Shown here one piece after another: positions 1 to 64,000 of a stretch of DNA of 64,000 nucleotides (position 1 is the first letter of the stretch; each line of letters begins with the position of its first letter). Source of the stretch: an uncultured bacterium (GTDB lineage Bacteria; Patescibacteriota; Minisyncoccia; Phycocordibacterales; Phycocordibacteraceae). The stretch is from contig CALFMK010000001.1 in the NCBI GenBank assembly GCA_937879955.1, positions 91,504-155,503 of the forward strand, in the 5' to 3' direction. The translations under genes and the position numbers were made by a program. A model generated the notes under the pieces. The model ran no database searches, was not told the origin of the DNA, and was given only the letters and a program-made list of their open reading frames with translations.

Positions 1-339
1 AGTACCAGGTGCCGCGCGCCTGCCCCGTGACCGTGAACGACTTGCCGGTAACGGCGCCCGGCGTCGGGTTCGAGACGGCGATCATATCCGCTGATGCATT
101 CAGGTAGGTCGGGGTAGGCAGAGGGAGCTCCTCGGCGTAGGTGCGCCCGTCCGGCGTCCTGCACTGGCGAGGATAGCTCTCCATCACCGGATAGAGCGCC
201 GCGCAGTCCTCGAAGGACAGTACCTCGGGCTCGACGGCCGTCTCCTCGTGCTTCCCGAGGATGCCGGTCCCGACCACGATGCCGACGATCGCGATGAGCG
301 CGACGACGATGAATACGAAGGTTCTGAAGTGGATCATGA
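1..339 (-). CDS. Hypothetical signal-anchored protein. The 5' part only is in the window; the gene continues past the left edge.
   Basis: A minus-strand ATG at 337-339 opens an ORF reading MIHFRTFVFIVVALIAIVGIVVGTGILGKHEETAVEPEVL..., which is an N-terminal TM anchor. It runs off the window edge. It lies 9 nt downstream of the msrA stop, so it is probably co-transcribed. Confidence 0.45.
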
Positions 340-347
340 TCCGCGAA

Positions 348-863
348 TTATTTCAGGTATGAGTCGAAGTATATGGCATGGCAGGTGTAGCCGCCCGGGT
401 TCTTCTGGAGATAGTCCTGGTGGTAGTCCTCTGCCGGATAGAACGCCGTGAAGGGCTCGAGCGTCGTCACGACCGGGTCCTTCCAGCGCTTCGAGTCGTT
501 CACGATGCGGATCATGTCCTCGGCGTCCTGCTTCTCGTCCGCGTCCTGGTAGAAGATGGCGGAACGGTACGACGTGCCGACATCGTTCCCTTGCCGGTTC
601 AGGGTCGTCGGGTTGTGGATCTGGAAGAAGAAGTCGAGGAGCTGCAGGTACGAGATGACGGTCGGGTCGTACTCCACCTCGAGCGCCTCGGCGTGTCCGG
701 GATGGTTCTCGTACGTCGGGTCCGCGTTCTCCCCTCCGGTATACCCCGCTTCCGTCTTTATGATTCCTGGCTGCTGCCGCACGAGCTCCTCGAGTCCCCA
801 GAAGCACCCTCCCGCGATGTAGGCTTTCTTGGTCGTCATACTCATGAAGACGGCGTTAGGCAC
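348..863 (-). CDS. msrA: Peptide methionine sulfoxide reductase MsrA
   Basis: 171-aa ORF. It carries the GCFWG active-site motif ([13 protein letters not shown]) and is MsrA-like over its full length. Confidence 0.9.
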
Positions 864-872
864 CTAGTATTA

Positions 873-2099
873 CTACCCGGCCTGATACGCGCGGCGACGC
901 GCGTTCCAGAGGATGGTCCAGGCGATCATGATGATGAGGCCGCCTGCGATGAACGGCGACGTGAGGCCGATCACGCCGGTGCCGATGCCGGCGATGAGCG
1001 GCACGATACCCTGCGCGAGCGCCATCAAGGACCCGTTGATGCCGAGCGCTGCGCCCTGCTTGTCAGGCGACACGCTCTTGCTCACGAGCGAGCTGATGTT
1101 CGCGAACGCGAGGCCCTGCGGCACGGCCATGATCGGCACGAGGAGGAACAGGAGCAGGTTGCTGCCGACGAACGGGTACGCCACGATGGTCGCGGCCACG
1201 ATCGGGAATCCGACGAGGAGGATGCGGCGCTCCTTGAAGCGCTTGGCTACCTGCGGCAGGATCACGAGCTGCGTCACGGCGATTGACGCGCCCACCACCG
1301 CGAAGAAGGTGCCGATGCCGGCCTCAGAGTAGCCGTAGCGCACCGCGAGCAGCACGCCGATGAAGCTCGTGAAGAACGCGAAGCCGCTCATGTAGAGGAA
1401 GCTCGTGAGGTAGACCGGGAGCGCGTCCTTGTCCTGGAACGCCTGCTTGATGTTCTGGAGGCCCTTGAAGATATGGAAGTTCGCGCGGGATGCCGCGGTC
1501 GTCTTCCTGGTCTCAGGCAGGAAGAGCGCGATGAAGACGAGGTTCAGGATGCCGAGCGCGCCGGCGAATACGAACGGCATGGCTGCGTGGCTGAAAGTCG
1601 CGGCGATGATGCCGCCGAGCAAGGGGCCGAGGATGAAGCCGATGCCGAACGCCGCGCCGATGAGGCCGAAGTTTTTCGCGCGGTCCTCAGGCGCGCTCAC
1701 GTCCGCGATCGAGGCCTGGGCGATGCTCAGGTTCGCTGCCGCGAGGCCCGCGAGGATTCTCGCCACGAAGAGCACCGCGAGGGACGCCATCTCGATGCCG
1801 AACCCGAAGAGCAGGTTCGAGAACGCGAGCACGCCCACGCCTATCGTGAGGAGGCGCTTGCGGCCGTACACGTCGGAGAGCTCGCCCAGGAGCGGCGCGG
1901 CGAGGAACTGCATGAGGCCGAACACGGCCGTGATGGCGCCCGCGAGGAAGTACTGGGCCGAGACCGAGTATCCGTAGAGCATGAACGTCGGCGACGTCGG
2001 GTCGGTGAAGATCGCCGGCAGGACCGGGATCAGGATGCCCACGCTGATCGTATCGAGGAGGAGCGTGAGGAAGAGCACCAATAATGGCTTATTTTTCAT
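873..2099 (-). CDS. MFS transporter, a drug:H+ antiporter or TetA-like efflux pump
   Basis: 408 aa with about 12 TM segments. It has MFS signature motifs ([19 protein letters not shown]) and a typical DHA1 architecture. Confidence 0.8.
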
Positions 2100-2122
2100 A
2101 GGATTATGCGTTAGGCGGGCTG

Positions 2123-2449
2123 CTAGGAATTGCGGATATCGAGCACAGGAGCAATAGGCTCTTCGACGATGTTCACGACCGTCGAGTCAGGAGGCGTGGC
2201 GAGCTGCTCGGCCAGGCGGCGGTTCTCCTTCTTGAGTCCCATGATCTTGAGGCTGTCCCCGATCGCGGACGGGATGGAGACGAGGAGGCTCACGATGACG
2301 CCGAGCGCGAACGCGATGAGGATGAGGAGCGCGAGCGAGCTCTCGAACTGCCAGCCGAGGAACGACAGCGCCACCACGGCGGTGTTCTGGAGGGCGAATA
2401 ACAGGGCTGCGGCGCCGAGCAGGAAGCCGAGGATAAGTGAAAGTATCAT
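2123..2449 (-). CDS. LapA-domain (DUF1049) small inner-membrane protein
   Basis: The tracked ORF is 2123..2518. The internal Met (MILSLILGFLLGAAALL...) gives a roughly 108-aa protein with two TM helices and a charged tail, which is typical of the LapA family. The shorter start also avoids overlap with the neighbouring gene. Confidence 0.55.
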   Translation of the reverse strand: MILSLILGFLLGAAALLFALQNTAVVALSFLGWQFESSLALLILIAFALGVIVSLLVSIPSAIGDSLKIMGLKKENRRLAEQLATPPDSTVVNIVEEPIAPVLDIRNS

Positions 2450-2501
2450 GCCTCCAGTATACAGGAAGGGTTCATGAAGGATGCGTGGAGGGTGCGTACG
2501 G

Positions 2502-2930
2502 CTACTTCCAGAGGCCAAACGGCTTCGTGAGAGCCTTTATCTGCTCGTTCTCTCCGAAGACGCCGAGCCCGAGGAGCTCTATCTCGCCCGACGGCTTCGC
2601 CCTAAGGCTCTCCTCGAGCTCCCGGTCGTCGCTGTGGTCTATCATATTGCGGGCGAATGCCAGGTACAGCACGCCCTCCTTTCGTGCCTCGCTCAAAGCC
2701 TCATGGAGCGCCTCGGACGAATCCGCGCTCTTGAGGATGATCGGATACTGCGAATTCCTCGGGAACGCCACCCCGTCTGCAGCGATGAAGGCGTCACCGG
2801 TATCGAAATCCTCCCCAAGCCTGTTCCCGAGGTAGGCCGCGATGTGGGCTATAGCGTTCGCTGCCTGCCATCCCTCGATATCCTTCCGTACTACGATCGT
2901 CAGCCTCTTGGTGAAATCTTGCTCGGACAT
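2502..2930 (-). CDS. DUF2000-family protein
   Basis: 142-aa ORF reading MSEQDFTKRLTIVVRKDIEGWQAANAIAHIAAYLG.... This matches the conserved pattern of the DUF2000 family. Confidence 0.55.
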   Translation of the reverse strand: MSEQDFTKRLTIVVRKDIEGWQAANAIAHIAAYLGNRLGEDFDTGDAFIAADGVAFPRNSQYPIILKSADSSEALHEALSEARKEGVLYLAFARNMIDHSDDRELEESLRAKPSGEIELLGLGVFGENEQIKALTKPFGLWK

Positions 2931-2939
2931 ACCTGAAGG

Positions 2940-3803
2940 TTAGCACTCCCTCGAGCAGAACACGCTCCTGTCGCTCGAGCACCCTTCGCAGACGATGAAG
3001 TGCTCGTGACAGAAGTCGTTCGCGCAGTTCACGTACTTCTCTGCTTTCGTACCGCACAGGTGGCAGACGCCGATGATCTCCCTATCGCCGCCGAAGTGCA
3101 TGGTCTTGCGTTTGTCGAAGGTGTAGAGCGAGCCGAGGAAGTCCTCTCCCGGGTACTTCTCCATGTAGCCGTGCATGCCGTTCTCGAGCTGGTACACGTC
3201 GCTGAACCCGTTCTCGAGAAGGAACGCGGACATCTTCTCGCAGCGTACGCCGCCGGTGCAGACCGTGAGCACGGTCTTGTCCTTCAGGCTCTCGAGCTTC
3301 GGGAGCGCCTTCGGGAGATCGCGCGAGTTCTCGAGCCCCGGGTTCACCGAGCCCTTGAAATGCCCGGAACGGAACTCGTAGTCGTTGCGCATGTCGACGA
3401 TCACGAAGTCCTTCTCCTCCTCGAACCAGCGCTTCAATTCCTCGGCCGGAAGATGGGTGCCGGTGCGCTTGGTCGGATCGATGGACGCCGGGAACTGCGT
3501 GCCCACGATCTCGTTGCGCACCTTCACGGAGAGCTTCGGGAACGCGTCTCCGGTCCCCTCGCTCCTCTTCACGTTCATGTCGCTGAATCGCGCATCCTCA
3601 AGGAGTTCCTCGGCGAACGCCTCGGTGTCCTCGTAGGAGCCCTCGACGGTCCCGTTCAGGCCTTCCTTCGCCACGAGGATGCGTCCGAGAAGGCCGTGCG
3701 CTGCTGCCCGCTCCCGGATCCACGCGGAAAACGCCTCCGGGTCCTCGACCGTGACGTACTTATAGAACAAGAGGATCTGCGTCTGTGCGGTAGCTGCCTG
3801 CAT
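2940..3803 (-). CDS. trhO: tRNA uridine(34) hydroxylase TrhO, a rhodanese-domain protein of the YceA/UPF0176 family
   Basis: 287 aa. It has a rhodanese fold with the diagnostic CTGGVRCEK active-site loop and a C-terminal Cys-rich tail (CHLCG...CEGC). Confidence 0.85.
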   Translation of the reverse strand: MQAATAQTQILLFYKYVTVEDPEAFSAWIRERAAAHGLLGRILVAKEGLNGTVEGSYEDTEAFAEELLEDARFSDMNVKRSEGTGDAFPKLSVKVRNEIVGTQFPASIDPTKRTGTHLPAEELKRWFEEEKDFVIVDMRNDYEFRSGHFKGSVNPGLENSRDLPKALPKLESLKDKTVLTVCTGGVRCEKMSAFLLENGFSDVYQLENGMHGYMEKYPGEDFLGSLYTFDKRKTMHFGGDREIIGVCHLCGTKAEKYVNCANDFCHEHFIVCEGCSSDRSVFCSREC

Positions 3804-3846
3804 GGCGTATAGACGGGATTCTACCCTAAAATCCCGGACCTGGGGA

Positions 3847-6153
3847 CTAGAGCGCGTTCAGGGCGGCTCGGGTCGCAGGGCCCACGGAACCCACGGCCTC
3901 GAGACCGAGGGACGCCTGGAAGCCCGCTACCGCCTGGAGCGTGACCTGGCCGAAGTAGCCGGTTATCTCCGGGAATACATAGAAGCCCTTCGCTTTCAGG
4001 ATCTCCTGGAGCGCGGATACGTCAGGGCCGGTGCTACCGAGCCCGAGCGAACGCGTGAACGTGACGCCTGACGGGATGCCGAGAACCTCGAGCACGAAGG
4101 CCGGGAGAACGATTCCCTTTTCCTGTGCCGAGAGGAAGAGCGTGCGGTTGTCGAGTATGAGCTGCGTGAGAGCGGTCGTCTGAGACTGCGCTGCGTTCAC
4201 TACGGAATCCGCGAGCGGAGAGACGATCCGGACGACGCTCTGGCCGGAACGATGGCTCGACGAGCTTTCCTCCTCGGGTTCCGGAGCAGGGTCAGGGTCC
4301 GCCTGATACTCGTATGCGCCCATGTCGCGCATAGAGCCGAACTGCCCGTTGCCAAGGATGTCGGTCGTGAACGGAGTGCTCGTCCCTGCATTTATGGCGG
4401 GAGAGGATCCGAGAAGGCGGAAGTTCTCGTCACCCGCATCGACGAACTTAGGGTCTGCAGACAGCGAGTGGGCGCCCTGCGTGAAGCCCGCGCCGCTCCA
4501 GTTCGCAGTGCCTGCATCGTACGCCAGGTTGTAGTCTTCGGTAAGCGAGGCGGAGGAAAGCTTGCTGATGCCGATGTCGAAGCCGGAGATGATGTTATTC
4601 ATCGCGATGTTGCTTGCCGGGCTCGCCATCTCTATCGCGATGCCCATGTGCGAAGGATTGTAGAACGTGTTGTTGTAGACGCGCGAGCTCGCGTTCTGGC
4701 TCATCGTGACTGAGCCTACCGTCCCGGTGGTGTCATGGACGAACACGTTGTTGTAGACGTCGACCGTCGTCGTGCTCACGTTCGTCACGCCTCCCTTCTT
4801 GTTGTTCTTTATGAATGAATTGCTCACGCTGCCCGTCGAGAAGTCGTGCCACGAGAGGCCGTCGCCGTCGCTCCCGAGGCCGTTGATGCCGTTCTCTTCC
4901 GTAGTGACCCTGTCGAATACCGTATGGACCGAATCCCTGATGTTGAGGCCGTCGTTCGTGTTCAGGTTCGCGGTCGTGTTCGTGGTCGTCGCGTACCCCG
5001 CTCCTATGTACATGATGCCGTTCGATGACGTGGCAACCGTGCCGTTCGAGTTGAACGTCGAATCCTCGATGAGGATGGTCGAGCTGCTGTCGAGGCCCTG
5101 GTACAGGAGGCCGTGATCGACGTTGTCCGACGAGCGCACGTTCGAGAGGTGTATGTTCGGGCCCGCTGCCGCCACGAACTGGATCCCTACGGACCCGCTC
5201 CCGGTCACGGTGGTGTCCGCTATGGTTACGCCCTCGGTGAAGCCGTCGAAGCGCAGTCCCCTGGCTGCGCTGTTCGTTATGGTCGCATCCGTGAGGCTCA
5301 CGTTCTTGAGGCGATTTGCGAAGTAGATGCCGTTGATGCCACTCCCGCTGACCGTGATGTCGCTCAGGGTCGCATTCTCAAGCCGTAGCAGGTTCATGCC
5401 CTGGAGCGAAGGGGCGTTCACCGTGATCCCGTCCATAACCATCCCGGAGGAAGTGGCCGCGGATGTGAACCGGATGCCGTATTGGAAATTGCTCACCGTG
5501 ATGTCCTCGAAGCGATCGTTCGTGGACGTGCCCTGGTGCGTGAAGGCGGCGGTGGAGCCGGGTCCTCCGGTGAAGGTAAGGTCATCGAAGACGTTCCCGA
5601 CCGTAGTCCCTCCTTGGATGTTTATGCCCCTTGTGCTCGACGCGAAGTTTATCCGCTGGAACGTGTTCCCCGTGTAGGTGCCCGTGAAGAGGAAGATGTC
5701 CTCGGTCGAGGCTCCCCGGAGCTCGAGATCCTGGATGGTTATGTAGGAGGCGCTGTTCCGGAGGTCGAACGACCGGCTCTGGCCCGTGGACAGGATGACG
5801 GGAGCCGTGCCTGTCCCGTATGCGCCGACGATGATCGGATTCCCGTTCGTGCCGCTCTCGTCCAGAAGCGATATGGTGCCGGCATGCGTCTGTCCGCGGT
5901 TGAAGAGGATCTGGTCGCCGGCCGCGAAGGTCGTCGAGTTAATCTTCGTCGCATTGAGCCATGGCGTGCTCGTGGAGGTGCCGTCGTTCGTGTTGTTCCC
6001 GATGGCGGAATCCACGTAATAGGTCGCCGCAGAAGCGGCTGACGGCAGCAGGAGCGCGCATGAGAGCGCCATGACGGCGATCTTCCGTATCATCCCTTTC
6101 ATAGCTTCAAGTATAGCAGCAGGGCGCCCGCGGCGGCCCTGCTTTGTGGACAC
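3847..6153 (-). CDS. Secreted right-handed parallel beta-helix repeat protein with a C-terminal peptidoglycan-binding domain
   Basis: 768 aa. The N-terminus has a signal peptide (MALSCALLLPSAASA). The middle holds many beta-helix repeats that are N/T/G/S-rich, such as IQDLELRG... and NFAS.... The C-terminus has a PG_binding_1-like segment (GPDVSALQEILKAKGFY...VGPATRAALNAL). Confidence 0.7.
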   Translation of the reverse strand: MSTKQGRRGRPAAILEAMKGMIRKIAVMALSCALLLPSAASAATYYVDSAIGNNTNDGTSTSTPWLNATKINSTTFAAGDQILFNRGQTHAGTISLLDESGTNGNPIIVGAYGTGTAPVILSTGQSRSFDLRNSASYITIQDLELRGASTEDIFLFTGTYTGNTFQRINFASSTRGINIQGGTTVGNVFDDLTFTGGPGSTAAFTHQGTSTNDRFEDITVSNFQYGIRFTSAATSSGMVMDGITVNAPSLQGMNLLRLENATLSDITVSGSGINGIYFANRLKNVSLTDATITNSAARGLRFDGFTEGVTIADTTVTGSGSVGIQFVAAAGPNIHLSNVRSSDNVDHGLLYQGLDSSSTILIEDSTFNSNGTVATSSNGIMYIGAGYATTTNTTANLNTNDGLNIRDSVHTVFDRVTTEENGINGLGSDGDGLSWHDFSTGSVSNSFIKNNKKGGVTNVSTTTVDVYNNVFVHDTTGTVGSVTMSQNASSRVYNNTFYNPSHMGIAIEMASPASNIAMNNIISGFDIGISKLSSASLTEDYNLAYDAGTANWSGAGFTQGAHSLSADPKFVDAGDENFRLLGSSPAINAGTSTPFTTDILGNGQFGSMRDMGAYEYQADPDPAPEPEEESSSSHRSGQSVVRIVSPLADSVVNAAQSQTTALTQLILDNRTLFLSAQEKGIVLPAFVLEVLGIPSGVTFTRSLGLGSTGPDVSALQEILKAKGFYVFPEITGYFGQVTLQAVAGFQASLGLEAVGSVGPATRAALNAL

Positions 6154-6160
6154 GATTCCC

Positions 6161-7018
6161 TTAGCGGATGAGCGTCCATGCGACGCCGCGGATAGGATTC
6201 GGCGCCTTCACGGATCCATTGCTCGTCACGCCCGTGACGTCGAGGAAGAGCTGCTTCCCGAGGTCCGTGGTGGCGGTCTTGCTCAGGATCGCCTTGATCG
6301 TGAAGATGCGGACCGTCCCGCTCTCGATGGTGGCCGCAAGCGGCACGAACGCGAGACCGGCCTTGAACTGCTTCGCGCCCTCGGTGCCGCCGATGGTCGC
6401 GCGGGAGCCGCCCTTGTCGTCGCTCGTCGAGAACCCGATGACGCTGTCGCCGGACGCCGAGCCGTTCTGCTTGAGCGTGAAGCCTTCGAGGTTCACGGGG
6501 CTGCCGCTCACGTTCTGCACCTTCAGGTACGCGACCGGGACGGATGCGCCCATATTCGCTGCACCTCCGGAGAGGAGCGGGAGCGCGTCGACGCTGATGA
6601 GGCCGCTGCTGCGCGTGGCGCTCGAAGACGTCCCGCCTCTAACGCCAATCGTGAGCGTGCCTTGCGCGAGTGTCGTCTGCTTCCTGTCCTTGGCGTCATA
6701 CACGGTGACAGCGTAGGTGCCGTCCGCGAGCTTCTTCGAGGACGTCACCTTCCAATGGTCGTTCCTAACCTTAAGAACCTTGCTCTTGAAGAGACGCTTG
6801 CCTGATGCGTCCCTGATCTCGACGCGCACGGTCTTCACGTTCGTCGCGTCGCCGGTAAGGGAAGGCCTGGTCTTCGCGGTCGTGAGCGATGCCGCGTCTA
6901 TGGTCGCCGCCGCCTTGGTCGCGGTAACGGTCATTGCTGCGGATGCGCCGAACGGAAGGATGCCCGTGCCGAGTAGCGCGAGCGAGAGGACGAGCGCACG
7001 GAGATGGTTCGTAGTCAT
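6161..7018 (-). CDS. Secreted hypothetical protein, probably an Ig-like surface protein
   Basis: 285 aa with a signal peptide (LVLSLALLGTGILPFGASAA). The body is Thr/Ser/Lys-rich and beta-rich. It sits 8 nt upstream of the beta-helix gene, so the two probably form an operon. Confidence 0.6.
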   Translation of the reverse strand: MTTNHLRALVLSLALLGTGILPFGASAAMTVTATKAAATIDAASLTTAKTRPSLTGDATNVKTVRVEIRDASGKRLFKSKVLKVRNDHWKVTSSKKLADGTYAVTVYDAKDRKQTTLAQGTLTIGVRGGTSSSATRSSGLISVDALPLLSGGAANMGASVPVAYLKVQNVSGSPVNLEGFTLKQNGSASGDSVIGFSTSDDKGGSRATIGGTEGAKQFKAGLAFVPLAATIESGTVRIFTIKAILSKTATTDLGKQLFLDVTGVTSNGSVKAPNPIRGVAWTLIR

Positions 7019-7095
7019 GCGAGGAGTATAGCACGGTTCCCTGGACTTATGTGCATAAGTATCGCGTAATCTTCATGAACATGAGGCCTTCACGA

Positions 7096-7130
7096 GAAAC
7101 GCCCCTGACGAATGCCAGGGGCGTTTCGTA
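7096..7130. terminator. Intrinsic terminator hairpin, bidirectional
   Basis: A 10-bp stem (AACGCCCCTG / CAGGGGCGTT) with an A-tract on the 5' side and a T-tract on the 3' side. It lies downstream of the minus-strand gene that ends at 7147. Confidence 0.5.
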
Positions 7131-7146
7131 TCGAACGATCTCCGGA

Positions 7147-7380
7147 TTAGACGCCGCCGACCGAGTCGCCGATCACCGGGTCGGAGGTGACCTCGATGAG
7201 CATCACGCCGCTGTGCGTGCTTATGCCAGGAGCGGTCGCGAGCGCGGTGTTCGCGGTCGCGGCCTCGGTCGTCATGACCTCGCCTGCATTGTTAACGTAT
7301 GCGTAGGTCGCTGCGAGCGATACGCCCGGGACGGCGACGACCGCCGCGAGAGCGAACGCACCGAGAAGTAGTTTCTTCAT
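7147..7380 (-). CDS. Small secreted hypothetical protein
   Basis: 77 aa with a signal peptide (MKKLLLGAFALAAVVAVPGVSLA). It is followed by the terminator at 7096-7130. Confidence 0.45.
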   Translation of the reverse strand: MKKLLLGAFALAAVVAVPGVSLAATYAYVNNAGEVMTTEAATANTALATAPGISTHSGVMLIEVTSDPVIGDSVGGV

Positions 7381-7481
7381 AGCAATCTAGTGGGTTACTT
7401 AATCGTTAGTATTGCTACTAACCATGCGCGCAATAGTACGCGGACCCTCATGAAGCGAGAATGAACGCTTCATGTTCGATG

Positions 7482-7730
7482 CTAGTCCCCTTCCGTGCCG
7501 AGATGTCGGGTGAAATGCTGCTTTATCGTCGTGTCGAGCGCCTTGCTGAACTCGATAGCGTGCTTCGGAGACAGGACGATCTCGGAGACGAGCTGTCCGG
7601 TGGTCGTGTTCGGGCGGACGTAGGCGAACTGGATGATGACGGAATCGTCGGATACGGTCACCTGCGTCGCGTTCACGAAGCTCGCGAGGGTGCTGGTAGG
7701 GGCGGTGATGGCTATCTGCTTCTGTTCCAT
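7482..7730 (-). CDS. DUF3467-family small protein
   Basis: 82 aa reading ...SFVNATQVTVSDDSVIIQFAYVRP...VLSPKHAIEFSKAL.... This resembles DUF3467. It is on the same strand as, and tightly spaced with, the neighbouring small genes. Confidence 0.5.
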   Translation of the reverse strand: MEQKQIAITAPTSTLASFVNATQVTVSDDSVIIQFAYVRPNTTTGQLVSEIVLSPKHAIEFSKALDTTIKQHFTRHLGTEGD

Positions 7731-7742
7731 AGTAGTGAAAGG

Positions 7743-7940
7743 TTATCCGGCAACGGCGCGCGTGCTCTCGATGAGATGTGCGACGAACGCGCTCGCGATC
7801 TCCCAGCCCTCCTTCACGTACGACCAGACGAAGGTGAAGTTGTCCTGCCCTGCCGGGGACGTGGCGACGTCCCGGATCGAGATGCCGAAGTACGAGAGCG
7901 CGAGTATCAGGATTATCACGAGGATGATGAATCGGACCAT
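7743..7940 (-). CDS. Small membrane protein, hypothetical
   Basis: 65 aa with one N-terminal TM helix (FIILVIILILALSYFG). It lies 12 nt upstream of the DUF3467 gene. Confidence 0.4.
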   Translation of the reverse strand: MVRFIILVIILILALSYFGISIRDVATSPAGQDNFTFVWSYVKEGWEIASAFVAHLIESTRAVAG

Positions 7941-8028
7941 ATGCTCCCAGTATACCCGTCCCGGGTCGTAAAGCGCACGTCCTGAAGTTGTGTAACGGTA
8001 TGATCGGAACGCGGGTATACTGGCGGCT

Positions 8029-8679
8029 ATGCCTACGAAGAAGACCGTCCTCGACGAGCGCGTGAGCGCCGCCCTGCTCCACCTGAAGAAGGCGGACCCG
8101 GTCCTCTATAAGGCCGCGCTCGCCCACAAGGCCGACCTTTCTGCCCGCTACGCGAAGAAGAAACGACATACCAGGGAGAGGCTCTTCGCCGCGCTCGCGA
8201 GCTCCGTGGCGAGCCAGCAGCTCTCCACGAAGGCGGCGGACACCATCTGGGCGAGGCTCGAGGCCGCCTGCGGAGGAGCGGTGACGCCAGAAGCCATACA
8301 GAAGCTCCGCCTCCCTTCCATGCGGAAGGCCGGGCTCTCAGGCGCGAAGGCGAAGACCCTGAAGGAGCTCTCGAACGCCGTGCTCGCAGGAGACCTCGAC
8401 CTGCTCGCGCTCCGGCGCCTTCCGGAAGAAGAAGCCGTCACGAAGCTCTCCAGCGTCTGGGGCATCGGCCGCTGGACCGCCGAGATGTTCCTCATGTTCG
8501 CGCTCGAGCGCGAGGACGTGTTCTCGCCCGGAGACCTGGGACTCCGGCGGTCCATGGAATCGATCTACGGACTCCCGAAGGACGTGCATGTCCGCGAACT
8601 CGAAGCCATAGCGCTCAGGTGGTCTCCGCACCGGACCTTCGCGTCGAGGGCGCTCTGGCGCATCCGCGACTCGGCATAG
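8029..8679 (+). CDS. alkA: DNA-3-methyladenine glycosylase II, HhH-GPD superfamily (AlkA-like)
   Basis: 216 aa. It has the helix-hairpin-helix motif and the catalytic Asp (WGIGRWTAEMFLMFAL...DVFSPGDLGLRR), which aligns with the AlkA catalytic domain. Confidence 0.85.
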   Translation: MPTKKTVLDERVSAALLHLKKADPVLYKAALAHKADLSARYAKKKRHTRERLFAALASSVASQQLSTKAADTIWARLEAACGGAVTPEAIQKLRLPSMRKAGLSGAKAKTLKELSNAVLAGDLDLLALRRLPEEEAVTKLSSVWGIGRWTAEMFLMFALEREDVFSPGDLGLRRSMESIYGLPKDVHVRELEAIALRWSPHRTFASRALWRIRDSA

Positions 8680-8726
8680 AGAAAGCCCCGCGAATGATTG
8701 CGGGGCTTTCCTGCTCTCGACCCTGT

Positions 8727-9848
8727 CTAGTTGCCGAGCACCTTCACGTAGAACGCGGCGTTCCCGTAGAGGGTGTAATCGTTCCCGCCTTCGGTCGTCT
8801 GTGCGGCGTATACCTCGGCCTCGGAGCCGATCTCCTTCTCGAGGTCGCCGACCGAATCGACGCCCTTGAGCGAGCCCAGAGGAGGAGCGGTATCGAGGCG
8901 GTATCCCGCGAGCACGATCACCTTCTTGCCGTCGACCGTGACGCTGCAGATGCCGTCCGCGAAGCAGGCCGTATCAACCGCGGAGATGGTGCCGGTGAAC
9001 GTCGCGGTCGGCGCAGGGCGCGTCATCTCGCTGATGAGCGCGCGGGTCTTCGCGCCGAAGTAGCCGGAGGCAGGCAGGATGCTGTGCGCGCCCTGGAACT
9101 CGGCGAGCGCGGCGGTCGTCAGCGTGCCGAAGTAGCCGGTCGCTCCGACGTTCGCGAGCGCCTGTGCCGCGGTACCCGTCACCTTCTTGATGAGGAACTC
9201 CTGGAGCCAAGTGACGCCGTCGCCGCGCATGCCGGTCCAGAGGTCGGAAGCCGGCATGGGCGCGTCAGCTGCGCACTCGCCCTCGTGCACGAAGGTCGCT
9301 TTCTCCGCGCCGAGGACGCAGGCGTTGCCGTAGGTCTTCTCGGTGCCGTTCGCGTCCTTTCCGCAGACGGGTGCGTACTGCATGGTGCAGGCGATCGGCA
9401 TGTTCTCGTCGACAGGCGTGAGGCCGAGCTTCTCGAGCGCGTCCTTCGCGGCCGATACGCTCTTGTAGCTCGTGTTCAGCGAGAGGCTGTCGGTGGTGTA
9501 GCCGTCGTCAGCGTTCCCGTTCGCGTAGATCGCCCAGACGGTGCCCTTCGCGAAGGTCTCGTAGCCGTCGTCATAGCCGCAGGCTGCCGAGCTGAAGCGC
9601 GTCTCCACCATCACGGTCTCCTCAAGCGAGCCCTTGTAGGTCTCCTCGACCTCGAACGTGACGCGGTACGGCGCGTTCGCGCTCTTGTCCTGCACGACGG
9701 ACTTCACGGTGCCTATGAACGCCACGTCCTTGCGGGCGAGGTTCTCGGTTGCGGATGGCGGCCAGTCGCTAGCCGGGCTGCACGCGAACGCCGTAGGCGC
9801 CACCGAGAGCATCGCTGCCAGCCCGAGCACGAGTAAGGTCTTCTTCAT
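8727..9848 (-). CDS. Secreted protein with a Kazal-like domain and a peptidoglycan-binding domain
   Basis: 373 aa. It has a signal peptide (LLVLGLAAMLSVAPTAFA). The Kazal signature reads C-x-YAPVCG-x-TYGNAC-x-HEGEC. A PG_binding_1-like segment follows (GDGVTWLQEFL...GYFGTLTTAALAEFQ...GYFGAKTRALI). Confidence 0.7.
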   Translation of the reverse strand: MKKTLLVLGLAAMLSVAPTAFACSPASDWPPSATENLARKDVAFIGTVKSVVQDKSANAPYRVTFEVEETYKGSLEETVMVETRFSSAACGYDDGYETFAKGTVWAIYANGNADDGYTTDSLSLNTSYKSVSAAKDALEKLGLTPVDENMPIACTMQYAPVCGKDANGTEKTYGNACVLGAEKATFVHEGECAADAPMPASDLWTGMRGDGVTWLQEFLIKKVTGTAAQALANVGATGYFGTLTTAALAEFQGAHSILPASGYFGAKTRALISEMTRPAPTATFTGTISAVDTACFADGICSVTVDGKKVIVLAGYRLDTAPPLGSLKGVDSVGDLEKEIGSEAEVYAAQTTEGGNDYTLYGNAAFYVKVLGN

Positions 9849-10126
9849 ACGTATGAGCTATGGGTAAGGCTTCTACAGAGATTCTATACCCACTATGACG
9901 GCGGTATGGTCCGTTACTTACACCCATGCTAGCCTGCATCCGGATGCTCGGGCGATGCCAGAGGCTACGTAAGGCTGGATCAGCATGCCAGCCTGAATAC
10001 CTCTGACGGACCGCAGGCTTATGGCCGGCCTCAGCGTACGTGCACGGGGCGAGAAAAGCTCCCTTCACGGCACCTGTAAGGAACGCCGTCCGTTCCGGAC
10101 ACCTGCGGGTGCCCGGGCATCCACCC

Positions 10127-10162
10127 AAAAGGCCGCATCCTAGGATGCGGCCTTTCTCTATT
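10127..10162. terminator. Bidirectional intrinsic terminator marking the end of the long scpB-to-M23 operon
   Basis: A perfect palindrome, GGCCGCATCC-TAG-GATGCGGCC, with AAAA on one side and TTTCTCTATT on the other. It lies 30 nt downstream of the M23 gene stop. Confidence 0.6.
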
Positions 10163-10184
10163 CACATATCGAAAGAGAGCTCTT

Positions 10185-11531
10185 CTAGAGATACGACATC
10201 GGGTTCAGATACGCGTCCTTCGGCGCCACCGGCATGGTGGCGTTCGCGCATGGGGTAGTAGCGCCGCGGTACTGGCCGAGCGTCATGATCTGGATACCGG
10301 CGGACGCGTACACGCCGAAGTGAAGATGCGGACCGGTGGCGTAGCCGGTCATGCCGGAGAGGCCGAGCTGCTGGCCGGTGGTCACGGACTGCCCTGCTGA
10401 CACGCCGATCGAGGAGAGGTGCGCGTAGAGTGTCGCGAGCCCGTTCGGGTGCTTCACCACAACCCACTTGCCGAAGGAGTAGCAGCCGTTCACGGCGTCC
10501 GTGTTCCCGGTACCCATCACGGTCCCTGAGAGCGCCGAGAGGACCGGCGTGCCGCTCGGCATGCCGATGTCGATGGCGTTGTGGCCGGAGCCGTTGTAGA
10601 TCTGGGCGTTCGCGGTGGCGAAGGCGGTGTTGCCGAAGTACTGCGTGATGCAGCGGGTGTTGCCGAGCGCGCTCGCCTTCCCGACGCAGGAGTCCGCGAA
10701 GGACTGCGAGTACGGCCATGCGAGCACGCCGGTCTGCGAGACCGGGGCCGCTCCCTGGCCCACGGATGCGAGGCTGTTCTCGAGCGCGGACAGCGCCTGC
10801 TCGAACAGCGCGCGCTCTGCCTTCTTGCGGGCGATGAGGTCCTGATACACGCTCTCCTGGTTCTTGGTCTGGGCGAGCAGCTTGTCCTTCTCGCTCTTCT
10901 GGACGTCGAGCGACGTCTTCTGCGACGTGAGGTCCGTCTTCAGCGTCGTGAGGTCCTTCTTCTTCGCGTCCACCTCCTGCACCTGCCCCGTGAGGACCTG
11001 CTTCGCCTGCGTGAGGCTCGCGACGTTGGCGCGCAGCGCGGTGTTTAAGGACGCGGCGTCATCAATCGCGGTCCAGGCCTCCGTGAGGTCGCCCGCGGCG
11101 AAGACCTGCTCCACGAGCGACACCTCGCCCGCCTCCGCCATGTTCCGGATCGACTTCTCGAGCGTGCGCTGGTCGAGCGCGATGAGCTGCTCGGTGTCGG
11201 CGATGTCGTACGAGAGCTCCTCGAGCTTCAGGTTCGTGGAGGAGATCTTGTTCTCGGTGAGATTGATTTGCGAGGCCGTCTGCTGGCGCGTTATGTCGAG
11301 CGTCTTGATGGCGGACTGGAGGGTCTGCTTCTGTCCGGAGACCACGTTCAGCTGCTGCTGGTACTGGTTGATCTCCTTCTCGAGGTCCTGGATGCGCTGG
11401 CTATGCTCCTCGATCTGGCTCTTGATGTCCGCCTCGGACTGCGCGTACACCGATTCGGGAATCATCCCGCCGATGAGCGAGAACGTCACGAGCACGATGA
11501 GCGCGAGGGATAAGGAACGGAGGGTCTGCAT
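10185..11531 (-). CDS. M23-family peptidoglycan DD-metalloendopeptidase with an N-terminal coiled-coil, EnvC or LytM-like
   Basis: 448 aa. It has a signal anchor. A long Q/E/K-rich coiled-coil follows. The C-terminal M23 domain carries HxxxD and HLHFGV motifs. Confidence 0.9.
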   Translation of the reverse strand: MQTLRSLSLALIVLVTFSLIGGMIPESVYAQSEADIKSQIEEHSQRIQDLEKEINQYQQQLNVVSGQKQTLQSAIKTLDITRQQTASQINLTENKISSTNLKLEELSYDIADTEQLIALDQRTLEKSIRNMAEAGEVSLVEQVFAAGDLTEAWTAIDDAASLNTALRANVASLTQAKQVLTGQVQEVDAKKKDLTTLKTDLTSQKTSLDVQKSEKDKLLAQTKNQESVYQDLIARKKAERALFEQALSALENSLASVGQGAAPVSQTGVLAWPYSQSFADSCVGKASALGNTRCITQYFGNTAFATANAQIYNGSGHNAIDIGMPSGTPVLSALSGTVMGTGNTDAVNGCYSFGKWVVVKHPNGLATLYAHLSSIGVSAGQSVTTGQQLGLSGMTGYATGPHLHFGVYASAGIQIMTLGQYRGATTPCANATMPVAPKDAYLNPMSYL

Positions 11532-11534
11532 CCC

Positions 11535-12971
11535 CTAGAGTATAGCAAGCGCGGCGCGGATGCGTGAAGCGGCTTCCTCGGTGCCGAGTATGGAAACGAG
11601 CGTGAACGGGTCCGGAGAGCGCTCGAGGCCCGAGAGCGCGTAGCGCAGCGGCCAGAGCACGCCGCCGCGGCCGCCCTTCCCTTCGGCCTCCTTCGCGTCC
11701 GCGAACGGCATGAGCGCCATCTTCACGGCTTCACTCGGCAGCATGGCCGGAAGGCCTTCGAGGATGCCGAGCGCGCCTTCGAGCGCGTCCTTGGTGAGGC
11801 CGGCGCGGTCGCTAGGCTCCTTCGCCACGAGCATATCGCGGTAGACGGACGGCGTCTCGAAGAGGCACGAGAGCTCGCCTTCGAGCATCTCGCGCGCCTC
11901 CCCGAACGTGTACGCGCGCTCCTTGAGGAGCGGCACCGCCTTTCGCAGGCGCTCGGGATCGGTGGCCGTGAGCTCGCCGAGGCGGATGTACGCATTGTCC
12001 TCGAGCTCGCGCATATGCTCGCGGTTCAGGTGCTTCAACTTCTCCTCGTCGAACTGCGCGCCCGAACGCTGGATGCGCGGCAGGTCGAACGCGTCGATGA
12101 GCTCGTGCGCGCTGAGGAAGAGCTCGCGGTCCCCGCCCGGGTTCCATCCGAGGAGCGCGAGGAAGTTGATCATGGCCGAAGGCAGGTAGCCCTCGCGGCG
12201 GTAGTCGAGGATGTCCTTCGCGCCGTCGCGCTTGCCGAGCTTCTTCGTCCCCGTGTCGCCGAGGATAGGCGGCAGCGTCGCGAAGACGGGCGGGAGCTCG
12301 CCGAGCGCCTCGTACAGCGATAGGAACTTCGGCGTGGACGCCATGAACTCCTGGCCGCGCATCACGTGCGTTATCTGCATCTCTATATCGTCGATGACGT
12401 GCGCGAAGTTGTAGGTCGGGTACCCGTCGCTCTTGATGAGTATGAAATCGTCGAGCGCCTCCTCGCCTGCAGACAAGGTTCCCATGACCACGTCCTCCCA
12501 CTCGTACCGCTTTATCACGGGTACCTTGAAGCGGAGCGGCTTCGTGCCGTCCCATTCTTCTGTGGTGTCGGGACGATGGTCGCGGAAGAGGAACGGGCGC
12601 TTCTCGAGCTCCGCGGTCTTACGGAGTCCGTCGAGCTCCTCCTCGGTGTACGGGTCCGGGTACGCGTAGCCGGCGTCGATGAGGCGGCGCGCGTAGTCTC
12701 TATACGAAGCGAGGCGGGCGGACTGGAGGTACGGCTCGAACGGGCCGCCCACGTCGATGCTCTCGTCCCAGGTGATGCCGAGCCACTTCAAGGACTCCAT
12801 GATGTGGCCGATGGAGCCCTCTACCTCCCTGCCCTTGTCGGTGTCCTCGATGCGGAGGATGAACTGGCCGCCATGCTTCCTGGCATAGAGCCAGGCGTAG
12901 AGCGCCGTGCGGATGCCGCCCACGTGCATGAAGCCGGTGGGGCTCGGGGCGAATCGGGTACGGACGGTCAT
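11535..12971 (-). CDS. gltX: Glutamate--tRNA ligase
   Basis: 478 aa. The class I HIGH motif reads FAPSPTGFMHVGG and the KMSKS region reads KLGKR. It is GluRS-like over its full length. Confidence 0.95.
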   Translation of the reverse strand: MTVRTRFAPSPTGFMHVGGIRTALYAWLYARKHGGQFILRIEDTDKGREVEGSIGHIMESLKWLGITWDESIDVGGPFEPYLQSARLASYRDYARRLIDAGYAYPDPYTEEELDGLRKTAELEKRPFLFRDHRPDTTEEWDGTKPLRFKVPVIKRYEWEDVVMGTLSAGEEALDDFILIKSDGYPTYNFAHVIDDIEMQITHVMRGQEFMASTPKFLSLYEALGELPPVFATLPPILGDTGTKKLGKRDGAKDILDYRREGYLPSAMINFLALLGWNPGGDRELFLSAHELIDAFDLPRIQRSGAQFDEEKLKHLNREHMRELEDNAYIRLGELTATDPERLRKAVPLLKERAYTFGEAREMLEGELSCLFETPSVYRDMLVAKEPSDRAGLTKDALEGALGILEGLPAMLPSEAVKMALMPFADAKEAEGKGGRGGVLWPLRYALSGLERSPDPFTLVSILGTEEAASRIRAALAIL

Positions 12972-12983
12972 ATACCGCCTAGC

Positions 12984-14135
12984 TTACCCGTTCTTGGCCT
13001 CGTGGGAAAGCGCGATGCGGAAGGCCTCCTCGGCGATCACCGTCGCGGCGTCAGGGTTCGCGAAGCCTGCGGCAGCAGCCTTCATGCGGCTGGCTGCGGC
13101 CTGATCGGTCGCGATGCGCTTCGCCTCGGACGCGAGGACGTTCGGGGTGAGGTTCGCCTCCTCGAGGACCTCGGCCGCGCCCGTGCGCGCGTAAGCGTAC
13201 GCGTTGGTGCGCTGGTCGTGGCTGATCGATTCCGGGATCGGGATGAGTATCGCCGGCACGCCCCAGAGCGATATCTCGATGATGGAGCCCGCGCCCGCCC
13301 GCGCGATGATGACGTCGGCGGATGCGGCCGCGTTGCGCATACTCTCGGCGTTCAGGTACGGATACGCGTGGTAGCGCTCCTTATGGCCGTCCCTCCCGAT
13401 GATGACGCTCGCGGTCTTGCGCACGCTCTCGAAATGCTCCTTGCCGGTCTGATGGACCACGTTCGCGAACGAGACGAGGCTCGGGAGCGCGTCGAGCACG
13501 GTCTCGTTGATGCGCAGCGATCCGGACGAGCCGCCCACGATGAGGATGGTCGGGAGCGATGGATCGAGGCCGAGCGCGGCGAGCGCAGACGTGCGCTCCG
13601 GGAGCCGGATGAGCTCCTTTCTGACCGGGATGCCTACCCGTGCGATCTTGCCGCGGGTCTTCAATGGGAATCCGTCGATCGCGCTCTCGAACGCCACCGC
13701 GATGCGCGTCGCCTTCTTCGCCGCGAGGATGTTCGCGCGCCCCGGCTTCGCGTCCGACTCGTGGATGATGATCGGGATGCGGAGAAGCGACGCCGCGATC
13801 ACGGTCGGGACGCTCGCGTACCCGCCCTTCGAGATCACGACGTCCGGATAGAGCTTGAGGAGGATGAAGAAGCACGAGACCACGCCCCAGGCGGTCTTGA
13901 AGAGGTCGGTGACGTTCTGCAGGCTGAAATAGCGGCGCACCTTCCCGGCAGGTGCCTTGAGGAAGACGATGTCGTTGGCGAAAAGCGCCTCGGCGTCATA
14001 CGGCTTGTCCGCGAGGTAGTAGAGGCGCGGCGGGATGATCTGCGTCTCGAGCGCGAGGTCGCGCATCGCTTCGGCCACCGCGATGAGCGGGTAGAAATGC
14101 CCACCGGTTCCCCCGCCCGTGAATACGATCTTCAT
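12984..14135 (-). CDS. murG: UDP-N-acetylglucosamine--N-acetylmuramyl-(pentapeptide) pyrophosphoryl-undecaprenol N-acetylglucosamine transferase MurG
   Basis: 383 aa. It has the glycosyltransferase-28 N-terminal motif (KIVFTGGGTGGHFYPLIA), a GT-B fold, and sits in a dcw cluster. Confidence 0.9.
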   Translation of the reverse strand: MKIVFTGGGTGGHFYPLIAVAEAMRDLALETQIIPPRLYYLADKPYDAEALFANDIVFLKAPAGKVRRYFSLQNVTDLFKTAWGVVSCFFILLKLYPDVVISKGGYASVPTVIAASLLRIPIIIHESDAKPGRANILAAKKATRIAVAFESAIDGFPLKTRGKIARVGIPVRKELIRLPERTSALAALGLDPSLPTILIVGGSSGSLRINETVLDALPSLVSFANVVHQTGKEHFESVRKTASVIIGRDGHKERYHAYPYLNAESMRNAAASADVIIARAGAGSIIEISLWGVPAILIPIPESISHDQRTNAYAYARTGAAEVLEEANLTPNVLASEAKRIATDQAAASRMKAAAAGFANPDAATVIAEEAFRIALSHEAKNG

Positions 14136-14155
14136 AGTAGTCCGAGTATAGCAGG

Positions 14156-14650
14156 CTACGGATTGCTGCTGCAGCCCGGATATGAGAGGCCTGGCCCTGT
14201 GTACGGCACCTGGTCTGAGGTCCTACCGGTCGAACTGAGACAGTACATGAGTCCGCTCGGATAGCGCATCATTATCGTGAAGCTCGTCGTTCCGGTCACC
14301 GAAAACGCTTGCGTAAAGCTTGTACCGAGGGTGTTCTGGACCTCGTTGCATATGGCAAGCGCCTGGCTGGCATAGCTTCCAGCAAAGCCCCGGCTTGCAC
14401 AGGGTGTCTCGCCGTTGGCTGTCCCTCCACCGATCCATCCGCGGGCCAGGTTTGCATAGCTTCCAGTCTCTAAATACTCGAGCTCAAGGAGCTTGCGGTA
14501 TTCAAGCGCATGAGACTTGAGCGACGCCTCCTTCGCCTTCGCACGCGCGGCGCTGAGTGACGCGAGCACGACCGCGGACAGGATGCCGATGATCGCGATG
14601 ACGACCAGGAGCTCGATGAGCGTGAATCCTTTCGGGCGTGCAGGGGTCAT
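14156..14650 (-). CDS. Type IV pilin-like protein carrying a prepilin N-terminal cleavage and methylation domain
   Basis: 164 aa. The N-terminus reads KGFTLIELLVVIAIIGILSAVVLASL, which places the cleavage site at G|F and the conserved Glu at position +5. This is the same module seen in the six other paralogs. Confidence 0.85.
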   Translation of the reverse strand: MTPARPKGFTLIELLVVIAIIGILSAVVLASLSAARAKAKEASLKSHALEYRKLLELEYLETGSYANLARGWIGGGTANGETPCASRGFAGSYASQALAICNEVQNTLGTSFTQAFSVTGTTSFTIMMRYPSGLMYCLSSTGRTSDQVPYTGPGLSYPGCSSNP

Positions 14651-14654
14651 AGCA

Positions 14655-15140
14655 TTACGGGCACTCGAGGACGCCTGCTGCCGGCGTCGACGTGCCGATA
14701 TCCTTTGCCTTGCCGGTATGGTCGATGCACCAGTACGTGTTCGTGCTCTTCAGTCCTATGGCGATCAGGTACTGGCTCCGTGGGCCGTCTATCCTGCACT
14801 CCTTCGTGCCGTTCCCGTCGGCATACGCTTTCGCGATGGCATTCGTGATCGAGTCGGCGGCGGCGCGCGCCTCTCCCGTGATGCTCGTCTCGCGGAACAT
14901 GGTCCCGCTCGTCATGCAGTCGCCTACGTAGTAGGTCCCGGTGATGCTGCCGTAGCGGCCTTGCAGGTCGTAGTACAGGGATGCCTGGGTGCGCACCGTG
15001 GCGAGGTTCGCCTTCACGGACGCATCGGCTGCGCGGGAGCGCGCGGCGCTGAGGCTTGCCAGCACGACGCTCGAGAGGATGCCGATGATAGCAATCACCA
15101 CCAGCAGCTCGATGAGCGTGAATCCTCTGCGCGGCGTCAT
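14655..15140 (-). CDS. Type IV pilin-like protein
   Basis: The tracked ORF is 14655..15173. The internal start (MTPRRGFTLIELLVVIAIIGILSSVVLASLSAAR) matches its neighbour. It lies 4 nt upstream of the pilin at 14156..14650. Confidence 0.8.
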   Translation of the reverse strand: MTPRRGFTLIELLVVIAIIGILSSVVLASLSAARSRAADASVKANLATVRTQASLYYDLQGRYGSITGTYYVGDCMTSGTMFRETSITGEARAAADSITNAIAKAYADGNGTKECRIDGPRSQYLIAIGLKSTNTYWCIDHTGKAKDIGTSTPAAGVLECP

Positions 15141-15178
15141 GTCTAGAGTATATAGCAGCGCGTGAGAGCGCATCGGCG

Positions 15179-16288
15179 TTATGCGAGCGTCTTGCGCTTG
15201 CTCCTGTTCGCCGCGACGTTCAGGATCACGCCCACCGACGCGAGCGCCGCGAGGAGCGCGGTGCCGCCGTGCGACACGAACGGCAGCGGGAGTCCCGTGA
15301 GCGGCACGATGCCGAGCATGGCGCCGATGTTCATGAACGCGGATATGGTTATGAGGAGCGTGAGGCCCGTGGCGGCAAACGAGCCGAACGCGGTGGCGGA
15401 TTCCGCGGCTATGGCGAAGCCGCGTGTGGCGAAGGCCGTGAACAGGAGGACGAGCAGGATGGTGCCGATGAAGCCGAACTCCTCGCCGTACACCGCGAAG
15501 ACCGAGTCGCCCACGGGTTCCGGCAGGTAGTTGTACTTCTGGGCGCTCTGGCCGAACCCGCGCCCGAGCATGCCGCCCGACCCTATGGCGATGAGGGACT
15601 GCTGTATCTGGTAGCCGCTGCCGAGCCCGTCCGCCTCGGGGCTTATGAAGGTCTTCACGCGCTCGAGCGCGTACGGGCGAAACACGAGCGCGATGCCGAT
15701 GAAGGCGACGCCTGCGAGGACGATGAGGCCGATGTCGCGCCAGCGGGCGCCGGCGATGAAGTAGAGTGCCATGGCGGTCGCGCCGATTACGAGGATCGTA
15801 CTGTTGTTCGGCTGGAGCGCGAGGATCACCACCGGCAATCCCACGATCATCCCGAACGGGATGAGGCCCGTCTTGAAGTCCTTGATCTTCTCTTTCGTGC
15901 GCGCGAGGAACAGGGCGAGCATGAGGATGACGGCAGGCTTCAGGAACTCAGCCGGCTGCACCGTGACAGGACCGATATCAATCCAGCGGGTCGCGCCCCC
16001 GGCGTGCACGCCGAGGCCCGGGATGAACACGAGCGTCGTGAGGACGATGGCGAAGGCATAGAACGGGATCACGGCCTTCATGAGGAACGCAGGCGGCGTG
16101 AAGCGTATGGCGAGGAGCGCGATCACGCCAGGGATGAGGCCGAGCGCGAGCTGCGTGAGCGCGAGGCGCCCGATGCTCGCCCCCTCGCGCGCGAGCAGGC
16201 CGAGCGCCGCTGAGAGGAAGATGGCCGCGCCCCCGACGACGAGTATTGCGACGATAAGGGCAAAGACCCGGTCTCCGGAAAGGCGCAT
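15179..16288 (-). CDS. ftsW: Cell-division lipid II flippase/polymerase FtsW, SEDS family
   Basis: 369 aa with 10 TM segments. It shows SEDS motifs (AEFLKP, GFGQS, PLPFVSHGG) and dcw context. Confidence 0.9.
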   Translation of the reverse strand: MRLSGDRVFALIVAILVVGGAAIFLSAALGLLAREGASIGRLALTQLALGLIPGVIALLAIRFTPPAFLMKAVIPFYAFAIVLTTLVFIPGLGVHAGGATRWIDIGPVTVQPAEFLKPAVILMLALFLARTKEKIKDFKTGLIPFGMIVGLPVVILALQPNNSTILVIGATAMALYFIAGARWRDIGLIVLAGVAFIGIALVFRPYALERVKTFISPEADGLGSGYQIQQSLIAIGSGGMLGRGFGQSAQKYNYLPEPVGDSVFAVYGEEFGFIGTILLVLLFTAFATRGFAIAAESATAFGSFAATGLTLLITISAFMNIGAMLGIVPLTGLPLPFVSHGGTALLAALASVGVILNVAANRSKRKTLA

Positions 16289-16334
16289 AGTCTCCCTATT
16301 CTAACGCATCGTCACGTGCGTATGGCGTGGATTA

Positions 16335-16838
16335 TCAAAGGTTCGAGAATCCGGGCGTGTAGAACGCGAAGCTCGCCTGGCTCGGAGAGCTCGGACGCGG
16401 CCAGCGGTTCGTCGCTGGCGTATAGGTCTCGACGGTGAGGTAGGCGAGCAGTATGTAATCGGTGCCGTTCGACTGGTATACGTAGCATCCGCTCGTGCCC
16501 GTCGGCTTCGGGTCGACCGGGAGCGTCGGCATGTAGGTCGGCGCGAGGTTCGGCACCCAGCCGTTCGCGCCGGTGACACCATGGCTTCCGAAGTTCGAGC
16601 AGGTCCCCCACCACGTATTGGCACCGGTAACCGGATAGTTCCCGCTATTATCGAGCGCGTAGAGCGCGAGCGCCTTCTGTACCTGCTGGAGGTCCGTGAT
16701 GCGCTGGGTATCCCGGGCCTTCGCCCGCGCGGTGTTCAGCGACGCGAGCACCACCGACGACAGGATGCCGATGATGGCGATGACGACCAGGAGCTCGATG
16801 AGGGTGAAGCCGCGTTTCATCATCGCTAATGATAGCAA
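16335..16838 (-). CDS. Type IV pilin-like protein
   Basis: 167 aa with MMKRGFTLIELLVVIAIIGILSSVVLASLNTAR at the N-terminus. The true start may be the second Met, near 16820. It lies between mraY and ftsW. Confidence 0.85.
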   Translation of the reverse strand: MLSLAMMKRGFTLIELLVVIAIIGILSSVVLASLNTARAKARDTQRITDLQQVQKALALYALDNSGNYPVTGANTWWGTCSNFGSHGVTGANGWVPNLAPTYMPTLPVDPKPTGTSGCYVYQSNGTDYILLAYLTVETYTPATNRWPRPSSPSQASFAFYTPGFSNL

Positions 16839-16854
16839 AGAAAACGCGATGGAC

Positions 16855-17916
16855 TTACTTGAGGAGCGCGAGCGCGAGTCCGAAGATGCCGGCGATGATC
16901 GTGATGACCCAGTACCGCATCGTCACCTTGTACGCAGGCCAGCCGATGGCCTCGAAGTGGTGGTGGATCGGCGCGATGCGGAAGAGCTTCCGCTTCAGGA
17001 CCTTCTTCGAGAAGACCTGGAGCGCGCTCGTGAACACGGTCACGGTGAGCGGGAGCGCGATGATCGGAAGGACCGCGACGCCCACCCCGTCGCCGAGCAC
17101 GTCGGTCGAGAACGCCGTTATAGCGAGAGACACCGTGAGCGCCATGGTGCCGGTCTCCGACAGGTAGAAGCGGGCCGGTGGGATGTTGAACCAGAGGAAC
17201 GCGAAGAGTGCGCCCGAGACGCAGGCCGCGAACGCCGCGAGCGAGGTCTGCCCCTGCGCGAACGCGATCCCTGCGTACGTCATGAAGATGATCGCGAAGA
17301 CGCCGCCTGCGAGCCCGTCGATGCCGTCGATGACGCCGCCTGCGTAGAGCGCGAGCGTCACGACCATGAAGAACAGTATGAAAAGCGGCCCGAGCTCGAT
17401 CGGCCCTACGAATGGGATGCCGACGGCCGAGACGTCGAGCTTGTCGTAGAACCACCAGCCCGCAAAAAGCCCGATCGCCGCTACCACGAGGAGCCGCCAG
17501 CGAAGCCGGAGGCCCCCTGCGGAGCGTGTCACCTCGAAGACGTCGTCGACGAGCCCAACGAGCGCCCCTGCCGCGAGCGCGAACAGCGGGAGCCAGGTCT
17601 GGCTCCGGCTCACGAAGTCGAACGAGGAGAACGGCTCGCCGAAGAGAATCGCGAAGAGCCAGAGTCCGAGCGCGGTGGCGAGGGTGGATCCCCAGACCAC
17701 GATGCCGCCCATGCGCGGCGTCGACACCTCGCGCTCCTTGTGGAGCTCGTCGAAGAGCGGCGTGCCATTATCGTCGCCCATGCTGTTGCCCTTCCCGGCC
17801 TTCTTCTTCCAGGCGCGGTACTTGAAGAGGTAGTGCGTGACGATCGGCGACAGCGCGATGCCGATGACGAAGGAGATGATCGACGGGATGAGCACGCGTG
17901 CGGCGTCGATGATCAT
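16855..17916 (-). CDS. mraY: Phospho-N-acetylmuramoyl-pentapeptide transferase MraY
   Basis: 353 aa, polytopic. It carries MraY motifs (GLVDD, PIHHHFE and a DGxDGL-like segment). Confidence 0.9.
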   Translation of the reverse strand: MIIDAARVLIPSIISFVIGIALSPIVTHYLFKYRAWKKKAGKGNSMGDDNGTPLFDELHKEREVSTPRMGGIVVWGSTLATALGLWLFAILFGEPFSSFDFVSRSQTWLPLFALAAGALVGLVDDVFEVTRSAGGLRLRWRLLVVAAIGLFAGWWFYDKLDVSAVGIPFVGPIELGPLFILFFMVVTLALYAGGVIDGIDGLAGGVFAIIFMTYAGIAFAQGQTSLAAFAACVSGALFAFLWFNIPPARFYLSETGTMALTVSLAITAFSTDVLGDGVGVAVLPIIALPLTVTVFTSALQVFSKKVLKRKLFRIAPIHHHFEAIGWPAYKVTMRYWVITIIAGIFGLALALLK

Positions 17917-17919
17917 AGG

Positions 17920-18897
17920 CTAGCGGATAGTAGCGCCCGCGAAGTACTCGTTCGCGCGGCTCATGAGCGCGTTCACGTCGGCATACCTGCCGTCGTAGGA
18001 CGAGCCGAGCACGACGATCGCGACCGGATGCCCGATGCCCGCGTCATAGACCACGGCGAGATTGCCGCCGGCGAGATCGGTGAAGCCGGTCTTCGAGAGG
18101 AGCGCGTTCGGGACGCGGACGATCCCTGGGTTCGTGCTCGGCAGGGTGTGCACGGCACCGTCCATCGAGCGGACCGTGATGGACGGCTCGATGGTGGCGC
18201 GCGCGATCTCAGGAGCCTCGGTGAGGAGCGCGCCCGCGAGGATCGCGATGTCGCGCGCCGAGCCGTAGCCGCCTGCCACCGACGTGCTCTCGTCGAGGCC
18301 AGTACCGTTAAGCGCGTAAGTCTGCGAGAGGCCCGCGGCCGCTGCTGCGCCGGCGAGCAGATTCTTGCCGGTAGTCGCGCGGGCGATCGCGGCGGCCTCT
18401 GCGATCGCGGCGGCGCCGTCGTTCGAGGATGCCACGAGCACGAGGCGCGCGAGGTCGCCGAACGCGAAGCGCTCTCCGGCAGAGAGCCCGCTCTCGCCTT
18501 CCTGCGCGAGCGCGCTCTGGCTCACCGTTACGGTCGAGTCCTCGTTAAGGACCTGTGCGGCCGCATAGACGGTGAGGAGCTTCGTGAGCGACGCGAGCGG
18601 GAGCTGCGAGCGGCTGTTCTTCTCGTAGAGCGTCTCGCCGGTCACGAGGTCGTAGACGATCGCCGCCTTGCCTTCGACGTGCACGCTCTTGAACGCGTCG
18701 GATGCCGCGGTCGGGACGATCGCCGGAGCCTCGGTGAGCACTGTCGGAGCGTCCTTCTGCGCGAACAGGGGCGCGACGAGCACGGTGAGCGAGAGCACGG
18801 CGGTCCCGGCGATAAGCGCGGTCGCCGCCTGCTTCTTCTGGTGCCGCCTCTCGAGGCGCCTGATGAGCGTCTTCAGGTCTGGGGTCGGTGCGGTCAT
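17920..18897 (-). CDS. D-alanyl-D-alanine carboxypeptidase, an S11 serine peptidase of the PBP5/DacA type
   Basis: 325 aa. It has a signal/TM segment. The SxxK active site reads ASLTKLL, and SxN and KTG-like (KTGFTD) motifs are present. Confidence 0.8.
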   Translation of the reverse strand: MTAPTPDLKTLIRRLERRHQKKQAATALIAGTAVLSLTVLVAPLFAQKDAPTVLTEAPAIVPTAASDAFKSVHVEGKAAIVYDLVTGETLYEKNSRSQLPLASLTKLLTVYAAAQVLNEDSTVTVSQSALAQEGESGLSAGERFAFGDLARLVLVASSNDGAAAIAEAAAIARATTGKNLLAGAAAAAGLSQTYALNGTGLDESTSVAGGYGSARDIAILAGALLTEAPEIARATIEPSITVRSMDGAVHTLPSTNPGIVRVPNALLSKTGFTDLAGGNLAVVYDAGIGHPVAIVVLGSSYDGRYADVNALMSRANEYFAGATIR

Positions 18898-19454
18898 GCG
18901 TCGGTTGCGGTTAAGGCTTGCTCCTGCTTCGCATCTTCTGCAGCGAGCATCTGCGAGAGCTCATTGAAGCGCGGGAGCTCGCTGAGTGACGTGACGCCGA
19001 GGTGCGCGAGCGCGTCTACGGTCGGGCGGTAGAGCGCGCGGCGCTTGTCCGCTGCGTCCTCGACGCGCTCGATGAGTCCGCGCAGCAGGAGCGCGCGGAT
19101 GGCGGTCCCCGAGTTCACGCCGCGGACCCAGTCGATATCGCCGCGCGTGGCGCTGCCCTTGTAGAGGATGAGCGCGAGCGTCTCGAGGCTCGCCTTCCCT
19201 AGGTCGCGGGAGAGCTCGCTCTCGCGGAGCGCCTGGATGTCCGCTGCCGCCTCAGGGCTCGTGCGCAGCTCTACCATGTCCGCGACCGTGACGACCGAGA
19301 GACCGCTGCCGTCGAGGGCCGCATGCAGCTCCTCGATCGCTGCGTCGAGCTCTTCCGAGGAGACCGCGAGGAGCGTCATGAGGCGCTTCTTGGCGAACGC
19401 CTCGCCGCCAGCGAACAGGACGGCTTCGAGCCGGGACGGGAGCGGGAATGCCAT
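18894..19454 (-). CDS. scpB: Segregation and condensation protein B
   Basis: 186 aa with ScpB winged-helix repeats (LEAVLFAGGEA...SSEEL...LILYKGSATRGDI). It overlaps the downstream gene by 4 nt. Confidence 0.85.
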   Translation of the reverse strand: MAFPLPSRLEAVLFAGGEAFAKKRLMTLLAVSSEELDAAIEELHAALDGSGLSVVTVADMVELRTSPEAAADIQALRESELSRDLGKASLETLALILYKGSATRGDIDWVRGVNSGTAIRALLLRGLIERVEDAADKRRALYRPTVDALAHLGVTSLSELPRFNELSQMLAAEDAKQEQALTATDA

Positions 19455-19539
19455 AGTCCCTCAAGAATACCGTCAAAACCGGCCAGAGCAACCCTTCTTC
19501 GCTGGGGACGAGGCGGTTCCTCGTAGTATACTCGTGGCC

Positions 19540-20310
19540 ATGACCTGGCTCGACAGCATCATCCTCGGCGTCCTCGAGGGCGTCACGGAATTCCTCCCCG
19601 TCTCCTCTACCGGGCACCTCGTGCTCGCGAGCCAGTTGCTCGGCCTCACGCCTGGCACGTTCCTCTCCTCCTTCCAGATAGCGATCCAGCTCGGCGCCAT
19701 CGCGGCCGTGGTGTTCCTGTACTGGAAGTCCTTCCTCGATTTCCGCTTCCTCACGAAGCTCTTCGTGGCGTTCATCCCGACCGGGCTCGTCGGATTCCTC
19801 GTCTATCCGTACGTGAAGGGCTTCCTGCTCGGGAACTCGATGGTCGTGGTAGCGTCGCTCTTTCTCGGCGGCATCGTGCTCATCCTCTTCGAGCTCTTCT
19901 ACAAGGAGACGTCCGAATCGGCCGAGAGCGCCAGGCAGATAACGTACGGGCAGGCGCTCCTCGTGGGCTGCTTCCAGTCCATCGCCATCATTCCGGGCGT
20001 CTCGCGCTCCGCAGCCACGATCATCGGCGGTCTCCTGGTCGGCATGCGCCGCGTCGCCATCGTCGAGTTCTCGTTCCTGCTTGCCGTGCCGACCATGATG
20101 GCCGCCACCGGCTACGACCTCCTCAAGTCGCATGACACCTTCGCGTTCGATCAGGTGGGTCTCCTCGCGCTCGGGTTCCTCACGGCGTTCGTCGTGGCGC
20201 TCCTGTCCATGCGCTTCCTTCTCGCGCTCGTGCGACGTCATACGTTCATCCCGTTCGGCATCTACCGCATCGTGCTCGCCGTAGCGTTCTTCCTCATCGT
20301 GCTCAGGTAA
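19540..20310 (+). CDS. uppP: Undecaprenyl-diphosphatase UppP/BacA
   Basis: The tracked ORF is 19168..20310. The in-frame ATG at 19540 gives a 256-aa protein that begins MTWLDSIILGVLEGVTEFLPVSSTGHL, the classic BacA N-terminus, with eight TM segments. The upstream extension is antisense to scpB. Confidence 0.9.
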   Translation: MTWLDSIILGVLEGVTEFLPVSSTGHLVLASQLLGLTPGTFLSSFQIAIQLGAIAAVVFLYWKSFLDFRFLTKLFVAFIPTGLVGFLVYPYVKGFLLGNSMVVVASLFLGGIVLILFELFYKETSESAESARQITYGQALLVGCFQSIAIIPGVSRSAATIIGGLLVGMRRVAIVEFSFLLAVPTMMAATGYDLLKSHDTFAFDQVGLLALGFLTAFVVALLSMRFLLALVRRHTFIPFGIYRIVLAVAFFLIVLR

Positions 20311-20317
20311 GGAAAAT

Positions 20318-20352
20318 GCCCCGTCGCGTACGCGACGGGGCACCGTTGTTCG
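20318..20352. terminator. Bidirectional intrinsic terminator
   Basis: A perfect 11-bp palindromic stem, GCCCCGTCGCG-TA-CGCGACGGGGC, with AAAAT on the 5' side and a T-rich run on the 3' side. It serves uppP on the plus strand and the small basic ORF on the minus strand. Confidence 0.55.
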
Positions 20353-20369
20353 CACGAAGGACCGTGCCG

Positions 20370-20474
20370 CTAGCCTGAGGCGCCGGGACCGGGGCTCGCC
20401 CGCTTACCCTGCTTCTTGGGGTAACGTCCCTTGGGCGTCTTCGCGCCATTGGCTTTCTTGGTCTTGTTCGGCAT
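20370..20474 (-). CDS. Candidate small basic protein of 34 aa. It is not in the ORF track.
   Basis: The Shine-Dalgarno sequence GAGGGAG lies 6 nt upstream of the ATG. The peptide reads MPNKTKKANGAKTPKGRYPKKQGKRASPGPGASG. It is followed 29 nt later by the bidirectional terminator, so it looks like a gene. I do not recognise a family. Confidence 0.35.
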   Translation of the reverse strand: MPNKTKKANGAKTPKGRYPKKQGKRASPGPGASG

Positions 20475-20553
20475 CGCCGACTCCCTCGTTTCGGACACCA
20501 TTCGGTCCGGATGAAACCATACTCTATTTCCGGTATTAGTCCAGAGTATCTAT

Positions 20554-20583
20554 TGACTTTATGTATAAATCGTGCTAATTTGG
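20554..20583 (+). promoter_or_regulatory. Sigma70-like promoter of the XRE regulator gene
   Basis: TTGACT, a 17-nt spacer, then TAATTT. The spacing upstream of the RBS (AAGGAG) and the ATG at 20629 is appropriate. The intergenic region is AT-rich. Confidence 0.4.
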
Positions 20584-20628
20584 TACCAGACAGCGATGCA
20601 TCCGCATCAGCAGATAAGGAGCGAGTAC

Positions 20629-21003
20629 ATGGCGCAAGCCAGCGAGGAAAGCGACGTTCGCCATCCGGTGGACGTGCAGGTCGGCACGAACATCCGGAAG
20701 TTCCGGAAGCTCATGGGCAAGAGCCAGCAGGATCTTGCGGACGCGACCGGCCTCACCTTCCAGCAGATCCAGAAGTACGAGGGCGGCGCCAATCGCGTGA
20801 GCGCGAGCAAGCTGCACGAGATCTCGGTCGGGCTGAAGGTGCCGATCCAGCGGTTCTTCGACGGCGTCGAGGACCTCGTGGTCGACGACTCGGTCATCGA
20901 GAACGAGCGCAAGCGCGCGCTCGAGGAGCAGAAGGGCCGGATCGGTTCGGCCGCCGCCAAGCTGCAGAAGATGGTCGACGAGCTGAAGGAGATCGATATC
21001 TGA
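20629..21003 (+). CDS. XRE-family helix-turn-helix transcriptional regulator
   Basis: The tracked ORF starts at 20572. The ATG at 20629 is preceded by AAGGAG. The HTH_3 motif reads SQQDLADATGLTFQQIQKYEGGANRVSASKLHEI. Confidence 0.8.
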   Translation: MAQASEESDVRHPVDVQVGTNIRKFRKLMGKSQQDLADATGLTFQQIQKYEGGANRVSASKLHEISVGLKVPIQRFFDGVEDLVVDDSVIENERKRALEEQKGRIGSAAAKLQKMVDELKEIDI

Positions 21004-21047
21004 CCTGACGGTCACAAGGAGCGGCATCGATGCCGCTCCTTTTCTAT

Positions 21048-21806
21048 CTAGTACCGCGGAACGCCCGCAGAGGTGTTCTCGATGCGGATGTCGCCGAATG
21101 CGTCGTGCTGCGCCGCGTCTACCGCCCCTTGCTTCACGAGCTCGAGGAGCGCGAGGAACGAAACGATCACCTCCACTTTCTCCGTGCTCCCGGCCGAAAA
21201 CTCCCTGAACGAGAGCGTCATGGCGCGCTGCACGCGCACGAGGAGCGTGTCCATCATCTCCTCGATGGTCACGAGCGGACGCACCCTCGCCTCCGGCAGC
21301 TTCTCTTCCGCCTTCTCGAGGTTCTTGAGGGCCGTCTCGAGGGCGGACGTGAGGTTCGGGAGCGTGAGGTCGCGGGCGGGCGCGAACATGACCTCGGGCG
21401 CCTTCTCGCCTGCGGACACCATCACGCTCCGTCCGAAGATGCGGGCGAGCTCCTGACGCGCCTCACGCACCGCCTCGTACTGCTTGAGGCGGCGCTTGAG
21501 GTCGTCGACATCCTCCTCCTCTTCCATCGAGAGCTCGAGCTCGGGAATCAGGGACTTCGACTTTATGAGCAGCAGGGTCGCGGCCACGCCGATGAACTGC
21601 GCGGCCTCCTCCATCGGGAACGCTTCGTGCCCGCGCACGAAGGCGATGTAGTCATCGGTCACCTGCGACAGCGACAGCTCGTTCACGGAGAGCTTCCGCT
21701 TGTCGATGAGGTCGAGGATGAGGTCGTAGGGACCCTCGAACGAGCCCGCGCGGATGGTGAATCCTGAGTACTGTGAGGTCGGCGTCTCGTCCATGGATAC
21801 ATGCAT
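21048..21806 (-). CDS. scpA: Segregation and condensation protein A
   Basis: 252 aa. The N-terminal ScpA motif reads FEGPYDLILDLIDKRKL. The C-terminal winged helix is present. Confidence 0.85.
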   Translation of the reverse strand: MHVSMDETPTSQYSGFTIRAGSFEGPYDLILDLIDKRKLSVNELSLSQVTDDYIAFVRGHEAFPMEEAAQFIGVAATLLLIKSKSLIPELELSMEEEEDVDDLKRRLKQYEAVREARQELARIFGRSVMVSAGEKAPEVMFAPARDLTLPNLTSALETALKNLEKAEEKLPEARVRPLVTIEEMMDTLLVRVQRAMTLSFREFSAGSTEKVEVIVSFLALLELVKQGAVDAAQHDAFGDIRIENTSAGVPRY

Positions 21807-21815
21807 GATACCAGC

Positions 21816-21848
21816 AAAAGGACCGGAGTGACCCGGTCCTTTTGCTTA
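21816..21848. terminator. Intrinsic terminator downstream of aspS
   Basis: AAAAGGACCGG-AGTGAC-CCGGTCCTTTTGCTT, a stem-loop with A and T tracts. It sits between the aspS stop and the scpA start. Confidence 0.55.
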
Positions 21849-21857
21849 TTCGTTTCT

Positions 21858-23207
21858 TTACGCTTCGGTCTGCGCTTCTGAGAGGCGCGTATCGATGCGG
21901 TTGATGTCGCGCGGGAACAGTGTCGCTTCCTTGAGGTTCGGGAGATTGAGGAACTTCGCGGTAAGGCGCTCGAGTCCCATGCCCCATCCCCCGTGCGGCG
22001 GCATGCCGTACTTGAAGGCCTGGAGGTAGTACGAGAACTTCTCCGGATCAAGACCCTTCATCTTTATGCCGTCGACGAGGTTCTGGTAGTCGTGCCTACG
22101 CTGTCCGCCGGTCGTTATCTCGACGCCGCGGAAGAGGAGGTCGAAGCCGTTCGTGTAACCGATATCGTTCGGGTCCTCGAAGGTGTACATCGGGCGCTTC
22201 GACACCGGATAGTGCGTAACGAATATGAAGTCGGAACCGTGCTCCTTCTTTGACCACTCGCACAGCCAGCGCTCGTCTTCGGGCTCGAGGTCAGGCTCCT
22301 GGCGCTTGTCCTTCCCGGTCTCCTTGAAGATGAGCTCCTGCGCCTCGCGGAGCTTCATGCGAGGAATCTCCGTGGGGACGTCAGGGATCTCTGCGTTAAG
22401 GAGCGCGAATTCCGCTGCGCAGGTCTCCGTAAGATGCTGCGCGATATGCGCGAGGAGCTTGGTCTCCACTGCCATGACGTCGGTATGATCCTTAATAAAG
22501 CCCATCTCGACATCCATCGAGGTGTATTCGTTCAGGTGACGCGTGGTGCTGTGCTTCTCCGCGCGGAACACGATGCCGATCGCGAATACGCGCTCGAGCG
22601 CGCCCACCATGATCTGCTTGTAGAGCTGTGGGGACGTCGCGAGGTGCGCGGTCTTCCCGTAGAAGTACGGGACCTCGAATACCTCGCCGCTACCTTCTGC
22701 GTCGTCGCCGATGAGCTTCGGTGCCTGGAACTCGGTGAAGCCCTGGCTATTGAGGTACGCACGGTACGCGCGGACGATCTCTGACTGGACCTTAAAGATG
22801 GCGCGAGCGCGCTTGCTCCGGAGCGTGAACGGAAGATAGTCGAGGTACGTGTCGAGATTGAGCTCCGCATCCGGCTCGAACGGGAGGTCCTGTGCCGCGG
22901 CGAGAACCGTGATGCCCTTGATCTCGAGCTCGATGTCGCCGTTCACCTTGTCCGCCTGCACATTCTTCTCAGGACGCTTGTTCACGATGCCCTCGACCGA
23001 GACCACGAACTCGTTGCGGACCGACTTGGCGGTCTCCATGAGCGCCTCGTCTCCCGGGAGGACGACGCCCTGGACGGTGCCGGTCATGTCGCGGAAATCG
23101 AAGAAGACGAGCTTCCCCTGGTCGCGGCGGACATCCACCCAGCCCTTTATGGTAACGGTCTCTCCTGCCTTTCCGGCGAGGTCTCCAATCATCGTGCGGT
23201 CCTGCAT
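21858..23207 (-). CDS. aspS: Aspartate--tRNA ligase, type 2 and archaeal-like, probably non-discriminating. An AsnRS cannot be fully excluded.
   Basis: 449 aa. It has an N-terminal OB anticodon-binding domain and class II motifs 1-3 (FRAE, GGWGMGLERL). Its length and architecture match archaeal-type AspRS. A separate LysRS is present elsewhere in the window. Confidence 0.75.
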   Translation of the reverse strand: MQDRTMIGDLAGKAGETVTIKGWVDVRRDQGKLVFFDFRDMTGTVQGVVLPGDEALMETAKSVRNEFVVSVEGIVNKRPEKNVQADKVNGDIELEIKGITVLAAAQDLPFEPDAELNLDTYLDYLPFTLRSKRARAIFKVQSEIVRAYRAYLNSQGFTEFQAPKLIGDDAEGSGEVFEVPYFYGKTAHLATSPQLYKQIMVGALERVFAIGIVFRAEKHSTTRHLNEYTSMDVEMGFIKDHTDVMAVETKLLAHIAQHLTETCAAEFALLNAEIPDVPTEIPRMKLREAQELIFKETGKDKRQEPDLEPEDERWLCEWSKKEHGSDFIFVTHYPVSKRPMYTFEDPNDIGYTNGFDLLFRGVEITTGGQRRHDYQNLVDGIKMKGLDPEKFSYYLQAFKYGMPPHGGWGMGLERLTAKFLNLPNLKEATLFPRDINRIDTRLSEAQTEA

Positions 23208-23265
23208 ATAGGCCTAAAATAGCACGCCCGGGCAAGATTGGTATCTTGTCCGGGCTGTAGTTGCT

Positions 23266-23466
23266 TCACTTCCGATATTCGTAAACGACCGTGATGGTGA
23301 CCTGCGCGCCCGCGGCATGGCTCTGGCACATGCCGAGGATCTTCGGGCTTCCGCGCGGACCGCCGTCTTCGGCAGTCTCGAGCGCCCGCTCCATGAGCGC
23401 CAGCGCCATCTTTTCCTGTAGCGATGGCAGGTTCTCGAGTGAGCCTGTAAAGATTTTGACTTCCAC
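23266..23466 (-). CDS. Small hypothetical protein of 66 aa, possibly a dodecin-like beta-alpha-beta-beta fold
   Basis: MEVKIFTGSLENL...AQVTITVVYEYRK. The short size and secondary-structure pattern resemble dodecin. This is a weak call. Confidence 0.35.
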   Translation of the reverse strand: MEVKIFTGSLENLPSLQEKMALALMERALETAEDGGPRGSPKILGMCQSHAAGAQVTITVVYEYRK

Positions 23467-23523
23467 GACGCGTCTCCCTTGCTGTCTGCGCGCATCCTAC
23501 CGGACAGAGCGCTTCGTGCAAGC

Positions 23524-24480
23524 CTACGCGACGCCCACGGCCCTCCGTACTGCCTCGATCTTCACGTTCGCGCGCTCGCGGGCCATCTGTCCGCCCTTCT
23601 CGAGTGCGTCCGTGACCGCGCGCGGGTCGGACGCGAGCGCATGGTACCGCTCGCGCATCGGCGCGATGAAGGCGTCGAGATCCTCCACGAGCGCCTCCTT
23701 GAGGGCCTTGTACTTGCCCTTGTGCTCCTCGTAGAGCGCCTCGAGCTCCCGCTCGCTCTTGATGAGCTTGTGGATCGCGTAGACGTTCTCCGGACGGTCG
23801 CCGGAAGAATCCGTGACGATGCCCATCACGAGGTCCTGGATCTCGGCGCGGGACGAGAAGAGCGGGATGGTGTTCCCGTAGCTCTTGCTCATCTTCTGGC
23901 CGTCGGTGCCTGGCACCACCGCCACCTCAGGGACGATGAACTCCTCCGGGAGCATGAAGGTCTCGCCGTAGATGCGGTTGAACTTCTCCGCGGTGTCGCG
24001 CGCGTACTCGATGTGCTGCTTCTGGTCGTGTCCCACGGGGACCTTCGCCGCGTCGTAGAGGAGGATGTCCGCGGCCATGAGCATCGGGTAGTTGAACGTG
24101 CCCACGCTTATCTCCTTGCTCTTCGCCTCGGCGTCCTTGAACGCGTGCGCGCGCATGAGGTACGGCATGGTCGTGATGGTGTCGAAGATCCAGGCGAGCT
24201 CGGTGTGCGCCGGGACGTCGGACTGCTTGAAGAGCACCACCTTCTCCGGATTGATCCCTGCCGCCATGTAGGTGAGAACGAGCTCGCGGGTCAGCTCGCG
24301 CATGTCGCCCGCGTTCTGGACCGAGTTCAGGGCATGGTAGTCCGCGATCATGAAGTAGCACTGGTGGCTGCCTACGGTCTGGAATTCCACCCACTGCTTG
24401 ATGGCGCCGAAGTAGTTCCCGATATGCGCGATGCCCGTAGGCTTGATCCCCGAGAGGAGTATTGGCTTGTCCGTTTCCAT
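23524..24480 (-). CDS. trpS: Tryptophan--tRNA ligase
   Basis: The tracked ORF extends to 24651, but the N-terminal 57 aa are an Arg/His-rich artefact. From the internal Met the protein reads METDKPILLSGIKPTGIAHIGNYFGAI, which is the HIGH motif region, and KMSKS is present. Confidence 0.9.
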   Translation of the reverse strand: METDKPILLSGIKPTGIAHIGNYFGAIKQWVEFQTVGSHQCYFMIADYHALNSVQNAGDMRELTRELVLTYMAAGINPEKVVLFKQSDVPAHTELAWIFDTITTMPYLMRAHAFKDAEAKSKEISVGTFNYPMLMAADILLYDAAKVPVGHDQKQHIEYARDTAEKFNRIYGETFMLPEEFIVPEVAVVPGTDGQKMSKSYGNTIPLFSSRAEIQDLVMGIVTDSSGDRPENVYAIHKLIKSERELEALYEEHKGKYKALKEALVEDLDAFIAPMRERYHALASDPRAVTDALEKGGQMARERANVKIEAVRRAVGVA

Positions 24481-24545
24481 GGGGACCACGATACCACGCC
24501 CGGGGTAAAGGAAAACCGCGGACCCGAGGGTCCGCGGCAGGCGCG

Positions 24546-24812
24546 TCACGCGAAGACGATGTCGATGATCGTGCCGATCGCGATGTTCTCTTCCGGAGCA
24601 GGAAGCTCGATCTCCATCCCTAAGGACTTCCCGATCAGGCGAGAGCCCCACTCGGAACCCTTGCTGAGCTTCCCTTCGCTTGGAAGGTGCGTCTCGTCGG
24701 TGATCTCGTAGCTCTCTTGCCGGGTCGCGCCGTCACAGCCCTCAAAATGGAGCGTGACGGTGGCGCCGACGTCAGCGATAGTGCGCTCCAGGGGAGCGAT
24801 GGCTCGGGACAT
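24546..24812 (-). CDS. GreA/GreB C-terminal-domain-only protein, Rnk-like
   Basis: 88 aa reading ...VGATVTLHFEG...YEITD...GKLSKGSEWGSRLIGKSLGMEIEL.... This aligns with the FKBP-like C-domain of GreA. No N-terminal coiled-coil is present. Confidence 0.6.
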   Translation of the reverse strand: MSRAIAPLERTIADVGATVTLHFEGCDGATRQESYEITDETHLPSEGKLSKGSEWGSRLIGKSLGMEIELPAPEENIAIGTIIDIVFA

Positions 24813-24889
24813 GACTCCCTCCTTGAAAGGCCGTCCGGAACGATTCCGGTCTGTTCACTAGAACCGATGGTACGGGCGCGAGGTTTCCT

Positions 24890-26869
24890 CTAGAGGCCCT
24901 GGGCCCTGAGCGCGGCCAGCTGCGCCTGGAGCTTCTGAAGAAGCGTCAGGAGGACCTGGAGGAGCTGTGCACGCGCCTCAGGCGTCATGCTCGCGTACGG
25001 GGACGTCGCCGTGAAGAGCTCGCGGGATGGGTTGGCCACGGTATCGGTCCCGGTGCTGCGGGACTTGCCGCCTCCGCCTCCCCCGCCGCCGTGCCTGCGC
25101 GACGAGCTCTGCGTAGGCGCCGCGGACACGGTCACGGTGCGGACGACCTGTACGGCATGGTTGCCGGCCACATCCGTCGCGTCGTACGTGATGGTGTAGG
25201 TGCCAGGGGTGGAGGTATCTACCGTGCCTACGCCCGCGACCGCGAAGGTCCCGTCGATGTTGTCGGTCGCGGTAGCGCCTTGGTCCGTGTAGGAATCACC
25301 AACCGTGAGCGAGATGGATGCGCTCCCGATGAGCGTGATGACCGGGGCGGTGACGTCGGACGCGAGGTACTGGAGCGCGCCGAGCGCGTTCAGGCGCTTG
25401 CCGCTCACGGTCACGCCGGCGAGCGAAGAGATCGCATCGCCGCCATCGAGGAGCGCGTTCTTCATGGCATGCACGGACGAGGTTGCCGTGGATGTCGCGT
25501 AGTAGAGGGAGCGCAGGAGCGCGGCGACGCCTGCCACGTGCGGCGCCGCCATCGAGGTGCCGCTCAGGGTGCCGTAGTCGGCGGTGACGCCGTCGGTCGC
25601 GATCGTGCTCAGGATGCGGCGGCCCGGAGCGCCGAGGTCCACCGTGACGTCGCCGAAGTTTGAGAACGTGGCGAGTTCGTCGACCTGGCCGGTCGCCGCG
25701 ACGGAGACGATGTTCGCGAGATCGTAGCTCGCCGGGAACTCGGGCGCCGTATCGTTATCGTCGCCGATTTGGTCGGTACCGCCGTTACCCGCCGCCGCGA
25801 TGAAGATGCCGCCCGCGTCCCTGAAGCGCGCGATCGCATCGTACTCAGCCTGGGAGAACTGGGAGCCGCCGTAGCTCGCGTTGATGATCTTCGCGCCGTT
25901 CTGGATGGCGAAGTCGATCGCCTTCACCTCGCTCGCGACGTCGAGCCCGAAGCGGAGCGCCATGATCTTCGCCTTCGGCGCGACGCCGATGGTGCCGGTC
26001 GCGTTGTTCATCTCGGCGGCGATGATGCCGGCGACATGCGTGCCGTGATAGGTGTCGGTCGTGCTCGTGGCCTCTGGCAGAGGCGAGAGGTCGTTGTCCG
26101 CGAAGTCGTAGCCGTGGAGGCACGAGCCGAGCGCTGCGCCCGTCTCGGATACGCAGCCGGTACCGTCCCACATCTGGTTTTCGAGGTCCGGGTGCGTGTA
26201 CAGGACGCCGTTGTCGATGACGGCGACGGTGGTCGAGGTACCGAGCGAGAGCTGCCATGCCGGGATCGCGTCGATGTCGGCGCCCGGGGTACCCGCTCCG
26301 CCGCCGAGGTTCTGGCCGGTATTCTCGAGCGCCCACTGGCTCGCGCGGAGCGTGTCGTTGGTCGCGATCGCACCGAAGGTGCGCGCGTAGTTCGGCTCGG
26401 CGTATTCGACCGACGGGTCGCTCTCGAGCTGCTCGATGACCTCTTGTACATCCTGATTCCCCGCGATGCTCACCACGACGGTGTTGGCGCCCGTAAGCCG
26501 CTCCTCGAGCACGACATCAGCCTCTGCTATAGCTTCGGTCGCGATGCGGCGTCCGCTCGAGAGGTCGAGGTCGGCCTTCTTCTCCTTGAACTTCACGATG
26601 AGCTCCTCGGAAGGCTCCTCCGAGACGATGGTCGCCTCCTCGGTCGAGGTCGAGACGGCTTCTTCTACTACCTGGATACTCGAGGTAGCGATCTCAAGCG
26701 AGGTTTCCTCGGTGGTCGTGGCAAGGACCTCTGGGTTCGTGAGCTCCGTGGTTATCGAGATTTCCTCGGTCTCAACAGGTACAGTTTCGGTGGTCTCCTG
26801 CGCGAGTACGGGGGCATACATGCCTAAAACGAGCACGCCCATAAGGGTTGCGGAAAGTAGCCTTTTCAT
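24890..26869 (-). CDS. Secreted subtilisin-like serine protease (S8) with a C-terminal Ig-like domain and a Gly-rich tail
   Basis: The internal start (MKRLLSATLMGVLVLGMYAPVLA) is a signal peptide. An E/T-rich linker follows. The catalytic Asp, His and Ser motifs are VAVIDNG, HGTHVAG and GTSMAAPHVAG. A DUF5011-like Ig domain and the sequence RRHGGGGGGGGKSR follow. The tracked 706-aa ORF would overrun the tRNA. Confidence 0.85.
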   Translation of the reverse strand: MKRLLSATLMGVLVLGMYAPVLAQETTETVPVETEEISITTELTNPEVLATTTEETSLEIATSSIQVVEEAVSTSTEEATIVSEEPSEELIVKFKEKKADLDLSSGRRIATEAIAEADVVLEERLTGANTVVVSIAGNQDVQEVIEQLESDPSVEYAEPNYARTFGAIATNDTLRASQWALENTGQNLGGGAGTPGADIDAIPAWQLSLGTSTTVAVIDNGVLYTHPDLENQMWDGTGCVSETGAALGSCLHGYDFADNDLSPLPEATSTTDTYHGTHVAGIIAAEMNNATGTIGVAPKAKIMALRFGLDVASEVKAIDFAIQNGAKIINASYGGSQFSQAEYDAIARFRDAGGIFIAAAGNGGTDQIGDDNDTAPEFPASYDLANIVSVAATGQVDELATFSNFGDVTVDLGAPGRRILSTIATDGVTADYGTLSGTSMAAPHVAGVAALLRSLYYATSTATSSVHAMKNALLDGGDAISSLAGVTVSGKRLNALGALQYLASDVTAPVITLIGSASISLTVGDSYTDQGATATDNIDGTFAVAGVGTVDTSTPGTYTITYDATDVAGNHAVQVVRTVTVSAAPTQSSSRRHGGGGGGGGKSRSTGTDTVANPSRELFTATSPYASMTPEARAQLLQVLLTLLQKLQAQLAALRAQGL

Positions 26870-26933
26870 GCGGAAACTATACACCCTGGAGATAGTGAAA
26901 AGATAAAGCCCCCTTTCGGGGGCGTTCTCTTTG

Positions 26934-27016
26934 TGCGCCGGGTTGGATTCGAACCAACGAAGGCCGAAGCCGACAGGTTTACAGCCTGTTGTAATTGACC
27001 ACTCTACCACCGACGC
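26934..27016 (-). tRNA. tRNA-Tyr, anticodon GUA, class II with a long variable arm. CCA is not encoded.
   Basis: I folded this by hand. The 7-bp acceptor stem is GCGTCGG/CCGGCGC with one G-U pair. The anticodon loop is CTGTAAA. The T-arm reads GGTTCGAATCC. The length of 83 nt includes the extra arm. It lies 30 nt downstream of tyrS. Confidence 0.8.
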
Positions 27017-27045
27017 AATACGGCGAGTATACGATATCTGGGTCC

Positions 27046-28293
27046 TTATTTCAAAACCAGGACTAGGACATCCCGCTTCCCCTTCCTGAGGAGCCCCAGA
27101 CCCTCCTTGAAATCACTTTCATTGAGCTTCTGGTCTACGGATACCTTCTCGCCGTTCAGGCTGATGCCGTTCCCTTCGATGAGGCGGCGGGCGTCGCTCT
27201 TGGATGAGGCGAGGCTCGACGTGGCGAGGACGTCTACCACGGGAAGCCCCTTCGCGAGGTCCTTCCTGAGGACCGGAAGCGACGGCGCCTCCTTGAGTAC
27301 GACGGCGCGTGCTTCTTTGCCAAGCTCTGAGAGGCTCGTATCGCCGAAGAGCGCGCCGGACGCGGCCGCCGCTGCCTCAGCGAGCGCCTTCCCGTGCACG
27401 AGCTCCGTCATGGCGAGGGCGAGGGTCTTCTGCGCACTACGCGCGCCGGGGTTCTTCGCGTGTTCCCTGATGATGCGCTCGATCTCGTCGAGCGGGATGA
27501 AGCTGTAGATCTTGAAGTATGTCTCGAGTCCCTCGTCCGGGAGTTGGAGCCAGAACTGGTAGAAGGCGTACGGGGACGTCTTCTCCGCGTCGAGCCAGAC
27601 GGCGTTCCCTTCGGACTTGCCGAACTTCTTCCCGTTCGTGTCCGTGACGATAGGGCCCGTGAAGGCGAAGGATTCCTTCTGAAGCTTGCGGCGGATGAGC
27701 TCGACGCCCGAGAGGATGTTCGTCCATTGGTCCGAGCCCCCTACCTGCAAGTCGGCGCCCTTCTTCTGGTTGAGCATCAGGTAGTCGTAGCCCTGGAGGA
27801 GCGAGTACGCGAACTCGGTGTACGAGATGCTGTCGTCCGGGTCCTCGAGGCGGCGCTTGATGAGGTCGCGCTTCACGAGCTCGTTTATGGTGAAGTGCTT
27901 GCCGATGTCCCGAAGGAACTCGATGAGGCCGACCTTGAGGAGCCAGTCCGCGTTGTCTACCATCTCCACCTTCACGCCGATGATGCGCTGCATCTGTGCC
28001 TTGAGCGCCTTCTTGTTGGCTTCCACGAGCTTCGTGTCAATGAGAGGACGCTCGCCCTTCTCCTTCGGGTCGCCGATCATGCCGGTCCCGCCGCCCACCA
28101 GCAGGATGATGCGATGTCCGTCCTCGGAAAGCCGCTTCATGATGAGGAGCGGCACGAGGTGCCCCACATGGAGCGAGTTCGCGGACGGGTCCGCCCCGAA
28201 GTACACGGTGCGCTTCTTCTCGAGGATCTTCTCTATGGGTGCCGAGACGTGCTCGACGAGCCCGCGTGCCTTGAGTTCTTCAGCCAGGTTCAT
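27046..28293 (-). CDS. tyrS: Tyrosine--tRNA ligase with a C-terminal S4 domain
   Basis: The internal start is MNLAEELKARGLV. The HIGH motif reads GADPSANSLHVGH and KMSKS reads KFGKS. The C-terminal S4-like domain is present. The tracked ORF has a 40-aa artefactual extension. Confidence 0.9.
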   Translation of the reverse strand: MNLAEELKARGLVEHVSAPIEKILEKKRTVYFGADPSANSLHVGHLVPLLIMKRLSEDGHRIILLVGGGTGMIGDPKEKGERPLIDTKLVEANKKALKAQMQRIIGVKVEMVDNADWLLKVGLIEFLRDIGKHFTINELVKRDLIKRRLEDPDDSISYTEFAYSLLQGYDYLMLNQKKGADLQVGGSDQWTNILSGVELIRRKLQKESFAFTGPIVTDTNGKKFGKSEGNAVWLDAEKTSPYAFYQFWLQLPDEGLETYFKIYSFIPLDEIERIIREHAKNPGARSAQKTLALAMTELVHGKALAEAAAAASGALFGDTSLSELGKEARAVVLKEAPSLPVLRKDLAKGLPVVDVLATSSLASSKSDARRLIEGNGISLNGEKVSVDQKLNESDFKEGLGLLRKGKRDVLVLVLK

Positions 28294-28313
28294 GTGTAGG
28301 ACTATACCAGAGC

Positions 28314-28341
28314 TTGACAAATTACTACTTATCGCTATTGT
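28314..28341 (+). promoter_or_regulatory. Sigma70-like promoter driving the GNAT leader transcript
   Basis: TTGACA, a 16-nt spacer, then TATTGT. It lies about 35 nt upstream of the leader ORF's RBS. Confidence 0.4.
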
Positions 28342-28377
28342 GGATTCATGACGCACAACCGCGGCAATGTAAAGGAG

Positions 28378-28428
28378 ATGAAGACCGGGTCTATCTATGA
28401 CCTTGCTATTCATCTTGCTTACGCATAG
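28378..28428 (+). CDS. Candidate 16-aa leader peptide reading MKTGSIYDLAIHLAYA
   Basis: The RBS AAAGGAG sits directly upstream of the ATG. A terminator hairpin follows 35 nt after the stop, and the GNAT gene follows 100 nt after the stop. Confidence 0.35.
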   Translation: MKTGSIYDLAIHLAYA

Positions 28429-28463
28429 CCGCGATTTTTCTTCCTCACGTTTCTAAAGAAGGA

Positions 28464-28500
28464 CCTCGGCTCTGCGGAAGCCGAGGTTTTCTCGTCTTTT
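28464..28500 (+). terminator. Intrinsic terminator or attenuator in the leader of the GNAT gene
   Basis: CCTCGGCT-ctgcggaa-GCCGAGG followed by TTTTCTCGTCTTTT. It ends 30 nt before the GNAT ATG, and there is no upstream plus-strand gene for it to terminate. Confidence 0.5.
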
Positions 28501-28530
28501 AGCAGAGCATGTTCTTTGAAAGGAACGGCA

Positions 28531-29184
28531 ATGACCGACCATTTCATCATCTATGAAGGAATCCGCATCTCCTTGGCGCTGATCCAGAAAACATACGGGT
28601 CCGAATACATCCTGTGGCCGAATCGACGCATCGATATAAGCGGCACGCTCCAACGCGGCCCCTATTGGCCCGAGGACTTCGACGAATGGGTCGATAGGCT
28701 CCGGAAAGATAAGGGCAAGAACGAGGCATTCGCGGTCCTCGTGCACGGAGGAGAGTTATCAACGCGCACGTATCGGTATATCGGGCATATGGGTATCCAC
28801 AGCATCTCGTGGCCGAGCGGATACGCCACGACCGGCTCCGTTCTCGGAGGCGACGATGCCCGTGGCAAAGGATACGGGACCGAGGCGAAGCTCTGGACGC
28901 AGTACCACGCGTTCATGGTCCTCGGCCTCCGGAAGCTTTCTTCCGAGGTGAAGGCGTTTAACGCCGGAAGCCTCGGACATCTGCTTAAGTGCGGATACCG
29001 CATCATCGGCCGCCGGAAGGCTCACGACTTCCATGAAGGAAGCTTCGTGGACACTATTATCCTCGAATGCTTCCGCGAGGACTGGGAATCCATCTGGAAC
29101 GAGTACCGTTCCTCGGAGAAGCTCCCGAAGCTTTCAGAAGCGCAGCGGAGGCTCGTGCGAAGAGAGACTAATCAAAAAGACTGA
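28531..29184 (+). CDS. GNAT-family N-acetyltransferase, Acetyltransf_3 or RimJ/RimL-like
   Basis: The ATG at 28531 is preceded by AAAGGAA. The acetyl-CoA-binding motif region reads GGDDARGKGYGTEA. The GC content of about 56% is intermediate. Confidence 0.75.
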   Translation: MTDHFIIYEGIRISLALIQKTYGSEYILWPNRRIDISGTLQRGPYWPEDFDEWVDRLRKDKGKNEAFAVLVHGGELSTRTYRYIGHMGIHSISWPSGYATTGSVLGGDDARGKGYGTEAKLWTQYHAFMVLGLRKLSSEVKAFNAGSLGHLLKCGYRIIGRRKAHDFHEGSFVDTIILECFREDWESIWNEYRSSEKLPKLSEAQRRLVRRETNQKD

Positions 29185-29226
29185 TAACACCAACCTAAAG
29201 CCGCTCCGGAAGGAGCGGCTTGTTCC

Positions 29227-31011
29227 TCACCGCAATGCCGTATCCAGAAACTCGACGATCTTAGGATAGGCATCGAGGCGATTTTTGAGCTTCGCTATCC
29301 CATGTCCTTCGTCGGAATATACAAGCAGTTGAACCTGCCTGCCGAGCATGCGTAGTTTCTCAACCACCTGCTCTGCCTCTGAAAGTGGTACGCGCGGGTC
29401 GTTCGTTCCGTGGATGACCAGTAGCGGTGCGCGCACCTTCTCGATAGCGTGTATCGGGGAGATCCTTTCCAAGAGCTCCTTGTCATGCTCAAGCGAGCCG
29501 TATTCCGCTTCACGAACTGCTCGGCGATACGGAGCGGTGTTCTCGAGGAACGTGACGAAGTTCGCGATTCCTAGCGTGTCGATTCCGGCGGCCCAGTACT
29601 CGGGATGGAACGCCAGGCAGGCAAGCACCATGAATCCTCCGTAACTAGCCCCAGAGAGAGCTATTCGACCGGCGTCTATGTCGGGTCTGTCTGCAAGATA
29701 GTCGCGCAACGCTACGATATCCTTTACTGAATCCAGTCGCTTTTCTACATCATCGAGCGCTTGATATGTCTTTCCATATCCCGTGCTACCTCGTACGTTC
29801 GGTGCGACCACAGCATACCCGTGATGTACCAAGTACTGCGTGAACGGCTGATATACCGACAGGTACTGCGATTCTGGACCGCCGTGTATATCAATCACAA
29901 CCGGCAGCCTTGCTCCTGGTTCGACTCCATCCGGAAGGTACATGAACGCAGGTATGGAAAGACCGTCAAACGAGTCATAACGGATGAGTTCAGGCTCTAC
30001 CATCGCTTCCGGTGGGACACCCTGGGTACTATAGGTGAGCTGTCGCGATACTCCCGTCTCGAGATCGAGCACCCATACGTCCATGGTGCGCCGTGAGTCT
30101 CCTAGAACGAATGTCACGAGAGAACCGCTCTCTGAGAAGCGCACTCGATAGATATTCCCGGCCGGAAATCGATATGTCCGAGTCTCGAACGTATGTGCAT
30201 CATGGAGGGAGACGTGCTTGTATCCTTCCTCGTTCACGATAACGGCAATGTTCGTGCCGTTGCGGTCTATGGTGAAGTCCTCTATGTCCCAGTCCGGCGT
30301 ATATACGTACTCGATGCTTCTTTTTGCAAGTGAATATCGTGCAAGGCCATTGAATTCGCGTCCCGCGTCTTGAATCAAGAAGAATGCTGATTCATCCGGA
30401 AGCCAGGATGCGCCCATGTAAAATACACTCCCTTCATGTGGAGTAAGGTGTTCGATACTACCCGTACCGAGATGTATGAGCACCAGATCAGTGTTCGCAC
30501 TCGAATCCTTTCTTCGTGCTGTCACATACGTTCCTTTCGGTGAGAATCCCTCCGCTGCGTTCCAGCCTCCGGTATCAAGGATGCATCGTCTCTCCTTTGT
30601 GTGCACGTCGAGTGTATATACATCAAAATCCTTTCCGTTCCTCTCGTTCGAGGAGAAACAAATATAATTTCCGTCCGAAGACCAGGCACCAAAGTCGTGA
30701 CGTGCGGCGGGCTGTGCGGTGAGATCTGTAACTATCCGTGTGTCTAAATTAAGTAGATAGAGCTGTGTCTGCTCGTTCCCGTCCTCTGCCTTACCAAATA
30801 TGAGAGTCTCTTCAACGGGAGAGAATCGTACGAAAGAGATAGAATCGTCGAAGTTTGTAAGCTGCTCTGGCTCGCCGCCCTCAACCGCGACGAGAAAAAC
30901 CTGGGACGTGCCAGTGCTGTTGCTCAAATAGGCGACATGAGATCCGTCAGGACTGAAACTTGGGTCTCCGCTCGCCCTGGTTTCGAGGAAATCTTTAATA
31001 CTGTATGCCAT
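29227..31011 (-). CDS. S9-family serine peptidase with an N-terminal beta-propeller, a prolyl oligopeptidase or acylaminoacyl-peptidase-like enzyme
   Basis: 594 aa. The N-terminus has TolB-like WD/propeller repeats. The C-terminal alpha/beta hydrolase carries GASYGG (the nucleophile Ser), plus Asp and His. The gene is about 52% GC against about 65% in the surrounding DNA. Confidence 0.85.
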   Translation of the reverse strand: MAYSIKDFLETRASGDPSFSPDGSHVAYLSNSTGTSQVFLVAVEGGEPEQLTNFDDSISFVRFSPVEETLIFGKAEDGNEQTQLYLLNLDTRIVTDLTAQPAARHDFGAWSSDGNYICFSSNERNGKDFDVYTLDVHTKERRCILDTGGWNAAEGFSPKGTYVTARRKDSSANTDLVLIHLGTGSIEHLTPHEGSVFYMGASWLPDESAFFLIQDAGREFNGLARYSLAKRSIEYVYTPDWDIEDFTIDRNGTNIAVIVNEEGYKHVSLHDAHTFETRTYRFPAGNIYRVRFSESGSLVTFVLGDSRRTMDVWVLDLETGVSRQLTYSTQGVPPEAMVEPELIRYDSFDGLSIPAFMYLPDGVEPGARLPVVIDIHGGPESQYLSVYQPFTQYLVHHGYAVVAPNVRGSTGYGKTYQALDDVEKRLDSVKDIVALRDYLADRPDIDAGRIALSGASYGGFMVLACLAFHPEYWAAGIDTLGIANFVTFLENTAPYRRAVREAEYGSLEHDKELLERISPIHAIEKVRAPLLVIHGTNDPRVPLSEAEQVVEKLRMLGRQVQLLVYSDEGHGIAKLKNRLDAYPKIVEFLDTALR

Positions 31012-31101
31012 AGCTACTTTAGATTATATGTGAACAAGGTCTGAGATTAAGAGGATATGAAATTTAAGAACAGAAGAAGAATAGAACTCTGGAAATGAAT
31101 A

Positions 31102-31131
31102 GGGACCGTCATCCCGAAGGATGACGGTCCC
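31102..31131 (-). terminator. Stem-loop, probably a terminator, immediately downstream of the small peptide ORF
   Basis: A perfect 13-bp stem, GGGACCGTCATCC-CGAA-GGATGACGGTCCC. On the minus strand it is followed by a T-rich tract (ATTCATTTCC...TTCTTCTTCTGTTCTT). Confidence 0.5.
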
Positions 31132-31141
31132 ATGATTGCAG

Positions 31142-31240
31142 CTAGTGGCCGCAACCGACGCCGTCGCCGCCGTTGCCGCAGCCGCCGTCCCCGTCGCAGC
31201 CGCCATTGCCGCCGCGGAAGCTCATCTTACCGTAGGACAT
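31142..31240 (-). CDS. Candidate 32-aa Gly/Cys/Asp-rich peptide reading MSYGKMSFRGGNGGCDGDGGCGNGGDGVGCGH. It is not in the ORF track.
   Basis: A perfect Shine-Dalgarno sequence, AAGGAGG, lies 5 nt upstream of the ATG. A TAG stop is followed 10 nt later by the 13-bp hairpin. It sits in an AT-rich island between the HK and the S9 peptidase. The GC-rich repeat codons in the other frames give the tracked 60-aa artefact ORFs. Confidence 0.4.
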   Translation of the reverse strand: MSYGKMSFRGGNGGCDGDGGCGNGGDGVGCGH

Positions 31241-31617
31241 TTCTGCCTCCTTAGTTTACTGTCATCGCCAATCGACAACAGCAGGTACAACCGCAGAAGG
31301 TCTGCGGCTGTTGATTAGAACCTGTCGGGCTCGCAGGGCAAGTCGTTGACCGGTTCGATGGGTCGATACCCATTCTCTTCAGGATGGTCCATTGGAGAAA
31401 TGGGTCGTTGGTGCTTATCAAAGATCATTTATAGCTCCTTTTGGCACGGTTTGGACTCAAAATGAGTGCCAAATTTGACCTATAAATTAGAATCCTTGCT
31501 AAAGGGGAGAAGAAAGGATTCTTGTCTGCGAGGACAATACACCACCTATATGATGAAAAGATGAGATAAAGATAAAATTTTCCTGGATTTCTTAGACTAG
31601 ACCTAACCTCCCATCTT

Positions 31618-33261
31618 CTAGATTGGAAGCTCGACGGTGAACTTGGAACCCTTGTCAGCGCCTGCGGACTCCGCGCGGACCGTGCCGCCATGGGCCTCGA
31701 TGATGTTCTTCACGATGTAGAGCCCGAAGCCGGTGGACTCGACGTTGATCTTCGTGGAATTCGCGCCGTGCCCGCCCTCGGTGAAGAGATGTTCCATATC
31801 TTCCTTCGTGATGCCGACGCCCGTGTCCTCGACGACGAAACGGACCGTCTTGCCGTCCTGCGCGAGCGAGACCTTCACCTGCCCTTTCGGCGTGTACTTG
31901 ATGGAGTTGTCGATGATGTTCTTGAGCGCGTTCATGAGCTGGCCCTTGTCGCCCGGATACATGACCGGCGCGGCGCCGAGATCAAGGATCAGGGCGAGAC
32001 CCTTCGCGTCCGCCGCTGCCTTGAGGTCAAGGATGATCTCCTCGATGAGCTGCTTCAGGTCGAACGGCTCCTTCCGGTATTCCACCTTGCCGCTCTTGAT
32101 GTTCGCGGCGTTCAGGATCTCCTGAATGGTGGCGATGCCCTTCGTGTCGGACCGGAAGCCTTCCTCGACCATAGGCTTCATGGGCTCGGGAATCGGGCCG
32201 AAATCACCCTCCTTTATGAGCGAGAATATGTTGCGCGATTTCGTCACGAAGCCCTTGATCTGGTGCGTGATGAAGTGGATGAGCGTCACCTGCTGGCGGT
32301 TCGAGACCTGGAGCTGCGCGGCGAGCTGCTCGATCTCCGTGCGCTGCTGCACCTCGTGCTTGAAGGTCCGTATGAGGGTGTAGCCGAGTATGGCGAGGAA
32401 GACGAGCGTCACGACGACGATCCAGCGGACAATGGAGATGTTCTGGATGAAGAGGATGCTGAACACGGCGAGCCAGAGGCCGATGACGAGCACCTGGGCG
32501 GCCATGGTCTGGCTCCTGCCGACGAACTTCGCCTGGATCACGAAGTACGAGAGTGCGCCGATCGTGACCGGAATCACGAACAGGCCGTACTGGCCGATCG
32601 CCCAGTCCTCGGAGAAGCTGCCGATGATGTTCCCGGACGAAAAGCCGAGCAGGAGGACGAGCGAGGTCCCTGCGACGAGGAGAATCGGCGCCTTCTGCAT
32701 GGCGGCCTTCCTCCCGAGCCATGAGCTGAAGGCTATGCCGATGATCCAGAGCACATAGAGGATCTCGATAAGGTAGTTGTAATACGCGAGCGGACCCTCG
32801 ATCACCTCGCGATCACAGTCGGTCAGGTTGAACCCGATGATGTTCCAGTGCGTTGCCGTGAGCGCGATGGTCGGCAGGAGCGGGAGCACGATAAGGAGCT
32901 TCGTCTTCCAGGACACGTCGTTCCCGGTCATGAACACGAGCACGAAGTACACGAATCCGGCGTAGATGATCGGCTCGATCATGTTCACGAGGGACCAGGC
33001 GAACACCACGGTGCGGAGGCTATCGGTCGCCCAGAGGATGAGGTCGAGGAGGAGCCAGGTGCTGAGGGTAAGCGCGATGAAGAGCAGCACCTTGTTCAGG
33101 AGCGACCTCCGGTTCGCGAAGTATATGAAGAACCCGAAGATGAGCGAGACCAGCACCGGCGTGAGATGCGAGTAATAGATGAGCGGCGAGAAGACGTTCT
33201 CCGAGAAGAAGACGAGCGGGCTCGTGCCCCATTCGCATGCGGCTATCATTCCTTCGATCAT
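31618..33261 (-). CDS. Sensor histidine kinase with a multi-TM N-terminal sensor domain (8-9 TM). No cognate response regulator is nearby.
   Basis: 547 aa. The N-terminal 320 aa are polytopic. A HisKA-like H-box (FITHQIKGF) is present. The HATPase_c N, G1 and G2 boxes read NALKNIIDNSIKYT, EDTGVGI and GFGLYIVKNIIEAHGG. Confidence 0.85.
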   Translation of the reverse strand: MIEGMIAACEWGTSPLVFFSENVFSPLIYYSHLTPVLVSLIFGFFIYFANRRSLLNKVLLFIALTLSTWLLLDLILWATDSLRTVVFAWSLVNMIEPIIYAGFVYFVLVFMTGNDVSWKTKLLIVLPLLPTIALTATHWNIIGFNLTDCDREVIEGPLAYYNYLIEILYVLWIIGIAFSSWLGRKAAMQKAPILLVAGTSLVLLLGFSSGNIIGSFSEDWAIGQYGLFVIPVTIGALSYFVIQAKFVGRSQTMAAQVLVIGLWLAVFSILFIQNISIVRWIVVVTLVFLAILGYTLIRTFKHEVQQRTEIEQLAAQLQVSNRQQVTLIHFITHQIKGFVTKSRNIFSLIKEGDFGPIPEPMKPMVEEGFRSDTKGIATIQEILNAANIKSGKVEYRKEPFDLKQLIEEIILDLKAAADAKGLALILDLGAAPVMYPGDKGQLMNALKNIIDNSIKYTPKGQVKVSLAQDGKTVRFVVEDTGVGITKEDMEHLFTEGGHGANSTKINVESTGFGLYIVKNIIEAHGGTVRAESAGADKGSKFTVELPI

Positions 33262-33458
33262 AGGTAGTCGACGAATAGCGGGAACTCGCTCTGGATGACC
33301 TCCCCTATCTGCTCCTCATCGGTGAAGACCAGGAAGTCGCGGTTCAGGTACGCGTTGTAATAGGTGTACGCCGCCGCGAGGATCACGAGTATCCCGGTCA
33401 CGGCGAACGGATCGATATGGATGCCCCTAGCCTTTTCCATGCTTGGATAATACCTCAC
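33258..33458 (-). CDS. Small membrane protein translationally coupled to the histidine kinase
   Basis: 66 aa, with a probable start at MEKARG and one TM helix (FAVTGILVILAAAYTYY). Its TGA stop overlaps the HK ATG, giving an ATGA overlap. Confidence 0.45.
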   Translation of the reverse strand: MRYYPSMEKARGIHIDPFAVTGILVILAAAYTYYNAYLNRDFLVFTDEEQIGEVIQSEFPLFVDYL

Positions 33459-33933
33459 GCTCGTACGCTTTCTGGAAATGCTTCGGGATAAAGGGCAGGT
33501 AGGATTTATATACCTCTACCGGGAGCGTCTGTACGGGGCCGACGAACCGGCGGACGCCCGGTCCGTCCGGCTCGAACGTCTCGAAGCAGTAGTCAGGATC
33601 CTCCTCGGTCGTGGAGTAGTCGAACGTAATCTCCTCACCTGCTTTTAGGTCGCGGAGCGCGTGAAGCGTGAGCTTCCGGCTCCCCTTCAGGCCTGCGGTT
33701 GGGTTGCAGGAGTGGTTCAGGTACTGGAATTCGTCGATTGGATCGATCCAGGTATCCTTCCCGATCCCGATCCAGTCACCATAGCGGTTGCTCTGGCCGA
33801 AGATGGTCGGCTCGTAGCGCACCTTCGAGCCGCGGAGCTCCGCGATGAACTGCCCTTTCTTGAGCGGCTGTCGCGTAAAGACGCCGTAGCCGTGTATCGG
33901 GCTCTTAAGGACTGCGAGTGATGCCTTTTTCAT
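33427..33933 (-). CDS. SET-domain protein, a putative protein-lysine methyltransferase
   Basis: The internal start is MKKASLAVLKSPIHGYGVF and is preceded by AGGAGA. SET motifs GxG, YLNHSCNPT (NHSC) and ITFDY are present. The tracked ORF carries 23 extra N-terminal residues. Confidence 0.7.
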   Translation of the reverse strand: MKKASLAVLKSPIHGYGVFTRQPLKKGQFIAELRGSKVRYEPTIFGQSNRYGDWIGIGKDTWIDPIDEFQYLNHSCNPTAGLKGSRKLTLHALRDLKAGEEITFDYSTTEEDPDYCFETFEPDGPGVRRFVGPVQTLPVEVYKSYLPFIPKHFQKAYEREVLSKHGKG

Positions 33934-34045
33934 GTAGGTCTCCTGACGAATGAGAATGCCGAGAGTTATGGCAATTGTGGCACATCTGCACAGGTGTGAC
34001 AAAAGGTGCTATGGGAAAAGAAAACGCCCCTGGTCCATTGCTGGA

Positions 34046-34711
34046 TCAGGGGCGCGCGAGGGAGGCCTTGCCTGGCGGGGTGCGCCAGGCAAGGAAGCCC
34101 ATGAGGCCGTGAAGGATCGCGTTGCTCACGGGGTAGACCATGAGCACCGTCGCGAACCCGTGCTCGGCGAACGTGACGCAGCCGAGCAGGCAGTAGGCGG
34201 TACACCAGACCGACCACGGAAGCGGGTGCTCCCCTTCGGGATTCTTCCAGGTCTCGGCGACCATCGGAACGAAGGAGACCACCGTGCTCACGTTGGTGAG
34301 GATCAGGAACGCCAGGGTCAGGACGTCGCGGGTCTCTTGCGAGATGCGCTCGTCGTTGCTGGCGTACCATACGATCGCATACGCGACCGTCAGGCTCAGG
34401 TCGATGGATATCGCAATCCGCGACAGCAGCTCTTTCGGCCACTTGAACTGCCCTTTCGAGCAGCAGATCGCGGCGACGCGAAGGCTCAGGATCGCGCAGG
34501 TGATCGGCAGGATGAAGATCTTGAAGTTCCCTTCGAGATCCCAACCGACCGTGGCGAGCTCGAGCACGGTGAGCGTCGCGGTGCCGTACGCGAACATGAA
34601 CCAGGTCGTCGGATTCGGATTCACTTCGTTGCGAAGCGACTTCCGGATGTAGATCAGATATCCCAGGGCCTGCAGCAGGCCCGAGAACATCGCCAGATAG
34701 ACAACGCCCAT
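34046..34711 (-). CDS. Polytopic membrane protein with 6-7 TM segments, hypothetical
   Basis: 221 aa. It has a strong AAGGAGG Shine-Dalgarno sequence and an upstream TTGCAT-17-TATGGT promoter. It lies 113 nt upstream of the SET-domain gene. Confidence 0.65.
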   Translation of the reverse strand: MGVVYLAMFSGLLQALGYLIYIRKSLRNEVNPNPTTWFMFAYGTATLTVLELATVGWDLEGNFKIFILPITCAILSLRVAAICCSKGQFKWPKELLSRIAISIDLSLTVAYAIVWYASNDERISQETRDVLTLAFLILTNVSTVVSFVPMVAETWKNPEGEHPLPWSVWCTAYCLLGCVTFAEHGFATVLMVYPVSNAILHGLMGFLAWRTPPGKASLARP

Positions 34712-34782
34712 AGCGGACCTCCTTCAATTCCTTGAAAAGACCGGGGAGCAATCGACGGGACTAGCCCGTTTGCTCTCTAGAT

Positions 34783-34811
34783 ACCATACCACACCTATTT
34801 AAAATATGCAA
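34783..34811 (-). promoter_or_regulatory. Sigma70-like promoter for the membrane-protein and SET genes
   Basis: On the minus strand the sequence reads TTGCAT, a 17-nt spacer, then TATGGT. It is followed about 60 nt later by the AAGGAGG Shine-Dalgarno sequence and the ATG. Confidence 0.4.
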
Positions 34812-34884
34812 CCCCCGCGATACCTGTTCAAGGCTGCGGGGGTTATGTGAAAGCGAGCGCGTTCTGCGCTCGCCATAAAAGAGC

Positions 34885-35094
34885 CTATTTTAAGGGTATT
34901 CTCGCCTCAGATATGAGCAGGATAACCACTATGAAAGACGCTAATCCTTGAAAGAATGAACGGTCGAGCGCACGATTCCAGTTCCTCTGAGTGAACCACT
35001 GGTGCGCGAAGTGGCCGATGCCGATGACCGTCCATGGAAAAAACACGATAACCAATAGCATGCACATCTCCCTCGTACGCATCCAGTAAAGCAT
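34885..35094 (-). CDS. Small membrane protein, hypothetical. This is a weak call.
   Basis: 69 aa with two hydrophobic segments and lower GC content. It lies 52 nt downstream of lysS. Confidence 0.3.
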   Translation of the reverse strand: MLYWMRTREMCMLLVIVFFPWTVIGIGHFAHQWFTQRNWNRALDRSFFQGLASFIVVILLISEARIPLK

Positions 35095-35146
35095 GCCGCT
35101 CAGGAAAGCGAACGTCAGATATCGTTTCGGGGTGGGGAAACGCGCT

Positions 35147-36610
35147 CTAGTCGCGAGGGCGCATCAAGGGGAACAGCTGAGCCTCCCGCACGTCCTTGTT
35201 CATGAGGAAGCTGAAGAGGCGCTCAGAGAGACCGAAGCCGAAGGCTGGCGGCATGCCGTACTCGAGCGCTTCCACGAAGTCCATGTCCGCCATCTGCGCC
35301 TCGTCGTCGCCGGCATCCCGGAGCGCCTGCTGCTTCATGAACCGCTCCTTCTGGTCCACAGGATCGTTGAGCTCGGAGAAGCCCTTCCCCATCTCGCTGC
35401 CTGCGAGGATGACCTGGAAGCGCTCCACGACCCTCGGGTCCTTCTCGCTCTTCTTCGCGAGCGGCTCGAGGTATACCGGCACGCCGATGAGGAAGCCGGG
35501 GCCCGAGACGGTCTTGCGGACCTTCTTCCAGAGGAGGTCCACGCCGCGCTCGACGCTCATGGTGTCCATGTCCTTCTCGATGCCTGCCTTCGCGAGCGCC
35601 GCCTTCACCTCGTCGAGAGTGGCCGTGAGCGGATCGAGGCCGTACTCCTTCCTGATGACCTCGCAGAAGTCGTAGGTCTCCCAGTCTTTCCCAAGGTCCA
35701 CCGTATGCTCGCCGATGATGAACTCGAGCGTGCCGAAGGTCTCGTACGCAACGGTCCGGTACAAGTCCGTGATCATGCGCATGCCCTCCTCGTAGTCCGA
35801 GTAGGCCTGATAGAACTCGAGCTGGGTGTAGTCCTGGAGATGCTCGCGGGACATGCCCTCATTACGGAAGATGCGGCCGATCTCGAAGGTCTTCGGGAGT
35901 CCGCCCACGAGGAGCATCTTCTGCCAGAGCTCGCCGGCAGAGATGCGCAGGTACACGTCGATATCGAGCGCGTTGTGATGCGTCACGAACGGGCGCGCAT
36001 CGGCGCCTCCCGTGGTGTTCTCGAGGACCGGCGTCTCTACCTCCACGAACTCGCGCGCGAGGAGGTACGTACGGATGCTATTCCAGAACACGGAGCGCTT
36101 CTTCGCGTTCTCGAGCACGTCCTTGTTGAGGAGCATGTCGAGGTACCGGCGGCGGAACCGCTCGTCCTCGTCAGCGAGGCCGTACCACTCGTCCGGGATC
36201 GGACGGAGCGTCTTCGAGAGGATCTGCCATACGGAGACCATGAGGCTCTCCTGGCCGCTCTTGGTGCGCATCGGCGTACCTGTCACCTCGATGAAGTCGC
36301 CGGTGTCCACCGTGTCCTGGAAGAGCGCAAAGGGCTCGGCGCCGATCTCGTCCTTCTTAAGGAAGAGCTGGATGCGGCCGGTCCCGTCCTCGATGTCAAC
36401 GAACGAGGAGCCGCCGTGCGTGCGAATGGCACGGACGCGTCCGGCAACCATGAGATTGCCGCCCTCGGTCTCGAGCACGTTGAACCCGCCAAGGACCTGG
36501 CCGATCTCGTGGGTGCGCTTGGTGCGATTCGGGTACGGCGTGATGCCTTTCTCCTCAAGGAGCTTCAGCTTTCTCAGACGCTCTGCGCGGATCTCATCAA
36601 GTGCTGACAT
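35147..36610 (-). CDS. lysS: Lysine--tRNA ligase, class II
   Basis: 487 aa. It has an N-terminal OB fold and class II motifs (FRNEG, GGLPKT..., GFGLSERL). It is LysRS-like over its full length. Confidence 0.95.
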   Translation of the reverse strand: MSALDEIRAERLRKLKLLEEKGITPYPNRTKRTHEIGQVLGGFNVLETEGGNLMVAGRVRAIRTHGGSSFVDIEDGTGRIQLFLKKDEIGAEPFALFQDTVDTGDFIEVTGTPMRTKSGQESLMVSVWQILSKTLRPIPDEWYGLADEDERFRRRYLDMLLNKDVLENAKKRSVFWNSIRTYLLAREFVEVETPVLENTTGGADARPFVTHHNALDIDVYLRISAGELWQKMLLVGGLPKTFEIGRIFRNEGMSREHLQDYTQLEFYQAYSDYEEGMRMITDLYRTVAYETFGTLEFIIGEHTVDLGKDWETYDFCEVIRKEYGLDPLTATLDEVKAALAKAGIEKDMDTMSVERGVDLLWKKVRKTVSGPGFLIGVPVYLEPLAKKSEKDPRVVERFQVILAGSEMGKGFSELNDPVDQKERFMKQQALRDAGDDEAQMADMDFVEALEYGMPPAFGFGLSERLFSFLMNKDVREAQLFPLMRPRD

Positions 36611-36638
36611 GGTGGAAATATCGTATCACGCCCGAGCG

Positions 36639-38441
<1,803 letters not shown>

Positions 38442-38484
38442 GAAGCGTTCATTATACCACAGAACGCTTTATTTCTGCCGTTTC

Positions 38485-38991
38485 TTATCGCGTCGTGAGG
38501 TAGGTTCCCGCGAGCGGCGCGAGGAACCACCAGAAGAAGTACTGGTCCGGTGCGAACAAGGCGTCCAAGGATGGCGAGAGCGGGATCACGGCCGCGATGT
38601 TGAGGACGTGGTACCCGAGCGCGAGCACGAACCCGCCTGTCACGAGCGCGAGGATGGCAAGAGCCAGCGGATGGATGCGCATCGTGCCTGCGGACGCCAC
38701 GCGACGGAGCAGGACATACGGGAAGAATGTGAATGCCGCGAAGAGCGCGATGCCGCAGACCGCGCGCACGAGCGGCGTATCCCCTACGATAACCATCTCC
38801 TTGTACGGGAAGACCGTGAAGATGGCGAAGCCCACATAGAGCGAGAGGATGAGCGATATGAGGAGCGAGCGCCCTGCCCGGAGTGCGAAGAAGAACAAGA
38901 GCGCAGCGAGCACGAGCAGCACGAGGAAGTTCCCGACGAAGCCGACGATGTCGCCAAGGCCACCGGTTGTGAACGAATTGAGTGCATCCAT
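38485..38991 (-). CDS. Membrane protein, hypothetical
   Basis: 168 aa with 5 TM segments. A TATACT -10 element sits 8 nt upstream of the ATG with no Shine-Dalgarno sequence, so the transcript is probably leaderless. It lies upstream of the ABC exporter. Confidence 0.55.
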   Translation of the reverse strand: MDALNSFTTGGLGDIVGFVGNFLVLLVLAALLFFFALRAGRSLLISLILSLYVGFAIFTVFPYKEMVIVGDTPLVRAVCGIALFAAFTFFPYVLLRRVASAGTMRIHPLALAILALVTGGFVLALGYHVLNIAAVIPLSPSLDALFAPDQYFFWWFLAPLAGTYLTTR

Positions 38992-39036
38992 ATCTGACAG
39001 TATACCCCTCGTACCGTATCAATTCATAAAAATGTT

Positions 39037-39056
39037 CCCCGCCATCTCTGGCGGGG
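39037..39056. repeat. GC-rich hairpin (TTCCCCGCC...GGCGGGG), the left flank of the mazF-like gene
   Basis: CCCCGCCA-TCTC-TGGCGGGG. It is similar to the hairpin on the other side of the gene. Confidence 0.45.
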
Positions 39057-39171
39057 CCGCGGCGAGTGCCGAAAGGCAGGGCTTGGTACACACGTGCCCT
39101 GCACATAAATACTATCATTCCTTTAGGGAAATTTCAGGATATGCCTACGTTGCAAACGCTACTATCGCCTC

Positions 39172-39579
39172 ATGCAGCAGAAGGATTATGCGCTCTGGCA
39201 TCCCATAAAAGTACGACTGAACGCGATCCCGGGATCAGTATTCTTCCATGAGCGAGAGGTCTGGTGGTGTGCAATCGGAGAGAACGTGGGATTTGAACAG
39301 GACGGTACGAGTCCATTATTTACCCGACCAGTTCTTATCTTGAAGAAGTTCAGCGCTGACACCTGTCTCATCGTGCCTCTCACGACGAAAGCCAAGAAGG
39401 GAAAACACTACTTCCCTCTCGGAGTGGTCGCTCGATCAGAGGCGGTAGCTCTCTTATCTCAGATACGTTCAATCGATAGGAGGCGCCTTACGAGCAAGCT
39501 CGCTACGGTCGATAAGGATACTTTCCAGATGCTTGTGAAGGCGATAATTGCGACATGTCTGCCATCACTGGATACATAA
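39172..39579 (+). CDS. MazF/PemK/EndoA-family endoribonuclease toxin-like protein, solitary
   Basis: 135 aa. The sequence G.EQDG..RPVLIL...T.IVPLTT.AKK...FPL....S.ALLSQIRSIDRRRLTSKLATVDKDTF aligns with B. subtilis EndoA (YdcE). It is about 48% GC against about 65% for the neighbours. No antitoxin ORF is apparent. Confidence 0.6.
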   Translation: MQQKDYALWHPIKVRLNAIPGSVFFHEREVWWCAIGENVGFEQDGTSPLFTRPVLILKKFSADTCLIVPLTTKAKKGKHYFPLGVVARSEAVALLSQIRSIDRRRLTSKLATVDKDTFQMLVKAIIATCLPSLDT

Positions 39580-39586
39580 ACGTTTT

Positions 39587-39609
39587 CCCCCGCCCTTTCG
39601 GGGCGGGGG
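39587..39609. repeat. GC-rich hairpin (TTTTCCCCCGCCC...GGGCGGGGG), the right flank of the mazF-like gene
   Basis: CCCCCGCCC-TTTCG-GGGCGGGGG. This is the same core as the left-flank hairpin. Confidence 0.45.
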
Positions 39610-39682
39610 CAGGCCGAAGCCATTACACGTACTCTAGCAAGACCAAGGCGCTAGTCAACCAAAGGTTTGTGGAAAGCGTTAT

Positions 39683-40756
39683 CTAAAGTCCTTCTGCCTT
39701 CAGCTCCTCGATCGCCTTCTTCGCCTTCCCTGAGATCTTCTTCGGGAGCGTCGCGACGAGACGGATGAGGAGGTCGCCTTCGTTCCCGTCGACGGAGACG
39801 CCCTTGTTCTTCAGGCGGAGCGTCTGCTGCGCCTCGTTCATGGCCGGGATCTTAACCTCGAGCTTCTTGCCGTCCACGGTCTCGATGGTGGCGGTGGTAC
39901 CAAGGAGCGCATCTGTGAGCTTCATTGGCATCGTCATGACGAGGTTCATGCCCTCCTTCTTGAAGACCGGATGCGGCTTCACATGGACCTTGATGTAGAG
40001 GTCGCCGGACGCGCCTCCCTTCACGGCTTCGCCACGGCCCGTCATGCGCATCATTACGCCGTCGTCGATTCCCTTCGGGATCGTAATCTTGATCTCCTCC
40101 TCCTTGCGGAGCACGCCGTGCCCGGAGCAGGTCGGGCACTTCTCCTTTGGGATCTTGCCGGACCCTTCGCAGGTCTGGCAGGTGCGGACGCTCGTGAAGC
40201 TTCCGAGCGGCGAGTTGCGCGTCTCGTGCAGCTTGCCCTGGCCGTTGCAGGTCTTGCAGGTTTCCATCGCGGTGCCCGGCTTCGCGCCCGAGCCTTCGCA
40301 GGTGTCGCAGGTTCCGGTCTTCGTTATGAGGACGGAACGGTCGCCGCCGAGGATGGATTCCTTGAAGGAGACCTCGATGTCGATGGAGATGTCGCGGCCG
40401 CGCTTCGCCTGCTGGCGGCGTCCGCCTCCGAATATGTCCCCGAAGCCCTCGAAGAGGTCGTTCAGGTCGAACTCCACGCCGCCGTTGCCGAATCCGCCGT
40501 ACTGCGACGGGTCGAACCCGCCGAAGCCGCCCGCGCCTGGACCGCCGCCGTTGAAGGTCTGTCCGTACGAGTCGTACTCGCGGCGCTTCTTCTCGTCCGA
40601 GAGCGTGCTGTATGCCTCCGTTATCTCCTTGAACTTCGCCTCGTCGCCGCCCTTGTCGGGGTGGTGCTTCTGCGCGAGCTTGCGGAACGCCTTCTTCACG
40701 TCGTCCTGCGTCGCCTTCTTGTCTACACCCAGGATGTCGTAATAGTTCTTCGCCAT
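39683..40756 (-). CDS. dnaJ: Chaperone DnaJ
   Basis: The internal start is MAKNYYDILGV. It has a J-domain with HPD, a G/F region, four CxxCxGxG zinc-finger repeats and a C-terminal domain. The tracked 503-aa ORF has a 146-aa artefactual extension. Confidence 0.95.
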   Translation of the reverse strand: MAKNYYDILGVDKKATQDDVKKAFRKLAQKHHPDKGGDEAKFKEITEAYSTLSDEKKRREYDSYGQTFNGGGPGAGGFGGFDPSQYGGFGNGGVEFDLNDLFEGFGDIFGGGRRQQAKRGRDISIDIEVSFKESILGGDRSVLITKTGTCDTCEGSGAKPGTAMETCKTCNGQGKLHETRNSPLGSFTSVRTCQTCEGSGKIPKEKCPTCSGHGVLRKEEEIKITIPKGIDDGVMMRMTGRGEAVKGGASGDLYIKVHVKPHPVFKKEGMNLVMTMPMKLTDALLGTTATIETVDGKKLEVKIPAMNEAQQTLRLKNKGVSVDGNEGDLLIRLVATLPKKISGKAKKAIEELKAEGL

Positions 40757-40857
40757 GCATGCACTATACACCGCGTGATTTTCCGTCGCAAAAACCGTAC
40801 GAAATGAGAAAGGGCGACCGACATGATGTCGATCGCCCTTGGTGTGCCGTGACGCCT

Positions 40858-41385
40858 CTAGCAGGCGCCGCGACGGTCCATGGTGTATTGCGCGTTGAAG
40901 CATCGGCCGAACAGGTCCCAGTACTCGCCTGCCGGACGTGCGATCCAGAGGTAGCGGCCGAGCCTGCTGATGTAGCCCACGTTCACCTCGCTCCGCTCCC
41001 GGTACCCGTAGGTCGGCGCGATGCGGTAGTACCGGCACTGGCCGGGAGTCTGCGGGCAGTTGACCCGGTCGTTCGGCGCGACAGCCACGAAGCCGCCGAT
41101 GCAGGACGATTCCCCTCTGGTGTTGATGGGACAGTGCCTGAAGACGATGCTTTCCCAGACGGTCTGCGGGCTGGCGATCGTGTTCGCCGGGCACTCGGGC
41201 CTGCCGGTGTATTTGTTGACAAGGACTGAATTGCAGCCGCCCGGACCTGACATGTTCTGCGTGGTCTGGATGGTCGTGCCGTTGAGCTTGAACTCATAGC
41301 CGCGCGCCTGGGCGCTTGTGACGGCCGGCGCAAGCATAGCGCAGGCGACAGCGAGGCCAAGCAGAGCCTTGACGGTGTTGCGCAT
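40858..41385 (-). CDS. Secreted cysteine-rich hypothetical protein inserted between dnaK and dnaJ
   Basis: The internal start MRNTVKALLGLAVACAMLAPAVTSAQA is a signal peptide. The mature protein of about 150 aa has 10 Cys. The GC content is native. Confidence 0.55.
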   Translation of the reverse strand: MRNTVKALLGLAVACAMLAPAVTSAQARGYEFKLNGTTIQTTQNMSGPGGCNSVLVNKYTGRPECPANTIASPQTVWESIVFRHCPINTRGESSCIGGFVAVAPNDRVNCPQTPGQCRYYRIAPTYGYRERSEVNVGYISRLGRYLWIARPAGEYWDLFGRCFNAQYTMDRRGAC

Positions 41386-41512
41386 GGAAAGATCTCCGAA
41401 TTCCGGTGTCCCGAAGGACGCGAATTGACGTTGGAGATATAATATACCATAACTATGCAAAAGTCAATGGCCGGAGCGGGTGCTCCGGCCATTAATCTAT
41501 ATTCAAGAAACC

Positions 41513-43405
41513 TTATTCCTTCGGCTTTTCCTCGCTGAACTCGGCGTCGGTGGCGGCCTCAGGAGGCGTGTCGGTGCCCTGAGCCTCTCCCCCCGCCGGC
41601 TGCTCCTTCATCATGGCCTCGCCGATCTTCGAGAGCGAGGTGGAAAGCGCCTCGGACGCGGTCTTGATAGCATCCAGATCCTCTCCTTCGCGCGCGGTGC
41701 GCAGCAGGGCGATCTTCTCGTTCACTTCCGTGACGACGTCTGCCGGCGCCTTCTCGCCCGCATCCTTGATGGACTTCTCCGCGGTATAGATGAGCTGCTC
41801 CGCGAGGTTCTTCGCCTCAACGAGCTCCTTGCGCTTCGCGTCCTCGCCGGCATGCGCCTCGGCGTCCGCCTTCATCTTCTCGATGTCGGCCTCTGAGAGT
41901 CCGGTAGAGCCCTCGATGCGGATGGACTGCTCCTTGCCGGTGGTCTTCTCCACCGCCTTCACGGTGAGGATGCCGTTCGTGTCGAGATCGAAGGAGACCT
42001 CGACCTGCGGGAGTCCGCGAGGCGCCGGCGGAATGCCGTCGAGGTTGAAGCGGCCGAGCGACTTGTTGTCCGCAGCCATGGCGCGCTCGCCCTGCACTAC
42101 GTGGATCTCTACCGAGGTCTGGTTGTCGGATGCGGTCGAGAACACCTGGGAGCGCGAGGTAGGCACCGCGGTGTTGCGCTCGATGAGCTTGGTCGCCACG
42201 CCGCCCATGGTCTCGATGGAGAGCGAGAGCGGGATGACGTCGACGAGGAGGATGTCCTTCACGTCGCCCTGGAGGATGCCGGCCTGGATGGCAGCGCCGA
42301 TGGCGACCACCTCGTCCGGATTCACGTCGCGGTGCGGCTTCTTGCCGAAGAGCTTCTCCACCTCGTCCTGGATCTTCGGCATGCGGGTCTGTCCGCCCAC
42401 GAGGATGACCTCGCTCACCTCGCCGGCCTTGATGCCGGACGCCTCGAGCGCGCGCTTGGTGATGTCGATGGAGCGGGTGATGTACTCGTCCGCGAGCGAC
42501 TCGAGCGTCGCGCGGGAGAGCTTCACGAGGAGGTGCTGCGGGTTGCCGTCAGCGCCCACGGTGATGAACGGGATGTTCACCTCGGTCTCGGCTGCTGTCG
42601 AGAGCTCGTGCTTCGCCTTCTCGGCGCCCTCGTCGAGACGCTGGAGCGCGAGCGGGTCCTTCGTGACGTCGATGCCGGACTCCTTCTTGAACTCCTCCGC
42701 GAGGTAGCGGACGATCTTCTGGTCAATATCGCGTCCGCCCATGTGGCTGTCGCCGTCCGTGGACTTCACCTCGATCACGTCGTCACCCACCTCGAGCACG
42801 GACACGTCGAAGGTTCCTCCGCCGAAGTCATACACGACGATCTTCTCCTCCTTCTTCTTATTGAAGCCGTACGCGAGCGCCGCCGCCGTCGGCTCGTTGA
42901 TGATGCGGAGCACCTCGAGGCCCGCGACCTGGCCGGCCGCCTTCGTGGCTGCGCGCTGCGCATCGTCGAAGTACGCCGGTACCGTGATCACGGCCTGCGT
43001 GATGGTCTCGCCGAGCTTCTTCTCGGCGTCAGCCTTCAGCTTCGAGAGGATCATCGCGGAGACCTCCTCAGGACGGAAGTCCTTGTCGCCGAGATGCACC
43101 TCCACGCCGCCGCTCTGCCCTGCCTTGATCTCGTACGGGACGACATCCTTGTCCTTCTGCACCACCTCGTCCTTGAACGAGTGGCCCATGAAGCGCTTGA
43201 TGCCGTAGATGGTGTTCTTCGGGTTCGTCACCGCCTGGCGCTTCGCGAGCGTGCCGACGAGGCGCTCGCCGTTCTTCGCGATCGCTACCACCGACGGGGT
43301 CGTGCGCGTGCCTTCCGCGTTCTCGAGGACGCGCGGCTCGCCGCCCTCCATGATGGCCATGGCCGAGTTCGTGGTTCCGAGGTCGATACCGAGGATCTTT
43401 CCCAT
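41513..43405 (-). CDS. dnaK: Chaperone DnaK (Hsp70)
   Basis: 630 aa. Hsp70 signatures are present ([16 protein letters not shown], the VxxGGxxRxPxV region). Confidence 0.97.
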
Positions 43406-43492
43406 AGTGTGAATATGCTAGTTGGATAACGGCTCCCTATAAAATCGCCCTAGTACCCTATATTTTACGCTTCCCGCGCCCGGGTTCAAGCC

Positions 43493-44047
43493 CTATGCGC
43501 CGAAGCTCCCGACGCGCACCTTGGCCGGACGGACCACGAGGTCTCCGGCCTTCCATCCCGCCTCGAGGACGGCCGTGACCGTCTCGTCCTTCTCGGGCGC
43601 GTCCACCGGATCCTGTCCGAGGGCCTCATGGAGCGCAGGATCGAACGCTTCGCCTACGGCACCGAACTGCGCCAGGCCCAGGCTCCCGGCCGCGTCATGG
43701 AGCTGCTTCGCGATCGCCTGGAACGAGGCAGGGATCTCGCCTGCCTGCTCCGCGCGCGCGAGCGAGTCCATTGCGGTGATGAACGCGCGGGATGCCTTCA
43801 GGGTCCCGAGCTTCATGGCGTCCGCACGCTCCTCCTCGAAGCGCTTGAGCGCGTTCACGTAGTCAGCCTTCGCGCGCTGCCAGCCGTCGAGATTATCCTT
43901 GCTCTCCTGCTTAGCGCTCGCCAATTCTGCGCGCATCTTCGCGAGCTTAGTATCCGTGCGGGACTCCTGCTCCTCGAGCTCCGTCTCGCTCATCCCGTCC
44001 TCTTCGGCGCCGTCGCGCTCTACGATAAGGTCTTCATCCATATACAT
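43493..44047 (-). CDS. grpE: Nucleotide exchange factor GrpE
   Basis: 184 aa. An acidic N-terminus and coiled-coil are followed by the GrpE core (GWQRAKADYVNALKR...). Confidence 0.85.
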   Translation of the reverse strand: MYMDEDLIVERDGAEEDGMSETELEEQESRTDTKLAKMRAELASAKQESKDNLDGWQRAKADYVNALKRFEEERADAMKLGTLKASRAFITAMDSLARAEQAGEIPASFQAIAKQLHDAAGSLGLAQFGAVGEAFDPALHEALGQDPVDAPEKDETVTAVLEAGWKAGDLVVRPAKVRVGSFGA

Positions 44048-44092
44048 AGACTATGCCTGAAGCGGAGTTGCCAGTCAAAAGCTCTGGCTCCG

Positions 44093-44596
44093 CTACGGGG
44101 TGATATTGCACCTCGTGACCTTCGCGGTCACATACTGCGACCCTGCATTCTTGGTACCAATCGGGCACGTAGTATCCCCTTCGAGTATCATGATGATCTC
44201 GTATCCGCTCGCGCTCGTGTGATACATGGGGCCGTAGGTCCTGTCGGACGGCCCGGGTATCCTCGTGACGTCAATGAATGGGGCGAGCGCATTCCGGAGC
44301 GTGATAGAAGCGGAAGTTGACTCCGTGTAGGTCGCATCCCAGCAGAGACCGCCTGGAAAGCCGGTTCCTATACAGGCCCATGCTGCGTTACCTGGATAGT
44401 TCCCGGTGTCGGAATGATAGATCGCGAGCGCCTTCTGGTACTCCCGGATCTGCGCGACGTAGCTCGTGTTGCGACTGCGCTCGCGTGCCGTATTCAAGGA
44501 TGCGAGCACGACGGCGGAGAGTATGCCGATGATCGCGATTACCACCAGTAGCTCGATCAAGGTGAAGCCGGCGGGATTCTTGGCGCGGTATCGCAT
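44093..44596 (-). CDS. Type IV pilin-like protein, paralog A
   Basis: 167 aa reading AGFTLIELLVVIAIIGILSAVVLASLNTARERSRNTSYVAQIREYQKAL.... It is about 70% identical to the paralogs at 44654 and 45702. Confidence 0.85.
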   Translation of the reverse strand: MRYRAKNPAGFTLIELLVVIAIIGILSAVVLASLNTARERSRNTSYVAQIREYQKALAIYHSDTGNYPGNAAWACIGTGFPGGLCWDATYTESTSASITLRNALAPFIDVTRIPGPSDRTYGPMYHTSASGYEIIMILEGDTTCPIGTKNAGSQYVTAKVTRCNITP

Positions 44597-44653
44597 GTCA
44601 ATAGAGATTATGTATCGAAATGCTTGCTAAGGATACCTGCCGGACTGGGCTGA

Positions 44654-45163
44654 TCAGAGTCCCTGGTTGTATACGCTGCAGCGGGTAATGTTCCGTTCCG
44701 AATACTGGCTTGCTGTTACTTTCGTACCGATGGGACATGGTACCTCGCCTTCGAGTATGAGTATCATGTCGTACCCGCTCCCATTCGTATGGTACATGGA
44801 GCCATAGTAGCGGTCCGTCGGACCAGCGACTCTCGTGGCATCCATGTACGGAGAGACGGCGTTCCGAAACGCTATGGCCGTTCCGTTCGTCTCGTTGTAT
44901 GACGCATTATCCCAGCACATGCCCCCAGGGTGTCCGATGCCGAGGCATGCCCACGTGGCATTCCCTGGATAGCTTCCTTGTGCACTGAAATGCAATGCAA
45001 GCGCTTTCTGATATTCCTTCATCTGTGCGACGTAGCTCGCATTACGAGCCTTCTCGCGGGCGGTATTGAGCGACGCGAGCACCACAACACTGAGGATGCC
45101 GATGATGGCGATCACGACGAGGAGCTCGATGAGCGTGAAGCCGCGGGTTTCCTTCATGCGCAT
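44654..45163 (-). CDS. Type IV pilin-like protein, paralog B
   Basis: 169 aa reading RGFTLIELLVVIAIIGILSVVVLASLNTAREKARNASYVAQMKEYQKAL.... The ...CPIGTK... C-terminal segment is conserved. Confidence 0.85.
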   Translation of the reverse strand: MRMKETRGFTLIELLVVIAIIGILSVVVLASLNTAREKARNASYVAQMKEYQKALALHFSAQGSYPGNATWACLGIGHPGGMCWDNASYNETNGTAIAFRNAVSPYMDATRVAGPTDRYYGSMYHTNGSGYDMILILEGEVPCPIGTKVTASQYSERNITRCSVYNQGL

Positions 45164-45165
45164 AT

Positions 45166-45636
45166 CTAGCAGTTTATCGCGGTGTCGCCGTTCTTAAGAC
45201 GATACAAGCCTCCTCGTTCGAGATTGACCCGGAGACAGTAGTCGGCCCCTGACACCTGCGGCTCGTACGTGTAGTAATACGTCGTGTTGTTGACCGGGTC
45301 GACCGGAAGGTCCGGAATATACGTAGGCACGAGCGCCGCATGGATAAAAGATGCCGGGTCCCAGTCGGTTCCGGTGAGGGCAGTGCACGCGCCACCTGAG
45401 CTCCCGAGACTGGAATCGCAAGAGGTCTCGCCAGGATACTGCCCGGTGGCGAGATAGTAGACTTCGAGCGCCTTCGATATCTGCAGCAGGTCAGACTTCC
45501 GCTTCGCGTCGCGCGCGCCCATCCTCGCCGTATTCAAGGACGCGAGCACCACCGCGGACAGGATACCGATGATCGCAATCACGACGAGGAGCTCGATGAG
45601 GGTGAAGCCGCTGCGCGCACGAGGACGGTACTGCAT
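45166..45636 (-). CDS. Type IV pilin-like protein with a divergent C-terminal domain
   Basis: 156 aa reading SGFTLIELLVVIAIIGILSAVVLASLNTARMGARDAKRKSDLLQISKALEVYY.... It lies 2 nt from the neighbouring pilin gene. Confidence 0.85.
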   Translation of the reverse strand: MQYRPRARSGFTLIELLVVIAIIGILSAVVLASLNTARMGARDAKRKSDLLQISKALEVYYLATGQYPGETSCDSSLGSSGGACTALTGTDWDPASFIHAALVPTYIPDLPVDPVNNTTYYYTYEPQVSGADYCLRVNLERGGLYRLKNGDTAINC

Positions 45637-45701
45637 TCATTAAGAATATTAAGAAATGTCGCTATCTCCAAATAACAACTTCCCTTAGGACAGGCTTCGG
45701 C

Positions 45702-46223
45702 CTAGAGTCCCTGAGAGGTTATGTTGCAGCGAGTGAGGTTCTGCGAAGCGGCGCCGGCATCCACGATCTTCGTTCCGATCGGGCACGTAACGTCACCCTC
45801 GAGCATGAGTATGAACTCGTACCCGCTGCCGGCTGGCCGGTACATGGGTCCGTATACCCGGTCCGTAGGACCCGGCACCTTGCTCGCGTCTATGTAGGGC
45901 GAGACCGCTGCGCGGAACGCAACGGCTGTCGTGTTCGACTCGTTGTATCCGGCGCTGTTCCAGCATACGCCTCCCGGATAGCCGGTGCCGACGCAGCCCC
46001 AGGTGCTGTTGCCCGGGTAGCTGCCCTGGGCGCTGTAATGGAGCGCGAGCGCCTTCTGGTACTCCCTGATCTGCGCGACGTAGCTCGTGTTGCGGCTGCG
46101 CTCGCGCGCGGTATTCAACGACGCGAGCACCACCGCGGACAGGATGCCGATGATGGCGATCACGACGAGGAGCTCGATGAGCGTGAAGCCGCGTGGCGTT
46201 TCGGAGTTCAGGTTCCTTAGCAT
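45702..46223 (-). CDS. Type IV pilin-like protein, paralog C
   Basis: 173 aa reading RGFTLIELLVVIAIIGILSAVVLASLNTARERSRNTSYVAQIREYQKALALHY.... The N-terminal half is near-identical to paralog A. Confidence 0.85.
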   Translation of the reverse strand: MLRNLNSETPRGFTLIELLVVIAIIGILSAVVLASLNTARERSRNTSYVAQIREYQKALALHYSAQGSYPGNSTWGCVGTGYPGGVCWNSAGYNESNTTAVAFRAAVSPYIDASKVPGPTDRVYGPMYRPAGSGYEFILMLEGDVTCPIGTKIVDAGAASQNLTRCNITSQGL

Positions 46224-46239
46224 CGCCTAATGATAGCAG

Positions 46240-46761
46240 CTAGAGACCCTGTCCCTTCGATGCCTGGCTCGCGCGCTGGATAAGCTCGTCACGGAGCGCT
46301 TCGGCATCCGCTTTCGCGAGTCCTGGAAGCCTGCCTTCGGCGCCAGCGCCTGCCATGCCATAGCGGGAGAACGACGCGCTCGTGCCCGCGGTCTGGATCA
46401 TGAGGTCAGAGAGTCCGAGGAGCCGCGCGAGGATGCCGCGGTCTATGTCGACGTTCTGGATGCGGGTGTACGGTATCGTGACGTACTTCTTGTAGATCAC
46501 GCCGGACTCCTTCCGGAAGCCGAGCTCCGTGAGCTCGTACTTGAAGAACCGGTACGAGAGTACGGACCAGCCGTACGAGAGGAATGCGAACGCGATGAGC
46601 GCGACGACGCACCAGCCGATTACCTCTCCGAGATCGAGGAATCCTGTCTCGTCTACCGCTATTGAGATAACGGCAAGTGCGATCACGAACGAGAGCCACA
46701 GCACGTGCACGAGCGAGCCCGCGAAGAACAGCCAGACTGCCTTTGGATCGAGGTTTTTCAT
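46240..46761 (-). CDS. Bacterial PH-domain (bPH_2, YdbS/YdbT-like) membrane protein
   Basis: 173 aa. Two TM helices are followed by a bPH_2-like region (YRFFKYELTELGFRKESGVIYKKYVTIPYTRIQNVDIDRGILARLLGLSDL). Confidence 0.65.
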   Translation of the reverse strand: MKNLDPKAVWLFFAGSLVHVLWLSFVIALAVISIAVDETGFLDLGEVIGWCVVALIAFAFLSYGWSVLSYRFFKYELTELGFRKESGVIYKKYVTIPYTRIQNVDIDRGILARLLGLSDLMIQTAGTSASFSRYGMAGAGAEGRLPGLAKADAEALRDELIQRASQASKGQGL

Positions 46762-46779
46762 AGCATCCGTCCTAATAGC

Positions 46780-47172
46780 TTATTCCGTGGTATCGCCGAC
46801 GAACTCCTCATCGTCCTTCTCTGCGTCCGCCTTCGTGGCATGCACGACGCCGTCCTCGTGATGCGGAGTGGCGTAGATCGTATAAAGCTTCAACGGCTCG
46901 GAGCCGGTGTTCACGATATTGTGCTCGGTACCTGCCGGGATCACGGTAGCCGAGTCGGTCGCAAGGGCATGCTCCTCTCCGTCGAGGATCGCCTTTCCGC
47001 TCCCTGCTTCCACACGGATGAACTGGTCCTGTCCGTGGATCTCCTTTCCGATGTCGTCGCCGGGCTCGATGCTCATGACGACGAGCTGCATGTACGACGC
47101 CGTGTAGAGGACCTTGCGGAAGTTCTCGTTGTCCAGGGTCTCCTTCTCGATGTCTGTGACGAATCCTTTCAT
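46780..47172 (-). CDS. Cupin-domain protein
   Basis: 130 aa with a cupin_2 beta-barrel motif pattern (G.EIHGQDQFIRVEAGSGKAILDGEEH...IPAGTEHNIVNTG). Confidence 0.7.
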   Translation of the reverse strand: MKGFVTDIEKETLDNENFRKVLYTASYMQLVVMSIEPGDDIGKEIHGQDQFIRVEAGSGKAILDGEEHALATDSATVIPAGTEHNIVNTGSEPLKLYTIYATPHHEDGVVHATKADAEKDDEEFVGDTTE

Positions 47173-47239
47173 AGGCAGGTGGTTAGCTGATGATCACATG
47201 ATACCCCATGCCCGGTACGGGAAGGATGAAGCAAAGACA

Positions 47240-47266
47240 AAACCCGGCTTCCGCCGGGTTTTGTCG
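47240..47266. terminator. Bidirectional intrinsic terminator at the end of the ribosomal/rpoA operon
   Basis: AAAACCCGGC-TTCC-GCCGGGTTTTGTC. It lies 9 nt downstream of the rpsI stop. Confidence 0.6.
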
Positions 47267-47274
47267 TATCGAAT

Positions 47275-47679
47275 CTAGCGCTTGGACCACTGCGGGCTCT
47301 TGCGGGCCTTGCGGAGTCCTGGCTTCTTGCGCTCCACCGCGCGAGGATCGCGCTTGAGGAAGCCTGCAGCCTTGAGGGCTGGGCGGCTGCCCTCCTCGAT
47401 GAGCGTAAGGGCGCGCGCCATCGCGTGACGGACGGCCTCAGCCTGGGCTGCGACGCCGCCTCCCTTCACCATAGCCTTCACCTCGTACTCCCGCTTCCAC
47501 TCGCCTGCGCGGAAGACGTCGCCGGTGATGGACTCGCGCTCGGCGGTCTTGAAGTACTCGCGGGCGGTCTGGCCGTTCACGGTGACAGAGCTCTCCTTCG
47601 CAGGAGTCATCTTCACGCGAGCGCTGGCGGTCTTGCGACGGCCGACGGCGGTGACGTAGGACTGAGTGTTCTCGGGCAT
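47275..47679 (-). CDS. rpsI: 30S ribosomal protein S9
   Basis: 134 aa. The C-terminal signature reads ...RKARKSPQWSKR. Confidence 0.95.
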   Translation of the reverse strand: MPENTQSYVTAVGRRKTASARVKMTPAKESSVTVNGQTAREYFKTAERESITGDVFRAGEWKREYEVKAMVKGGGVAAQAEAVRHAMARALTLIEEGSRPALKAAGFLKRDPRAVERKKPGLRKARKSPQWSKR

Positions 47680-47687
47680 AGTAAAGA

Positions 47688-48065
47688 TTAATCGGTGATA
47701 GTAAGGCGCTTCATGCGTTCCTTGCGGAGCTTGTTGCGCGGGATCATGCCGTCCACGGCCTTGCGGATAGCCTCGCTGACGCCCTTCTTCATGAGGAGGT
47801 TCGAGAGCGACGTGACGCGGAGTCCTCCTGGGAAGCCGGTGTAGCGGGTGTACTCCTTGCCCTTGATGCGCTTCTCGGTCATCACGAGCTTGGACGCGTT
47901 CACGATCTCAACCTCGACCGGCATGACCTCGTTCTGGAGGTACTGCGCGGACTTCTTGCCGAGGAGCACGGAGGCGGCCTCAGACGCGACGCGTCCGAGC
48001 GAGCCGCCTGCGGCGTCGATCGTGTAGAGCGTGCGCTCTCCCTTCTGTGTCTTGGTGGTAGTCAT
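47688..48065 (-). CDS. rplM: 50S ribosomal protein L13
   Basis: 125 aa. It is L13-like over its full length (GRVASEAASVLLGK...). Confidence 0.9.
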   Translation of the reverse strand: MTTTKTQKGERTLYTIDAAGGSLGRVASEAASVLLGKKSAQYLQNEVMPVEVEIVNASKLVMTEKRIKGKEYTRYTGFPGGLRVTSLSNLLMKKGVSEAIRKAVDGMIPRNKLRKERMKRLTITD

Positions 48066-48066
48066 G

Positions 48067-48420
48067 TTATACGAATGCGATATACGCCTGCTTGCGGCCG
48101 TCGGTCGCGGTAGCCGCGCGCTTCACGATGCGGGTGTAGCCGCCTGCGCGCTCGACGTAGCGAGGAGCGATCGTCGCGAAGAGCTTCGCGGTCGATTCGT
48201 CGTCGTTGCCGAGCTTCGCGTTCACGAGGCGGCGGTTCGCGACGGAATCGACGCGAGCGTGAGACACGAGCTTCTCGATCATTGGACGGAGCTCCTTGGC
48301 CTTGGCCTCGGTCGTCGAGATGCGCTCGTGGATTATGAGGGAACGCATGAGGGAACGCATGAGCGCTACGCGCTGGTCATGCGGTCGTCCGAACGTCCTT
48401 CCTTTGTGGTGATGGCGCAT
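48067..48420 (-). CDS. rplQ: 50S ribosomal protein L17
   Basis: 117 aa. The N-terminus (MRHHHKGRTFGRPHDQR...HERI.TT) is the L17 N-terminus. Confidence 0.9.
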   Translation of the reverse strand: MRHHHKGRTFGRPHDQRVALMRSLMRSLIIHERISTTEAKAKELRPMIEKLVSHARVDSVANRRLVNAKLGNDDESTAKLFATIAPRYVERAGGYTRIVKRAATATDGRKQAYIAFV

Positions 48421-48468
48421 ATGCTTGTTTTAACACGATTTCCGACCGGAGTCCAAATCTTCCTTATA

Positions 48469-49431
48469 TTACTCGCCCTTGAGCTCGAGGCCCAGCTTGT
48501 CGAGGGCTTCGACGATCTCAGCGACGGCCTTGTCGCCGACGCCGTCGAGGTCCTTGAGCGCCGACGGGGTCTTCTTCACGAGGCCTGCGACGGACTTGAT
48601 GCCCGCCTCGTCGAGCGCGGTCTCGATGCGCGAGCCGAGCCCGAGCTCCTCGATCTTCACCTTCGCAGGGTCCTTGCCCGGAGCCTTCTCCGAGACGGTC
48701 GCGGCCTTCGGCGCGAACTCAGCCTCGTCAGCGGAGGCTGATGCCTCCTGGAAGCCGATCACTGCCGAGAGCTGCTGGATCATGGTCTCGATCGAGCGCT
48801 CGAGCGCCTCGCGCGGGGTGATGGTGCCGTTGGTCTCGATGAGGATGCGGAGGCGGTTGAAGTCCGTGCGGTCTCCGACGCGCATGTTCTCAACCTCGTA
48901 GTTCACGCGGCGGATCGGGGTGAACGTCGCGTCGAGCGCGATGGTGCCGATGTCCACCTTCTCCTTCGTGAGAACCTCGCGAGCGACGTAGCCGAGGCCG
49001 CGCTCGATGGTCGCCTCGAGCTCGAACGACACCTTGCCCGAGACGTCAGCAATGTGCGTGTCCGGGTTCGCGATCTCGACCTGAGAAGGAAGCTTGAAGT
49101 CCGCTGCGGTGACCTGCTTAGGGCCCTTCACGGAAAGCGAGATGGTCTGCGGCTCGTCGCCGTGGAGCATGAAGTGCACGCGCTTGAGGTTGAGGAGCAC
49201 CTCCATGACGGACTCGCGAACGCCCTCCATGGTAGCGAACTCGTGCGAGACGCCCTCGATCTTCACCGAGGTGACGGCTGCGCCCGGAAGGGACGCGTGG
49301 ATGATGCGGCGGAGCGAGTTGCCGAGGGTGTGGCCGTAGCCCGGATAGAGCGAATCTATCTCGTAGATTCCCTGGACGCCTTCCTCGGAGACGACGCGGG
49401 GCTTAGACGGGAGCGTGATGTTGTTTTCCAT
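48469..49431 (-). CDS. rpoA: DNA-directed RNA polymerase subunit alpha
   Basis: 320 aa. The N-terminal domain (GYGHTLGNSLRR) and the alpha-CTD HhH region are both present. Confidence 0.9.
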   Translation of the reverse strand: MENNITLPSKPRVVSEEGVQGIYEIDSLYPGYGHTLGNSLRRIIHASLPGAAVTSVKIEGVSHEFATMEGVRESVMEVLLNLKRVHFMLHGDEPQTISLSVKGPKQVTAADFKLPSQVEIANPDTHIADVSGKVSFELEATIERGLGYVAREVLTKEKVDIGTIALDATFTPIRRVNYEVENMRVGDRTDFNRLRILIETNGTITPREALERSIETMIQQLSAVIGFQEASASADEAEFAPKAATVSEKAPGKDPAKVKIEELGLGSRIETALDEAGIKSVAGLVKKTPSALKDLDGVGDKAVAEIVEALDKLGLELKGE

Positions 49432-49475
49432 GACTCAATCAGATTAGACCAACAATGGTGCTGAACGTATAAAGA

Positions 49476-50090
49476 CTAGCGGCTGTAGAACGAGAGCACG
49501 GCGATGAGGTCGCCCGCAGGAGACGCTGCCTCCTCGGTCGGTACTTCCTGCATGCCGCCCTCCATCTTCTTGGCATCCCATGAGAGCCACGAAGAGAGCG
49601 TCGGGCGCTCGTTGAACTTCTCAGCGAAGTTCTCGAAGAGCACGGCGCCCTTGGAGCCGTCGCGGACGGCGATCTTCTCGCCGACGCGCATGGCGCGGGA
49701 CGGGATCGTCGTCTTGACGCCGTTCACGGTGATGTGGCCGTGGGAGACCATCTGGCGAGCAGCACGGCGCGTCGGCGCGAGGCCGAGGCGGTAGACGATG
49801 TTGTCGAGACGCATCTCGAGGAGGCGGTGGAGGGTCTGCGCAGGCGGCTGTCCGTGCGTCGAGGTAGCGGTAGCGACGTAGTTGCTGAACTGCTTCTCGG
49901 AGAGGCCGTAGGTCATGCGGACCTTCTGCTTCTCGAGGAGCTGCTTGCCGAACTCGGTCTGGTTCTGGCGGCGTCCCTTCTTGTTGCGCGCTGCGCGCTC
50001 CTCCGCGATCGCGAACTTCTGGGTCTGGGTCTTCTCGAAGACGGATGCGCCGAGGCGCTTCGCGATCTTGTACTTAGGTCCGATTTTCAT
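49476..50090 (-). CDS. rpsD: 30S ribosomal protein S4
   Basis: 204 aa. The S4 N-terminal region and the S4 RNA-binding domain (RLDNIVYRLGLA.TRR.ARQ.V.HGH..VNG) are present. Confidence 0.9.
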   Translation of the reverse strand: MKIGPKYKIAKRLGASVFEKTQTQKFAIAEERAARNKKGRRQNQTEFGKQLLEKQKVRMTYGLSEKQFSNYVATATSTHGQPPAQTLHRLLEMRLDNIVYRLGLAPTRRAARQMVSHGHITVNGVKTTIPSRAMRVGEKIAVRDGSKGAVLFENFAEKFNERPTLSSWLSWDAKKMEGGMQEVPTEEAASPAGDLIAVLSFYSR

Positions 50091-50111
50091 AGGTAAAGAG
50101 GGGTTCTAGGG

Positions 50112-50546
50112 CTATACGCGACGAGCCTTCTTAGGGCGAGGGCCGTTGTGCGGGACCGGGGTCGCATCCTTGATGGCGCGGATAGCGATGCCCTTTCCAG
50201 CGAACGCGCGGAGCGCGGACTCGCGGCCGGCGCCGATGCCGCGGATGACGACGGAAGCCTCCTTGACGCCAATGAGGAGGGCCTTGTCGCCGAGGAGCTC
50301 GCCGACCTTAGCGGCAGCGTAGGGAGTGGACTTGCGCGCACCGGAGAAGCCGAGAGCACCTGCCGAAGAGGACATGATCGCATTGCCCTTCTCGTCGGTG
50401 AGGACGGCCTTCGTGTTGTTGAAGGTAGCCTCGACATGGAGGACGCCGCGCTCGAGGCGCTTCTTGACGGCCTTGGACATCGCGCGGTCCTTGCGACCCT
50501 GGTCCATGCCCTTCCCGGACTTCTTGATGATGCGTTTCTTTCCCAT
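50112..50546 (-). CDS. rpsK: 30S ribosomal protein S11
   Basis: 144 aa with the S11 core (HVEATFNNT...GARKSTPYAA...). Confidence 0.95.
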   Translation of the reverse strand: MGKKRIIKKSGKGMDQGRKDRAMSKAVKKRLERGVLHVEATFNNTKAVLTDEKGNAIMSSSAGALGFSGARKSTPYAAAKVGELLGDKALLIGVKEASVVIRGIGAGRESALRAFAGKGIAIRAIKDATPVPHNGPRPKKARRV

Positions 50547-50582
50547 AGTAATTTAGTCGTTGGATAAAAAGTGAGCTCAGGA

Positions 50583-50963
50583 TTATGTCTTCTCGAGCGT
50601 ACGGCGGCCGCTGCCCATCGTCTTGCGGGTGTTTCCGCGGACGGTGCGGGAGTTCGTCTTGGTGCGCTGCGCGCGGACCGGGAGGCGGCGCTCATGGCGG
50701 ATGCCGCGTGCGGAACGGATGTCCTTGAGGCGCTTGATGTTCTGGCTCTCCTCGCGGCGGAGCTCGCCCTCGATGGTGTAGGCCTCGGAAAGGGTGCGGA
50801 TCTTCTGCTCCTCGTCAGCGGAGAGATCGCTTCCCTTGCGGGTCGCCTCGACGCCGGCCTCCTTGAGGATGTCGAGCGCGCGCTTCGGGCCGATGCCGAA
50901 GATAAGAGGCAGCGCGTATGCGAGCTGCTTGTCGTCAGGGAGTGTCACGCCGGCGATACGCAT
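50583..50963 (-). CDS. rpsM: 30S ribosomal protein S13
   Basis: 126 aa. The S13 N-terminus reads MRIAGVTLP. Confidence 0.95.
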   Translation of the reverse strand: MRIAGVTLPDDKQLAYALPLIFGIGPKRALDILKEAGVEATRKGSDLSADEEQKIRTLSEAYTIEGELRREESQNIKRLKDIRSARGIRHERRLPVRAQRTKTNSRTVRGNTRKTMGSGRRTLEKT

Positions 50964-51014
50964 GGGATACGAGGGTTAGAAGAAGAAAAGGATAAGAAGA
51001 AACGGAAGCGGCTG

Positions 51015-51131
51015 ATTAGCCCTGGCGCGCCTTGCGGCGTGGGTTACGCTTGTTGATACGGTACAAGCGTCCGCGACGGCGGACGATGATATCGCCTGGC
51101 TGCTGAACTTTAACGGATGCGCGTACCTTCA
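51015..51131 (-). CDS. rpmJ: 50S ribosomal protein L36, the cysteine-less (non-zinc) type. It is not in the ORF track.
   Basis: 38 aa reading [38 protein letters not shown]. It is L36-like, lies between infA and rpsM, and has none of the usual Cys-Cys-Cys-His ligands. Confidence 0.75.
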
Positions 51132-51141
51132 TCGTGGGATA

Positions 51142-51357
51142 TTAGCTTAGCCGCCTCACGATGCGCGCGCGGCCCCCGTACGGGTCGACGACCAGTTCTA
51201 CCTGGTCGCCTACCAGCACACGGATCCTGTGCAGACGCATCTTTCCTGCGAGGTAAGCAAGCTGGAGCTCTCCCGATGGCATCCGTACCCTGAAAAGGGA
51301 ATTAGGAAGCACCTCCTCTACGGAGCCGGTTGCTGCGCCTTCTTTACTTACCTCCAT
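51142..51357 (-). CDS. infA: Translation initiation factor IF-1
   Basis: A start at MEVSKEGAATGSVEEVLPNSLFRVR gives 71 aa, which aligns residue-for-residue with E. coli IF-1. The tracked ORF begins at an upstream TTG. Confidence 0.9.
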   Translation of the reverse strand: MEVSKEGAATGSVEEVLPNSLFRVRMPSGELQLAYLAGKMRLHRIRVLVGDQVELVVDPYGGRARIVRRLS

Positions 51358-51411
51358 GTGAAGCTTCATCATCCTACCAAGGATGAGAATGAGCGTCAAC
51401 CGGTTATCCCA

Positions 51412-52677
51412 CTATTTGCTTGGTTCTTCGCCGTTCGTGACCGATACCTTGATCTTCGCCGGGTCCGACGGGAACGAGGTGCTCCAGAACGGGCGCAGGA
51501 CGAGGGACGCCCGCTCCACCTCCGGGAAGCCCGAGAGCACGGTTTCCGCGCTCGAACGGCTCTTTCCGGCCACGGCGGCCGCTATCTTGCTCTCGTCCAC
51601 GGTCCAGAGGACGGTAGCGGTGCCTGAGAGCGAGAACGCGAACTCGGTAGCGCCGACGCCCGGAAGGTCCCCTACCGGAACGAGCGTGAGACCGCTCTCC
51701 TTCTCGAGGGTGACCGGCTGGCCGCTATAGGAGCCCACGACCTGGTACGCGAGCGCCTTCGCGAGGGCTCCTGACGGGAATACCACGGCGGTAGCGGTCG
51801 CCTTCTGGGAGATCTCCACCTTGCCGCCTGCGGCTGCACTGTCCGGCTGCGGCTCGTAGGTCATGCGGCTCGCGCCCGGGATGAGGACGTAGCCCTCAGG
51901 AATCGCGGCCTTGAGCGCCGCATCGATTGCGGGCGTGAGCTCGGCACGGAGCTCGTCACCCTTCTTCTCGCGGGTCGCAGTAGCGACGCTCGGGCGCGGG
52001 CCGGCGAATCCGCCCTTCATGGCCTCCTTCGAGCTTGCGGTGACCTGGGTGAAGGTGCTGCCTCCCTTGAGGCCTGGGAGCGTGAAGGTGGTCGGACCGA
52101 CGTTGTAGCTCTCGCCGGTGGCATCCGCGTAGACGGTGGTCTCGAGCGTGCCCGGAGTGCCGTTCGCGGCCTTCGGCACGGTCACGGAGTCGCGGATGCG
52201 GAAGATCTTCCCGTCCGGCGTCTCGAAGCGAGTGTTCTTGATGAGCTGCTGCGGGACGTCCTGCTTGTTCTCGATGACGATGGTCCCCTGCGCCGACTGG
52301 TTCACCGTCTCGGTTCCTTCGGATTCGACGCTCACGCTCGCCACCTTCTCGACGGTGATTACCTCGAACGGCAGGTCGCCGCCGGACGCGGTCGCGATAA
52401 ACTCGCCTGCGACCGACGTCGGATTCTCGGTCGCCGTGACCGTGACCTCGGCGCCGGAGAACGCGAAGAGCGCGCCTGCGGACAGGAGGATGACGATGAG
52501 CCCGATGATCGCGGTCCCAACCGGGAACTTCTTGGACGGCTTCTTCGCGCGCGGCCCTACGGGGCGCTCGTACGCGGGGCGCTCGACAGGTGCCGAAGGG
52601 GTATACGAAGGGACGTCTCCCCCTTCCATGGCACGGCGGCGGGACGGCGGGATGATGTCATTCAGGTTCTTTTGCAT
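51412..52677 (-). CDS. Membrane-anchored hypothetical protein
   Basis: 421 aa. A cytoplasmic basic N-terminus is followed by one TM helix (FPVGTAIIGLIVILLSAGALFAF). The large extracytoplasmic portion is T/S/V-rich and beta-rich. It sits upstream of infA. Confidence 0.6.
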   Translation of the reverse strand: MQKNLNDIIPPSRRRAMEGGDVPSYTPSAPVERPAYERPVGPRAKKPSKKFPVGTAIIGLIVILLSAGALFAFSGAEVTVTATENPTSVAGEFIATASGGDLPFEVITVEKVASVSVESEGTETVNQSAQGTIVIENKQDVPQQLIKNTRFETPDGKIFRIRDSVTVPKAANGTPGTLETTVYADATGESYNVGPTTFTLPGLKGGSTFTQVTASSKEAMKGGFAGPRPSVATATREKKGDELRAELTPAIDAALKAAIPEGYVLIPGASRMTYEPQPDSAAAGGKVEISQKATATAVVFPSGALAKALAYQVVGSYSGQPVTLEKESGLTLVPVGDLPGVGATEFAFSLSGTATVLWTVDESKIAAAVAGKSRSSAETVLSGFPEVERASLVLRPFWSTSFPSDPAKIKVSVTNGEEPSK

Positions 52678-52838
52678 AGAAAACGTGGAAAAGCCTCGCT
52701 ATGGATAGTACGGGGGTAAGTATACACCCGGGAAGTTGTGTCTCCTTCACGCCGGGGAAAAGCTCCATTTGCCCGATATGCCGATCTGTGACATACCTGA
52801 GACAGTGATCGCTGGACCTTTTGCCGAAGGAGAGACCG

Positions 52839-53093
52839 ATGTCCGAGTCCCCTCTCAGTATCCCGTTCCCGACATTCGCTGACGCCAAGAGGGCGCTCTA
52901 CCTGTGCACCGTCGGAGGCGAGGACCGGGCCTTCCGCATCGCGCTCGCCCGCGCGAACACGGAAGAGAACCTGCGAGACCTCTTCGACTATCTTGACCAG
53001 GGTGACGGAGTATTCGAGAAATATCACCTCGCCCTCCAGCTCTTGGCCAAGCTCGAGAAGCTCAGGCTGGAGCGTGGGCCGGTGGCCGCGTGA
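52839..53093 (+). CDS. Small hypothetical protein of 84 aa
   Basis: AGGAGA lies 6 nt upstream of the ATG (MSESPLSIPFPTF...). A bidirectional terminator follows it. The overlapping 159-aa minus-strand ORF is judged to be an artefact. Confidence 0.45.
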   Translation: MSESPLSIPFPTFADAKRALYLCTVGGEDRAFRIALARANTEENLRDLFDYLDQGDGVFEKYHLALQLLAKLEKLRLERGPVAA

Positions 53094-53104
53094 CGAAAAC
53101 CAAG

Positions 53105-53138
53105 AAGCCTCGCGCATCGCGCGAGGCTTCTCTGCTAT
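53105..53138. terminator. Bidirectional intrinsic terminator between the small plus-strand gene and alaS
   Basis: AAGCCTCGCGC-ATC-GCGCGAGGCTT with flanking T-rich runs on both strands. Confidence 0.55.
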
Positions 53139-53148
53139 CAAACGATAC

Positions 53149-55065
53149 CTAATCGAGCACTGCCTTGATGCGTCGGACGCCGGATGCTACCGCCTCTTCC
53201 TTCACGATGCGGAACGTCTTATCGCCGTCATGGATCTCCTTGGTGTTCGTGACGTGCGGGCCGCCGCAGAACTCGAGCGAGAACGCGTTCGGAATGTCAG
53301 GGTTCTCCTCGGTAGCATGGACCGGGCCCACGGAGTACACGGACACCATGTCCGGGTACTTCACGCCGAACTCCATCTGCGCGCCGAGCTTCTCGGCCTC
53401 CTCGCGCGGCATCACGGTCCGGGTGACCGGAAGGTCCTGATAGATGGTCTCGTTCACGATCTTCTCCACTTCCGACTTCTGCTCGTCCGTCATCTTGCCA
53501 GGGGAGCTGAAGTCGATGCGCAGGCGCTCGGAGGTGATGTTGCTGCCCCGCTGTTTCACCTCGGGACCGAGCACGGCCTGGAGCGCCGCGAGCAGGATGT
53601 GGTGCGTGGTGTGATACCGGACCGTCTGCTCGGCATGGTCGGCGAGGCCGCCCGCGAAGCGCTGCGCGCCGCCTGCCCTCGAGGTGTCCTGGTGCTTCTT
53701 CATGAGCTCCATCACGGCTACGAGGTCTATCTCTATCTCGCGCTCGTTCGCGATCTCTTCCGTGAGCTCGATAGGGAAGCCGTAGGTCGTGAAGAGGGTG
53801 AACACGTCCTCAGGGGTGATGGTTCCCTTGGATACGAGCTTCTCGAGCTCGCGAAGGCCCGTCGTGAGGGTCTTGCGGAACTTCTCCTCTTCCTTCTCGA
53901 TCTCCTCGCGAATCTTCTCCGTGTTCGCGAGCACGTGCGGGTAATGGTCCGCATAGACCTCTCCGTACCCCTTAGCGACGTCCGCTAAGACCGCGTCATG
54001 GATGCCGAGGCGGTCCGATTCGCGGATCGCACGGCGGAGCAGGCGGCGGAGCACGTAGCCGGCCTCGGAATTGGACGGCGTCACGCCCTCGGCGAGCATG
54101 AACGAGGACGCGCGCATGTGGTCGAGGATGATGCGGAACGCTTTCTTCGTGGCCTCGTCCTCGTCATAGGACTTCCCGGAGCGCTCCTCGATGATGGCGC
54201 GCGGCTTCTCGAACACGTCGAGCGCGAACACGTCAGGGATGCCGAGCGTGGCGATAGCGAGGCGCTCGAGGCCGCCGCCGAAGTCCACGTTCTGCTTCGG
54301 GAGGTTCGCGAAGGAGCCGTCCTCCTGCTTCACGAACTGCATGAACACGGAGTTCCCGATCTCGATGAAGCGGCCGCAGTCGCAGTTCGGATGGCACTCG
54401 GGGCCCCAGGCGGTGTCATGCGGGAGCCCGAAGTCGTAGAAGACCTCGGAATCAGGGCCTCCCGGCTCGCCTGCCGGCATGTTCGCCGGGACACCCGCGC
54501 GGCTCCACCAGTTCTTCTTGGCGTCATACGCGAAGATGCGCGCGCCCTGCATGCCCTTCACGTAGCCGTCCGCTTCGGAGCCGATGTTGAGGAATCCGGC
54601 GTCGATGCCCTTCTCCTTATAGAGCTTCTGCCAGAGCTCTACCGCCTCCATGTCGACCGGCATGCCCGTGGACTCGTCTCCGGCGAAGACCGTGACGTAG
54701 AGCTTCTCTGGGTCGAGCCCGAGGCCCTCTTCTTTCGAGGTGAGGTACTCGAACACCCACGGGAGCTGTTCCTGCTTGAAATAGTCGCCGAGCGACCAGT
54801 TGCCGAGCATCTCGAAGAACGTCGTATGGCGGTTGTCACCCACCTCCTCGATGTCGCCTGCCCGGAAGCTCATCTGCGAGTTCACGATGCGGTTGCCGGC
54901 CGGATGCGCCTCGCCGAGGAGGTACGGGACCAGGGGCTGCATGCCGGAGGACGTGAAGAGGGTCGTCGGATCGTTCCCTGGGACGATCGGCGCGGAAGGG
55001 ACCTGCGCATGGCCGCGCTTCTCGTAGAATGCCAGGAACCTGCTGCGTACGTTGGATACGTTCAT
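53149..55065 (-). CDS. alaS: Alanine--tRNA ligase, a short form lacking the C-terminal C-Ala (DHHA1-like) domain
   Basis: 638 aa. It has the class II catalytic core (FTSSGMQP, GNWSLGDYFK), a tRNA-recognition domain, and the editing domain HxxxH...CGGPHV. It then ends, whereas typical AlaRS proteins are about 870 aa. A clean terminator follows. Confidence 0.9.
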   Translation of the reverse strand: MNVSNVRSRFLAFYEKRGHAQVPSAPIVPGNDPTTLFTSSGMQPLVPYLLGEAHPAGNRIVNSQMSFRAGDIEEVGDNRHTTFFEMLGNWSLGDYFKQEQLPWVFEYLTSKEEGLGLDPEKLYVTVFAGDESTGMPVDMEAVELWQKLYKEKGIDAGFLNIGSEADGYVKGMQGARIFAYDAKKNWWSRAGVPANMPAGEPGGPDSEVFYDFGLPHDTAWGPECHPNCDCGRFIEIGNSVFMQFVKQEDGSFANLPKQNVDFGGGLERLAIATLGIPDVFALDVFEKPRAIIEERSGKSYDEDEATKKAFRIILDHMRASSFMLAEGVTPSNSEAGYVLRRLLRRAIRESDRLGIHDAVLADVAKGYGEVYADHYPHVLANTEKIREEIEKEEEKFRKTLTTGLRELEKLVSKGTITPEDVFTLFTTYGFPIELTEEIANEREIEIDLVAVMELMKKHQDTSRAGGAQRFAGGLADHAEQTVRYHTTHHILLAALQAVLGPEVKQRGSNITSERLRIDFSSPGKMTDEQKSEVEKIVNETIYQDLPVTRTVMPREEAEKLGAQMEFGVKYPDMVSVYSVGPVHATEENPDIPNAFSLEFCGGPHVTNTKEIHDGDKTFRIVKEEAVASGVRRIKAVLD

Positions 55066-55118
55066 ATATAAGGGTGCCTTAGTAGGATGACGATACCATA
55101 GCGGCTATACTGGACGCC

Positions 55119-57092
55119 ATGGCTAAGAAACACGCTTCCTGGGGCTTCGACGTGACCGAACTCACCCTTTCAATCCGTCCGCAGGACGACTTCTATCATC
55201 ACGCGCACAAGAAATGGATGGACAAGAATCCCATCCCGAAGGAGGAGTCGCGCTGGGGCACGTTCATGATCGTACGGTACGAGACCGAGAAGCAGGTCCG
55301 CGCCATCGTCGAGGAAGTGGCCGAGAGGAAGGGGCTTCCTGCCGGAAGCAGCGAGCAGATGGTCCGCGACCTGTACCGCTCCGGCATGGATATGGAGCGC
55401 CGCAATGCGCTCGGCCTCGCGCCGCTGTCCCCGCTCCTTGAGAAGATCGACGCGATCGAGGACCAGGAGGACCTGCAGCGCGTCATCGCGGAACTCCATC
55501 GCGCGGACGTCGGCGTCATCTGGGGCGCGGGCGTCGACCAGGACATGAAGGATAGCGAATCCTATGCGCTCTACCTCGGCCAGGACGGCCTCGGCATGCC
55601 GGACCGCGACTATTATCTCAAGGACGACGCCGAATCGAAGCGCGTGCGCGAGGCATACCGCGGCCATGTCGAGAAGCTGTTCATGCTCATGGGAGTCCCG
55701 AAGAAGGGATCCGCATCCTCGCGCGATACCGTGCTTCGCATCGAGACCGCGCTCGCGAAGGTATCGATGAGCAAGGAGGTGATGCGCGATCCGGACGCGA
55801 TCTATCACAAGTTCACGCTCGCGAAGCTGAAGAAGCTCGCGCCTGCGATCGACTGGAACCTCTATCTGAAGCGCATCGGCGGACAGAAGGCCGGCTACTA
55901 CCTCGTGATGCAGCCCGCGTTCTTCGAGCGCGCGAGCGCGATGCTCGAGGAGGTCTCGATCGCGGACTGGAAGACCTACCTCTCCTTCCACCTCGTGAAC
56001 GACTATGCCGGGGCGCTCTCGGAGCCGTTCGTGAAGCAGAGCTTCTCCTTCTACGGGACCGTGCTCACGGGCGTGAAGGCCATGAAGCCGCTCTGGCGCC
56101 GCGTCCTCTCGACCGTGAACGGCAGCCTCGGCGAGGTGCTCGGGAAGCTCTACGTCGAGCGGCACTTCCCGCCCGAGGCGAAGAAGAAGATGAACCTCCT
56201 CGTCGACGACCTCTTCACGGCGTACGAGGCCCGTATCCGATCGCTCGACTGGATGAGCCCCGCGACCAAGCGGAAGGCGCTCCTGAAGCTCGCCTCCTTC
56301 AACCGGAAGATCGGCTACCCGGACCGCTGGCGCTCGTACAAGGGCCTCGAGATACGGGCCGACGACTACGTCGGCAACATCCTGCGCGCGAGCGAGTACG
56401 AGCATAAGCGCCACTTGCGCCGTCTCGGGAAGCCGATGGACCGCAAGGAGTGGCTCATGTACCCGCAGACCGTGAACGCGTACTACCAGCCCACGATGAA
56501 CGACATCGCGTTCCCGGCCGCCATACTCCAGCCGCCGTTCTTCGGCTTCGATTTCGACGATGCGGTCAACTACGGCTCCATCGGCGCCGTGATCGGGCAC
56601 GAGATAACGCACGGCTTCGACGACGAGGGCTCCAAGTTCGATGCCAAGGGCAACCTCAAGAGCTGGTGGACCGCGGAGGACCGTAAGCGCTTCATGGCGA
56701 AGGCCAGGAAGGTCGAGAAGCAGTTCGACTCGTACACGGTCGCGGATGGCGTGAAGGTGAACGGCAAGCTCACGCTCGGCGAGAACATCGCGGACCTCGG
56801 CGGCCTCTCCATCGCCTTCGACGCGTACAAGCTCCAGCTCGCGCGCGCGGGACGCCACGACATCGACGGCCTCACGCCCGAGCAGCGGTTCTTCTTCGGG
56901 TTCGCCATGTTCGAGCGCGAGAACGCCCGCCCCGAGTTCACGAAGACCCAGGTCCTCACGGACCCGCATGCGCCGGGCGTGTTCCGCATCAACGGCCCGG
57001 TCTCGAACTTCGAGCCGTTCTACGACTCGTTCGGCGTGAAGAAGGGCGACGGGCATTTCCGTGCCCCGAAGGACCGCGAGATGGTCTGGTAG
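55119..57092 (+). CDS. pepO: M13-family zinc metallo-endopeptidase, PepO or neprilysin-like
   Basis: 657 aa. The HEITHGFDDEG (HExxH) motif, ENIADLGG, and the C-terminal ...GDGHFRAPKDRE.VW are present. Confidence 0.9.
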   Translation: MAKKHASWGFDVTELTLSIRPQDDFYHHAHKKWMDKNPIPKEESRWGTFMIVRYETEKQVRAIVEEVAERKGLPAGSSEQMVRDLYRSGMDMERRNALGLAPLSPLLEKIDAIEDQEDLQRVIAELHRADVGVIWGAGVDQDMKDSESYALYLGQDGLGMPDRDYYLKDDAESKRVREAYRGHVEKLFMLMGVPKKGSASSRDTVLRIETALAKVSMSKEVMRDPDAIYHKFTLAKLKKLAPAIDWNLYLKRIGGQKAGYYLVMQPAFFERASAMLEEVSIADWKTYLSFHLVNDYAGALSEPFVKQSFSFYGTVLTGVKAMKPLWRRVLSTVNGSLGEVLGKLYVERHFPPEAKKKMNLLVDDLFTAYEARIRSLDWMSPATKRKALLKLASFNRKIGYPDRWRSYKGLEIRADDYVGNILRASEYEHKRHLRRLGKPMDRKEWLMYPQTVNAYYQPTMNDIAFPAAILQPPFFGFDFDDAVNYGSIGAVIGHEITHGFDDEGSKFDAKGNLKSWWTAEDRKRFMAKARKVEKQFDSYTVADGVKVNGKLTLGENIADLGGLSIAFDAYKLQLARAGRHDIDGLTPEQRFFFGFAMFERENARPEFTKTQVLTDPHAPGVFRINGPVSNFEPFYDSFGVKKGDGHFRAPKDREMVW

Positions 57093-57304
57093 GTATCAGA
57101 TAATGAGGAAGCACCGTGACCCTAAGAGAGCCACGGTGCCTTTGGGATGGGTCCGGAACGTTCCGGCCCAGGGAGAGGTCGCCACTGCCAATGGAACTAT
57201 ACGCGAGGACATGCGACTGCCGTTGTGTGCATCCCGAGCACGCGCGAGCAGTAGGCCAACAGCCTATCGACATCTGCAGATACTATATATCCGTTTCGGA
57301 TTTC

Positions 57305-57970
57305 CTACCAGTCGATCGGCCTCTCCCCGTTCTCCTCGAGATACGCGTTCGCCCTGCTAAACGGCCTGCTCCCGAAGAACCCGTTCGCGGCCGAGAACGG
57401 CGACGGATGCGCGGACTCGATGACGAGATGCTTCGTGCGGTCGATATGCGCGCCCTTGGTGCGGGCATAGTTGCCCCACAGTATGAATACGAGATGCTCG
57501 CGCTCCTCGGAAAGGACCCTTATGACGGCATCCGTGAACACTTCCCAGCCCTTGCCTTGATGCGAGCCTGCGGACGAGGCACGGACCGTGAGCGTCGCGT
57601 TCAGGAGCAGGACGCCCTGCTTCGCCCATCGCGACAGGTCGCCGCTCGCGTTCGATACCGGCTTCCCGAGGTCGCTCTCGAGCTCCTTGTAGATATTGCG
57701 AAGGGAAGGCGGCAGCGTAACGCCGTCCTCGACCGCGAACGAGAGGCCGATCGCCTGACCCGCGCCATGATACGGATCCTGTCCGAGGATAACCACCTTC
57801 ACGTCGTCGAAGGGCGTGAGGTCGAACGCGCGGAAGATGTTCTTCGGCTGCGGGTATACCTTTCCTTTCGCGTACTCCTCCTTCACGAAGTCCGTGAGCT
57901 GCTCGAAGTACGGCTTCCCGAACTCCTCGGAGAGCCTCGCCTTCCATGACGGTTCCATCTTCACTTCCAT
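57305..57970 (-). CDS. ung: Uracil-DNA glycosylase, family 1
   Basis: Motifs GQDPYH, the Leu-loop region HPSPFS, and ...LLLNATLTVR... are present. The ATG at 57970 gives MEVKMEPSW..., whereas the tracked ORF starts at a GTG 6 nt upstream. Confidence 0.9.
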   Translation of the reverse strand: MEVKMEPSWKARLSEEFGKPYFEQLTDFVKEEYAKGKVYPQPKNIFRAFDLTPFDDVKVVILGQDPYHGAGQAIGLSFAVEDGVTLPPSLRNIYKELESDLGKPVSNASGDLSRWAKQGVLLLNATLTVRASSAGSHQGKGWEVFTDAVIRVLSEEREHLVFILWGNYARTKGAHIDRTKHLVIESAHPSPFSAANGFFGSRPFSRANAYLEENGERPIDW

Positions 57971-57993
57971 GAGCACAGCATACCAAAGACGAA

Positions 57994-58014
57994 CGCGGCG
58001 TCAGGGACGCCGCG
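57994..58014 (-). terminator. Stem-loop downstream of the Cas4-like nuclease gene and a small TM ORF
   Basis: CGCGGCGTC-AGG-GACGCCGCG. On the minus strand it is followed by TTCGTCTTTGG. Confidence 0.4.
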
Positions 58015-58161
58015 TATCTTAGATGTATCTGAGGGCAGCGAGGCCTGCTCCGCTCGCCAGGCACGCAACGGCGACAGCAAGCGCGAGGCCGTTCTCGCGA
58101 AACCATGTCGACATTCCTATGATCCTTTCCTTCTGATCCAGAAGGAATCTAGCACATGCCG

Positions 58162-58944
58162 CTACTTCTTCGAAGCCTTATGGAGCGCGAGCAGCTTCTT
58201 GCCTGCCGCCTCGCGGTACGGGCAGTACTCGCAGAGGTCGCCCGATGGCGGGATGCTGTCAGACTCCAGGGTCTCCTTGATGCGCGGAAGCACCTCGTCT
58301 ATCCACTCGGTCTGCCCTTCGCACTCGACGACCGTCACCTCGAACTCGAGCTTCCCATCGAAGGCTTCCTTGTCGTCATGCGCGTTCGCGTAGACCAGAT
58401 AGCCCATCGGCGAGACCTCGAAGCCGTTGTTGCGGAGCAACCACTGATACACGCCCATCTGGCGCTTGTACTGCTCGTTCCAGCTGGAATCGCCGAGCAC
58501 CTCGATGGTGCCGGGCTTCGACGTGGACTTGTAGTCGACGACGATGAGCTCGCCGGACGGCGCTACCCAGATGTCGTCCACGGCGCCCGAGATCGTGAGC
58601 CCGGTCTCCTTGTGCGTGAACTCGACGCCCTCGAAGTTCTCGCGCCATGTATCGATGCTCTTGTGCTGGAACGGCACGGCATCGATGCCGTACTGGGTCA
58701 TGAGCGGGTGCGCGGTCGCAGCCTTCCGATGCGCGTCGAACTCCTTCTTGAAGAGCGTATCGACGGCCTTGTTGAGGGTGAACTCAGGGTATCCGGGGCG
58801 CTTGGTGCCGAGCTTGTTGTCTATGTAGAAGCAGCGCGGGCACTCTACGAAGAACTCGATCTTCGAGCGCGAGAGGCGCCACTTCTTGCCTCCGTAGTTC
58901 CAGTCCGGGCTGCGGTTCGGGTTGTAGCGCTTGAAATCGGCCAT
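58162..58944 (-). CDS. PD-(D/E)XK-superfamily nuclease with N- and C-terminal CxxC pairs, Cas4 or RecB-nuclease-like
   Basis: The internal start is MADFKRYNPN. The motifs read ...VDDIWVAPSGELIVVDYKS... (D, then E/D-x-K), CPRC near the N-terminus and CEYC near the C-terminus, which would be ligands for an Fe-S cluster. There is no CRISPR array or cas gene nearby. Confidence 0.65.
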   Translation of the reverse strand: MADFKRYNPNRSPDWNYGGKKWRLSRSKIEFFVECPRCFYIDNKLGTKRPGYPEFTLNKAVDTLFKKEFDAHRKAATAHPLMTQYGIDAVPFQHKSIDTWRENFEGVEFTHKETGLTISGAVDDIWVAPSGELIVVDYKSTSKPGTIEVLGDSSWNEQYKRQMGVYQWLLRNNGFEVSPMGYLVYANAHDDKEAFDGKLEFEVTVVECEGQTEWIDEVLPRIKETLESDSIPPSGDLCEYCPYREAAGKKLLALHKASKK

Positions 58945-59060
58945 ATGCGAGGAGTATAGCATTCGCCCGTGCACCGCTGCGCGAGGTCATTGACGCGAAT
59001 TCGGCAGTATCGTTCAATGCATGCAGATGCTGGCATGCTGCCACGATAGGGAGAACGACT

Positions 59061-59516
59061 ATGTCCAGTCTCAAGCGCACGTCTATGACCGTGAACGTAC
59101 TGCTTCTGTCGTCCTTCCTTGTGGGTGGCGCCTTCCTGCTCTTCGTCTGGTTGCTCGCTGGCGGCTCCACGTTCGGCCTTTTGCCCGAAATCGCGGAGCG
59201 CGGCGTCACGACCGACCTCGGATGCTTCATCGCGTTCATGGCGCTGGTCACCCTCGAAGGGCTACTGATCCGGACCCAGGCCGAGGGCAGAAAGCTGAAG
59301 TATCTGCTCTCGTATCTGGCCATGGCGGCGATTCTCGCTCTCTCTGGCTTCTTCGAGGGGTTCGGCACGGCTTCCGATGCAGACAAGGCTGCCCGGATCG
59401 TTAGCTGGCTGTTCTTCATCGTCGCAGGCGCACCGGGCGTGAAGCTCGTCGCCTGGTCGATCGTCCAATTGTTCCTGCAGGCCCGTTTCGCGTTCCTCGC
59501 GGAGCAGCCGACCTGA
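59061..59516 (+). CDS. Membrane protein with 4 TM segments, hypothetical
   Basis: 151 aa with four hydrophobic helices. It lies between the two nuclease genes. Confidence 0.55.
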   Translation: MSSLKRTSMTVNVLLLSSFLVGGAFLLFVWLLAGGSTFGLLPEIAERGVTTDLGCFIAFMALVTLEGLLIRTQAEGRKLKYLLSYLAMAAILALSGFFEGFGTASDADKAARIVSWLFFIVAGAPGVKLVAWSIVQLFLQARFAFLAEQPT

Positions 59517-59569
59517 CGGGACGATCAAAGCCGCGCTCTAAGGAGCGCGGCTTTTCCTATATATGCACG

Positions 59570-60403
59570 CTAGTTCTTCTGGCAGAGCGTATTCACTTCC
59601 GCAACCACCGTACCGATGCGCTCAGGACTGAGTCCCACCGCGCGCAGCACGTCCCGGTGCTCGCGGACCTGGTCGCAGGTGACGATACCCTTGTCGATGA
59701 GGAGGCGCTTCTCCGACTTCTTGAGCGTGGTGAGCGCCGTCACCGGGAAGAGCGCGTTCGCCACGATGCGGTCGTAGAGGTTCCCTTCGTGCGGATAGCT
59801 CCAGCCGAGGAGACCCATGCCGGAGCAGGTCGCGTAGTCGATGGCCTGCTTCGTGAACTTGGTGTTCGTGATGAGGAAGCCGAGGTCGACAGGACATGTC
59901 TTCTTCTCGTCCTCCCTGCACTGCCAGATGTCGTCGAAGCGCGCCTTCACGTAGAGCGCTACCTTTACATCGGTCTTGTAGCCCGGGCTGTTGTGGTACT
60001 TGAGCTCGGCGGCGAGGTGCTCGTTACCTCTCGAGGCGTACACGTCCACCTCGTGCGGCACGCACTTGCCCGGGATCATGCGGCGGCCTTCGACGGTCCA
60101 GCCCTCCTTCTTGAAGAGCTCGGCGACGAAGTCCTCGAACGGGTGCCCCGAGGGGCCCAGGTCGAAGAGCGCGCGACGGAGACTGTAGCGGGCAGCGGCC
60201 GGACGCGCGTCCTGGCGGAGCATCTGGAACGCGCGGCGATAGATGTCGGAGCTCTCCGCGCGAGGACCCATGGAGGCTTCGATGGTATGCCGGATGCGTT
60301 CCGCGGTCTGGTCGGTGGCGCCTGCCTTCCTGAGCGAGCTCTCGAGCTTCAGTCCGTCGAACACCTCTACCGTCCCGTCCGCCTTGATGATCTCAGGTTT
60401 CAT
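59570..60403 (-). CDS. ATP-cone domain protein fused to a restriction-endonuclease (Mrr_cat-like) domain
   Basis: 277 aa. The N-terminus reads MKPEIIKADGTVEVFDGLKLESSLRKAG, which is an ATP-cone. The C-terminal half has a PD-(D/E)XK-like core (...EVDVYASRGNEHLAAELKYH...). Confidence 0.6.
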   Translation of the reverse strand: MKPEIIKADGTVEVFDGLKLESSLRKAGATDQTAERIRHTIEASMGPRAESSDIYRRAFQMLRQDARPAAARYSLRRALFDLGPSGHPFEDFVAELFKKEGWTVEGRRMIPGKCVPHEVDVYASRGNEHLAAELKYHNSPGYKTDVKVALYVKARFDDIWQCREDEKKTCPVDLGFLITNTKFTKQAIDYATCSGMGLLGWSYPHEGNLYDRIVANALFPVTALTTLKKSEKRLLIDKGIVTCDQVREHRDVLRAVGLSPERIGTVVAEVNTLCQKN

Positions 60404-60428
60404 TTCCCGCTATCATAGCATCCCGGGA

Positions 60429-61451
60429 TCACGCGATGATCCCGCCGCCGATGACGACGCTATCCTTATAGAGCACGAGCGACTGCCCTGGCGCGAGCGG
60501 CTCCGGCAAAGGCTCTGATGGCATGAATGCACCATTCCAGGTACCGCGTATGAGCGGGCCGTGATAGCGGAACTGCGCATCGATAGTTCCCGCTGGCACA
60601 TCACTGAACCAATTCGCCTGAATAAGACTGATGCCCTCAGATACGCTCTCTGCAGTGCGCTCCTTCGACACCACGAGCAGGTTCTTCTTGATATCCTTCC
60701 GTACCACGTACCAAGGACCCGCAGGAGCGTCCGTAAGCGCGATACGCGCCCCGAGCGTATGCAGGATCGCGCCGTCATGTCGACCGATCACCTTCCCATC
60801 CATGTCTACGGCGTCGCCCGGTTCAGGATTGAACTCCATCTTCAGGAACTCGTCCACGGAGATGCTTCCGAGGAAGCAGATGCCCTGACTGTCCTTCTTC
60901 GCGGCATTCGGAAGCCCGTACTTCTTCGCGAGCCGGCGCGTCTCGTCCTTCTTCATGGCGCCGAGCGGGAACAGCGTCATAGCCATCGCTTCCTTCGGGA
61001 CGGCCCAAAGGAAGTAGCTCTGATCCTTGCCTGCATCTACGCCGCGGGACAGGATTCCGTCTTTTGCCTGCGCGTAGTGCCCGGTGGCGATGTAGTCGGC
61101 GCCATGCTCCTTCGCGAAGCGATAGAACGCGCCGAACTTAACTTCCCGGTTGCACATCACGTCAGGGTTCGGCGTGCGGCCGGCCTCGTACTCGGCGAGC
61201 AGGTAGTCAATCACGCCTTGCTTGTATTCAGTACTCGCATCGAGCGTATGGAAGGGAATCTGGAGCCTCGCCGCTACCCGCATGGCGTCCTTGCGGTCGT
61301 CAGACCAGGTGCAGGGCATCCCGGGCGGGTACCAGCCCTTGATGAAGATGCCTGTGACGAGCGCGCCCTGCTCCTTCAAGAGCGCGGCTGTGACGGCAGA
61401 GTCCACGCCGCCGGAGAGACCTACGAATACGCGCTTCCCCTTCAGGTTCAT
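60429..61451 (-). CDS. mnmA: tRNA-specific 2-thiouridylase MnmA
   Basis: The internal start is MNLKGKRVFVGLSGGVDSAV, which is the PP-loop. The catalytic Cys residues are present. The tracked ORF has a 19-aa extension. Confidence 0.9.
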   Translation of the reverse strand: MNLKGKRVFVGLSGGVDSAVTAALLKEQGALVTGIFIKGWYPPGMPCTWSDDRKDAMRVAARLQIPFHTLDASTEYKQGVIDYLLAEYEAGRTPNPDVMCNREVKFGAFYRFAKEHGADYIATGHYAQAKDGILSRGVDAGKDQSYFLWAVPKEAMAMTLFPLGAMKKDETRRLAKKYGLPNAAKKDSQGICFLGSISVDEFLKMEFNPEPGDAVDMDGKVIGRHDGAILHTLGARIALTDAPAGPWYVVRKDIKKNLLVVSKERTAESVSEGISLIQANWFSDVPAGTIDAQFRYHGPLIRGTWNGAFMPSEPLPEPLAPGQSLVLYKDSVVIGGGIIA

Positions 61452-61547
61452 GCGTACAGGTATAGCACGCCATGGGCAGTCTGAGACTATGCTGGAACCC
61501 TTCTGCAACCTATGCTAGGTTCTGCCTAGATCAGGCAGGAGGCCTCC

Positions 61548-61796
61548 ATGGCTTATGGGCAAATCCTAGTTCTTATTCAAAGAGACAAGGAGATAAAACT
61601 TCATTGGTGCAAGAAAGTCTCTGCACCAACCATGAATATCGGCGACTTCCTTGATAAAGATGAATGGAATCTTCAAGAGAGCGACTGGCGGGTTATAAAA
61701 ATATTCCGTGATGAAGAATGGGAAACCCTGCATGAGATCATCGGGAAATTTAGCCCCAAGGCAGTACAGCCGCTCTTCAGGGTTAGTCTTCCCTGA
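61548..61796 (+). CDS. Small hypothetical protein of 82 aa in an AT-rich patch
   Basis: A GGAGG Shine-Dalgarno sequence lies 5 nt upstream of the ATG. The GC content is about 40%. A strong intrinsic terminator follows it. Confidence 0.5.
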   Translation: MAYGQILVLIQRDKEIKLHWCKKVSAPTMNIGDFLDKDEWNLQESDWRVIKIFRDEEWETLHEIIGKFSPKAVQPLFRVSLP

Positions 61797-61810
61797 TCAA
61801 GAACGATTTT

Positions 61811-61848
61811 CCGCGTAGCGACTAGTCTCGCTACGCGGTTTTGTTTTG
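61811..61848 (+). terminator. Intrinsic terminator
   Basis: CCGCGTAGCGA-CTAGTC-TCGCTACGCGG followed by TTTTGTTTTG. Confidence 0.65.
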
Positions 61849-61875
61849 CAGCTACGAACGGAACGCGTATCGAAC

Positions 61876-63264
61876 CTACGTCGGCAGGTTCACCGGCGCC
61901 TCGCTCGTCGTGGACTGGATGCGCGGCAGGGACGGCGTCGTGACGGAGCTCGACGGGATATGGAAGATGGTCGCGAGCTCCTCGACGCTCATGACGCTGT
62001 AGTCGCCGATGTACGGCGGATGGAAGAACGCGCGACGCCTGTAGAACTCGGTCACCATGTGGTTCGCATGCGCGGTATGGTGTCCGTGCTTGTCCTCCCA
62101 TGGGTAGTCATTGAAATGGTTCGACCAGCGGCCGTCGGTCGGCATGAGCGAGTTGTGCTGCTCGGAGTTGAACGGCTTGAAGATGTTCACGAGCACGCCG
62201 CCCATGGTCCCCTGCGCCGCGCTCTCAGGCGCGAGATAGATGCCGCGGATGCCGATGTCGTACGCCTGCTTGCCGGTGTTGCGCTCGATCGCCTCGATCC
62301 GGCTCGCCATGGCGCGCGTCGGGTTCGGGTAGCTCGTCGTGGTGCGCTTGTTCCCGTCCGCGTCCACGTACTCGTTCACCACGGCGTCCTCCTCGCGCAG
62401 CTCGGCGATCGCCGCCTTCGCCGCCTCTTTCCAGTTCCCCGGCTTCGAGTCGAAGGGCTTGCCCTGGTGCACGCGCACGATGAGCTGCAGCCAGAGCTGC
62501 TCCTGAGAATTCAGGGAGCCCATGATCTCGAGCACCTGCGCGAGCGGATCCACCTGCTCCTCCGGCTTCTGCACCTTGTCGAGGCCGTATTCCTCGTACG
62601 TCTTCACCGGATACGGGTCCGGCTTCGTCTTCTTGAACTCGAAGGCGGTCATCGTATACGGGTGATGGGACGGGTCCGTGAGGCGGCTGTAGTCCATCGC
62701 CTCGATCACCTCCACGCCCGGGTACTGGGCGTAGATGTAGCTCTCGAACGCGCGGCGCCATCCCTCGCGCATCCATGCATACAGGTGCACCTGCCCGCCG
62801 AGCGAGACGATCTCGTACGAGTACCACGGGCGGGCACGGCCCTGGATCCAGCGCTTGTACCACGTGTTCTCGCCTCCCGCGATATGCATGCTCGAGAGGA
62901 CGGTCTCCATGGCGAGCGGCGTACGGCGCGTGTCGCGCGGAAGCCGGATCTCGAGGAGCACGTGCTTCTGGCCGCTCAGCCACGCCACCTTGTTCGCGTC
63001 CACGAAGCGCATGAACCCGAAGTGGAAGAGCAGGACCGGGAGCCAGACCGGGGACGTGAAGAGTAGGAACTCGAAGTTTATGAGCGACTGCGCGGGCGCC
63101 ACGAGGAAGAACGCGACGATCTCGGCCACGAACGCGAAGACCACCGGCCTGAACTCGATGGCGGTGCCGCCGCCCTCATGGGCGCCATGCATCCAGTGCT
63201 GGATAGCGGCGAGGCCCGGGAGCCCGCCTCCGCCGTGTCCTCCGCCGTGTCCGCCTGCTGACAT
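61876..63264 (-). CDS. Membrane protein with a His/Gly-rich N-terminus, hypothetical
   Basis: The internal start is MSAGGHGGGHGGGGLPGLAAIQHWMHGAHEGGG. Three TM helices and a soluble domain of about 330 aa follow. There is no P-loop. A TATACT -10 element 6 nt upstream of the ATG and the lack of a Shine-Dalgarno sequence suggest a leaderless transcript. The tracked 637-aa ORF has an artefactual Arg-rich extension. Confidence 0.55.
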   Translation of the reverse strand: MSAGGHGGGHGGGGLPGLAAIQHWMHGAHEGGGTAIEFRPVVFAFVAEIVAFFLVAPAQSLINFEFLLFTSPVWLPVLLFHFGFMRFVDANKVAWLSGQKHVLLEIRLPRDTRRTPLAMETVLSSMHIAGGENTWYKRWIQGRARPWYSYEIVSLGGQVHLYAWMREGWRRAFESYIYAQYPGVEVIEAMDYSRLTDPSHHPYTMTAFEFKKTKPDPYPVKTYEEYGLDKVQKPEEQVDPLAQVLEIMGSLNSQEQLWLQLIVRVHQGKPFDSKPGNWKEAAKAAIAELREEDAVVNEYVDADGNKRTTTSYPNPTRAMASRIEAIERNTGKQAYDIGIRGIYLAPESAAQGTMGGVLVNIFKPFNSEQHNSLMPTDGRWSNHFNDYPWEDKHGHHTAHANHMVTEFYRRRAFFHPPYIGDYSVMSVEELATIFHIPSSSVTTPSLPRIQSTTSEAPVNLPT

Positions 63265-63275
63265 ACGCGAAGTAT

Positions 63276-63309
63276 AGCAACAAAAGAAGAATGCTCCGGA
63301 GAACCGGAG
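63276..63309 (-). terminator. Intrinsic terminator of the HARE-HTH gene
   Basis: CTCCGG-TTCT-CCGGAG. On the minus strand it is followed by CATTCTTCTTTTGTTG. Confidence 0.5.
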
Positions 63310-63332
63310 CGTTCTTGTGTGTATGAGATCCG

Positions 63333-63950
63333 TTAGGCGACCTGGTAGGTGCCGTCCTTCTGGCGCTTGAAGTAGCGGGTGTCGCCGAGGTTCACGAGGA
63401 TGGTGTTGTCCTTCACGTAGCGAACCTTCTTCACCTCCTCGATGATCTGGTCGCGCGTGAGAGGACCCTTCTTCTCGAGCACCTCGCGCACGACGTCGCG
63501 CACGACGCCCGGCTGGAAGCCCCACTCGGCGAGCGCGTAGAGGCCGCGGCCGACCAGTACGAAGCGGGAATCCTTGATGAGCTCGTTGTGCGTGGTGGCG
63601 ACATGCGCCTTCTTGTTGAAGACCTCGACGATGGACGTCGCGACGTCGGCGAAGTGCATCGGCTCGCCCTTCTGCTTGATCACGAGGTACGCGTAGTCGC
63701 GGATGCCCTTCGTGCGGATCGCCGGCGCGTGCGCCTTGCCCCACTCGGAAAGCGGGTTCTTCGCGATGGTCTTCGAGATCGTGAGCCAACGCTTGAGGAT
63801 CTCCTCGTTGCGGTATGCAGCGTTCACCTCCTTGAGCTCCTCGAGGAAGCGGTTGATGATATCGCCCTCGGCCATGACCTCAGCATCGTCGAGCGTCTCG
63901 TAGAGGCGCGAGAGGGCGCCATGGACGGCGTCAGCGGTCTTCTGGTCCAC
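63333..63950 (-). CDS. HARE-HTH (winged-helix) domain protein, hypothetical. The 5' end may extend past the window edge.
   Basis: 205 aa. The segment PMHFADVATSIVEVF...DSRFVLVGRGLYALAEWG matches the HARE-HTH pattern. The reading frame stays open to position 64000. Confidence 0.5.
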   Translation of the reverse strand: MDQKTADAVHGALSRLYETLDDAEVMAEGDIINRFLEELKEVNAAYRNEEILKRWLTISKTIAKNPLSEWGKAHAPAIRTKGIRDYAYLVIKQKGEPMHFADVATSIVEVFNKKAHVATTHNELIKDSRFVLVGRGLYALAEWGFQPGVVRDVVREVLEKKGPLTRDQIIEEVKKVRYVKDNTILVNLGDTRYFKRQKDGTYQVA

Positions 63951-64000
63951 ATGCCAGCGCGCATAGAAATCGTCGGTCTCGCGCTCACGGAAGAAGGAGC

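Follow-up and report, generated by a model that had tools for sequence, protein, structure and literature searches.

The window, that is, the whole 64-kb stretch of DNA that was analysed, carries a gene for a GNAT N-acetyltransferase preceded by a compact, self-contained element of ~185 nt. Such loci are currently annotated just as 'GNAT family protein', with an unexplained intergenic gap of 240 nt. The promoter, the open reading frame (ORF) and the hairpin that the initial annotation had placed upstream of the GNAT gene are all three present at the positions it gave. Together with the neighbouring genes and the further RNA segments described below, they are arranged as follows:

27046-28293, minus strand: tyrS, the gene upstream of the leader, divergently oriented
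28314-28341, plus strand: sigma-70-type promoter, with the -35 box TTGACA at 28314-28319, a 16-nt spacer and the -10 box TATTGT at 28336-28341
28348-28428, plus strand: candidate leaderless leader ORF of 26 codons, MTHNRGNVKEMKTGSIYDLAIHLAYA, with its ATG at 28348 and its stop codon TAG at 28426-28428
28360-28433, plus strand: P1 hairpin (segments 1:2), which encloses codons 5-26 and the stop codon
28417-28441, plus strand: segment 2, the 5' strand of the antiterminator, GCTTACGCATAGCCGCGATTTTTCT, from the RNAalifold consensus
28435-28443, plus strand: U-rich tract 1, TTTTTCTTC, directly 3' of P1 and conserved as GATTTTTCTTC
28457-28481, plus strand: segment 3, the 3' strand of the antiterminator, AGAAGGACCTCGGCTCTGCGGAAGC
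28460-28500, plus strand: intrinsic terminator (segments 3:4), with its core stem at 28464-28471/28479-28486, the loop CTGCGGA and a U-tract at 28487-28500
28502-28519, plus strand: segment 5, in which GCAGAGC (28502-28508) can pair with GCTCTGC of segment 3
28511-28519, plus strand: conserved box GTTCTTTGA, located after GCAGAGC
28520-28524, plus strand: Shine-Dalgarno sequence (SD) of the GNAT gene, AAGGA, 6 nt before its ATG and conserved as GAAAGGA
28531-29184, plus strand: GNAT N-acetyltransferase gene (217 aa, Acetyltransf_3), the monocistronic gene that the leader is proposed to regulate

The GNAT gene is followed by a hairpin at 29200-29219. Its product matches Pfam PF13302 (E = 2e-11; 45.1 bits against a cutoff of 25.4) and has 167 homologues, which belong to Parcubacteria or Paceibacterota wherever the source gives a name. 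The AlphaFold model (pLDDT 91.6) matched GNAT structures in Foldseek at E = 1e-12 to 1e-13, the nearest solved folds being a lasso-peptide acetyltransferase, SpeG and RimJ, with 16-23% identity. The resemblance to SpeG structures (16-21% identity) is in fold only, and in the SpeG equivalog test (NCBIfam PRK15130) the protein reached 16.4 bits, below the cutoff of 218. The enzyme may modify an antibiotic or a metabolite, a role that receives indirect support from the presence of the same leader in front of an MFS transporter gene.

The promoter (TTGACA, 16 nt, TATTGT) agrees with the consensus at 10 of 12 positions and was correctly recognized in the initial annotation, as was the terminator with its 8-bp stem and U-tract. 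The same source pointed out that no plus-strand gene needs this terminator; this is indeed the case, since the upstream gene, tyrS, is on the minus strand. Consensus matches alone are not beyond chance, with 3 promoter-like sites observed in 3 kb (1.1 expected) and 3 terminator-like sites (2.1 expected). That the feature is real follows from the conservation of the whole arrangement in >30 independent loci. Of 32 related loci, 30 have a TTGAC[AT] -35 box with the same spacing to the leader ATG. In all 32, this ATG is found 34-37 nt downstream of the start of the -35 box and 5-9 nt from the -10 box (6 nt in the window). Only 7 nt separate the tyrS ATG from an extended -10 box, TGGTATAGT (reverse complement of 28301-28309). 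From this geometry, considered in the window and in related loci, leaderless starts appear to be used in this lineage. A second promoter within GTTCTTTGACAA, which contains TTGACA, was considered and rejected, no -10 box being located at 16-18 nt from it in any leader type.

The leader precedes 17 of 19 related GNAT loci in species-representative genomes of Patescibacteria. A gene-blind DNA-motif scan of metagenomes provided 18 loci with the leader, of which 16 lead into a GNAT homologue of one of two subfamilies and one into an MFS transporter, while the last is cut by the contig end. The same leader occurs at a second MFS locus (L053). Neighbouring genes vary from locus to locus, and no second copy of the leader was found in the 64-kb window. 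On this comparative evidence, the leader is a conserved cis-acting element of Patescibacteria. The scan of viral contigs gave one match, by chance, inside a structural gene, and a link with phages or mobile elements was rejected on that basis.

The leader ORF is maintained. The ATG (28348 in the window) shares the reading frame of the conserved TAG in 31/31 aligned leaders, and ORF lengths fall into five classes of 66, 69, 72, 75 and 78 nt, all multiples of 3. Stop codons occur in 0/31 leaders in frame 0, in 27/31 in frame +1 and in 9/31 in frame +2. Folding predicts an unpaired 5' end of 11-12 nt, which contains the AUG, in 31/31 leaders (12 nt in the window, outside P1), and this single-stranded 5' tail, AUGAAUCGAAAU, is conserved. 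The evidence for a leaderless mRNA consists of the promoter geometry (5-9 nt) and the predicted unpaired AUG. The initial annotation had instead singled out a 16-codon ORF, MKTGSIYDLAIHLAYA, which starts at ATG 28379 after AAAGGAG and ends at TAG 28426-28428. This ORF exists, as the in-frame 3' part (28379-28428) of the 26-codon ORF. However, its AAAGGAG 'RBS' is not kept in related leaders, which show GCAGAAATG or CACCGATG, and in the window it sits within the P1 hairpin. As judged from these comparisons, the functional ORF is most likely the leaderless one of 26 codons and not the SD-led one of 16. A further candidate uORF starting at ATG 28509 (15 codons, overlapping the GNAT start) was rejected, as ACG replaces this ATG in many leaders.

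The leader peptide is highly variable, and the window version has few residues in common with the consensus. The N-terminal consensus MNRN[CY]GY is partly conserved (MTHNRGN in the window). Amino-acid conservation is mostly explicable by RNA pairing, so that the peptide provides no independent proof of translation. Since 3-nt periodicity of conservation in the leader peptide was not significant (p = 0.19), the idea of purifying selection on the peptide was dropped, and no functional peptide is claimed. The lack of periodicity fits a uORF whose translation, rather than product, matters, as reported for the whiB7 uORF (PMC10274678). Neither runs of regulatory codons nor a clearly conserved arrest motif were detected in the leader ORFs compared. 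Cys, Asn and Tyr are enriched in the early codons, not universally, and Cys codons, common in many leaders, are absent from the leader of the window. Amino-acid-specific attenuation was rejected for want of codon runs and of Cys codons in the window leader. The pattern of an amino-acid-operon attenuator is likewise not found: the leader has no tandem regulatory codons, and GNAT and MFS proteins are not biosynthetic.

Four RNA segments form three mutually exclusive helices, all of which are supported by covariation: each has pairs in which both sides have changed, and sliding the partner strand lowers the pairing strongly. The first helix, P1, has a minimum free energy of -32.9 kcal/mol in the window (z = -4.7), where the whole leader folds with z = -5.7. 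The P1 fold is common to 31/31 leaders (mean z = -4.0), with stabilities of -25 to -50 kcal/mol. In the 24-codon class, 87% of the alignment cells are paired, compared with 33-44% when the partner is slid; 12 of the 19 pairs are changed on both sides, and the covariation score was reached in 0/500 shuffles. P1 is likely to be a pause or anti-antiterminator hairpin. The U-rich tract 1, directly downstream, belongs to the 5' strand of the antiterminator, where it pairs with an A-tract at 28455-28463, and could also act as a pause or termination tract for P1.

The second helix is the antiterminator. The initial annotation had suggested looking for such a pairing in silico, and one was found between 28417-28441 and 28457-28481. 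Segment 2 runs from the three final sense codons through the stop codon to U-tract 1. Segment 3 combines the A-tract with the 5' arm and loop of the terminator and the beginning of its 3' arm. The helix has 21 pairs, with 97.4% of cells paired (~50% when slid) and 5 pairs showing changes on both sides. With nt 10-37 masked, folding predicts this helix for the window leader. Other leader types have differing terminator loops, matched by complementary upstream changes next to AGCCG. The third helix, the terminator, is conserved in all leaders, with 94.6% of cells paired and a hairpin energy of -19 to -21 kcal/mol. Its stem, CCTCGGCT/AGCCGAGG, has 8 bp, of which 6 are G-C, and extends to 12 bp through the A-tract and U-tract; the tail, TTTTCTCGTCTTTT, ends at 28500. 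At alignment columns 144:163 of the terminator, 18 leaders have a U-A pair and 10 a C-G pair.

A strongly structured RNA (z = -5.7 for the leader, mean z = -4.0 for P1), with covariation and a classic terminator/antiterminator expression platform, is what would be expected of a metabolite or ion riboswitch, in which P1 would be the aptamer, the ligand-bound state would determine whether terminator or antiterminator forms, and the ORF would be of no significance. Such a riboswitch would nevertheless need neither an ATG at the predicted +1, present in 32/32 loci, nor a frame and a stop-free ORF kept in 31/31 leaders across five length classes. Moreover, the interior of P1 varies freely in sequence and bulges, with no conserved unpaired core that could provide a pocket, and nearly all invariant bases are accounted for by the alternative helices. 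Rfam models also fail to match. With Rfam 15, the intergenic region gave no match even at E <= 10, T-box included; at the gathering score, tRNA-Tyr was the sole hit in the whole window. No match was obtained in 12 related loci, and the consensus-like leader L006 gave noise only. A riboswitch is thus very unlikely, and membership of a known RNA family was rejected from the absence of Rfam matches in the window, the region and the 12 related loci. T-boxes are leaders of 200-300 nt with a specifier loop and a T-box sequence upstream of an aminoacyl-tRNA synthetase gene. A T-box or other leader for tyrS, considered because this gene is adjacent, was also rejected, given that Rfam shows no match and that the promoter, 7 nt before the tyrS ATG, leaves no leader.

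The conserved hairpin and the single-stranded 5' tail could constitute a protein site, at which the GNAT itself or a PyrR- or TRAP-like protein would bind and either stabilise or melt the structure, in which case the ribosome would not be the sensor. Autoregulatory leaders with terminator and antiterminator are known, for example that of rplJL in B. subtilis (PMC4538822). The sharing of the leader by three unrelated proteins (GNAT-A, GNAT-B and MFS) argues against autoregulation by the product. In addition, no candidate factor is linked to the locus, where neighbours differ between loci, and the maintained ORF would be left unexplained. The probability of a protein-dependent leader is therefore very small.

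The maintained ORF is compatible with a small-protein gene with its own terminator. The peptide of 22-26 aa would then be the functional product and could serve as toxin, signal or substrate for the GNAT or MFS protein, with the downstream gene expressed only by leaky read-through and without any switch. The terminated 150-nt transcript would be abundant. Peptide natural-product loci do contain combinations of a small peptide with an acetyltransferase or an exporter, and among solved folds a lasso-peptide acetyltransferase is nearest to the GNAT. This explanation is nonetheless unlikely: the peptide is strongly variable and shows no coding-type periodicity or purifying selection (p = 0.19), and a covarying 21-bp antiterminator over the last codons and the terminator loop would have no purpose.

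The effect of a ribosome on the leader was simulated by equilibrium folding with a crude 28-nt mask. As free RNA, 27/31 leaders have a terminator probability >=0.9. With the P-site at codons ~3-12, this probability drops to ~0-0.1 in 25 of those 27, and from ~codon 13 on it is back to ~0.9. The window leader itself switches under mask folding. Some leaders do not follow this pattern: L004 and L008 terminate throughout, the effect is slight in L053 and partial in L019, and in L005, L009, L017 and L040, the antiterminator is favoured or the score is low even as free RNA. Leader types 2 and 3 gave mixed results in the simulation, and the mechanism is therefore claimed for type 1 only.

The initial annotation likened the locus to the erm and cat leaders. 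In translational attenuation of that kind, a stall on the SD-led 16-codon ORF would open a hairpin masking the GNAT RBS. Several features recall this mode: AAAGGAG occurs 7 nt before ATG 28379 in the window, an in-frame internal AUG is present at codons 9-14 in 26/34 leaders, and the GNAT SD is predicted to be mostly paired. However, placing a ribosome at codon 8 leaves its mean unpaired probability at the 0.26 of the free RNA, and RBS unmasking was rejected on account of this unchanged predicted accessibility. The SD before the internal AUG is not conserved and is buried in P1, and the hairpin that can switch is a U-tract terminator ending 20 nt before the GNAT SD. Translational attenuation of the erm/cat type is accordingly most improbable, and the predictions favour transcription attenuation in its place. 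The broader proposal of an attenuation switch composed of a promoter, a translated ORF and a terminator, controlling an inducible acetyltransferase, finds support in the comparisons and the folding.

The conservation, the maintained ORF, the exclusive covarying helices and the switching at equilibrium are computed properties of these leaders. Given these, the element is probably a ribosome-mediated transcription attenuator with the leaderless 26-codon ORF as its sensor. This mechanism presupposes translation of the ORF, coupling of transcription with translation, a pausing function of P1 and some cause that slows the ribosome. Transcription would start at, or a few nt from, the A of ATG 28348, and a 70S ribosome would load on the unpaired 5' AUG. 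The nascent RNA would first fold P1 (28360-28433), enclosing the ORF and locking segment 2 away; a very stable P1 might hinder leaderless translation. Without a ribosome, P1 would stay, segments 3 and 4 would pair and the polymerase would stop ~30 nt before the GNAT start. With translation at normal speed, the ribosome would be past codon 13, or at the stop codon and covering segment 2, by the time segments 3 and 4 emerge, again allowing the terminator to form. A ribosome held at ~codons 3-13 would cover segment 1 and leave segment 2 free for segment 3, and the resulting 21-bp antiterminator would use up the 5' arm and loop of the terminator, permitting read-through into the GNAT gene. The element would thus act as a meter of ribosome speed or stalling that turns on a detoxification-type gene, the GNAT here and the second GNAT subfamily or an MFS transporter elsewhere. 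Our best guess for the signal is translation stress in general, or else a compound, ribosome-targeting or cationic, which the GNAT or MFS protein removes. We read the element as a candidate new member of the ribosome-mediated transcription attenuators, of the trp and whiB7-uORF kind. No paper describing it was found, and it is apparently undescribed.

The trp, his and leu attenuators comprise a 1:2 pause hairpin, a 2:3 antiterminator and a 3:4 terminator followed by a U-tract. Trp-type systems allow read-through only if the ribosome stalls early in its leader ORF; once at the stop codon, it masks segment 2. The present leader has the same four-segment design, but lacks tandem regulatory codons and controls genes that are not biosynthetic. 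Its ORF is also leaderless, whereas E. coli trpL has an SD. Leaderless attenuators are found in actinobacteria: the trp, ilv and leu leader peptides of Corynebacterium are of this type. The mycobacterial polycysteine uORFs are also leaderless short-ORF attenuators (bioRxiv 10.1101/834739). As in the element described here, the sensing uORF of these actinobacterial systems starts at a 5'-terminal AUG and controls the downstream genes of the operon; unlike it, they contain runs of Cys or other cognate codons and respond to that amino acid, and they belong to another phylum.

In the antibiotic-inducible leaders of ermC/ermB, cat86/cmlA and bmrCD, a stall in the first ~5-10 codons of a short ORF, comparable to the one proposed here, induces a resistance gene. 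The pair formed by cat (an acetyltransferase) and cmlA (MFS) parallels the GNAT/MFS pair, although CAT is not a GNAT. The bmrCD system (PMC4191407) also uses ribosome-mediated transcription attenuation. The erm and cat systems, on the other hand, rely on RBS unmasking, which gave a negative result for the present leader, and have SD-led ORFs with defined arrest motifs.

The whiB7 uORF of mycobacteria and other actinobacteria shows a close parallel. [quoted passage not shown] It responds to translation stress in general, whether caused by amino-acid starvation or by antibiotics that target the ribosome; its length and sequence differ among species, and its output includes the GNAT acetyltransferase eis and the MFS efflux pump tap (PMC10274678). 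The short and variable uORF, the choice between terminator and antiterminator (predicted here) and the GNAT and MFS outputs are common to both systems. However, whiB7 encodes a transcription factor, which activates eis and tap, whereas the attenuator proposed here stands immediately before a GNAT or MFS gene. The present ORF also lacks the Ala richness of the whiB7 uORF; no WhiB7 is involved, and there is no sequence or Rfam relationship. The present ORF is moreover leaderless and lies wholly inside the 1:2 hairpin. In B. subtilis, blt-bltD encodes an MFS spermidine/multidrug exporter and a spermidine acetyltransferase under the control of a MerR-type protein. Co-regulation of an MFS exporter with a GNAT of SpeG-like fold, as alternative routes for the removal of a cationic amine, would be common to both systems. 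The blt-bltD operon differs in having a MerR-type regulator instead of a leader, and the present GNAT is 16-21% identical to SpeG.

Patescibacteria (Candidate Phyla Radiation) are uncultured and have very small genomes with few transcription factors; next to nothing is known, as far as we are aware, about their gene regulation. The conserved switch would provide a first concrete, testable regulatory mechanism for this large bacterial branch, and indirect evidence in it for leaderless translation and transcription-translation coupling. It points to an inducible module for detoxification or resistance, comprising an MFS transporter and two GNAT subfamilies; finding out what induces the leader could reveal the substrate. 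As the element is compact and self-contained, heterologous or cell-free testing is possible without culturing. It merits addition to RNA-family and small-ORF annotation. It is conceivable, if doubtful at this stage, that Patescibacteria possess a modular superfamily of leaderless-uORF attenuators wiring ribosome stalling directly to GNAT and MFS genes. Its members, of at least three sequence types, may follow one plan: a promoter, an ATG at +1, an ORF of 22-46 codons, an antiterminator complementary to the 5' arm and loop of the terminator, the terminator itself and the GTTCTTTGA box. Such a superfamily, if real, would correspond to the WhiB7 resistance regulon of actinobacteria, but without a transcription factor. 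In the furthest version of this proposal, the nascent peptide and the ribosome would sense a specific cationic compound, for example a polyamine or an antibiotic that targets the ribosome and originates from the host or community, and the GNAT or MFS protein would then remove it.

Segment 5, downstream of the terminator, has no part assigned in the proposed switch. Its pairing with segment 3 comprises 7 pairs, with 96.7% of cells paired, and the GTTCTTTGA box that it contains is present in every leader type and just twice in the 64-kb window. A small nested hairpin, CGAG/CTCG (28482-28485/28491-28494), also covaries, with A-U in 18 leaders and G-C in 7.

The tyrS-GNAT intergenic gap of the window is 237 nt long. 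The promoter and the U-tract hairpin reported by the initial annotation before the GNAT gene are both present, in the following arrangement:

27046-28293, minus strand: tyrS
28314-28341, plus strand: promoter, TTGACA-16 nt-TATTGT
28460-28500, plus strand: hairpin with U-tract
28531-29184, plus strand: GNAT gene (Pfam Acetyltransf_3, E = 2e-11)

Taken alone, promoter-like and terminator-like matches are not above chance, and an Rfam search of the leader region, between tyrS and the GNAT gene, matched no family even at E <= 10. The argument is carried by comparison with related loci from genome and metagenome scans (L numbers denote loci from these scans and from a viral-contig scan).

All 32 loci with a promoter have an ATG 34-37 nt downstream of where the -35 box starts, which puts it 5-9 nt past the -10 box and on, or adjoining, the expected transcription start. 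The window has its copy of this ATG at 28348, and the full-length peptide reads MTHNRGNVKEMKTGSIYDLAIHLAYA. The 16-codon ORF first annotated, MKTGSIYDLAIHLAYA from ATG 28379, exists only as the in-frame 3' part of this longer, leaderless ORF. Its AAAGGAG, originally taken as a strong RBS, is not conserved, relatives carrying GCAGAAATG or CACCGATG at this position, and sits within a stable hairpin. The leader ATG is in frame with a conserved TAG inside GCATAGCCGCG in all 31 aligned leaders of the window's kind (type 1), giving ORFs of 66, 69, 72, 75 or 78 nt; stops interrupt this frame in none of the 31 and the other two frames in 27 and 9. Conservation within the ORF has no 3-nt periodicity (p = 0.19), and selection appears to act on the open frame, not on a specific peptide.

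The plus-strand RNA from 28345 to 28535 folds at -70.5 kcal/mol (z = -5.7 against shuffled sequences). A single long hairpin, P1, which starts near nt 12 and runs through the stop codon and CCGCGA, is folded by 31/31 leaders (mean z -4.0; below -2 in 29/31), and the AUG with the first ~11 nt is unpaired in every one of these folds. In the 24-codon class, RNAalifold gives P1 19 pairs, with 87% of cells paired versus 33-44% when the partner is slid, both-side changes in 12 pairs and a covariation score reached by none of 500 shuffles. The full alignment yields a helix other than P1, in which 28417-28441 (last ORF codons, stop codon and following U-tract) pairs with 28457-28481 (A-tract, terminator 5' arm, loop and first 3'-arm bases). 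This is the alternative anti-terminator pairing that the initial annotation had suggested seeking in silico, and it covaries: its 21 pairs are 97.4% paired versus about 50% when slid, and five show both-side changes, one example being the third position of the Cys codon and its partner in the terminator loop (C-G in 16 leaders, U-G in 8, U-A in 5). In the terminator 94.6% of cells are paired, and 10 leaders have C-G in place of a U-A pair; the terminator loop sequence is conserved because the loop also belongs to the antiterminator. P1, antiterminator and terminator are mutually exclusive and correspond to the 1:2, 2:3 and 3:4 pairings of classical attenuators. The GCAGAGC of a further segment (segment 5, 28502-28519) is 96.7% paired with segment 3; neither this segment nor the GTTCTTTGA box has a part in the attenuator model.

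Switching was simulated by folding each leader through its terminator stem, with a 28-nt mask placed over a selected P-site codon and its surroundings. When the RNA is free, the terminator has a probability of at least 0.9 in 27/31 leaders. In 25 of these 27 the value drops to ~0-0.1 for P-sites at about codons 3-12; for positions between about codon 13 and the stop codon it is back at about 0.9. For the window's own leader, P1 plus terminator is predicted for the free RNA (-52.4 kcal/mol), the antiterminator with the mask at codon 8 and the terminator again with the mask at the stop codon. Predicted accessibility of the GNAT SD is the same in both states (0.26 vs 0.26), so no translational layer of the erm/cat type is seen and that initial analogy finds no support.

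The leader is best read as a ribosome-mediated transcription attenuator in which a leaderless ORF would act as sensor; the attenuation switch originally proposed is retained in this form, without its SD-led ORF and erm/cat-type layer. A riboswitch, a leader bound by a protein, or a functional small peptide followed by a plain terminator might each be considered, but each fails to account either for an ORF that is maintained or for an antiterminator that covaries. In the attenuator model, transcription would terminate when the leader is untranslated or translated at normal speed, and would read through when a ribosome is held back in the first dozen codons. P1 followed by UUUUUCUUC has the look of the pause hairpin that keeps polymerase and ribosome in step in trp, and may do the same here.

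The window GNAT protein has 167 homologues, and all those with a named source are from Parcubacteria, Paceibacterota or Patescibacteria. Scanning a single genome for each species gave 34 loci, and the leader lies upstream of 16/18 full-length orthologues, as well as of a partial match (L019). Conversely, metagenome contigs scanned with a DNA pattern derived from the leader alone gave 18 loci, of which 16 have a GNAT homologue directly downstream, one ends at the contig end and one (L048) precedes a gene for a 392-aa MFS transporter. The downstream GNATs form two subfamilies (42-66% and about 35-40% identity to the window protein), and a second MFS locus with the same leader, L053, encodes a protein 76% identical to that of L048. 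Genes upstream of the leader vary from locus to locus. Since GNAT or MFS genes lie downstream in these scans, the leader is linked to, and travels with, detoxification-type genes rather than tyrS. The regulated genes, two GNAT subfamilies and an MFS transporter, hint at the nature of the inducing signal.

The two full-length orthologues without the leader (L007:2700-3000 and L012:2700-3000) lack both ORF and terminator. L007 retains a small hairpin and TTTGTTCT, L012 retains CTCTTTGAGAGAAAGGA; these look like remnants of a lost leader, and the two GNAT genes may now be constitutive. In viral contigs, a relaxed 20-base pattern gave a sole match, L059:3565-3612, inside a phage structural gene; with no other leader feature there, it was rejected as a chance match.

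Different leaders on the same plan precede other MFS orthologues and distant GNAT paralogues, the latter in Kerfeldbacteria, Nomurabacteria and others:

L054:1250-1500, L055:1260-1500, L056:1215-1500, L057:1265-1500, L058:1255-1500: type 2 leader, before MFS orthologues
L020:2560-2760, L023:2690-2880, L024:2570-2760; L021:2630-2850, L025:2530-2760: leaders before distant GNAT paralogues

Common to all are a TTGACA promoter whose -10 box is followed within a few nt by an ATG, an ORF of 31-46 codons, a terminator and a GTTCTTTGA(C/A)A box. Each carries, within the ORF or at its end, an upstream segment complementary to the terminator 5' arm and loop (z -1.6 to -6.0 versus shuffles). The sequences differ among types; the ribosome-mask simulation is less clear-cut than for type 1. 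In type 2 the ATG is 6-7 nt after the -10 box of the TTGACA promoter and the ORF has 41-46 codons (e.g. MVHKNQAVNTCYALPRMWALFVISDGQPNALISSRDFCKTS), accompanied by TATCTAGCCGYGATTTTTGT, by ACCTCGGCTGGATARAAGGCCGAGGTCTTTT as terminator and by GTTCTTTGACAA; the loop of this terminator, GGATA, complements the TATC immediately 5' of TAGCCG. The near-leaderless ORFs before distant paralogues have 31-40 codons, the three type 3 peptides ending in ...LPGRCWYMK(K/M), and the ORF-internal GGTTCTGCCGGGACGC is complementary to the terminator 5' arm and loop CGCTCCGGCAGAATC (z -2.4 to -4.8).

The box, GTTCTTTGA(A/C)A, lies between terminator and SD in every leader type (window 28511-28519) and has just two occurrences across the 64-kb window. 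It forms the terminator U-tract in type 3; in type 1 it comes after the helix of segments 3 and 5, a placement resembling that of a U-tract in a nested second terminator.

The GNAT structure model (pLDDT 91.6) is closest to a lasso-peptide Lys acetyltransferase, SpeG spermidine acetyltransferases and RimJ, at 16-23% identity. In the mycobacterial WhiB7 system, a variable uORF senses general translation stress via a terminator/antiterminator switch, and among the genes of the regulon are eis, a GNAT, and tap, an MFS pump (PMC10274678). This output resembles the GNAT and MFS genes behind the present leader. The cat/cmlA and blt/bltD pairs are further likenesses to this combination. Literature searches listed no paper on a comparable leader peptide, attenuator or riboswitch in Patescibacteria. 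Leaderless uORF attenuators are, as outlined in one report, already known in Actinobacteria (10.1101/834739), so the leader would be an addition to a known class of attenuator.

Further features of the leaders were observed. Codons 2-12 of 34 type 1 peptides (window 28351-28383) are enriched, against a crude background taken from the window, in Cys (11.6x), Asn (6.1x), Met (4.4x) and Tyr (3.3x). NAY codons (Asn/His/Tyr/Asp), which queuosine-modified tRNAs decode, predominate at positions 2, 4 and 7; at codons 2 and 4 this is unexplained by P1 pairing, since both are in the unpaired 5' tail. An internal in-frame AUG at codons 9-14 is retained in 26/34 leaders (window 28372-28381); only in the window is it preceded by a good SD (AAAGGAG), and both lie within the P1 stem. 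In L005:2809-2905 and L009:2798-2895 the conserved TAG is mutated (GAG and CGG), extending the ORF by 8 codons to 32 aa, and the folding model favours the antiterminator even as free RNA. A 15-codon ORF at 28509-28556 (ATG TTC TTT GAA AGG ...) overlaps the GNAT SD and start in a different frame, and similar ORFs in L015 and L016 end in an ATGA overlap with the GNAT start; it is not conserved, because its ATG is ACG in many other leaders.

The flanking features are:

26933-27016, minus strand: tRNA-Tyr (GTA) gene, ~30 nt past the tyrS stop
29200-29219: hairpin GCCGCTCC-GGAA-GGAGCGGC, between the convergent GNAT gene (end 29184) and the next gene
29227-31011, minus strand: S9 prolyl-oligopeptidase-family gene

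The tRNA-Tyr gene is the sole Rfam match at gathering score across the 64 kb, and its position close downstream on the same strand suggests that tyrS and its cognate tRNA may be co-transcribed. The promoters of tyrS and of the leader point away from each other and lie almost back to back. The tyrS ATG (reverse complement of 28291-28293) has an extended -10 box, TGGTATAGT (reverse complement of 28301-28309), 7 nt upstream, and tyrS appears leaderless (start region 28291-28309, minus strand); because L001, L014 and L047 have the same arrangement, leaderless starts seem normal for the window's lineage. The hairpin at 29200-29219 is probably a shared bidirectional terminator, which would make the GNAT gene monocistronic.

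Follow-up and report, generated by a model that had tools for sequence, protein, structure and literature searches.

The window, by which is meant the whole 64-kb stretch of DNA that was analysed, carries a conserved four-gene membrane module. Its products are a protein with seven transmembrane (TM) helices, a SET-domain methyltransferase, a small single-pass protein and a polytopic sensor kinase. As judged from gene order and gene fusion, the first two of these are shown to be functional partners, and the SET enzyme most likely acts at the cell's own membrane, not on host histones.

All four genes lie on the minus strand. The first (34046..34711) encodes the 7-TM protein 'MEM' (221 aa), which has a predicted PQ-loop/SWEET/KDEL-receptor-like fold and falls outside curated families. 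After a spacer of 112 nt (113 according to an earlier note on this DNA) follows the gene for the SET-domain methyltransferase (33427..33933; 168 aa, ATG at 33933), assigned from its Pfam match, motifs and fold. The gene for the single-pass membrane protein (33258..33440; 60 aa, ATG at 33440) overlaps both of its neighbours: it extends 14 nt over the SET stop and shares an ATGA with the start of the kinase gene, both overlaps being read from the sequence. The latter gene (31618..33261) encodes a polytopic sensor histidine kinase of 547 aa (HATPase_c, 8e-26). The places of the reading frames, the polytopic nature of the membrane protein and the coupling of the small TM protein to the kinase are all as the earlier note had described them. 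The module belongs to the syntenic core of CPR genomes, with DnaJ and tRNA synthetases among its neighbours. Secretion genes are absent from its neighbourhood in the window and in the CPR loci; likewise, no lipid-metabolism gene recurs beside it in CPR and Sphingomonadales loci, and an Rfam search gave no match within or near the locus. A Gly/Cys-rich peptide encoded downstream, considered as a signal for the kinase, is present in this genome only and was dropped from the module.

The catalytic motifs of the SET protein are intact, as read from alignments. The protein matches the Pfam SET model (PF00856) with an E value of 9e-14 and 52.2 bits against a cut-off of 22.4 bits, and carries the motifs HGYG (G15, G17), YLNHSCNPT (71–79) and ITFDY (102–106). 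Loss of the catalytic Tyr or of the NHSC motif was looked for by alignment; G15, G17, N73, H74, S75 and Y106 are invariant across 30 homologues, and the same residues are invariant in 49 fused or concatenated sequences. The canonical core reported previously is therefore upheld. Foldseek recognises the SET fold, matching the protein to MLL1, NSD1, ASH1L, BurB and vSET with a probability of 1.00, and the family profile retrieves MLL1 (3e-21) and BurB (2.8e-13) from the PDB. Distant relatives, like the Sphingomonadales fusions, have kept the post-SET zinc cysteines (CxCx4C); the window protein and its close relatives have lost them and display FE-TFE-PDGPGVRR instead. A C-terminal tail, YLPFIPxxFQKxY, is also conserved. 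Neither a hydrophobic segment nor a signal peptide was found, in agreement with the cytoplasmic-type protein described earlier. The sequence does not separate protein substrates from small-molecule substrates of SET enzymes; BurB has the same core. The view that such enzymes are rare in bacteria is not supported: species-representative genomes contain at least 539 confirmed relatives, spread over CPR, DPANN, Chloroflexi, Proteobacteria and others, and reviews have already noted SET genes in free-living bacteria (PMC3980110).

The 7-TM protein was identified by fold search alone. In the structural model, its seven TM helices are shown to adopt the 3+1+3 arrangement of the PQ-loop/SWEET superfamily; the top structural match is the KDEL receptor (KDELR), and the closest fold matches in general are solute carriers or receptors. 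When TM1–3 are compared with TM5–7 using hhalign, 70 columns align in register (E 1.7e-4, probability 49.5%), which may reflect an internal duplication of a triple-helix bundle. The distribution of charges in the loops follows the positive-inside pattern and points to an N-out/C-in topology. At the sequence level, none of 44 members of the family gives a Pfam match even at E 1, PQ-loop/MtN3 models included; MEM has no NCBIfam match and no match to PDB sequences at E 10, and instead of a PQ dipeptide there is an LQ in TM1. Nine membrane-embedded residues are invariant (W37, F40, Y42, D104, E161, W166, W169, Y173 and H201), and two loop motifs, NPNPTTW and PExEHPLPW, are conserved; the family has no invariant lysine that could be used as a methyl acceptor. 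In total, it comprises 627 representative clusters.

The distribution of the gene pair in related genomes provides the basis for regarding the two proteins as partners, and strongly bears out the pairing suggested in the earlier note. Of the 16 closest CPR loci, 14 have the 7-TM gene immediately upstream of the SET gene; the small protein and the kinase are mostly encoded there too. The pair is retained when the gene order is permuted (SET-MEM in L092) or when the SET gene is duplicated (L095), and it occurs without the kinase in L010. In Sphingomonadaceae/Sphingomonadales, both proteins are encoded by a single ORF, represented by more than 120 clusters at 90% identity; out of ten long representatives of the 7-TM family, eight have a SET domain at the C-terminus, and fusions have arisen independently in several lineages. 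The order within these fusions is 7-TM then SET, which puts the SET domain at the cytoplasmic face just after TM7. Concatenation of the two window proteins yields a linker of 31 residues, as against 29 in natural fusions, and a model with a pTM of 0.73. About 150 7-TM/SET pairs are available, among which closely related Sphingomonadales sequences predominate. In one distant relative of the 7-TM protein, the downstream position is taken not by SET but by a methyltransferase of the NNMT/PNMT/TEMT family (1.3e-36); this is a single case on a 2-kb contig, and a single-protein metagenome scan for more yielded two loci, of which one was too short and the other apparently chimeric. Full-text literature searches found no description of the SET/7-TM pairing.

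Membrane sensors accompany the pair in both groups. Of the 16 CPR loci, 14 have the kinase gene directly downstream of SET. Its N-terminal domain has about 8–10 hydrophobic segments, and residues 1–320 have no Pfam match even at E 10; the H box with the phospho-acceptor His (THQ) and the N, G1 and G2 boxes (N..dN..KYT, DtG.G and tG.GLY) are conserved in 15 homologues, and the family has two conserved Cys residues. Pfam calls HisKA in relatives, but not in the window kinase. Searches with CheY, OmpR and Spo0F (tblastn) found no receiver domain in the 64-kb window, and none was found in the flanks of close CPR loci; the term 'orphan' used for this kinase thus holds for the window, but in a relative (L085/L086) a divergent gene for a receiver-only regulator adjoins the same module. 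The small protein has one TM segment; 14 homologous small ORFs are found at the equivalent place in 13 loci, and further, unaligned examples occur in L085, L092 and L095. In these small TM proteins, Lys/Arg residues are present in the short N-terminal segment. The protein of the window has no match in Pfam, NCBIfam or PADLOC. The latter also gave no defence-system match for the 7-TM and SET proteins, and matched the kinase through its ATPase domain only, which does not amount to membership of a defence system. In Sphingomonadales, a gene for a CHASE4-GGDEF-EAL protein is the divergent neighbour in all four assessable loci, down to 54% identity.

In the window, the arrangement of expression signals may be less simple than the operon that had been proposed. 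Two stable hairpins (34809..34874, minus strand; fold −42.3 kcal/mol, z −5.3) close the upstream LysRS/ORF69 unit, so that the 7-TM gene opens a new one. Its ribosome-binding site, AAGGAGG (34718..34724, minus strand), was read directly 6 nt before the ATG, as previously noted. The 'strong promoter' ascribed to this gene, on the other hand, was not found by a consensus scan; inspection by eye gives TTGCAT-17-TATGGT, matching at 8/12 positions. A hairpin followed by a U-run lies over the 7-TM stop codon (34015..34055, minus strand; fold −24.7 kcal/mol, z −4.25) and resembles a terminator or attenuator; it escaped the pattern scan and was found by folding. Between this hairpin and the SET gene, the consensus scan detected a promoter-like site, TTGTCA-17-CACAAT with an upstream TG (33974..34002, minus strand; 9/12), which is a consensus match only, CPR promoters being uncharacterised. 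Given this site and the stop-codon hairpin, the 7-TM and SET genes of this genome may form separate or attenuated transcripts rather than a simple operon.

The reading that we favour is plausible without being probable: a carrier-type 7-TM protein would hold the SET enzyme at its cytoplasmic opening, where the enzyme methylates a cationic solute brought by the carrier, under surveillance by the adjacent sensor. As a carrier or receptor, the 7-TM protein would handle a small and probably cationic solute, for instance an amine or an amino acid, and the docked SET domain would use SAM to methylate this solute on its arrival at the cytoplasmic side. The imported compound might thereby be trapped, or a methylated product might be made for export. 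The kinase, or in Sphingomonadales the CHASE4-GGDEF-EAL protein, would receive its input from the carrier or from the solute, much like sensors that use transporters as co-sensors. A small solute is favoured by three observations: BurB demonstrates that a free amino acid can be the substrate of a SET enzyme, an NNMT-type methyltransferase replaces SET beside one 7-TM relative, and the 7-TM family combines invariant aromatic and acidic membrane residues with the lack of an invariant lysine. The link to sensing is favoured by the recurrent kinase and CHASE4-GGDEF-EAL neighbours. Several points weaken this reading. In sequence as in structure, the SET protein is most similar to protein-lysine methyltransferases (MLL1, ASH1L, NSD), the known structure closest to the 7-TM protein is that of a receptor and not a carrier, the latter protein lacks both a Pfam PQ-loop/MtN3 match and a PQ dipeptide, and the NNMT-type neighbour is known from one short contig. 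In this window, the hairpin and U-run between the two genes also weaken the case for a coupled pair.

The main alternative, which we regard as possible but doubtful, is a membrane-anchored protein-lysine methyltransferase in signalling, with the 7-TM protein as a ligand-binding receptor or anchor that positions, and perhaps gates, the SET domain. Targets would be membrane-proximal proteins: the small TM protein or the kinase in CPR and the CHASE4-GGDEF-EAL protein in Sphingomonadales, with methylation tuning signalling in a CheR-like manner. This would suit the complete set of canonical lysine-methyltransferase motifs with closest matches to MLL, ASH1L and NSD, the overlapping coding regions of SET, small protein and kinase, the repeated presence of membrane sensors in two phyla, and a receptor, KDELR, as the top fold match of the 7-TM protein. 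The N-terminal Lys/Arg residues of the small TM proteins may also be cited in its favour, but lysines are expected there anyway from the positive-inside rule. Between the two types of sensor, however, there is no homologous cytoplasmic domain on which SET could act in both cases, one locus has the pair but no kinase, and a small-molecule-type methyltransferase stands in for SET in one relative; in addition, polar and aromatic residues of the membrane core are strongly conserved, which suggests that the 7-TM protein is more than an anchor.

Methylation of lipid head groups, with the 7-TM protein presenting an amine lipid (for example phosphatidylethanolamine or an aminolipid) to SET at the inner leaflet, is improbable. 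The SET domain is obligately membrane-tethered, and the wider PQ-loop clan includes proteins that act on lipid-linked substrates; against this, lipid-metabolism genes do not recur beside the module, the closest 7-TM folds are those of solute carriers or receptors, and we know of no SET enzyme that methylates lipids. It is highly improbable that the synteny is incidental and that SET modifies some soluble target unconnected with the module, for example a protein of the ribosome or nucleoid; nothing in the analysis indicates the ribosomal, nucleoid or pilin substrates put forward in the earlier note. CPR genomes are indeed compact and syntenic, and the terminator-like hairpin separates the two genes in the window, but this explanation is already disfavoured by the independent fusions, and the pair outlasts permutation of gene order and recurs in a different phylum. 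A secreted, host-directed histone methyltransferase of the Legionella/Chlamydia effector type, the framing of the earlier note, is scarcely credible: some pathogens' SET domains do act in this way (PMC3980110, PMC2904774) and CPR bacteria live attached to other cells, but the SET protein has neither signal peptide nor TM segment, forms one polypeptide with an inner-membrane protein in free-living Sphingomonadales, joined to the cytoplasmic end of the latter, and is encoded in a core syntenic CPR locus beside DnaJ and tRNA synthetases, with no adjacent secretion genes.

In its boldest form, the preferred small-solute reading would make the 7-TM/SET pair an unrecognised machine for transport-coupled ('vectorial') methylation, in which a PQ-loop-type carrier hands a cationic metabolite to SET; this is conceivable, albeit rather unlikely. 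If it were true, SET chemistry would extend beyond proteins as a widespread membrane-integrated function, and the CPR version, wired to a dedicated sensor kinase, would constitute a core nutrient- or signal-processing device. SET domains have been studied almost entirely as histone or protein methyltransferases, and bacterial ones are usually read as host-directed effectors. The CPR genomes that carry the module measure about 0.6–1 Mb (longest contigs about 0.59–0.74 Mb; one complete genome of 1.05 Mb) and have no histones. Retention of SET in a core locus of such small genomes, bound to a transporter-fold protein and a sensor, suggests that the enzyme serves the cell itself, at the membrane, and that its substrate may be a small molecule. 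The module also offers a first functional handle on an uncharacterised 7-TM family and an uncharacterised family of polytopic CPR kinases. A fused version is carried by Aquisediminimonas profunda (CP080327), a Sphingomonadales species whose genome has been sequenced to completion, and tests of the hypothesis in culture may thus be feasible without cultivation of a CPR organism.

Among known systems, Trithorax/MLL-type and minimal (vSET-like) SET enzymes have GxG, NHSC, ELxFDY and the SET fold in common with the window protein. The latter differs in that it has no histone context and has lost the post-SET zinc site, possesses an extra conserved C-terminal tail, and belongs to a family whose members have a 7-TM protein as an obligate partner or fusion domain. 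Secreted SET nucleomodulins of the NUE and RomA type differ from the window protein, which has no hydrophobic N-terminus and no neighbouring secretion genes. BurB, the SET-domain methionine S-methyltransferase of Burkholderia (PDB 9L4T/9L4V), makes S-methylmethionine, and no membrane partner is described for it (PMC12542666). It resembles the window protein in length (172 versus 168 aa) and in having a SET core followed by a C-terminal helical segment; a DY(S/A)(T/S)TE.D segment, which lines the substrate site in BurB, is also common to both. BurB differs in being soluble, in keeping the zinc cysteines and in having LLHSC in place of LNHSC, and the likeness does not imply that the window enzyme uses methionine.

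From the members of the PQ-loop/SWEET/KDEL-receptor superfamily, such as cystinosin, PQLC2-type basic amino-acid exporters and SWEETs, MEM is set apart by the lack of a sequence-level match and by its own loop motifs; to our knowledge, no member of this superfamily is coupled to a methyltransferase. Histidine kinases can co-sense via transporters, and CheR, a class I methyltransferase, methylates chemoreceptors. The module is similar in combining genes for a membrane sensor, a transporter-like protein and a methyltransferase, but its SET enzyme is not homologous to CheR, there is no chemoreceptor, and the sensor domain of the kinase matches no known family. In PnuC-NadR-type pairs, a SWEET-like carrier has a cytoplasmic enzyme as its partner, which chemically alters the solute that the carrier transports. 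The mechanism proposed for the 7-TM/SET pair would be the same, with methylation in place of phosphorylation; the proteins are non-homologous, and the parallel is one of analogy only.

The locus is best viewed as a conserved, hitherto undescribed membrane module in which a SET methyltransferase is coupled to a seven-TM protein of carrier fold and to a sensor. The gene arrangement given in the earlier note is confirmed: four ORFs read from the sequence follow one another in the same orientation (minus strand), and encode a 221-aa polytopic membrane protein (MEM; 34046..34711), a 168-aa SET-domain protein (33427..33933), a 60-aa single-pass membrane protein (33258..33440) and a 547-aa histidine kinase (31618..33261). 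The small ORF starts within the SET gene, with a 14-nt overlap between its ATG and the SET stop, and its own stop shares an ATGA overlap with the kinase start. An AAGGAGG site precedes the MEM ATG by 6 nt; the strong promoter proposed for MEM in the earlier note was not recovered by a consensus scan. Further upstream, the LysRS/ORF69 unit is computed to end in two strong hairpins. The 112-nt spacer before the SET gene contains a 9/12 promoter-like site with TG (a consensus match only), and the MEM stop codon is covered by a −24.7 kcal/mol hairpin with a U-run; thus, MEM and SET may be on separate or attenuated transcripts in the window genome. Full-text literature searches yielded no description of SET/PQ-loop or SET/7-TM pairing, nor of SET proteins in Patescibacteria.

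The MEM/SET pair is a unit. Of the 16 loci of CPR (reduced-genome, Patescibacteria-type) bacteria that are closest to the window, 14 have a MEM homolog, detected with a MEM profile, directly before SET. Locus L092 has the permuted order SET-MEM-small-kinase, and L095 has MEM-SET-SET-small-kinase. In Sphingomonadaceae, MEM and SET are merged in a single ORF of 408-427 aa; one fusion used as a database query returned more than 120 clusters (385-430 aa). An exhaustive profile search places 627 representative clusters in the MEM family, and a SET domain terminates eight of ten long representatives, one of those having two. Distant MEM representatives picked blindly, those of L085/L086, L092 and L095, likewise belong to the module. 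When the window MEM and SET are joined end to end, the LHG-to-IHG linker has 31 residues, versus 29 in natural fusions, and the joined model reaches a pTM of 0.73. Fusion P0302 and the window SET protein have the C-terminal tail YLPFINPYFQKVY in common. Adjacency, fusions and permuted loci all uphold the earlier suggestion that the two genes belong together, and in related genomes the pair is present widely, sometimes permuted, duplicated or fused. Duplicated parts include two tandem small-protein-plus-kinase pairs (L013 6471..10158), two SET genes (L095 2194..3174) and a single 7-TM protein that carries two fused SET domains (P0415). A chimeric-looking metagenome contig (L091 1..4783) joins an AT-rich CPR-like segment with the 7-TM gene to a GC-rich GroEL/xylose-isomerase segment.

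On sequence grounds, the window's SET protein belongs to the SET domain family (Pfam SET, E 9e-14, above threshold). It contains the GxG, YLNHSC and ITFDY motifs, and the catalytic core is intact, with G15, G17, N73, H74, S75 and Y106 invariant across 30 homologs. Close homologs, on contigs of 0.6-0.7 Mb, are assigned to Candidatus Paceibacterota or Minisyncoccia; the window thus comes from a CPR/Patescibacteria genome. In this close Paceibacteria subfamily, including the window protein, the three zinc-binding cysteines of the post-SET region (CxCx4C; residues 113-130) are gone and the Cys of NHSC is retained; CxCx4C persists in remoter CPR relatives and in the Sphingomonadales fusions. Contrary to the earlier note, such proteins are not rare in bacteria: a genome scan confirmed at least 539 relatives across many phyla, and reviews already list bacterial SET genes in free-living carriers (PMC3980110). 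In Anaerolineales (L036, L052, L054-L056, L058, L063-L065, L067, L075 and L078), a homologous short SET gene adjoins not a 7-TM protein gene but that of a Ser/Thr-kinase protein with PD40 repeats, which may reflect lineage synteny or a different partner.

MEM has no match among Pfam, NCBIfam, PADLOC or PDB sequence families. Its structure model (44-sequence alignment, pLDDT 89.9) has seven helices, and, by predicted fold only, MEM is a member of the PQ-loop/SWEET superfamily, whose known members transport basic amino acids, cystine, sugars or nicotinamide riboside. TM1-3 and TM5-7 can be aligned in register (E 1.7e-4, probability 49.5%), pairing NPNPTTW with EHPLPW. An N-out/C-in topology is indicated by basic (Lys/Arg-rich) loops behind TM1, TM3 and TM5 and a similarly basic C-terminus, and the fusion order, MEM then SET, puts the SET domain at the cytoplasmic face, with access to SAM. 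Many aromatic, acidic and polar residues embedded in the membrane are invariant across the family (Q14, W37, F40, Y42, D104, N140, E161, W166, W169, Y173 and H201); no lysine is.

In 14 of 16 CPR loci the kinase gene lies behind SET, and a small TM protein is almost always encoded between the two. The kinase retains the H, N, G1 and G2 boxes, and its N-terminal domain, with 8-10 TM segments and conserved cysteines, matches no known sensor domain. As previously noted, the kinase lacks a local response regulator, there being no receiver domain within the 64-kb window. The family is not always orphan, since a divergent receiver-only regulator (118-121 aa) lies beside the MEM-SET-small-kinase module in L085 (3567..6925) and L086. 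In Sphingomonadales, a CHASE4-GGDEF-EAL gene is the divergent neighbour of the fusion at all four assessable loci, down to 54% identity, and in two MEM-family proteins a CHASE4-like extension replaces SET. The methylation unit thus recurs in association with membrane signalling proteins whose outputs are of unrelated type. Those two proteins, P0293 and P0287 (L084 6001..7254), also have an extra TM segment, and could be rearranged genes because a transposase and HWE kinases are nearby.

Several features flank the module. Between LysRS and MEM lies a 69-aa ORF (34885..35094, minus strand) with two hydrophobic segments, seen in the window genome only and without a family match. Upstream, a 4-TM protein (38485..38991, minus strand) ending in FFWW(F/L)LAP adjoins DnaJ, and a protein of this kind also precedes the module in other CPR loci (L013, L017, L091 and L092); in the window, its gene is separated from the module by inserted ABC-transporter and LysRS genes. 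Downstream, an AT-rich non-coding stretch of ~375 nt (31241..31617), without Rfam matches, runs from the kinase stop to a Gly/Cys-rich 32-aa ORF, MSYGKMSFRGGNGGCDGDGGCGNGGDGVGCGH (31142..31240, minus strand), which has its own AAGGAGG ribosome-binding site and is followed by a terminator with a 13-bp stem (31102..31131). The 2-kb block with this stretch has 52% GC, versus ~62% elsewhere. The peptide was found nowhere but in the window genome and a near-identical contig of it; it may be secreted or bind metal.

Two readings fit the data. Tentatively, we favour transport-coupled methylation of a small molecule, in which MEM, in line with its carrier fold, would act as the carrier and the docked SET domain would methylate its cargo. 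Some sensors are well known to rely on a transporter as co-sensor; if the neighbouring kinase and GGDEF-EAL proteins did so, both would be explained without a common protein target. A membrane-anchored protein-lysine methyltransferase, with the sensor or the small single-pass protein as its target, would suit a SET core nearest to MLL, ASH1L and NSD enzymes and the overlapping coding regions of SET, small protein and kinase, but seems somewhat less likely, because no cytoplasmic domain is common to the two kinds of sensor, L010 has the pair but no kinase, and the conserved membrane core of MEM looks like a ligand site. Lipid methylation, incidental synteny and host-directed secretion are minor alternatives, the host-effector interpretation of the earlier note being unsupported.

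The substrate may be testable in Aquisediminimonas profunda, a sequenced Sphingomonadales species whose complete genome encodes a fusion. In favour of small-molecule methylation, the gene after a distant MEM relative on a single 2-kb contig (L089 171..1731) encodes a class-I methyltransferase of the NNMT/PNMT/TEMT family (E 1.3e-36), known for small-molecule N- and S-methylation; it may be a non-homologous replacement of SET, and the start of another polytopic membrane protein comes next. Among SET enzymes themselves, Burkholderia BurB acts on a free amino acid, converting methionine to S-methylmethionine (PMC12542666). BurB matches the window SET family at 2.8e-13, and the two have in common the motif DY(S/A)(T/S)TE.D, which lines the BurB substrate site.

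Follow-up and report, generated by a model that had tools for sequence, protein, structure and literature searches.

MazF and PemK are, to our knowledge, textbook type II toxins that always occur with a protein antitoxin, and a gene of this family that stands without such a partner raises the question of how its product is neutralised. Such a gene lies at positions 39172-39579 (plus strand) of the window, the whole 64-kb stretch of DNA analysed here, and a conserved small-RNA module is found directly downstream of it on the opposite strand. The reading to which we give somewhat better than even weight is that the two form a compact mobile toxin-antitoxin cassette in which the convergent antisense small RNA is the antitoxin.

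The toxin gene and its protein

The 135-aa product matches the Pfam family PemK_toxin (PF02452) over residues 28-126 with an E value of 4e-13 and 49.9 bits, the curated cut-off being 23.1 bits, and B. subtilis EndoA/YdcE with an E value of 4e-6, so that the MazF/EndoA likeness proposed in the sequence-only reading stands. The NCBIfam MazF equivalog model scores 25.9 bits against a cut-off of 120, and the protein is therefore not an equivalog of E. coli MazF. In a Foldseek search of the PDB, an AlphaFold2 model of the toxin (pLDDT 83.8) has as its best matches MoxT, SaMazF and BsMazF (EndoA) at a probability of 1.00, with TM scores, normalised by target, of 0.73-0.79 for the top matches; the predicted fold is the SH3-like beta-barrel of MazF and Kid. 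Among 34 family members R52-P53 is invariant and T71 nearly so; the aligned positions in B. subtilis EndoA are R25 and T48, which we take to be the catalytic Arg and Thr/Ser. The toxin retains these catalytic-type residues as Arg52 and Thr71, and an N(V/I)GFEQDG loop is unusually invariant in its subfamily. As judged from homology, the product is an endoribonuclease-type protein of the MazF/PemK fold and presumably toxic. The subfamily is centred on Patescibacteria, most of the homologous loci coming from the Rifle and Hainich aquifers, and comprises at least 372 clusters (50% identity) at E<=1e-30; no match was obtained with the PADLOC defence-system models and no toxin homologue was found in phage records.

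The N-terminal extension that had been put at about 22 aa is present and conserved, with a length closer to 25 aa; it is predicted to be helical, and W9 and K13 are invariant across the family. This conservation, together with the very wide spread of the family, would suit a protein that is not a free toxin, the helix being a built-in inhibitor or retargeting the enzyme to housekeeping RNA processing, with no need of an antitoxin. Such a role seems improbable, as the catalytic-type residues are retained and the patchy distribution, low GC content, insertion polymorphism, paralogue arrays and plasmid-borne relatives are those of accessory, selfish modules.

The GC content of the gene is 50.0%, against 62.1% in the flanks and 61.8% in the whole window, which is approximately the contrast first estimated (48 against 65%); the toxin loci of the family lie on average 5 points below their hosts. 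A -10-like box, TACTAT (39160-39165, plus strand), stands 6 nt upstream of the toxin ATG in the absence of a Shine-Dalgarno sequence and is the presumed promoter of a leaderless toxin mRNA. A TAnnnT box ending at most 14 nt from the ATG, mostly at 6-8 nt, is present in 46 of 76 loci, and a Shine-Dalgarno-like sequence upstream of the ORF in only two.

Search for a protein antitoxin

No candidate ORF for a protein antitoxin adjoins the toxin gene in the window. The small overlapping ORFs, one of 61 aa (39066-39251) and one of 54 aa (39459-39623, minus strand), lack a Pfam match or are not conserved. The 54-aa ORF begins just after the antisense promoter described below and was rejected: its ATG is not conserved, both ACAAAC and ACAAAT being found at that position in the family, its frames are not kept open, and its region shows RNA-type covariation. 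Near about 80 homologous loci there is no recurring neighbour, all-against-all BLASTP leaving the 96 flanking ORFs as singletons, and none of the alternative frames stays consistently open across the loci of the toxin family. The claim that no antitoxin ORF lies upstream or downstream is thus sustained for proteins, in the ORFs of the window and in the neighbours of the ~80 loci alike, and a type II module of the MazEF or PemIK kind was rejected, the adjacent co-transcribed protein antitoxin gene being absent from both. In a distant relative on a Nitratiruptor plasmid, an RHH-like ORF is located downstream of the toxin homologue and could be a protein antitoxin there.

The lack of an adjacent protein partner would also fit a truly solitary toxin, neutralised, if at all, by an unlinked host factor, in which the module 3′ of the gene only regulates or insulates it through antisense transcriptional interference or through hairpins that stabilise or end transcripts. 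The precedent is MazF-mx of Myxococcus xanthus, a MazF homologue without a linked antitoxin gene (PMC2701414), together with MrpC (PMC2701414, PMC3874152). MazF-mx differs in being a single chromosomal gene with an unlinked regulator, whereas the cassette is mobile, multi-copy and linked to an RNA gene; the cassette also has many unrelated host lineages, in which an antitoxin encoded elsewhere would be missing after horizontal transfer. A solitary toxin is considered possible but rather unlikely.

An inserted cassette beside dnaJ

The toxin gene converges with dnaJ (39683-40756, minus strand), which ends at 39683, and diverges from a gene for a 168-aa membrane protein (38485-38991, minus strand), which starts at 38991 and is followed by the ABC exporter gene. 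The placement between the dnaJ end and the divergent ABC-exporter side was thus correctly read from the sequence, the membrane-protein gene being the nearest on that side. With this gene as the handle for finding empty sites, seven close relatives (DnaK 87-93% identical) show the dnaJ stop, ~52 nt and then the membrane-gene ATG, and none of the seven has a toxin homologue within the 12-kb locus. Because these relatives have an empty junction of ~52 nt between dnaJ and the membrane gene, the block of ~640 nt in the window is an insertion, as the idea of a small inserted cassette had implied. The DNA absent from the close relatives spans approximately 39025-39680, with boundaries uncertain by ~20-40 nt.

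Two hairpins and an antisense RNA module in the window

The two near-identical GC-rich hairpins said to bracket the toxin gene are indeed the sole pair of their kind in the 64 kb. Hairpin 1, CCCCGCCA-tctc-TGGCGGGG (39037-39056), has a stem of 8 bp and hairpin 2, CCCCCGCCC-tttcg-GGGCGGGGG (39587-39609), one of 9 bp. The pattern CCCGCC-N3-8-GGCGGG is matched in the 64 kb by these two only, with 0.15 occurrences expected and two or more in none of 100 shuffles, and the likeness extends outside the stems on the 5′ side (ATTCATAAAAATGTT vs ATACATAAACGTTTT) and on the 3′ side (GGCGGGGCCGCGGCGA vs GGCGGGGGCAGGCCGA).

Both hairpins stand at gene ends, and hairpin 1 on the minus strand has the pattern of an intrinsic terminator, a stem and then AACATTTTTA, and scores as one. 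That the pair are ordinary intrinsic terminators, or a duplicated target or dnaJ terminator, alike by chance or duplication, is nevertheless highly improbable. Both lie within the inserted block and are missing from the empty sites of the relatives, which contradicts a duplicated target; the other terminator-like hairpins of the window, which represent the terminators of this genome, have A/T-extended stems of the A-stem-T type and are unrelated in sequence; hairpin 2 lacks a U-tract whichever strand is read; and a P1-type hairpin, the module's equivalent of hairpin 2, occupies the same position, 3-10 nt after the stop codon, in ~60 unrelated loci of the toxin family. REP or BIME-like repeats, suggested earlier as a genome-wide family, were rejected as well, since many dispersed copies would be expected and only two occur in 64 kb.

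On the minus strand, hairpin 2 forms part of a complete antisense small-RNA module (39577-39660), convergent with the toxin gene and consisting of a promoter, two hairpins named P2 and P1, and a tail. The -35 hexamer TTGACT (39653-39658, minus strand) and the TG-extended -10 hexamer TAGAGT (39631-39636, minus strand), separated by a 16-nt spacer, make up a predicted near-consensus sigma-70 promoter, from which transcription would start about 7 nt past the -10 hexamer (~39624). P2, GGC-UUCG-GCC (39612-39621, minus strand), is a hairpin with a cUUCGg tetraloop, nearly invariant across the family, and begins in the window 9 nt rather than 12 nt after the -10 hexamer. P1 is hairpin 2 itself (39587-39609, minus strand), a 9-bp GC stem whose family equivalent covaries and carries GNRA or UUCG loops, and the A/U-rich tail runs into the toxin stop codon. 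Upstream of the -35 hexamer is a DnaA-box-like 9-mer, cTtTCCACA (39668-39676), a weak box with two mismatches to TTATCCACA when read by eye on the minus strand. The covariance models R2 and R1 score the module at 59.9 bits (E 5.7e-11 over 238 kb) and 36.6 bits, respectively. A toxin gene with neither a cognate antitoxin protein nor an RNA encoded adjacently, as first supposed, is thus probably not what the locus holds, hairpin 2 lying within a conserved, promoter-equipped antisense RNA gene.

Hairpin 1 is explained by a second, degenerate copy of the module without a toxin gene (39026-39139, minus strand), which model R2 scores at 19.1 bits, the second-best value in the window and its relatives (E 0.21 in 238 kb, 7e-4 in 801 nt). 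This copy has a -10-like TGATAGTAT (39109-39117), a P2-like TGCC-UUUC-GGCA (39067-39078) and, as its P1, hairpin 1 (39037-39056, minus strand), whose loop is GAGA and which is followed by AACAUUUUUAU. The stretch TTCGGCAYTCGCCGCGR-CCCC is common to this copy and the module of another locus, L028. The copy was probably left behind by an older cassette next to the present one. As hairpin 1 is the corresponding stem-loop of this copy, the term "cassette-associated repeat" comes close to the truth: of the "cassette-border repeats" of the sequence-only reading, the association with the cassette survives, and the repeats themselves are stem-loops of small-RNA module copies. A scan with the covariance model turned up no further copy, either elsewhere in the window or in the loci of 15 relatives; another toxin-less module copy is at 833-913 of locus L073.

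Conservation of the module across the toxin family

The ~100 nt after the toxin stop codon are conserved family-wide. The covariance model gives 72 matches at E<=0.01; every one is antisense to the toxin, and 70 are placed directly 3′ of a toxin homologue. Of 62 loci, 58 have a minus-strand promoter of the form TTGAC[AT] or TTGCnn, 16-18 nt (mostly 16 or 17) and TAnnnT, and the distance from the end of the -10 hexamer to P2 is 12-13 nt in 56 of these 58 (10 nt at L030). P1 is found in 62/62 loci with a different stem sequence each time, and on the minus strand its loops are GNRA or UUCG in 46/62 when CGAAA and CGCAA are taken as GNRA closed by C-G, exact tetraloops accounting for 44/62. In the module alignment 97.4% of the cells are paired, compared with 68% in shuffles and 43-62% in slid controls, and compensatory changes occur in 12/12 base pairs, counts that lean towards the modelled structure because the alignment was fitted to the model. 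Read on the minus strand, the stems contain 38 G.U wobbles against 11 A.C mismatches. The support is limited to P1 and P2, the 187-nt antisense stretch as a whole folding no better than shuffles (z -0.65). The existence of the module, its strand, its covariation and its tight linkage to the toxin are well supported. Rfam gives no match for the window, for 10 related loci or for the Nitratiruptor plasmid locus (L103), and no published description of the module was found in the literature.

A consistent terminator for the small RNA was not found in the subfamily of the window; one subfamily only has a clear terminator, a P3 hairpin and U-tract inside the last toxin codons. Pairing in trans with the leaderless toxin mRNA at its 5′ end was rejected as a mode of action, as it offers no cognate-specific advantage (-13.5 kcal/mol for cognate and -13.7 kcal/mol for non-cognate pairs; 1516 of 2000 permutations equalled or bettered the cognate value).

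The undefined 3′ end of the small RNA and the terminator pattern of hairpin 1 are points in favour of a solitary toxin whose downstream module merely interferes with or ends transcription. Interference alone, however, would require neither an unvarying cUUCGg hairpin placed at a constant 12 nt from the -10 hexamer nor covarying stems capped by GNRA loops, and the persistence of modules without a toxin, both in the window and at L073, is typical of retained antitoxins. The small RNA probably has an antitoxin role, as inferred from these features.

Mobility and arrays

The cassette is found in very varied contexts in many unrelated lineages, and toxin relatives also reside on plasmids. In tandem arrays each toxin paralogue has its own module (three at L091, two at L063), and locus-specific direct repeats of 17-158 nt flank 15 of 68 other loci. 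At L043, between the co-directional atpG and atpD genes, the insert bounded by direct repeats takes in the promoter and the DnaA-box-like element. Since repeat-bounded inserts include both elements, the promoter belongs to the cassette. In the window, a MAFFT alignment places the antisense promoter on the membrane-gene promoter of the relatives, which makes the exact insert boundary ambiguous there; a captured host promoter was rejected as a general explanation, as the repeat-bounded inserts (L043) and each unit of the tandem arrays contain the promoter.

A mobile cassette with empty sites, varied contexts, arrays resembling cassette arrays and flanking repeats could also owe its hairpins to DNA-level recombination, as integron attC sites or as subterminal hairpins of the IS200/IS605, REP or PATE kind, with their conservation arising from mobility; covariation alone does not distinguish DNA from RNA hairpins. 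This origin is hard to credit. A near-consensus promoter reads into the hairpins at a fixed spacing, the classic RNA tetraloops are found on one strand only, G.U pairs exceed A.C mismatches by 38 to 11, and only two copies occur within the 64-kb window. Within repeat-bounded inserts the hairpins stand 60-90 nt inside the right end, and the left end has no equivalent. Integron attC sites are imperfect palindromes of 57-141 bp with R and L boxes, located 3′ of an ORF that lacks a promoter, in an array adjoining intI. The stem-loops here are ~22 nt long and, as judged by eye, without such an extended imperfect palindrome, the toxin ORF has its own -10 box, the antisense promoter reads into the hairpins, and the contexts are scattered; the attC-like reading of the hairpins and the integron gene cassette were both rejected.

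Proposed mechanism and relation to known systems

In the explanation preferred here, an antisense RNA antitoxin, the cassette of ~600 bp would consist of the toxin gene and, 3′ of it on the opposite strand, a small-RNA gene transcribed towards the toxin, in the order DnaA-box-like 9-mer, promoter, P2, P1 and A/U-rich tail. The small RNA could act on the toxin mRNA through base pairing at the 3′ end, where the two are fully complementary, as in RatA/TxpA and SR4/BsrG, or, by an alternative route, the toxin protein may be bound directly by the RNA, as in ToxI/ToxN. Within this scheme we infer the firing of the promoter, the 3′ end of the RNA, the toxicity of the protein and its neutralisation by the RNA, together with the route. 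The near-invariant sequence of P2 is not explained by simple cis-antisense pairing. We know of no type I toxin that is not a small membrane peptide, except SymE, which has an AbrB/MazE-like rather than a MazF fold, and of no MazF-family toxin with an RNA antitoxin.

The cassette resembles MazF, PemK and EndoA systems in its PF02452 domain, its predicted beta-barrel fold and the catalytic Arg and Thr positions, and differs from them in having an extra N-terminal helix and a convergent small-RNA gene and, here and at ~80 loci, no MazE/PemI-type gene. The antisense antitoxins of txpA/ratA, bsrG/SR4 and fst RNAI/RNAII overlap the 3′ end of the toxin (PMC3874152). The arrangement is similar in that toxin and small-RNA genes converge, which makes the RNA complementary to the toxin mRNA at its 3′ end, but the toxins of those systems are small membrane peptides and that of the cassette is a 135-aa soluble protein of RNase fold. 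An antisense RNA overlapping the toxin transcript, by which type I systems are recognised, is predicted here from the conserved antisense promoter and the covarying RNA directly 3′ of the gene. The near-invariant P2 sequence again sets the cassette RNA apart from type I, as pure antisense action needs none.

In symE/symR, a toxin thought to be a ribonuclease is under the control of a cis-encoded antisense RNA (PMC3874152), a likeness to the presumed RNase toxin and cis-antisense RNA of the cassette, although SymR covers its target at the 5′ end, ribosome-binding site included. ToxN is an endoribonuclease of the CcdB/MazF superfamily that is neutralised directly by RNA (PMC3874152). Type III systems (ToxIN, CptIN, TenpIN) thus share with the cassette a MazF-superfamily toxin accompanied by an RNA, the binding of RNA to protein being in the cassette a proposal. 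ToxI, in contrast, is encoded as tandem repeats that precede toxN on its own strand, with a terminator between repeats and gene, whereas the cassette RNA is encoded downstream on the opposite strand under its own promoter. No ToxI-like array of tandem or direct repeats is present at 38800-39900, where the one repeat is a 12-nt coding repeat in the membrane gene.

Tentatively, and with a little less than even confidence, the cassette may represent an undescribed toxin-antitoxin class, in which a MazF-family toxin would be neutralised by a structured convergent RNA with a cUUCGg and a GNRA hairpin and a DnaA-box-like operator in its promoter, carried on a self-contained mobile cassette of ~600 bp that is widespread in Patescibacteria, occurs in tandem arrays, leaves RNA genes without a toxin in its wake and is accompanied by unusually long host duplications of 17-158 nt. 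If this is true, an antisense small RNA has replaced the protein partner in a family of at least 372 clusters, a new variant for a MazF-family toxin that blurs the line between types I, II and III. Many "orphan" PemK/MazF annotations in genomes of the candidate phyla radiation would then be accounted for, and bacteria in which hardly any small RNAs have been characterised would gain a new structured RNA family. The flanking duplications, long and specific to each locus, suggest an uncharacterised mechanism of insertion, and the DnaA-box-like element hints that expression of the antitoxin is coupled to replication status.

A MazF-fold toxin family with no adjacent protein antitoxin

The 135-aa ORF at 39172-39579 (+) matches the Pfam PemK_toxin profile (PF02452; E 4e-13, residues 28-126) above the curated cut-off and also matches the solved B. 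subtilis EndoA/YdcE, B. anthracis MoxT and E. coli MazF (best E 4e-6), which bears out the MazF/EndoA-like assignment of the sequence-only reading. Its nearest non-identical homologues are 60% identical, are all 128-141 aa long, and belong to Patescibacteria, Paceibacterota or Parcubacteria bins or to groundwater metagenomes. When 1.84 billion cluster representatives were searched with a profile, 372 clusters fell into the family at E<=1e-30, and at E<=1e-10 the number was 1954. The top PDB matches found by Foldseek for the AlphaFold2 model (pLDDT 83.8) are MoxT, S. aureus MazF and B. subtilis MazF (TM 0.73-0.79, target-normalised). R52-P53 is invariant and T71 nearly so, and R52 and T71 align with EndoA R25 and T48, which we take to be the catalytic pair. 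Judged by profile, modelled fold and catalytic positions alike, the window protein belongs to the PemK/MazF family. Among its homologues the loop N(V/I)GFEQDG is invariant to a degree unusual for MazF-type proteins. The N-terminal extension reported from the sequence is likewise real: as W9 and K13 within it are invariant across the family and the model predicts a helix at residues 6-18 ahead of the MazF barrel, it is a family character and not an annotation artefact.

Neighbours were compared across 80 further family loci from metagenomes and 2 from named MAGs. No neighbour recurs across these loci, where the flanking ORFs are unrelated (96 singletons), and no small ORF recurs beside the toxin, orientation and spacing being variable; nor is any alternative frame, sense or antisense, consistently open across the toxin gene in the family loci. 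The family as a whole is without an adjacent protein antitoxin, and the earlier observation that no antitoxin ORF lies upstream or downstream therefore holds for proteins. The lower GC content noted for the gene is confirmed at 50.0% against 62.1% in the flanks (window ~62%), a deficit of 12 points compared with 5 on average over 78 loci. Among these 78 the deficit reaches 14 points and is almost always present, in hosts of 33 to 62% GC alike. It points to one of two causes, frequent acquisition from donors of low GC or a constraint on the composition of the gene itself.

A -10-like box lies 6-8 nt upstream of the toxin ATG in the family (TACTAT-6 nt-ATG on the + strand of the window) and a Shine-Dalgarno sequence is found in only 2 of 76 loci, which together imply a predicted leaderless toxin mRNA. 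A TG-extended -10 box 6-7 nt from the ATG, with no Shine-Dalgarno sequence, is frequent among genes of the lineage (window 38991-39020 and 39160-39174; around 5980-6003 in the relatives' loci L008-L022), for example TATACT-7 nt-ATG at the membrane-protein gene and TGCTATGCT-6 nt-ATG in relatives, a pattern that suggests that leaderless mRNAs may be common in this lineage.

A conserved module for a predicted antisense small RNA

When the loci are aligned at the toxin stop codon, the following ~100 nt are conserved family-wide. Read on the minus strand, this module consists of a DnaA-box-like 9-mer, a -35 element TTGAC(A/T), 16-18 nt of spacer (in most cases 16 or 17) often ending in TG, a -10 element TAnnnT, 12 nt including ACAAAY, the stem-loop P2 (G(G/C)C-UUCG-G(C/G)C), a linker of 2-4 nt, the stem-loop P1 (perfectly paired over 5-11 bp, with a stem sequence that varies between loci), and GAAAAC(A/U)UUUU followed by the complement of the stop codon. 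In the window it occupies 39577-39660 (-) (59.9 bits, E 6e-11 with the rebuilt covariance model R2), with the -35 TTGACT at 39658-39653 (-), the -10 TAGAGT at 39636-39631 (-), which was also picked independently by a promoter scan, and P2 at 39621-39612 (-). An antisense promoter can be recognised at 58 of the 62 distinct loci. At 56 of these the gap from the end of its -10 to P2 measures 12-13 nt, the two shorter gaps being 9 nt (window) and 10 nt (homologue locus L030).

P1 is present in all 62 loci. On the module strand its loops are GCAA (23), GAAA (10), UUCG (7), GAGA (2), GCGA (1) and GUAA (1), so that exact stable tetraloops occur in 44 of 62 loci, or 46 when CGAAA and CGCAA are counted as GNRA loops closed by C-G; on the toxin strand the same loops read UUGC, UUUC and CGAA and are not special. 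A covariance model seeded with six loci gave 72 matches at E<=0.01 in 366 kb. All have the antisense orientation relative to the toxin, and 70 immediately adjoin the 3' end of a toxin homologue. In the resulting alignment, which was fitted to the model and to that extent favours its structure, standard pairs fill 97.4% of cells, compared with 68% after shuffling and 43-62% with partners slid, and compensatory double changes occur at 12 of 12 pairs; G.U pairs outnumber A.C mismatches on the module strand by 38 to 11. The promoter, taken together with tetraloops that appear on one strand only and with the excess of wobble pairs, indicates that an RNA is made from the minus strand, a predicted convergent antisense small RNA, and we hold the existence of this small-RNA gene to be highly probable. 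No Rfam 15 family matches the module, and full-text literature searches returned no published description of it.

The 9-mer, at 39668-39676 in the window, precedes the -35 by 4-8 nt and can face either way. Of 71 modules, 32 have it with <=1 mismatch to TTATCCACA and 56 with <=2 (0.5 and 6 in shuffles). It may be a putative operator tying expression of the RNA to DnaA or another factor. No consistent terminator for the small RNA was found in the window's subfamily. In another subfamily (L081, L083, L087, L090, L096, L099), whose toxins end in ...RKxIKDLL*, a further hairpin (P3), bordered by A- and U-tracts, is embedded in the last codons, within the last ~30 nt of the toxin ORF. P3, which is absent from the window's subfamily, looks like an intrinsic terminator for a predicted small RNA of ~90 nt.

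Insertion site and the two hairpins

Nearest to the window are metagenome-assembled genomes that bear the label Patescibacteria or Candidatus Paceibacterota. The 168-aa membrane protein whose gene diverges from that of the toxin served as query against one genome per species and recovered seven relatives (membrane protein 74-82% and DnaK 87-93% identical). In all seven the junction runs from the dnaJ stop through ~52 nt to the membrane-gene ATG, and no toxin homologue is found in their 12-kb loci. As the same junction measures 691 nt in the window, roughly 39025-39680 is an insertion, with an ambiguous exact boundary, and the proposal of a small inserted cassette is upheld. In a MAFFT alignment the antisense promoter of the window falls opposite the promoter of the relatives' membrane gene, a match attributed to generic promoter similarity. 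Between dnaK and dnaJ the window carries a 200-aa ORF (40858-41460, -); locus spacing in the relatives suggests a gene at the same position, with a strong host promoter-like sequence upstream of it (e.g. 4137-4175 of relative L009).

The two near-identical GC-rich hairpins described earlier are present at 39037-39056 (hairpin 1, CCCCGCCA-tctc-TGGCGGGG) and 39587-39609 (hairpin 2, CCCCCGCCC-tttcg-GGGCGGGGG). Their core pattern occurs at these two sites only in 64 kb (0.15 expected), and their likeness reaches ~15 nt past each stem on both sides. The suggestion that they are duplicated target sequence fails, because both lie inside the insertion. Hairpin 2 is the P1 of the window's module. Hairpin 1 lies within 39026-39139 (-), the second-best R2 match in the window and 15 relatives' loci (19.1 bits; E 0.21 over 238 kb, 7e-4 within the 801-nt region), which comprises a -10-like TGATAGTAT, a P2-like TGCC-UUUC-GGCA, hairpin 1 itself with a GAGA (GNRA) loop, and AACAUUUUUAU. 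This match also has the string TTCGGCA(C/T)TCGCCGCG(G/A)CCCC in common with the module of L028, whose toxin is 56% identical to that of the window. On these grounds hairpin 1 is best read as the probable P1 of a second, degenerate, toxin-less module. As it also fits a terminator pattern on the minus strand, it may end antisense transcription ahead of the membrane gene.

Mobility and tandem copies of the cassette

Direct repeats particular to each locus (17-158 nt, identity 85-100%) surround the cassette in 15 of 68 other loci (L043, L024, L025, L026, L029, L041, L042, L044, L046, L051, L063, L070, L078, L080, L094), one copy upstream of the toxin gene and the other starting ~95-125 nt past its stop codon; no flanking duplication is found at the window's own insert. 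The repeats are host sequence and far longer than ordinary transposase target duplications. At L043 the repeat (2949-2997 and 3513-3561) is the last 49 nt of atpG, and the cassette lies between atpG and atpD. The antisense promoter and box lie within this repeat-bounded insert; the promoter is hence part of the cassette, which speaks against a captured host promoter as a general explanation.

Tandem copies are seen at L091 (229-1856), where three diverged toxin paralogues in a row are each followed by their own antisense module with a period of ~560 nt, and at L063 (2572-3616), which has two tandem cassettes; tandem or nearby multiple cassettes also occur at L039, L071 and L098. A second, toxin-less module at L073 (833-913), 90 nt beyond the regular one, parallels the hairpin-1 module of the window and could be an orphan RNA antitoxin. 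In a Zambryskibacteria genome (L004; GCA_001003005.1 LCNF01000002.1, 1-8405) the cassette lies inside a type IV secretion/conjugation-like gene cluster (T4SS pilin-like, TraG-like P-loop, TraC-like and PrgI-like), 4 kb from dnaA, rnpA and yidC.

The small RNA as candidate antitoxin

A MazF-fold gene with intact catalytic-type residues is thus carried on an insertion with no protein partner and is tightly linked to a conserved, structured, predicted antisense RNA gene with its own promoter. From this we infer, by a slight balance of probability, that the small RNA is the toxin's antitoxin. It could act by a type I-like route: it would pair without mismatch at the 3' end of the toxin mRNA, and antisense antitoxins overlapping the 3' end have precedents in txpA/ratA, bsrG/SR4 and fst (PMC3874152). 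At the 5' end of that mRNA no cognate-specific pairing with the small RNA was found. It could also act by a type III-like route, with direct binding of the RNA to the toxin protein as in ToxI/ToxN; the near-invariance of P2, and the loop and N-terminal residues that are invariant in the protein, would fit a conserved interface between the two.

The locus differs from type II modules in lacking the adjacent protein antitoxin that defines them, from type III in lacking ToxI-type repeats, and from type I in that its toxin is unlike the typical toxins of that type. It is best described as a known toxin fold and a known principle, the RNA antitoxin, joined in an arrangement that we have not found described. 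Distant toxin relatives, ~37% identical, are annotated as PemK/MazF without antitoxin on Campylobacterota plasmids, namely Nitratiruptor plasmid pNitYY0814 (L103, 1474-2134) and a Helicobacter suis plasmid (L104). Past the stop codon, the Nitratiruptor locus has two hairpins and a minus-strand TTGCAT-17-TATAAT promoter, a weak R2 match (15.3 bits) at the position of the module elsewhere; further downstream, just ahead of the rep gene, is a 62-aa RHH-like ORF. Given this weak module match and the RHH-like ORF, the arrangement of toxin and RNA module may reach beyond Patescibacteria or may alternate with protein antitoxins.
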